In this document: positions 1 through 10,344 of the stretch, in pieces | How positions within the stretch are numbered: position 1 is the first letter of the stretch | Layout of the letters: each line of letters begins with the position of its first letter | Origin: a virus | Strand: one strand, 5' to 3' | DNA: 10,344 bases | Virus genome (UHGV): UHGV-1717511 | Notes under the pieces: generated by a model | The model's input: only the letters and a program-made list of their open reading frames with translations | Told to the model about the DNA's origin: nothing | The model's database searches: none | Program-made: the position numbers and the translations under genes

Positions 1-46
1 TACACGTAAGGAGTCGTCGGCAGCGTCAGATGTGTATAAGAGACAG
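1..46. other. Synthetic library adapter: tail of P5 (tacac), an 8-nt i5 index (gtaaggag), then the Nextera read-1 adapter TCGTCGGCAGCGTC plus the 19-nt Tn5 mosaic end AGATGTGTATAAGAGACAG (28..46). Not biological.
   Basis: Seen in sequence: exact match to the Nextera transposase adapter as I recall it. The index gtaaggag matches my memory of index 505; that should be checked against the vendor list. Confidence 0.9.
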
Positions 47-107
47 ATATTTGATGGTATATTTATATAAGAAGTTGAAAGCTCATTAGAAAACAAAGGA
101 AAAACGC

Positions 108-1343
108 ATGACTACTACTGCACTGCAAAATGAAAAAAATCCTTCTGATTACCTTGTTTGCAAGTGGTGCGGAAAATCATTTCACTATTTTAAGTCCCAT
201 GTAGCCAATGGTAATTGCGAGGGCATTCCTGAGTCAGTAAAAGATGCCGATCCTGACACCGTACTGAAAATGTACACAACGCAGTTTCCAGATGAGCCAA
301 CGCTATCGAAAAAGGCACTTGATGCAATTCAAGCTAAACGTGCCGAGCAAAAAAGCGAAATGGCCAAATCATCTGGCGTGACCAATAGCCCAGGCTATAC
401 AGGCACAGTTGAGTACAAGACAGATCTGGTCGCAGCTCACGAACTGCTAAATGTAACGGTGAAAGAACTCGGAACAAAACGTGGGACGCCGCTCATGGTT
501 AGCGTCAACGTCAATACGCCGTTTCCAGAGTTCGTTCCAGAAGTGAAGAAGGGATACGTATATGGCGACTTCGAACTGATCAAAGACATTTTCATGATGC
601 TTGAACTTGGCATACCAGGCTATTTGTGGGGTCATGCAGGAACAGGCAAATCTTCATTGCCTACACAACTATGTGCTTTGCTCAATCGTCCGTTAATCCG
701 TGCCCAACATACAGCATCAATGGAAGAGGCTCATGTTACGGGACAAATTCTGGCGCGTGATGGCTCTACGTATTTCGAGCCTGGCTTGCTTGCGCTCGCA
801 ATGAAGCATGGCTGGGTTTACCTCGCGGATGAATACGACTTTGCGTTTCCACAGATTCTTGGCGTGTATCAGCCAGTGCTGGAAGGTGAAGCGTTGGTCA
901 TCAAAGAGGCGACTCCAGAATGGCGTCGCATTACTCCGCATGAACGGTTTGCTTTCATTGGCACTGGCAACACGAACGGATCTGGTGATGAAACCGGCTT
1001 GTACCAGGGTACAAACATCCAGAACGCCGCTAACTTTTCGCGTTTTGGCATCGTTTCGAATGTGAAATACATGAGCAAAGAGGCAGAGATCAGCATGTTG
1101 ATAAATGCTGGCATCGTGGATGAATACGCTGAAAAGATGGTTAAGTTTGCCGGTATCGTTCGCGATGGATACGAAGAACACCTGATCAGTCAGCCGATTG
1201 GCCCTCGTGAACTTTTGTTGTCGGCCAAGATTGGAATGATGCGAGGCGACTTTGTGACAGGTATTGAGCGTTCTTTCATTAACAAACTCCCTTCAGCTTC
1301 TGCGCAAGCGGCACGTGAAGTTGTTCAAAAAATATTTGGTTAA
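108..1343 (+). CDS. CobS-like AAA+ ATPase (MoxR/CobS family), 411 aa, with an N-terminal extension of about 170 aa
   Basis: Seen: Walker A GHAGTGKSS, Walker B VYLADEYD, and the stretch FAFIGTGNTNGSGDETGLYQGTNIQNAANFSRFGI, which parallels the CobS sensor region as I recall it. SD aagga sits 7 nt upstream of the ATG at 108. Family call is from memory of CobS motifs, not a search. Confidence 0.8.
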   Translation: MTTTALQNEKNPSDYLVCKWCGKSFHYFKSHVANGNCEGIPESVKDADPDTVLKMYTTQFPDEPTLSKKALDAIQAKRAEQKSEMAKSSGVTNSPGYTGTVEYKTDLVAAHELLNVTVKELGTKRGTPLMVSVNVNTPFPEFVPEVKKGYVYGDFELIKDIFMMLELGIPGYLWGHAGTGKSSLPTQLCALLNRPLIRAQHTASMEEAHVTGQILARDGSTYFEPGLLALAMKHGWVYLADEYDFAFPQILGVYQPVLEGEALVIKEATPEWRRITPHERFAFIGTGNTNGSGDETGLYQGTNIQNAANFSRFGIVSNVKYMSKEAEISMLINAGIVDEYAEKMVKFAGIVRDGYEEHLISQPIGPRELLLSAKIGMMRGDFVTGIERSFINKLPSASAQAAREVVQKIFG

Positions 1344-1395
1344 TCGTGCGTAAAGGATGTTTCGGCTCTCTTATCGCTGCTTCTGAAACTGGCAA

Positions 1396-1422
1396 GGCTT
1401 GTCTGGTGTGTCCAGACAAGCC
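1396..1422 (+). other. Perfect 11-bp stem / 5-nt loop hairpin (GGCTTGTCTGG tgtgt CCAGACAAGCC) in the 180-nt gap between the ATPase gene and dnaE; no T-tract follows
   Basis: Seen in sequence. It is not a canonical intrinsic terminator because no U-run follows. Function is inferred (RNA processing or regulatory structure). Confidence 0.5.
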
Positions 1423-1523
1423 CGATTGTCACCAATCAGCAAAAGAAGTTGCGATTTCGATGTATGGGAAGTTCGTAGGCTTCCCCAATGACAAAATCAA
1501 AAAAACCAGAAAGGTAAAAACAC

Positions 1524-4500
1524 ATGAAGGCTCTGATGGTTCGAACTGACTTCTCTCTTGGGGAGTCGGCTCTAAAAGCAGAAAACGCGGTGAAGATTGC
1601 CAGAGAAGCTGGCTACACCGCTGTAATTTCGGCAGATAGCATGAATATTGCGAGTGTTATTCCACTACAACGTGCCGCTGGTGACGACATGGCGGTTATT
1701 TGTGGTGTGAAACTAAACATTGTTGATGATCCCACATACGAGCACCGGGCTAAACTTGCTAAAGAGTCTATGGGATGTATGGAATCATTAGAGCGTGGGC
1801 GGAACTACTCCTTTACCGCTCTAATTAAAAATGAGCAGGGATATCGAGACATCTGCGAACTAATGACGGCGGCCAACACACGAGAACAGTTCTACTTTGT
1901 ACCGCGTCTCTCGCTCGAACAGTTGGTTTCTACATATGCCAAAGGCAACATCATCCTGCTCACTGCCGACATCGGTAGCGTGTTCCAACGCAACGATTTT
2001 GCAAAAATCATAAGCTCACTGATTACAGCGGGTGGAAAAGACAACTTCTATAGTGTGGTTTATCCGCACCCTACCCCATTCTACGACCAGATTAACGTCC
2101 GGGCGATGAAAGTCGCCAGCGCACTGAAAATAGAGCCAGTAGCGTTCTATCCCGCTTATTACGAATCGATCGACGATGCAGACATTAAAGACATTGCGCA
2201 CATGGTTACGAACAACATCAAAATCGACCAGCCGCATCGTCTGCGTATCCCCCACCAGCGAGATAACGCCGTCAATGGTCGCCGCCATCTCCTTGAGGCG
2301 CTGAAAGCCTTCTCCGTTCGCATGGATGTGCCGGTAACAGCTGCAATGGCCTCAACAACGCAGGATACCATTATCGATGCCTGCACATGGCGCTGGCATG
2401 AATTGCCACCAGCACTGCCAAAGATGGCAGACGACGAGCCTGCAACGCTGATGAAACTGGCCGTTGCTGGGCTGCGTAAACGTCTTACCACAAAAGAGTT
2501 TGGCTACACACCACCGGCTTCTGAGAACAGGGTTTATGTTGAGCGACTTAAGTACGAAATGGACACGCTTACTCGCCTGGGATTTTGTGGTTACTTCCTG
2601 ATGGTACGCGATCTGATGAATCACAGCCGTGAAACTGGCATTCCTGTCGGGCCTGGTCGTGGTTCCTCCGCTGGCTCTTTGGTGGCATGGTGCATAGGCA
2701 TAACCAACGTCGACCCTATCCGTCACGGTCTTCTGTTTGAACGTTTCATCAACCCTGAGCGTCTCGACTTGCCAGATGCGGACTTGGACTTCAGCCAGGC
2801 ACGTCGCCATGAGGTGATCGAGTATCTGAATGAACGCTACGGCGAAGATTACGTTGCAGGCATTCCGAACTTCACCTACCTGGGCGCGGCCTCTGCACTA
2901 CGTGACACCGCTCGTATTTATGGTGTGGAGTCCGCAGATATGGCGGTATCAAAAGAACTGAAGAACGTCGAGGATGATAGCCTTCCATTGGAAGAGCTGC
3001 GCGAACAACTGGCAAGCCTCGACAAATACGCGACAAAATATCCTGATGCATTCAATGCAGCCTGCAAGTTACAAAGCCTTATGCGTGGCTATGGTAGACA
3101 TGCGGCAGGGATGATCGTAGCAGGTGTTCCTCTGACAGAACGAACACCGGTTGAACGACGTGGTGACGCGCGTTGTATCGCATTTGACAAGCGTTACTGC
3201 GAGGCTATGGGCCTAATTAAGCTGGACGTACTTGGCCTGGCGACTCTCGATTTGCTCGATAGTGCAAAACGCTACATTAAAGAGAACACAGGTGAGGATA
3301 TCAATCTTGATGCCATTTCTCTTGAAGATCGCAAGGTGCTGGATGGTTTTGCTGCTGGGTACACTCAAGGTGTTTTCCAGCTTGAATCAGGCCCAATGCG
3401 CAAGCTGCTTAAAGATTTAGGTGGTGGAATTGAGCCAATGAGCTTTAAAACGGTCGTTGCTACGACTGCGCTCTTCCGGCCGGGGCCAATTCAGTCAGGC
3501 ATGTTGGATGATTATGTTTCTGTCGCCAAAGGCTTTATGACGCCGGAATCATTACACCCCGTTCTTGATGAACTTACCGCAGAAACAAATGGCGTGATTC
3601 TTTATCAGGAACAGACGATGAACGCGACTCGATTGCTTGCGGGCTTCACAATGGCTGAAGCTGACGGCGTTCGTAAAGCGATCGGCAAAAAAGACATGGA
3701 GAAAATGAAGAGCATGGGTGAGAAGTTCATCGTTCAGGCTCAAGCTGGCTGGATAGACGTTGAGCTGGAAGATGGCACTACACAGCGCATTCACCGTGCG
3801 GAACATTTTAAATGCGAAGACGGAACACTGAAAACTGTCGAAGAGGCGCTTGAACACGGCGCAAAACTACCTATAAACGCAGTACGCGTGACAGCGTCAC
3901 ACCCAGGGCTATCAGAGATGAAAGCGAAGGAGATCTGGACCGCATTCGAAAAAAATGGTGCCTACCAGTTCAACAAATCACACTCTGTTGCTTACTCCTT
4001 GATCAGTTATCAATCTATGTGGTTGAAAACTCATTATCCCGCAGAGTTTTTCGCTGCTGCTCTCACTATTCTTGGCGAAGATAAACACCAGGGGCTGGTT
4101 AAAGATGCGCTGACCTATGGTATTCGCGTATTGCCACCAGACGTTAACGTGTCATCCAACCGAATCGAGATCCGCACGCTTGAAGATGGCAGCCAGGTGC
4201 TGTATGCGCCCTTCTCTGCTGTGAAGGGGTGTTCTGAGAATGGCTGCCAAGCCATCATGAGAGCGCGAGAAAAAGTTGGCGGCAAATTCGAGTCACTGGC
4301 GCAATTCGAAGAAGCTGTCGAGAAACGTGCCTGTAATAGTCGAGTGCGCGAATCGCTGCAAAAAGTAGGGGCGTTTGCATCCATCGAGCCAGGTAGTCTG
4401 CCAGCAACTGATCCAGAGCGCCTACGCGACCAGGCTGAATTGATGGGAAACCTTGTCATAGACGCAGTTAAAGCCTCACGTCCGTTTGAGATGAACCCCA

Positions 4501-5042
4501 AACGTTCGGCTGAGATTAACGTGCTCATGACACGGATGGCGGCTGAAATGGGCTTAGGTGATGAACTAATCCGCCCCAGCATTGGTATTAAGCCGAAAAT
4601 CATGATCATTCTGGACAATGCGAACGGCAATGATGCTCGAACCGGTTACTTTATGGAGAACGGATACGACGATTTTAAGGCCAAGCTATTGACGGCTGGA
4701 GATTTACGCATGGGCGATCTCTATGTCACAGGCGTTTGCAAGAAGGTTAAAGACAAAGAAAAAGACTACACCAAAGACGAGATCGGCCAGTTCACCGACT
4801 TTATGCGTGAAGAGATCAATCTGGTGCGTCCAACCTATGTGCTGACGTGTGGCAGCCGGGCGACATCGCTCTTCAACAACAAGAGCAAACCATCCGACCT
4901 GGTTGGACGCAAAGAGTATCTGCCGGAGCTGGATGTGACTGTTTTCTACGGATTTAACCCGAATATTTTGTACTTTCGCCCAGAGGAAGGCGAAAAGCTG
5001 GAAGCAATTCTTGCAGAGGTAGCGGAGACTATTAGCAAATGA
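1524..5042 (+). CDS. dnaE: DnaE-type DNA polymerase III alpha-like catalytic subunit, 1172 aa, with an extra C-terminal domain (about aa 1023-1172) resembling a degenerate UDG fold
   Basis: Seen: GFCGYFLMVRDLMNHSRETGIPVGPGRGSSAGSLVAWCIGITNVDPIRHGLLFERFINPERLDLPDADLDF (Pol III alpha palm signature), ILYQEQTMNATRLLAGFTMAEADGVRKAIGKK and YQFNKSHSVAYSLISYQSMWLKTHYPAEFFAA. The first PHP motif lacks the canonical His pair (MVRTDFSLGES). SD aagg is 9 nt upstream of the ATG. Assignment rests on established DnaE motifs recalled from memory. Confidence 0.9.
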   Translation: MKALMVRTDFSLGESALKAENAVKIAREAGYTAVISADSMNIASVIPLQRAAGDDMAVICGVKLNIVDDPTYEHRAKLAKESMGCMESLERGRNYSFTALIKNEQGYRDICELMTAANTREQFYFVPRLSLEQLVSTYAKGNIILLTADIGSVFQRNDFAKIISSLITAGGKDNFYSVVYPHPTPFYDQINVRAMKVASALKIEPVAFYPAYYESIDDADIKDIAHMVTNNIKIDQPHRLRIPHQRDNAVNGRRHLLEALKAFSVRMDVPVTAAMASTTQDTIIDACTWRWHELPPALPKMADDEPATLMKLAVAGLRKRLTTKEFGYTPPASENRVYVERLKYEMDTLTRLGFCGYFLMVRDLMNHSRETGIPVGPGRGSSAGSLVAWCIGITNVDPIRHGLLFERFINPERLDLPDADLDFSQARRHEVIEYLNERYGEDYVAGIPNFTYLGAASALRDTARIYGVESADMAVSKELKNVEDDSLPLEELREQLASLDKYATKYPDAFNAACKLQSLMRGYGRHAAGMIVAGVPLTERTPVERRGDARCIAFDKRYCEAMGLIKLDVLGLATLDLLDSAKRYIKENTGEDINLDAISLEDRKVLDGFAAGYTQGVFQLESGPMRKLLKDLGGGIEPMSFKTVVATTALFRPGPIQSGMLDDYVSVAKGFMTPESLHPVLDELTAETNGVILYQEQTMNATRLLAGFTMAEADGVRKAIGKKDMEKMKSMGEKFIVQAQAGWIDVELEDGTTQRIHRAEHFKCEDGTLKTVEEALEHGAKLPINAVRVTASHPGLSEMKAKEIWTAFEKNGAYQFNKSHSVAYSLISYQSMWLKTHYPAEFFAAALTILGEDKHQGLVKDALTYGIRVLPPDVNVSSNRIEIRTLEDGSQVLYAPFSAVKGCSENGCQAIMRAREKVGGKFESLAQFEEAVEKRACNSRVRESLQKVGAFASIEPGSLPATDPERLRDQAELMGNLVIDAVKASRPFEMNPKRSAEINVLMTRMAAEMGLGDELIRPSIGIKPKIMIILDNANGNDARTGYFMENGYDDFKAKLLTAGDLRMGDLYVTGVCKKVKDKEKDYTKDEIGQFTDFMREEINLVRPTYVLTCGSRATSLFNNKSKPSDLVGRKEYLPELDVTVFYGFNPNILYFRPEEGEKLEAILAEVAETISK

Positions 5043-5182
5043 ACAAAGCGAACACCATGAAGGTGGCCAAAGAGCAAAGAGTTTATGGAAGTAAACAAGA
5101 TTGGCGATGTGAGACAGTACAGGCTGAAGCGCCAGACCAGAGTCACGCTATCCAATATTTTTGGTAAGAAAGTCGCCTAATG

Positions 5183-5213
5183 AAAAGCTCGTCAATTGAC
5201 GAGCTTTTCATTT
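5183..5213. terminator. Bidirectional intrinsic terminator between the convergent dnaE (+) and the antisense gene (-): palindrome AAAAGCTCGTC aatt GACGAGCTTTT followed by CATTT
   Basis: Seen: perfect palindrome with a GC-rich core and A/T arms, giving a U-run after the stem on either strand. It lies 3 nt from the - strand stop codon (TAG, + 5216..5218). Confidence 0.65.
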
Positions 5214-5215
5214 GA

Positions 5216-6199
5216 CTATCTTGAATTAGGGGCTTTCTCTATAATTATTCGATTCAGAATATGATTACGATCACTGTATGGTTCGAAATGTTCTGCAATC
5301 GAGTATGAACCGACACTACGTGCGACCACATCTTCAAAATATTCAAGGATTTTAGGTAGATACTTTTCATAATTTTGTGAACAAATCGACACTACAGGAT
5401 CGAATTCTACTAATCGACGCTTTACACGTATATGGTTATTTATTTTTTCATATTCATTCATCATAGAGTTCAAGTCTGGTACTACCCGCTCAGGGCTACA
5501 CAGGTAGGTGCTGCGGTCATACTCGTCTCCGAATTTATCAAGAGGAACACCTATCTCTAGCAACGTCTTGTTTACTCGCTTTGCAAGCTCAATTATCTCT
5601 TTATCTTCTTCTGTAAGCCACATGTCGACCCACTTTGGTTTGTCTGCCCATTCAGACAGATAATCATCCTTATTGAAAGTTACAGGAGCACATCCAGAGT
5701 CACTTCTTAATGCTTTATCCTTTATTTTAGAAATTGTTTTTTTATCTAAATGCTTCCAATAAATAGCAGGTTCGTCTAATTCATTATCATCGTGTAGGCA
5801 TATCAAAACAATTACCACAGGAAAATCACAACTTCCCCAATAGGTTATATTTTTATAAGGTATTTGTACGCTTAACCTTCTCTTCATTTTGCGTGAGGTG
5901 GTTTTTATCTGAACGCCGATAAAAAAACCTGTCGAAAGATTATTTTCATATATTTCAACCTGAGCATCCAATCCCATATCAATATCTAGCAATCGACAAG
6001 GCCATCTGAAATAACGAGAAATCCAATAGGCAAACAAGTACTCTCCAGCGTGTCCATCCGCACTGGTTTTCGGATATGTCATACCTTCAGTTTTATTCTT
6101 TTCTGCCGCTGGCTTTACAGACTTAGCTTTTGGGGGGAGGGCTGTTTTTTTAGTCGGCACTGACTTTGTTGCTTTGACTTGTTTGTTAGCCTTATCCAT
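5216..6199 (-). CDS. AT-rich antisense gene: predicted PD-(D/E)xK-type nuclease-like protein (DUF4365-like core) with an N-terminal Lys/Ala/Pro-rich tail, about 327 aa. A TTG at 6214 would add 5 aa; the ATG at 6199 is more likely.
   Basis: Seen: long ORF; tail KQVKATKSVPTKKTALPPKAKSVKPAAEKNK; core GHAGEYLFAYWISRYFRWPCRLLDIDMGLDAQVEIYENNLSTGFFIGVQIKTT, i.e. a D-x-D ... E ... Q-x-K arrangement. Hand counts on several 60-nt lines give roughly 23-43% GC here against roughly 47-60% in neighbouring genes. Family resemblance is from memory, not a search. No strong SD; AGGAGG is 20 nt upstream of the TTG. Confidence 0.65.
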   Translation of the reverse strand: MDKANKQVKATKSVPTKKTALPPKAKSVKPAAEKNKTEGMTYPKTSADGHAGEYLFAYWISRYFRWPCRLLDIDMGLDAQVEIYENNLSTGFFIGVQIKTTSRKMKRRLSVQIPYKNITYWGSCDFPVVIVLICLHDDNELDEPAIYWKHLDKKTISKIKDKALRSDSGCAPVTFNKDDYLSEWADKPKWVDMWLTEEDKEIIELAKRVNKTLLEIGVPLDKFGDEYDRSTYLCSPERVVPDLNSMMNEYEKINNHIRVKRRLVEFDPVVSICSQNYEKYLPKILEYFEDVVARSVGSYSIAEHFEPYSDRNHILNRIIIEKAPNSR

Positions 6200-6300
6200 T
6201 GGTTTTATTCTCAATTTGCTTTGCTCGGTGTGCCTCCTGATTCTGCACCTTAGCGCCGATACTGTCTACCGCCAATCATGACAGTAAAGCTCTATTTGTT

Positions 6301-6309
6301 TGATATAAT
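6301..6309 (+). promoter_or_regulatory. Putative sigma70-type extended -10 element TGATATAAT, about 35 nt upstream of the next + strand gene; weak -35-like ATGACA at 6278..6283 with a 20-nt spacer
   Basis: Seen: exact TGnTATAAT. It is placed where + strand transcription would need to restart after the bidirectional terminator and the antisense gene. Promoter activity is inferred. Confidence 0.4.
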
Positions 6310-6342
6310 CAGATACACGAAAGTAAGTTTGAGCATATCAAT

Positions 6343-6774
6343 ATGAACACCGATATTTACGAGAAAATAATGTCTGATCTCGAGTTTGACAGAGACAATC
6401 TGGAAGACGTCTGGCGTAAACAACCTCGCCTGTTGATGGAGTATGGTTCAAAGCTCGCCCATGCAGAAAGAAGTGTCGCAGAGGCAAAACTTAACCTTGA
6501 AGCTGTTGAAGCAAAGCTATACGACACAGAGCGTAAAAACTTGAGTATGAACGGCATTAAGTTTAACGAATCTGTACTAGACGCTAAGGTTAAAACAAAC
6601 CCACAGTATCTGTCTAAACGGCAGAAGTTGGATGAAGCACGGCACATCGCAGACATATACAAACATGCTGTCGCCGCCTTTTCGCATCGCCGAGACATGA
6701 TCGTTCAGGCGTCGAAGATGGCTATCGTTGAATTAGAGCGATTAGGCTCTGAACGCTTTATTACTCCCCGTTGA
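6343..6774 (+). CDS. Small helical protein, possibly a UvsY-like recombination mediator, 143 aa (alternative start ATG at 6370)
   Basis: Seen: ORF with weak RBS. Size and segments such as DAKVKTNPQYLSKRQKL and HAVAAFSHRRDMI resemble T4 UvsY as I recall it. Context supports it: upstream of a gp32-like SSB and a RecA-family recombinase. Function is inference. Confidence 0.45.
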   Translation: MNTDIYEKIMSDLEFDRDNLEDVWRKQPRLLMEYGSKLAHAERSVAEAKLNLEAVEAKLYDTERKNLSMNGIKFNESVLDAKVKTNPQYLSKRQKLDEARHIADIYKHAVAAFSHRRDMIVQASKMAIVELERLGSERFITPR

Positions 6775-6778
6775 TTTT

Positions 6779-6809
6779 TGATAGATAATAAGTAAGTACT
6801 GATCTATCA
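6779..6809 (+). promoter_or_regulatory. AT-rich inverted repeat TGATAGAT-N15-ATCTATCA in the leader upstream of the SSB gene; candidate operator or RNA structure
   Basis: Seen: 8-bp perfect inverted repeat arms. A regulatory role is inferred only. Confidence 0.3.
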
Positions 6810-6891
6810 TTTAACAGCTCGAAAGAGCCACGAATGAACGAAAGCCCAACGCGCATAGCGCCATCGGCCAAATCACAACAAGGAGAAACAC

Positions 6892-7920
6892 ATGTCTAAG
6901 ACATTACTTGATTTGCTTAACAAAACTCGTGAAGACATTGCCGCCAAACGTGGCAACAACGTTGATCTGACTCGTTTAAAAGACGGCGTCAACTATATCC
7001 GCATCTTCCCGAATAAAGACGACCCAAACGGTAAGTTCTTCCAGACTTTCGGTATGCACTACGTTAAGTATCAGAACGAGGAAGGTAAAGAAGCAACCAA
7101 CGCTTATATTTGTGAGCAACATACTCACGGTCGCGCTTGTCAGCTATGCGAAATGGTGATGGAAGGTCGCGCTCGTCACAAGGGTAACAAAGCAATGGAA
7201 GAACGCATCGGTCAAATGCGTGCCACTCCTCGCTACCTGGTCAACGGCATTCTTTCTGCTCGTGAGGATTTCGCAGATGCTGAGAAATGCCAGTTAATCG
7301 AGCTGCCGTCTACTGTATTCGATGATATCTGCAAAGCAATCACCGAAGACATCGCTGATGATATCGGCAATCCACTGAGCAAAGAGGAAGGCTACGCATT
7401 CCTGATTAAACGTACTGGCTCTGGTCGCGATACCAAATATGACGTCTCGCCTAAGCGTAAAGTCTACAAAGGCGATATCGAAGATAAATTCTGGAACACC
7501 CAGCATGATCTGATCGCATACGCAAATCAGGCTGATGAAACTCGTCTTCTGTCGACAGTTCGCACTATGGGTCGTCTGATTGGCATCGCTGCACCAACTG
7601 CCGCAGCATCTGCACCAGCAATTTCCTCAACCGCGAAAACATCGGCTGCGGCACTACCTGGATTTGGCTCTGTCACTGGTCATACAGAAGGAGCGACGGC
7701 TGTAGCAACCGCGCACACACCGGCTTCTGAACCAACCAGTCTGGTTGATGAAGAAATCCTCCGTGCCGTTGAAACTGAATTTAAACCAGAGGCAAGTTCC
7801 GCTGCCGTTGCCGTATCAGTCAAAGAGTCTGAAGCAGTCGCAGCGACATCTGTAGCAACCGCATCTGCGACGGAAGATGAAGGTCTGGATGACCTACTGA
7901 GAGAGCTGGACTCTCTGTAA
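6892..7920 (+). CDS. T4 gp32-like single-stranded DNA-binding protein, 342 aa, with zinc-binding His/Cys cluster, long Ala/Ser/Thr-rich linker and acidic C-terminal tail
   Basis: Seen: NYIRIFPNKDDP ... YICEQHTHGRACQLCE (H/C/C/C-type cluster as in gp32 subdomain I), and acidic end EDEGLDDLLRELDSL. SD aggag is 6 nt upstream of the ATG. Family call from memory of T4 gp32. Confidence 0.8.
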   Translation: MSKTLLDLLNKTREDIAAKRGNNVDLTRLKDGVNYIRIFPNKDDPNGKFFQTFGMHYVKYQNEEGKEATNAYICEQHTHGRACQLCEMVMEGRARHKGNKAMEERIGQMRATPRYLVNGILSAREDFADAEKCQLIELPSTVFDDICKAITEDIADDIGNPLSKEEGYAFLIKRTGSGRDTKYDVSPKRKVYKGDIEDKFWNTQHDLIAYANQADETRLLSTVRTMGRLIGIAAPTAAASAPAISSTAKTSAAALPGFGSVTGHTEGATAVATAHTPASEPTSLVDEEILRAVETEFKPEASSAAVAVSVKESEAVAATSVATASATEDEGLDDLLRELDSL

Positions 7921-7938
7921 TCCCATTACGTGACCAGT

Positions 7939-7965
7939 AAGGCGTCTACGGACGCCTTACTTTTT
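7939..7965 (+). terminator. Intrinsic terminator after the SSB gene: AAGGCGTC tacg GACGCCTT followed by acTTTTT
   Basis: Seen: 8-bp GC-rich stem, 4-nt loop, T-run. Confidence 0.7.
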
Positions 7966-7980
7966 GGAAGGAATGTACCG

Positions 7981-8925
7981 GTGAATTATCTCTTCGTAGA
8001 TGGCAATAGCCTGGGTTATTACCACCAACAATCTGACAAATTGCACAACGGCGAAATGGAAGTACAGGCTGCTTTCGGCTTTGTTAAGAACGTCCGTCGT
8101 TATGCCTCCATCCTCCATGCCCGACCTATGATTCTTTGGGATGGATTTAGTGACAAGCGTCGCGACTTTTACCCGGACTACAAAGCAAATCGCGACGACG
8201 ATCCTGATATGAAAAAGATGAAGGAAGGCTTTGCTATCCAGAAGCCATACATCCTCAAAATGATGACCGCGCTTGGTGTTAACCAAATCATTGCAAAAGA
8301 TGCAGAAGCGGATGATCTGGCCGGGCTGCTGGTATCCCGCATGGCACCGCAGCCAACCGTTGAACACATCTATCTGTTAACAGGCGATAGCGACTGGCTT
8401 CAGTTAGTTCGCGAAAACGTAAGCTGGGTAAGCCTGCGTGAAGACGCCAAAAACAAGCAGGTTAATTTTGAGCAATTTGCGGAGCTGACAGGATTCGCCA
8501 CGCCTCGCGCATTTTTGGAAGCAAAAGCATTACAAGGCGATAACTCGGACAACATTAGCGGTGTTGGTGGCATTGGTGCTGGCGGTGCGAAAGAGCTGCT
8601 GCATGAATGGGGAAGTGTCGCAACGATGGTACGCGGCATCAACGACGGCTCAATCGTGGTTAATAAAGGGCGTCATAAGACCGCCTTCAACAAACTAGCG
8701 AAGAATGCCTTCAACGAGAAAACAGGCTGTCGAATGCTCGAAGCGTTCAAGAGAAACATCACGCTAATGAACCTGATTGAGACGAAGTTTCCGCCTACCG
8801 AAATCGAAACAATCAAAGGCAATCGTGACGTGAAAGCATTCGAGCAACTGTGCTACGAGCTGAATTTCCGTTCGTTCCTTGAAGACCTTGAAGTGTTTGT
8901 TCTTCCATTCGAAAGGTATTGCTAA
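7981..8925 (+). CDS. 5'-3' exonuclease / flap endonuclease (FEN, RNase H-like, Pol I 5'-exo family), 314 aa, GTG start
   Basis: Seen: LFVDGNSLGYY, YKANR, EADDLAGLL, GDSDWLQLV and the H3TH-like LQGDNSDNISGVGGIGAGGAKELL. GGAAGGA lies 8 nt upstream of the GTG at 7981. The ORF-track start at 7930 would put the terminator hairpin inside the CDS, so I prefer 7981. Confidence 0.85.
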   Translation: MNYLFVDGNSLGYYHQQSDKLHNGEMEVQAAFGFVKNVRRYASILHARPMILWDGFSDKRRDFYPDYKANRDDDPDMKKMKEGFAIQKPYILKMMTALGVNQIIAKDAEADDLAGLLVSRMAPQPTVEHIYLLTGDSDWLQLVRENVSWVSLREDAKNKQVNFEQFAELTGFATPRAFLEAKALQGDNSDNISGVGGIGAGGAKELLHEWGSVATMVRGINDGSIVVNKGRHKTAFNKLAKNAFNEKTGCRMLEAFKRNITLMNLIETKFPPTEIETIKGNRDVKAFEQLCYELNFRSFLEDLEVFVLPFERYC

Positions 8926-9191
8926 TGCTTAAATCGATTATCAATGGCGCTACAACCACCCCTGCCCAACTGGCAAAAGAGATTGTCTTTTATCACGGTG
9001 AGTACGCTGTCATCGCACTGCCGTCAATTCTAGGCGCTGCCGGAATGAAAGCGACAGATCGCGAGTTTGGATTAGTCAGCGAGCAGGTCGTAAAAATCCT
9101 CGCTCGTGTATCCAGACTCCTTAACCACGATGCGATTGTATTCGATGAATCCGCCGCTTTAAAACGAATCAACGAAACAAAAGGAGCCTGA
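8925..9191 (+). CDS. Hypothetical protein, 88 aa; its ATG overlaps the FEN stop (TAATG), suggesting translational coupling
   Basis: Seen: ORF with aaagg 8 nt upstream of the ATG at 8925; the ORF track begins 6 nt earlier at a TTG. No recognisable motif. Confidence 0.55.
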   Translation: MLKSIINGATTTPAQLAKEIVFYHGEYAVIALPSILGAAGMKATDREFGLVSEQVVKILARVSRLLNHDAIVFDESAALKRINETKGA

Positions 9192-9193
9192 TC

Positions 9194-10267
9194 ATGGCAA
9201 AAGGAAAATCCGCACTGGCACTTGCTCTGAAAAAGAAAATCGGTAGCAACGACGAAATTCAGAAAGTAACTCATTGGATTGATACAGGCTTTCCACCGTT
9301 AAACAAAGCTATTTCTGGTCGTTACGATGGCGGCTTCCCATGTGGTCGTATCGTCGAAGTATTCGGTCCTCCAAGTGCAGGGAAAACGTTCCTTGCAACA
9401 GCAGCGATGATCTCCGCTCAAAAACAAGATGGTCTGGCGGTATTCCTCGATCATGAAAACAGTTTTGACGTTGGCCTGGCTGTAGCCAATGGCCTGAACG
9501 CAGATGAGGATGACGGTCAGTGGGTATACAAGCAGCCTGACACCTTCGAAGACTCTGTAGAGTTGATCGGCACAATACTTAAATTGGTACGTGATGAAGA
9601 GCTTATCCCTGAATCAGCACCTATCTGTATCGTGGCTGACTCACTTGCGTCTATGGTTCCGAACTCCAAAGCCGAGAAGTTCGAAAAGATGGCTGAAGGC
9701 ACTGCCAAAGACAAAGATCAGCTAAACATGAACGACAATACGGCACTGGCTCGTGCGACAAGTGCGAACTTCCCTACTCTGGCTTTGTGGGCACGCAAAT
9801 ACAACGCCTGCATCATCTTCTTGAATCAGGTTCGCACAAAAATCGGTGTAATGTTTGGCGACCCTACTACGTCGCCAGGTGGAGATTCACCGAAGTTCTA
9901 CGCTTCTGTACGTATCCGTCTTGGTGCATCGGTGATGAAGGATGGTAAAGAGAAGATCGGCCAGGACGTAGGCGCAGAATGCATCAAAAACAAAGTTGCA
10001 CCACCGTATGGCAAATGCACCTGGAAATTCTACTTCGATCCTACTCGTGGCCTCGACGTTATCGAATCGCTCGTCGAGTACATGCTGGAAGAAGGATACC
10101 TGCCAAAGAACGCCAGCGGGCGAGTTGAAATTGGTGACAAGAAATACACCAAATCGCAGATCGTCGAGATGTATCGGGAGAAGCCACTGGCTGAAATCAT
10201 TGCGGCTTTGCAGGCAATCGACGACCGAAGAGCAAAAGACAACCCCACCGAGTCAGTAGAAGAGTAA
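9194..10267 (+). CDS. recA: RecA-family recombinase (phage-encoded, RecA/UvsX-like), 357 aa
   Basis: Seen: Walker A GPPSAGKTF, QPDTFEDSVEL, and IIFLNQVRTKIGVMFGDPTTSPGGDSPKFYASVRIRLG, which is close to the bacterial RecA core [38 protein letters not shown]. SD aaggag is 7 nt upstream of the ATG. Confidence 0.9.
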   Translation: MAKGKSALALALKKKIGSNDEIQKVTHWIDTGFPPLNKAISGRYDGGFPCGRIVEVFGPPSAGKTFLATAAMISAQKQDGLAVFLDHENSFDVGLAVANGLNADEDDGQWVYKQPDTFEDSVELIGTILKLVRDEELIPESAPICIVADSLASMVPNSKAEKFEKMAEGTAKDKDQLNMNDNTALARATSANFPTLALWARKYNACIIFLNQVRTKIGVMFGDPTTSPGGDSPKFYASVRIRLGASVMKDGKEKIGQDVGAECIKNKVAPPYGKCTWKFYFDPTRGLDVIESLVEYMLEEGYLPKNASGRVEIGDKKYTKSQIVEMYREKPLAEIIAALQAIDDRRAKDNPTESVEE

Positions 10268-10271
10268 ACAC

Positions 10272-10296
10272 AAGGCGTCCACAGGACGCCTTTTTT
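10272..10296 (+). terminator. Intrinsic terminator after the recombinase gene: AAGGCGTCC aca GGACGCCTT TTTT
   Basis: Seen: 9-bp stem, 3-nt loop, T-run. The stem sequence is nearly identical to the terminator at 7939..7965. Confidence 0.7.
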
Positions 10297-10299
10297 ATC

Positions 10300-10344
10300 C
10301 TGTCTCTTATACACATCTCCGAGCCCACGAGACGCTACGCTATC
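10300..10344. other. Synthetic library adapter: reverse-complement Tn5 mosaic end CTGTCTCTTATACACATCT, then CCGAGCCCACGAGAC, an 8-nt index (gctacgct) and atc (start of the P7 tail). Not biological.
   Basis: Seen: exact match to the Nextera read-2 side adapter as recalled. The index looks like index 709 from memory and should be checked. Confidence 0.9.

What the first reader, a model, noticed from the sequence alone, without database searches (positions are those of the whole stretch)
1..46. Window begins inside an untrimmed Nextera adapter (P5 tail, index, read-1 adapter, Tn5 mosaic end)
The first 46 nt are synthetic, so the contig edge is a library artefact and not a genome terminus or repeat. 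Anything inferred from the extreme ends (terminal repeats, promoters reaching into 1..46) would be wrong. Both ends carrying adapter in the orientation of a complete library molecule suggests reads were assembled without adapter trimming, or that the contig ends coincide with fragment ends.
Basis: partly seen in the sequence, partly recalled or inferred. Interest (0 to 1): 0.4.

Follow-up and report, generated by a model that had tools for sequence, protein, structure and literature searches.

The report
Untrimmed Nextera adapters at contig ends
The first 46 and last 45 bases of this contig are synthetic Illumina Nextera library adapters left in by the assembly, and the 10,253 bases between them are an ordinary internal piece of a well-known E. 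coli phage-plasmid, so the contig ends mean nothing biologically.

Summary
Observation confirmed; interpretation supported. Window 1-46 is exactly the last 46 nt of the Nextera i5 library arm: P5 tail TACAC (1-5), index 505 GTAAGGAG (6-13), Tn5ME-A oligo TCGTCGGCAGCGTC+AGATGTGTATAAGAGACAG (14-46). Window 10300-10344 is the mirror i7 arm: mosaic end, read-2 adapter, index N709 GCTACGCT, and ATC of P7. All pieces match published oligo and index tables. Neither end occurs in 5,426 complete E. coli genomes. The insert 47-10299 differs at 4 bases from an internal stretch (60625-70877) of a circular 110-kb SSU5-like phage-plasmid. Eleven independent records read straight through both junctions, so these are not genome termini. 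At least 120 IMG/VR contigs carry the same adapter, nearly always at a contig end with the mosaic end inward, most often with 46-47 nt retained. Likely cause (inferred): untrimmed read-through reads extended the contig where coverage dropped at AT-rich intergenic stretches. Trim to 47-10299. There is no biological novelty.

The parts
1..5 (+). Last 5 nt (TACAC) of the Illumina P5 flow-cell sequence
   Evidence: Matches the end of AATGATACGGCGACCACCGAGATCTACAC (primer layout in PMC12067302). Too short to be significant on its own.
6..13 (+). i5 index 505 (GTAAGGAG)
   Evidence: listed as 505/S505 in PMC12067302 and PMC7845766.
14..46 (+). Tn5ME-A oligo: read-1 adapter TCGTCGGCAGCGTC (14-27) plus 19-nt Tn5 mosaic end AGATGTGTATAAGAGACAG (28-46)
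   Evidence: Exact 33/33 match and the only one in the window; 0 of 200 shuffles gave a match. Sequence published in PMC4248319.
47..10299 (+). Genuine insert: internal fragment of an E. coli SSU5-like phage-plasmid. Genes: AAA_5 ATPase 108-1343, DnaE 1524-5042, DUF4365 5216-6214 (minus strand), UvsY-like 143 aa 6343-6774, gp32-like SSB 6892-7920, 5'-3' exonuclease 7930-8925, 88-aa ORF, RecA 9194-10267, terminator 10272-10298.
   Evidence: 4 mismatches and no indels against NZ_AP022089.1 60625-70877. Pfam labels come from identical genes on other contigs. Terminator.
10300..10333 (-). Tn5ME-B oligo on the minus strand: mosaic end (10300-10318) plus read-2 adapter GTCTCGTGGGCTCGG (10319-10333)
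   Evidence: Exact 34/34 match; 0 of 200 shuffles. Sequence in PMC4248319.
10334..10341 (+). i7 index N709 (GCTACGCT, in sample-sheet orientation on the + strand)
   Evidence: index tables.
10342..10344 (+). First 3 nt (ATC) of the complement of the P7 flow-cell sequence
   Evidence: Too short to be significant on its own.

Best explanation
Both contig ends are untrimmed Illumina Nextera dual-index adapters (index pair 505/709). They were added by the assembler and are not part of any genome. Shown: the adapter identity, the exact junctions, and the fact that the natural sequence continues past both junctions. Inferred mechanism, step 1: the sample contained an E. coli SSU5-like phage-plasmid and was tagmented with Tn5. 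Step 2: some fragments were shorter than the read length, so reads ran through the insert into the opposite adapter arm, and reads were not trimmed for Nextera adapters. Step 3: usable coverage broke in two AT-rich intergenic stretches, which Nextera XT is known to under-sample. The outermost fragments therefore ended at 47 and 10299, and their read-through was the only available extension. Step 4: the de Bruijn assembler followed the adapter until its k-mers stopped being unique. About 45-46 nt is what k=55 minus roughly 9-10 insert-specific bases would give. The correct sequence is 47-10299, a fragment of a roughly 110-kb circular element.
For: Exact matches to published oligos and index lists. 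Neither adapter end has any match in 5,426 complete E. coli genomes. The insert differs at 4 of 10,253 bases from an internal part of circular plasmid NZ_AP022089.1, and similarity stops exactly at the two junctions. Ten more contigs from NCBI and ENA continue through the junctions with conserved flanks: cobT upstream, a 66-aa gene and an SPFH/Band_7 gene downstream. The artefact is common. At least 120 IMG/VR contigs carry the same adapter, and 108 of 111 occurrences lie within 40 nt of a true contig end with the mosaic end inward. 28 GenBank phage records also carry it. Retained adapter length in IMG/VR peaks at 46-47 nt. It is nearly equal at the two ends of one contig (52/52, 44/44, 46/46, 39/35, 62/69; here 46/45), which points to an assembler limit rather than random read-through length. 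Both junctions sit at GC troughs of the reference: the 100 nt centred on the left junction are 25% GC (0.1 percentile), and the 100 nt just outside the right junction are 32% GC (3.5 percentile). Adapter-capped IMG/VR ends are on average 2.4 GC points below their own contig (Wilcoxon p=7e-4). The Nextera XT low-GC coverage bias is documented in PMC6796507 and PMC9330563, the latter noting E. coli is affected in certain regions.
Against: No reads are available, so the coverage gap, the kit (XT versus Flex) and the assembler k are all inferred. One comparable GC trough inside the contig (reference locus 9669-9724, about window 5715-5770) was assembled through. The last 100 nt inside the right end are not AT-rich (51% GC). 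The contig itself was not found in the viral, metagenome or genome collections, so its sample and pipeline are unknown.
Confidence: 0.9

Rival explanations
1. The adapters are untrimmed as above, but the contig broke because of assembly-graph branching rather than a coverage gap. For example, two or more related SSU5-like elements in one sample could diverge in the intergenic regions, and the adapter tip survived as the chosen extension.
For: The intergenic region around the left junction is polymorphic among close relatives: 4-5 differences in window 47-160 in L123, L125, L127 and L131. 251 of 5,426 complete E. coli genomes carry such an element, so mixtures are plausible in metagenomes.
Against: A branch would normally end a unitig at the last shared base without adding adapter. 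The right junction flank is almost invariant among the 11 records. No repeat longer than 16 nt touches either junction.
Confidence: 0.15
2. The window is one real, complete library molecule. A 10.25-kb tagmented fragment carrying A and B arms would have been read by a long-read or synthetic-long-read method and then partly end-trimmed.
For: The A arm at one end and the B arm at the other, each with one index, is the layout of a complete amplifiable molecule. The roughly 10-kb size resembles long-fragment protocols (own knowledge).
Against: P5 and P7 are cut to 5 and 3 nt instead of 29 and 24. The same 44-49 nt truncation is typical of short-read contig ends in IMG/VR. A/B is expected by chance in half of doubly capped contigs, and A/A also occurs (L018). 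There are no indels in 10,253 nt against the reference, so this is not a raw long read.
Confidence: 0.04
3. Positions 47 and 10299 are physical ends of a discrete natural DNA molecule, such as a phage terminus, a packaged fragment or a mini-element.
For: Both junctions fall in intergenic DNA, the right one immediately after a terminator.
Against: The region is internal and colinear in circular plasmids and in phage records with different start points: PhiR41_1 90826-101169, Cyrano 45287-57431, SSU5 45486-55684. The insert has no terminal direct repeat of 5 nt or more. The fragment has no replication initiator; RepB lies about 3 kb downstream in the reference. Tn5 inserts into duplex DNA and does not tag pre-existing ends (own knowledge).
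Confidence: 0.01
4. The 19-bp inverted repeats (28-46 and 10300-10318) are ends of a natural Tn5/IS50-type transposon.
For: There is a perfect 19-bp inverted repeat near both ends.
Against: The 19-mer is the engineered hyperactive mosaic end, which replaced the wild-type outside and inside ends in vitro (PMC4248319). It is fused to Illumina primer, index and flow-cell sequences. The DNA between the repeats is phage-plasmid sequence with no transposase gene. Related records lack the repeats at these sites.
Confidence: 0.003

Closest known systems
Illumina Nextera / Nextera XT dual-index adapter contamination of assembled contigs
   Same: Exact Tn5ME-A and Tn5ME-B oligos, catalogue indexes 505 and 709, P5 and P7 stubs, and mosaic ends facing the insert at the very contig ends. 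At least 120 IMG/VR contigs and 28 GenBank phage records show the same adapter.
   Different: Nothing material. Both ends of this contig are capped, and only 5 of the IMG/VR loci fetched showed that.
SSU5-like phage-plasmids of Enterobacteriaceae (SSU5, pHCM2, Escherichia phages Cyrano and PhiR41_1; Pfeifer et al. 2021, PMC7969092)
   Same: The insert is 99.96% identical to plasmid pWP4-S18-ESBL-07_2 and about 83% identical to SSU5 over 84% of its length. It has the same gene order: AAA ATPase, DnaE, UvsY-like, gp32-like SSB, exonuclease, RecA.
   Different: It is only a 10-kb internal fragment. It carries the DUF4365 variant of the variable slot and the intein-free RecA allele.
Natural Tn5/IS50 inverted ends
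   Same: A 19-bp inverted repeat recognised by Tn5 transposase.
   Different: The sequence is the synthetic mosaic end, not the wild-type outside or inside end. There is no transposase gene, and it is attached to Illumina primer sequences.

Membership tests
Illumina Nextera dual-index library adapter | 33-nt Tn5ME-A oligo TCGTCGGCAGCGTCAGATGTGTATAAGAGACAG | tested here: met
   Exact at 14-46; 0 of 200 shuffles. Published sequence.
Illumina Nextera dual-index library adapter | 34-nt Tn5ME-B oligo GTCTCGTGGGCTCGGAGATGTGTATAAGAGACAG on the opposite strand at the other end | tested here: met
   Exact at 10300-10333 on the minus strand. Published sequence.
Illumina Nextera dual-index library adapter | 8-nt catalogue index directly outside each adapter | tested here: met
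   GTAAGGAG = 505 and GCTACGCT = 709.
Illumina Nextera dual-index library adapter | P5 and P7 flow-cell sequences outside the indexes | tested here: inconclusive
   Only 5 nt (TACAC) and 3 nt (ATC) are present. Both agree with P5 and P7, but they are too short to count on their own.
Illumina Nextera dual-index library adapter | Not part of the natural sequence: homologous genomes lack it and diverge exactly at the mosaic end | tested here: met
   Eleven records continue past both junctions. There is no match in 5,426 complete E. coli genomes.
Phage genome terminus or terminal repeat | Related genomes end, or carry a repeat, at the same position | tested here: not met
   The region is internal in circular plasmids and in phage records. 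There is no terminal direct repeat of 5 nt or more and no repeat longer than 16 nt at the junctions.
Natural Tn5/IS50 element | Wild-type outside or inside end sequences flanking a transposase gene | tested here: not met
   The 19-mer equals the engineered mosaic end. No transposase is among the genes between the repeats.
SSU5-like phage-plasmid (for the insert) | Nucleotide identity and synteny with SSU5-group replication and recombination genes | tested here: met
   810 PLSDB plasmids and 12 phage records match.

The most novel reading that the evidence does not exclude
The 10,253-bp insert is a genuine discrete DNA molecule, such as an excised or packaged replication-recombination module of an SSU5-like phage-plasmid. 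Its ends at 47 and 10299 would then have been captured by tagmentation close to the physical termini.
Probability: 0.01. Interest if true: 0.3.

Novelty: not a real feature. Interest (0 to 1): 0.03.

Why it matters
The value is purely quality control. Positions 1-46 and 10300-10344 should be trimmed. The contig must not be treated as a complete genome, a linear terminus or an element bounded by inverted repeats. The two mosaic ends form a perfect but artefactual 19-bp inverted repeat. In contigs capped by the same arm at both ends, such as IMG/VR L018, the whole 44-nt adapter forms a false inverted terminal repeat that completeness tools could misread. Any promoter or ORF call that reaches into the adapters is spurious, for example the minus-strand ORFs 10030-10314 and 10197-10328. 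No real gene is affected: the first starts at 108 and the last ends at 10267.

Tried and rejected
1. I looked for this contig by its adapter-insert junction in viral, metagenome and genome contig collections and found no match. The sample and pipeline remain unknown.
2. I looked up the 143-aa protein to find the source contig. It occurs in 543 blocks, and only long contigs were returned. That was still useful, because it showed the flanks continue.
3. I looked for a repeat at the junctions that could break an assembly. Only a 16-nt terminator copy ends at the right junction (D17, locus 14238-14253 and 15377-15392), which is too short for any usual k.
4. I tested for a terminal direct repeat or circular overlap of the insert and found none of 5 nt or more.
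5. I scanned for promoter-like sites in 1-400. None lies in or next to the adapter.
6. I considered a natural Tn5 end, a genome terminus and a complete long library molecule. All were rejected or ranked low, as set out under the rival explanations.

Full report
**Observation**

The window starts TACAC GTAAGGAG TCGTCGGCAGCGTC AGATGTGTATAAGAGACAG and then ATATTTGATGG.... It ends ...GGACGCCTTTTTTATC followed by CTGTCTCTTATACACATCT CCGAGCCCACGAGAC GCTACGCT ATC.

- A script comparison shows that 1-46 equals the last 46 nt of P5 + index 505 + read-1 adapter.
- The same script shows that 10300-10344 equals the first 45 nt of the reverse complement of P7 + index 709 + read-2 adapter.
- The 33-nt and 34-nt transposon oligos each match once, exactly, with no chance matches in 200 shuffles.
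- No adapter piece of 10 nt or more occurs anywhere inside the insert.

I did not rely on memory for the vendor sequences. Picelli et al. 2014 print Tn5ME-A, Tn5ME-B and Tn5MErev with Illumina catalogue numbers (PMC4248319). Two other papers print the index-primer layout and the tables 505 = GTAAGGAG and 709 = GCTACGCT (PMC12067302 and PMC7845766). The two adapter strings occur together in 3,293 papers.

**What lies between the adapters**

The insert 47-10299 (10,253 nt, 47% GC) matches 810 PLSDB plasmids, 12 phage records and plasmids of 251 of 5,426 complete E. coli genomes. It never matches a chromosome.

- The best match is NZ_AP022089.1, a circular 110,167-bp plasmid, at positions 60625-70877. 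There are 4 substitutions and no indels.
- Relatives include Salmonella phage SSU5 and Escherichia phages Cyrano and PhiR41_1. This is the SSU5 group of phage-plasmids (Pfeifer et al. 2021, PMC7969092).
- The genes are an AAA_5 ATPase, DnaE, a DUF4365 protein on the minus strand, a UvsY-like 143-aa protein, a gp32-like SSB, a 5'-3' exonuclease, an 88-aa ORF and RecA.
- RecA is followed by an intrinsic terminator at 10272-10298.

**Are the junctions genome ends?**

They are not. In the reference, similarity begins at window 46/47 and stops at 10299|10300. On both sides the reference continues with unrelated, natural sequence: the end of cobT upstream, and a 66-aa gene plus an SPFH gene downstream.

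Ten further contigs of 70-650 kb from NCBI assemblies and ENA metagenomes carry the same gene order. Nine of the ten read through the left junction and all ten through the right, with conserved flanks (the left anchor was not found in L128). The region lies at different internal coordinates in differently permuted phage records.

The insert has no terminal direct repeat. No repeat longer than 16 nt touches a junction. Neither adapter end has any match in 28 Gb of complete E. coli genomes.

**How common is this artefact?**

- 108 of 111 occurrences lie within 40 nt of a locus end, and those ends are true contig ends. The mosaic end always faces inward.
- The indexes seen are catalogue i5 indexes. 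GTAAGGAG appears 12 times.
- 28 GenBank or RefSeq phage records carry the adapter too, some of them internally.

**Mechanism (inferred)**

Retained adapter length in IMG/VR peaks at 46-47 nt, and 50 of 108 ends fall in 44-49 nt. The two ends of a doubly capped contig retain nearly equal lengths: 52/52, 44/44, 46/46, 39/35 and 62/69, with 46/45 here. That argues for an assembler-set limit rather than random read-through lengths.

In a de Bruijn graph, a junction path stays unique only while each k-mer holds about log4(N) insert bases. With k=55 and 10^4 to 10^6 junctions, this gives 44-48 nt. This is my own reasoning and was not tested.

For adapter to be appended at all, the genomic continuation must be missing or very thin. 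Both junctions sit at GC troughs of the reference:

- The 100 nt centred on the left junction are 25% GC, the 0.1 percentile.
- The 100 nt outside the right junction are 32% GC, the 3.5 percentile.
- Only six troughs of 28% GC or less exist in 18 kb.

Across IMG/VR, adapter-capped ends are modestly AT-shifted, by 2.4 GC points (p=7e-4). Nextera XT under-samples low-GC regions, and in E. coli this affects certain regions (PMC6796507 and PMC9330563).

There are caveats. One similar trough inside the contig was assembled through. No reads were available. The contig was not found in the three searchable collections.

**Rivals**

- Graph branching in a mixed population is possible for the left end, where relatives are polymorphic. 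It does not by itself explain how adapter came to be appended.
- A complete 10-kb library molecule fits the A/B layout. However, that layout is a 50:50 outcome, and A/A occurs (L018). P5 and P7 are cut to 5 and 3 nt in the way typical of short-read contigs.
- Physical termini and natural Tn5 ends are excluded by the colinear references and by the synthetic nature of the mosaic end.

**Verdict**

Trim to 47-10299 and treat the contig as an incomplete fragment of a roughly 110-kb SSU5-like phage-plasmid.

Noticed in passing
window 9194-10267 (empty site at 9385|9386); L132 9401-11740; L133 10279-12618: The window's RecA (357 aa) is an intein-free allele. In plasmid NZ_CP029421.1 and phage Cyrano the same gene is 779 aa. 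It carries a 422-aa insert in the P-loop (GPPSAGK|T) that starts with C and ends with HN, followed by T. The flanking parts are 357/357 identical to the window's RecA. RefSeq names the whole ORF 'LAGLIDADG family homing endonuclease'.
   Followed up: partly
window c. 5043-6342 (minus-strand slot between dnaE and the UvsY-like gene): This is a variable cargo slot. It holds a DUF4365 protein here (5216-6214), a different 196-aa protein in NZ_CP029421.1, and a HicA/HicB toxin-antitoxin pair in phage Cyrano. It accounts for the 87-89% coverage seen in otherwise 97-99% identical relatives.
   Followed up: partly
phage records NC_049386.1/LR595870.1 1293-1329; MK373775.1 149749-149782; MK170160.1 22692-22734; NC_049395.1 6-48: Deposited GenBank and RefSeq phage genomes contain the same Nextera read-1 adapter. 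In some it lies internally and under annotated CDS (terminase large subunit, long tail fibre), which suggests chimeric joins or mis-assemblies in those records.
   Followed up: no
L018 (IMGVR_UViG_3300045988_179125) 1-44 and 14891-14934; L004 2154-2186: L018 carries the same adapter arm and index (CACTATCCTCT + read-1 adapter) at both ends. This makes a perfect 44-nt artefactual inverted terminal repeat that could be mistaken for a sign of genome completeness. L004 has the adapter in the middle of a 4,734-nt contig, which is probably a chimeric join.
   Followed up: no
window 6773 (G; T in NZ_AP022089.1): This substitution gives a TGA stop seven codons earlier than in the best-matching plasmid (143 versus 150 aa). 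The 143-aa form is itself widespread, occurring in 543 index blocks, so it is a natural allele and not an error.
   Followed up: yes
L001 17003-17538 (outside the window, about 2.7 kb downstream in the reference): There is an array of at least 11 copies of a 19-nt iteron-like repeat (ACCGCTGACAGCATA core) next to the RepB initiator gene. This is presumably the plasmid origin of the phage-plasmid.
   Followed up: no
window 10284-10299 and reference L001 15377-15392: The 16-nt terminator tail GGACGCCTTTTTTATC recurs 1,139 nt downstream in the reference, and the copy in the window ends exactly at the insert's last base. It is too short to break an assembly, so this is probably coincidence.
   Followed up: partly

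What the first reader, a model, noticed from the sequence alone, without database searches (positions are those of the whole stretch)
6343..10267. Compact recombination and replication-restart cluster: UvsY-like, gp32-like SSB, FEN, 88-aa hypothetical, RecA-family recombinase
The gene order and tight spacing (stop/start overlap TAATG at 8923..8927, 2-nt gap before the recombinase gene) suggest one transcription unit with an internal terminator after the SSB gene, allowing differential expression. The recombinase looks closer to bacterial RecA than to T4 UvsX, yet it sits with T4-style partners (gp32-like, possibly UvsY-like). No helicase, primase or clamp genes fall in the window, so they must lie outside it.
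Basis: partly seen in the sequence, partly recalled or inferred. Interest (0 to 1): 0.4.

Follow-up and report, generated by a model that had tools for sequence, protein, structure and literature searches.

The report
Phage-plasmid recombination genes: UvsY-like, gp32-like, RecA-like

Summary
Positions 6343-10267 carry five co-oriented genes:
- a 143-aa protein
- a gp32-family SSB
- a T5/Pol I-type 5' flap endonuclease
- an 88-aa helical protein
- a RecA-family recombinase

The TAATG overlap, the 2-nt gap and a conserved intrinsic terminator after the SSB gene are all present.

Both were tested and neither occurred:
- The recombinase is 32% identical to E. coli RecA and 22% to T4 UvsX. It belongs to a mobile-element RecA clade (100/100 bootstrap), so it is not a recent host capture.

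The window is an SSU5-like phage-plasmid. It is 99.9% identical to E. coli plasmids and is found on plasmids in 251 of 5,426 complete genomes. The UvsY-like, gp32 and RecA genes lie close together in all six distant relatives I examined.

Corrections:
- The flap endonuclease gene starts at GTG 7981, not 7930.
- A conserved promoter-like element precedes the SSB gene, so "one transcription unit" is too simple.
- "Replication restart" is inferred, not shown.

Phage Cyrano already carries these annotations. Low interest.

The parts
6301..6309 (+). Extended -10 promoter-like element TGATATAAT upstream of the uvsY-like gene
   Evidence: Read directly from the sequence. It is conserved as TGnTAnAAT about 33 nt before the start codon in 50 distinct upstream sequences, although the DNA further upstream is unrelated between loci. 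Promoter function is inferred.
6343..6774 (+). 143-aa UvsY-fold protein, the putative recombination mediator
6781..6810 (+). Inverted repeat ATAGAT-N15-ATCTAT overlapping a sigma-70-like site (TAGATA-17-TATCAT); putative regulated promoter of the SSB gene
   Evidence: Promoter scan hit at 6782-6810. The block TAAGTAAGTACTGATCTAT is invariant or nearly so (two of its columns vary in one or two of 15 diverse relatives), and the key -35 and -10 positions are invariant. The repeat occurs once in each SSU5-family locus that has it and nowhere else in phage Cyrano. Function is inferred.
6817..6868 (+). Two conserved hairpins (6817-6828 and 6844-6868) in the putative leader of the SSB gene, followed by an unstructured A/C-rich stretch with AAGGAG at 6880-6885
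   Evidence: Single-sequence fold and consensus fold. Stems are invariant or show only wobble-compatible changes, while loops vary. There are no compensatory changes, so the structure is not proven.
6892..7920 (+). gp32-family single-stranded-DNA-binding protein (342 aa)
   Evidence: Pfam gp32 E 1.7e-66, 224.7 bits against a cut-off of 26.8. phrog_1192 SSB 1e-115. Cys74-x8-Cys83-x2-Cys86 with nearby His residues, and the last 110 residues have pI 4.19 and end in ...EDEGLDDLLRELDSL.
7936..7965 (+). Intrinsic terminator or attenuator after the SSB gene
   Evidence: 11-bp G+C-rich stem, loop TACG, T5 tail. Folded with its flanks (7915-7985): -25.3 kcal/mol, z -3.5. Nearly invariant in 18 distinct relatives while the flanks vary.
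7981..8925 (+). 5' flap endonuclease / 5'-3' exonuclease (314 aa, GTG start)
   Evidence: PF02739 plus PF01367, both above their cut-offs. The closest solved structures are the T5 D15 exonuclease and the Pol I/Taq 5' nuclease domain, about 1e-14. The start is fixed by frame-breaking indels upstream in relatives and by the terminator position, and it matches the SSU5 annotation.
8925..9191 (+). 88-aa helical protein of unknown function, translationally coupled on both sides
9194..10267 (+). RecA-lineage recombinase (357 aa) of a mobile-element clade; this allele has no intein
   Evidence: Pfam RecA 2.2e-42. TIGR02012 scores 153.7 bits, below the equivalog cut-off of 325.3. 32% identity to E. 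coli RecA against 22% to T4 UvsX. Walker A GPPSAGKT at 58, IVADS at 146 and a RecA-type L2 segment NQVRTKIGVMFG at 211. The NJ clade has 100/100 support.
10272..10298 (+). Intrinsic terminator ending the block
   Evidence: 9-bp stem AAGGCGTCC/GGACGCCTT followed by T6. Folded with its flanks (10262-10303): -15.6 kcal/mol, z -4.8.

Best explanation
The segment is the conserved homologous-recombination module of an SSU5-type phage-plasmid of E. coli.

Shown here:
- A UvsY-fold protein.
- A gp32-family SSB with a zinc-finger pattern and an acidic tail.
- A T5/Pol I-type flap endonuclease.
- A small lineage-specific helical protein.
- A RecA-lineage recombinase of a mobile-element clade.
- These five genes are colinear across the whole SSU5 family.
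- The UvsY-like, gp32 and RecA genes lie close together and in this order in much more distant phages.

Inferred mechanism, by analogy with the T4 UvsX-UvsY-gp32 system:
1. After induction, the SSB coats single-stranded DNA.
2. The UvsY-like mediator binds SSB-covered DNA and loads the RecA-like recombinase.
3. Strand invasion creates D-loops that repair breaks and prime replication by the DnaE polymerase encoded just upstream.
4. The flap endonuclease removes primers and flaps.

Inferred expression:
- An extended -10 promoter (6301-6309) drives the uvsY-like gene.
- A second, probably repressible, promoter-like site (6782-6810) drives the SSB gene.
- A conserved terminator (7936-7965) lets only part of the transcription continue into FEN, orf88 and recA, which are translationally coupled. 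The SSB would therefore be made in excess.
For: - Identity of the element: 97% nucleotide identity to phages PhiR41_1 and CMS-2020a, 94.6% to Cyrano and 82.6% to SSU5. It is 99.9% identical to E. coli plasmids and plasmid-borne in 251 of 5,426 genomes.
- UvsY fold: with weak profile links to UvsY families.
- SSB, FEN and RecA domains.
- Colinearity in about 80 IMG/VR loci.
- The same gene order in Rhizobium phage RHph_Y2_11, whose RecA is 43% identical and whose 180-aa protein matches the family at hhalign probability 99.9%.
- Five further distant family members are each followed by a gp32 gene, directly or after one small ORF, with a RecA gene downstream wherever the contig extends far enough (four of the five). 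One of these phages uses PolA plus DnaB instead of DnaE.
- The close relative Cyrano also encodes UvsW, SbcCD, RuvC, a helicase, a primase and a ligase.
- In the LF82 lysogen the four homologous genes are transcribed at background level (about 7-12), while the neighbouring HicAB genes reach 141-294 (S1 Table of PMC9928086). This fits lytic-cycle genes.
- Terminators and promoter-like elements.
Against: - There is no biochemical or genetic evidence for any of these proteins.
- The 143-aa protein itself has no Pfam UvsY match.
- Profile comparisons with the single T4 UvsY sequence are not significant, so the homology rests on fold, weak bridging profile hits and gene neighbourhood.
- Long helical hairpins can converge in shape.
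- The promoters, read-through at the terminator and translational coupling are read from sequence only.
- The leader hairpins show no compensatory changes.
- No clamp, clamp loader or gp59-type helicase loader is annotated in the relative, so a full T4-like recombination-dependent replication pathway is not demonstrated.
Confidence: 0.75

Rival explanations
1. The 143-aa protein is a generic helical-hairpin or coiled-coil protein, such as a scaffold, a regulator or a membrane-remodelling-type protein, that resembles UvsY only by convergence. The recombinase would then work with the SSB alone or with host factors.
Against: - Some family members match UvsY profiles, with phrog_231 down to 1.2e-7 and PF11056 down to 7e-5.
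- The gene lies close upstream of gp32 and RecA genes in six distant contexts, including a phage with a different polymerase.
Confidence: 0.12
2. The module serves the plasmid state rather than lytic replication. It might resolve or repair plasmid copies, or provide a second RecA to the host.
For: The element is maintained as a plasmid, and all 259 matches in E. coli genomes are on plasmids. RecA-like proteins are persistent genes of the SSU5 supergroup (PMC7969092).
Against: In the lysogen the homologous genes of Cyrano are at background transcription, while true lysogeny-expressed genes next to them are 10-30 times higher. The block sits among lytic replication and nucleotide-metabolism genes.
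Confidence: 0.1
3. All five genes form a single operon from one promoter, and the terminator is the only internal control point.
For: The genes are co-oriented and tightly spaced. FEN, orf88 and recA overlap or are 2 nt apart. No strong consensus promoter was found inside the block.
Against: The 117-nt uvsY-gp32 spacer holds a promoter-like site whose key -35 and -10 positions and 17-nt spacing are invariant across relatives. It is followed by a conserved structured leader, a pattern typical of a separate regulated start.
Confidence: 0.3
4. The recombinase gene is a recent capture of the host recA gene.
For: It matches Pfam RecA and is called 'recombinase RecA' by PGAP.
Against: - Identity to E. 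coli RecA is only 32%.
- It scores below the RecA equivalog cut-off, 153.7 bits against 325.3.
- Hundreds of relatives at 47-56% identity sit on contigs of about 100-120 kb from many phyla.
- The clade has 100/100 bootstrap support and is separate from bacterial RecA.
Confidence: 0.01

Closest known systems
Bacteriophage T4 presynaptic system: UvsX recombinase, UvsY mediator, gp32 SSB
   Same: A UvsY-fold protein and a gp32-family SSB with a zinc-finger pattern and an acidic C-terminal tail, together with a RecA-superfamily recombinase. The relative also has UvsW, SbcCD (the gp46/47 analogue) and a resolvase.
   Different: - The recombinase belongs to the RecA lineage, not the UvsX lineage.
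- The three genes are contiguous here.
- The polymerase is DnaE-type, not family B.
- No clamp, clamp loader or gp59 is annotated.
- The UvsY-like protein is too diverged to match Pfam UvsY.
Annotated module of Escherichia phage Cyrano (OV696614; CYRAN_52-55) and Salmonella phage SSU5 (SSU5_056-060)
   Same: The same genes in the same order at 83-100% protein identity. Cyrano's record and the S1 Table of PMC9928086 already name them 'UvsY recombination mediator', 'SSB T4 gp32-like', 'Exonuclease' and 'RecA'.
   Different: - The Cyrano RecA carries a 422-aa LAGLIDADG intein, and the window allele does not.
- The slot upstream holds HicAB in Cyrano and a DUF4365 nuclease gene here.
- orf88 is not annotated in Cyrano.
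- Cyrano's UvsY start is placed 9 codons downstream.
Bacterial RecA with SSB and RecFOR
   Same: The recombinase core, Walker motifs and L2 loop are RecA-like: NQVRTKIGVMFGDPTTSPGG here against [20 protein letters not shown] in RecA.
   Different: - 32% identity, with a shorter N-terminus, an expanded L1 region and a C-terminal part beyond residue 305 that does not align with RecA in BLASTP or phmmer.
- The partners are gp32-like and UvsY-like, not an OB-fold SSB and RecFOR.
Phage T5 D15 flap endonuclease / Pol I 5' nuclease domain
   Same: Both Pfam domains are present, and the best solved relatives are T5 exonuclease structures.
   Different: Low identity, with phmmer E about 1e-14. The gene sits between the SSB and recombinase genes.

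Membership tests
UvsY recombination mediator (T4 type) | UvsY fold: four helices forming a long helical hairpin | tested here: met
UvsY recombination mediator (T4 type) | Significant match to the curated UvsY sequence profile (Pfam PF11056) | tested here: not met
   No Pfam family at E<=0.1 for the window protein. Only 4 of 43 family members match PF11056, best E 7e-5. phrog_231 'UvsY-like' gives E 1.2e-4 for the window protein and matches 11 of 43 members.
UvsY recombination mediator (T4 type) | Genetic association with a gp32-type SSB and a RecA/UvsX-type recombinase | tested here: met
   Next to a gp32 gene, or one small ORF away, in the SSU5 family, in Rhizobium phage RHph_Y2_11 and in five distant metagenomic relatives; a RecA gene lies downstream wherever the contig reaches that far.
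UvsY recombination mediator (T4 type) | Ring (heptamer) assembly, ssDNA binding through conserved basic residues, and stimulation of recombinase loading | not testable with these tools
   By eye, EAKLYD (56-61) lines up with T4 KARLDY (58-63) and R116 with T4 R120, using a T4 sequence recalled from memory. This is a lead only.
gp32 family SSB | Match to Pfam PF08804 above the gathering score | tested here: met
   224.7 bits against a cut-off of 26.8, covering profile positions 1-208.
gp32 family SSB | Zinc-binding Cys/His cluster and an acidic C-terminal protein-interaction tail | tested here: met
   Cys74, Cys83 and Cys86 with His56/77/79. The last 110 residues have pI 4.19. BLASTP aligns the Cys cluster with that of T4 gp32, using a recalled sequence. 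Metal binding itself was not tested.
Bacterial RecA (TIGR02012 equivalog) | Score above the curated equivalog cut-off | tested here: not met
   153.7 bits against a cut-off of 325.3. It is a RecA-lineage protein, not an ortholog of cellular RecA.
RecA family (Pfam PF00154) | RecA domain with Walker A and B motifs and a RecA-type L2 loop | tested here: met
   145.8 bits against a cut-off of 27. Motifs lie at 58, 146 and 211. 32% identity to E. coli RecA over 280 residues.
UvsX (T4-type recombinase) | Closer to UvsX than to RecA | tested here: not met
   T4 UvsX 3io5 scores 27.8 bits, against 109-124 bits for RecA chains. 22% identity. It lies far from T4 and S-PM2 UvsX in the tree.
Sak4 (short RecA-core annealase) | Core-only protein of about 230 aa that groups with Sak4 | not tested
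   No Sak4 reference sequence was available. At 357 aa, with N- and C-terminal regions and a RecA-type L2 loop, membership is unlikely.
5'-3' exonuclease / flap endonuclease (Pol I N-terminal type) | Both the PF02739 and PF01367 domains above their cut-offs | tested here: met
   87.0 bits (cut-off 34.3) and 46.2 bits (cut-off 40). The best solved relatives are T5 exonuclease structures.
SSU5-type phage-plasmid | Nucleotide identity and gene order shared with SSU5, Cyrano and related elements, and plasmid location | tested here: met
Intrinsic (Rho-independent) terminator | G+C-rich hairpin followed by a T run, downstream of a stop codon | tested here: met
   Sites at 7936-7965 and 10272-10298, conserved in relatives. 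Termination efficiency was not tested.

The most novel reading that the evidence does not exclude
The 143-aa protein may represent a very large, mostly unannotated family of UvsY-fold mediators. A profile search found 3,485 clusters at 50% identity with E<=1e-3, and the matching PHROG families are labelled 'unknown function'. These proteins would load RecA-lineage recombinases, not UvsX-lineage ones, onto gp32-coated DNA. That would make this a hybrid presynaptic system linking the bacterial RecA and T4 UvsX worlds, widespread in phages and phage-plasmids of about 100 kb. A further possibility is that the conserved structured leader of the SSB gene is a gp32-style autoregulatory operator.
Probability: 0.45. 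Interest if true: 0.45.

Novelty: already known. Interest (0 to 1): 0.22.

Why it matters
- **Annotation.** RefSeq labels three of the five genes 'hypothetical' on plasmids in about 5% of complete E. coli genomes, and the matching PHROG families have no assigned function. The fold match and gene-neighbourhood evidence justify naming the 143-aa family 'UvsY-like mediator' and the 342-aa protein 'gp32-like SSB'.
- **Biology.** A UvsY/gp32 pair appears to serve a RecA-lineage recombinase. The trio also moves as a unit between phages with different polymerases.
- **Limits.** None of this changes current understanding of recombination, and no experiment supports any of it yet.

Tried and rejected
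**Sequence routes to UvsY that gave nothing significant**
- phmmer of the 143-aa protein and a family profile against PDB sequences.
- hhalign of alignments A1 and A3 against one T4 UvsY sequence recalled from memory.
- Local phmmer and hmmsearch, which gave about 10 bits, in register at the N-terminus only.

**A neighbourhood idea that failed**
- I thought the 423-aa protein upstream of the UvsX-like gene in Staphylococcus Kayvirus might be the long form of this family (phrog_1069). hhalign rejected this at probability 0.2%.

**orf88**
- No match in Pfam, NCBIfam or PADLOC.
- Foldseek against BFVD gave nothing at E<=0.001.
- The AFDB50 library was not available.

**RNA features**
- Rfam found nothing near gathering scores, and there are no tRNA genes.
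- The hairpins in the SSB gene leader show no compensatory changes.

**Inverted repeat at 6781-6807**
- Three searches used the wrong spacing.
- With the correct spacing, the repeat occurs once in each SSU5-family locus that has it and nowhere else in Cyrano. It is therefore not a repeated operator.

**Other points**
- The terminator scan missed the hairpin after the SSB gene; folding confirmed it.
- Host-derived recA was rejected.
- GTG 7930 as the FEN start was rejected.

Full report
**What the window is.** Bases 47-10299 belong to an SSU5-type phage-plasmid of Escherichia coli.
- Megablast gives 97% identity to phages PhiR41_1 and CMS-2020a, 94.6% to Cyrano (the pLF82 phage-plasmid) and 82.6% to Salmonella phage SSU5.
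- The right half is 99.9% identical to three E. coli plasmids. Related sequence occurs in 251 of 5,426 complete E. coli genomes, always on plasmids.
- Both ends of the window are Nextera adapter sequence, at 14-46 and 10300-10333.

**Gene map.**

| Coordinates | Strand | Product |
|---|---|---|
| 108-1343 | + | CobS-like AAA_5 ATPase |
| 1346-1549 | + | 67-aa ORF |
| 1524-5042 | + | DnaE-type polymerase with a UDG-family-4-like C-terminus |
| 5216-6214 | - | DUF4365 protein, low G+C |
| 6343-10267 | + | the five genes of the finding |

**Checking the observation.**
- All five ORFs lie where stated.
- The TAATG stop/start overlap at 8923-8927 and the 2-nt gap before ATG 9194 are in the sequence.
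- The terminator after the SSB gene is an 11-bp G+C-rich hairpin at 7936-7961 followed by T5. Folded with its flanks (7915-7985) it gives -25.3 kcal/mol, z -3.5. The hairpin is nearly invariant in 18 distinct relatives while its flanks vary.
- That hairpin lies inside the N-terminal extension that the longest ORF (GTG 7930) would imply. Relatives carry single-base indels between 7930 and 7980.
- The flap endonuclease gene therefore starts at GTG 7981, preceded by GGAAGGA. This gives 314 aa, as annotated in SSU5.
- A second terminator at 10272-10298 closes the block.

**The 143-aa protein.**
- It has no Pfam or NCBIfam match. It belongs to phrog_2058 ('unknown function') and touches phrog_231 'UvsY-like recombination mediator' only weakly, at E 1.2e-4.
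- Close homologues are confined to SSU5-type elements of Enterobacteriaceae.
- A profile of 16 of them, searched against 1.84 billion representatives, found 3,485 proteins at E<=1e-3. Many are 250-420 aa long with the domain at the C-terminus.
- An AlphaFold2 model built on the alignment is confident (pLDDT 90.7) and has four helices.
- Of 43 diverse family members, 11 match phrog_231 (best 1.2e-7) and 4 match Pfam UvsY (best 7e-5).
- Direct profile comparisons with a single T4 UvsY sequence are not significant.
- I therefore call it a remote UvsY homologue on the basis of fold plus context, not a member of the curated UvsY sequence family.

**Gene neighbourhood as an independent test.**
- In about 80 IMG/VR loci of the SSU5 family the order uvsY-like, gp32, FEN, orf88, recA is kept with the same spacing.
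- Rhizobium phage RHph_Y2_11 has a RecA 43% identical to the window's. Its gene order is CobS, sigma factor, two small ORFs, DnaE, a 180-aa protein, a small ORF, SSB, 5'-3' exonuclease, two small ORFs, RecA, ASCH, then SbcD and SbcC a few genes further on.
- That 180-aa protein matches the family at hhalign probability 99.9%, and its SSB is gp32-like.
- I looked up five further distant members. Each is followed by a gp32 gene, directly or after one small ORF. A RecA gene lies downstream in four of them; in the fifth the contigs end before that point.
- One of these (L097) has a family A polymerase and DnaB instead of DnaE, and there the three genes are directly contiguous.
- The trio is the conserved core. 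FEN is usually present. orf88 is specific to the SSU5 group.

**The recombinase.**
- Solved RecA proteins score 109-124 bits, phage UvsX-type proteins 28-44 bits, and RadA about 25-28 bits.
- BLASTP gives 32% identity to E. coli RecA (E 2e-40) and 22% to T4 UvsX (E 3e-9). Both reference sequences were recalled from memory.
- The L2 region is clearly RecA-like. The N-terminus is shorter, the L1 region is expanded, and the part beyond residue 305 does not align with RecA.
- It scores 153.7 bits against TIGR02012, below the 325.3-bit equivalog cut-off.
- A database search shows a large set of relatives at 47-56% identity. Many sit on contigs of about 100-120 kb from Xenorhabdus, Vibrio, Magnetospirillum and metagenomes.
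- In a neighbour-joining tree this mobile-element clade is monophyletic in 100 of 100 bootstraps. It lies next to cellular and some phage RecAs and far from T4 and S-PM2 UvsX.
- The tree is small and distance-based, so only the coarse placement should be trusted. That placement is enough to exclude a recent capture from the host.

**The other proteins.**
- SSB: a full-length gp32-family match with a Cys-x8-Cys-x2-Cys cluster. A long Ala/Ser/Thr-rich linker leads to an acidic tail ending LDDLLRELDSL. By eye this tail resembles the end of T4 gp32; that is a lead from a recalled sequence, not a test.
- FEN: it has both 5'-3' exonuclease domains, and its closest solved relatives are T5 D15 structures.
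- orf88: a real conserved gene within the SSU5 group. It is predicted to be helical with moderate confidence. No informative structural or sequence relative was found.

**Expression signals (all inferred from sequence).**
- A TGnTAnAAT extended -10 element about 33 nt upstream of the uvsY-like start is conserved, although the DNA further upstream differs completely between loci.
- The 117-nt spacer before the SSB gene contains a near-invariant block in which an inverted repeat (ATAGAT-N15-ATCTAT) overlaps a TAGATA-17-TATCAT site.
- This is followed by two hairpins with invariant stems and variable loops, then an unstructured stretch with a strong AAGGAG.
- The hairpins show no compensatory changes, so the structure is unproven.
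- The SSB gene therefore appears bracketed by its own start signal and a terminator.
- In the LF82 lysogen the homologous Cyrano genes are at background transcription, while the adjacent HicAB genes are 10-30 times higher (S1 Table of PMC9928086). This points to lytic-cycle use.

**Rest of the genome.** Cyrano's record lists a helicase, a primase and a ligase about 13 kb upstream. Elsewhere it lists SbcCD-like nuclease, RuvC, a Pol III epsilon-like exonuclease, RNase H and UvsW. No clamp or clamp loader is annotated.

**What is known already.**
- The ENA record of Cyrano and the supplementary table of PMC9928086 already name these genes 'UvsY recombination mediator', 'SSB T4 gp32-like', 'Exonuclease' and 'RecA'.
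- RecA-like proteins are listed among persistent genes of the SSU5 supergroup (PMC7969092).
- No paper in the searched library discusses UvsY together with SSU5. RefSeq still calls three of the five genes hypothetical.
- The finding is therefore a correct reading of a known module. The added value here is the structural and contextual support for the UvsY assignment, the corrected FEN start, and the evidence that the trio is widespread.

**Verdict.** The module is already known at the annotation level, has not been characterised experimentally, and is of low interest.

Noticed in passing
window 1-46 and 10300-10344: Both ends are sequencing-library sequence. Nextera read-1 adapter TCGTCGGCAGCGTCAGATGTGTATAAGAGACAG lies at 14-46, and the reverse complement of the read-2 adapter lies at 10300-10333, each with short index-like tails. 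These ends also explain the spurious megablast hits to unrelated phage records.
   Followed up: yes
window 5216-6214 (- strand); terminator 5179-5212: A 332-aa protein with a DUF4365 (Mrr/DREN-like nuclease) domain and G+C of 0.377 against about 0.48 for its neighbours. It matches a PADLOC Argonaute-associated REase model at E 1.7e-10. It sits in a variable cargo slot between dnaE and the uvsY-like gene that ranges from about 135 bp to 2.5 kb. Cyrano has HicAB there. Homologues at 40-100% identity occur in 11 of 82 loci. A strong bidirectional terminator flanks it.
   Followed up: partly
L001 15779-18118 (Cyrano RecA), L090 9275-11452 and about 20 other loci: The recA-like gene is polymorphic for an intein of about 422 aa (Intein_splicing plus a LAGLIDADG homing endonuclease). 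The intein is inserted in the P-loop between Lys64 and Thr65 of GPPSAGK|T. The window allele has no intein.
   Followed up: partly
L009 2563-6875 and about 17 other loci; window 1524-5042: In some relatives dnaE is split into 787-aa and 389-aa ORFs by a free-standing 244-aa HNH_3/NUMOD3 homing-endonuclease gene. The window's dnaE is intact. Its C-terminal 120 residues or so resemble family-4 uracil-DNA glycosylase (TIGR00758, 1.1e-7).
   Followed up: partly
window 6781-6891: The leader region of the gp32-like gene has a near-invariant inverted repeat overlapping a promoter-like site, two conserved hairpins, then an unstructured A/C-rich ribosome-binding region. The layout recalls the autoregulated T4 gene 32 leader, but no covariation supports the structure.
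   Followed up: partly
window 6321-6340 and 6790-6809: The 20-nt pattern AAGTAAGT-N7-TATCA occurs twice, once ending 3 nt before the uvsY-like ATG and once in the uvsY-gp32 spacer. None is expected by chance. In relatives only an ATAAG(T/C) core is kept at the first site.
   Followed up: partly
L059 and L070: Two IMG/VR relatives have deletions inside the module. L059 lacks most of the gp32 gene, all of FEN and half of orf88. L070 lacks gp32 and part of FEN. These may be decaying elements.
   Followed up: no
window 108-5042; L083, L090, L094, L095: The order CobT/CobS-like AAA ATPase, sometimes a sigma-70-like factor, then DnaE(+UDG), followed by the recombination genes, is conserved from E. 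coli phage-plasmids to Rhizobium phages and metagenomic contigs of about 110 kb. The role of the CobS/CobT-like pair next to the polymerase is unexplained.
   Followed up: no
L079 and L082, upstream of the uvsY-like gene: A short tandem repeat (CACCTTCA)n lies in the variable slot upstream of the conserved promoter in two relatives.
   Followed up: no
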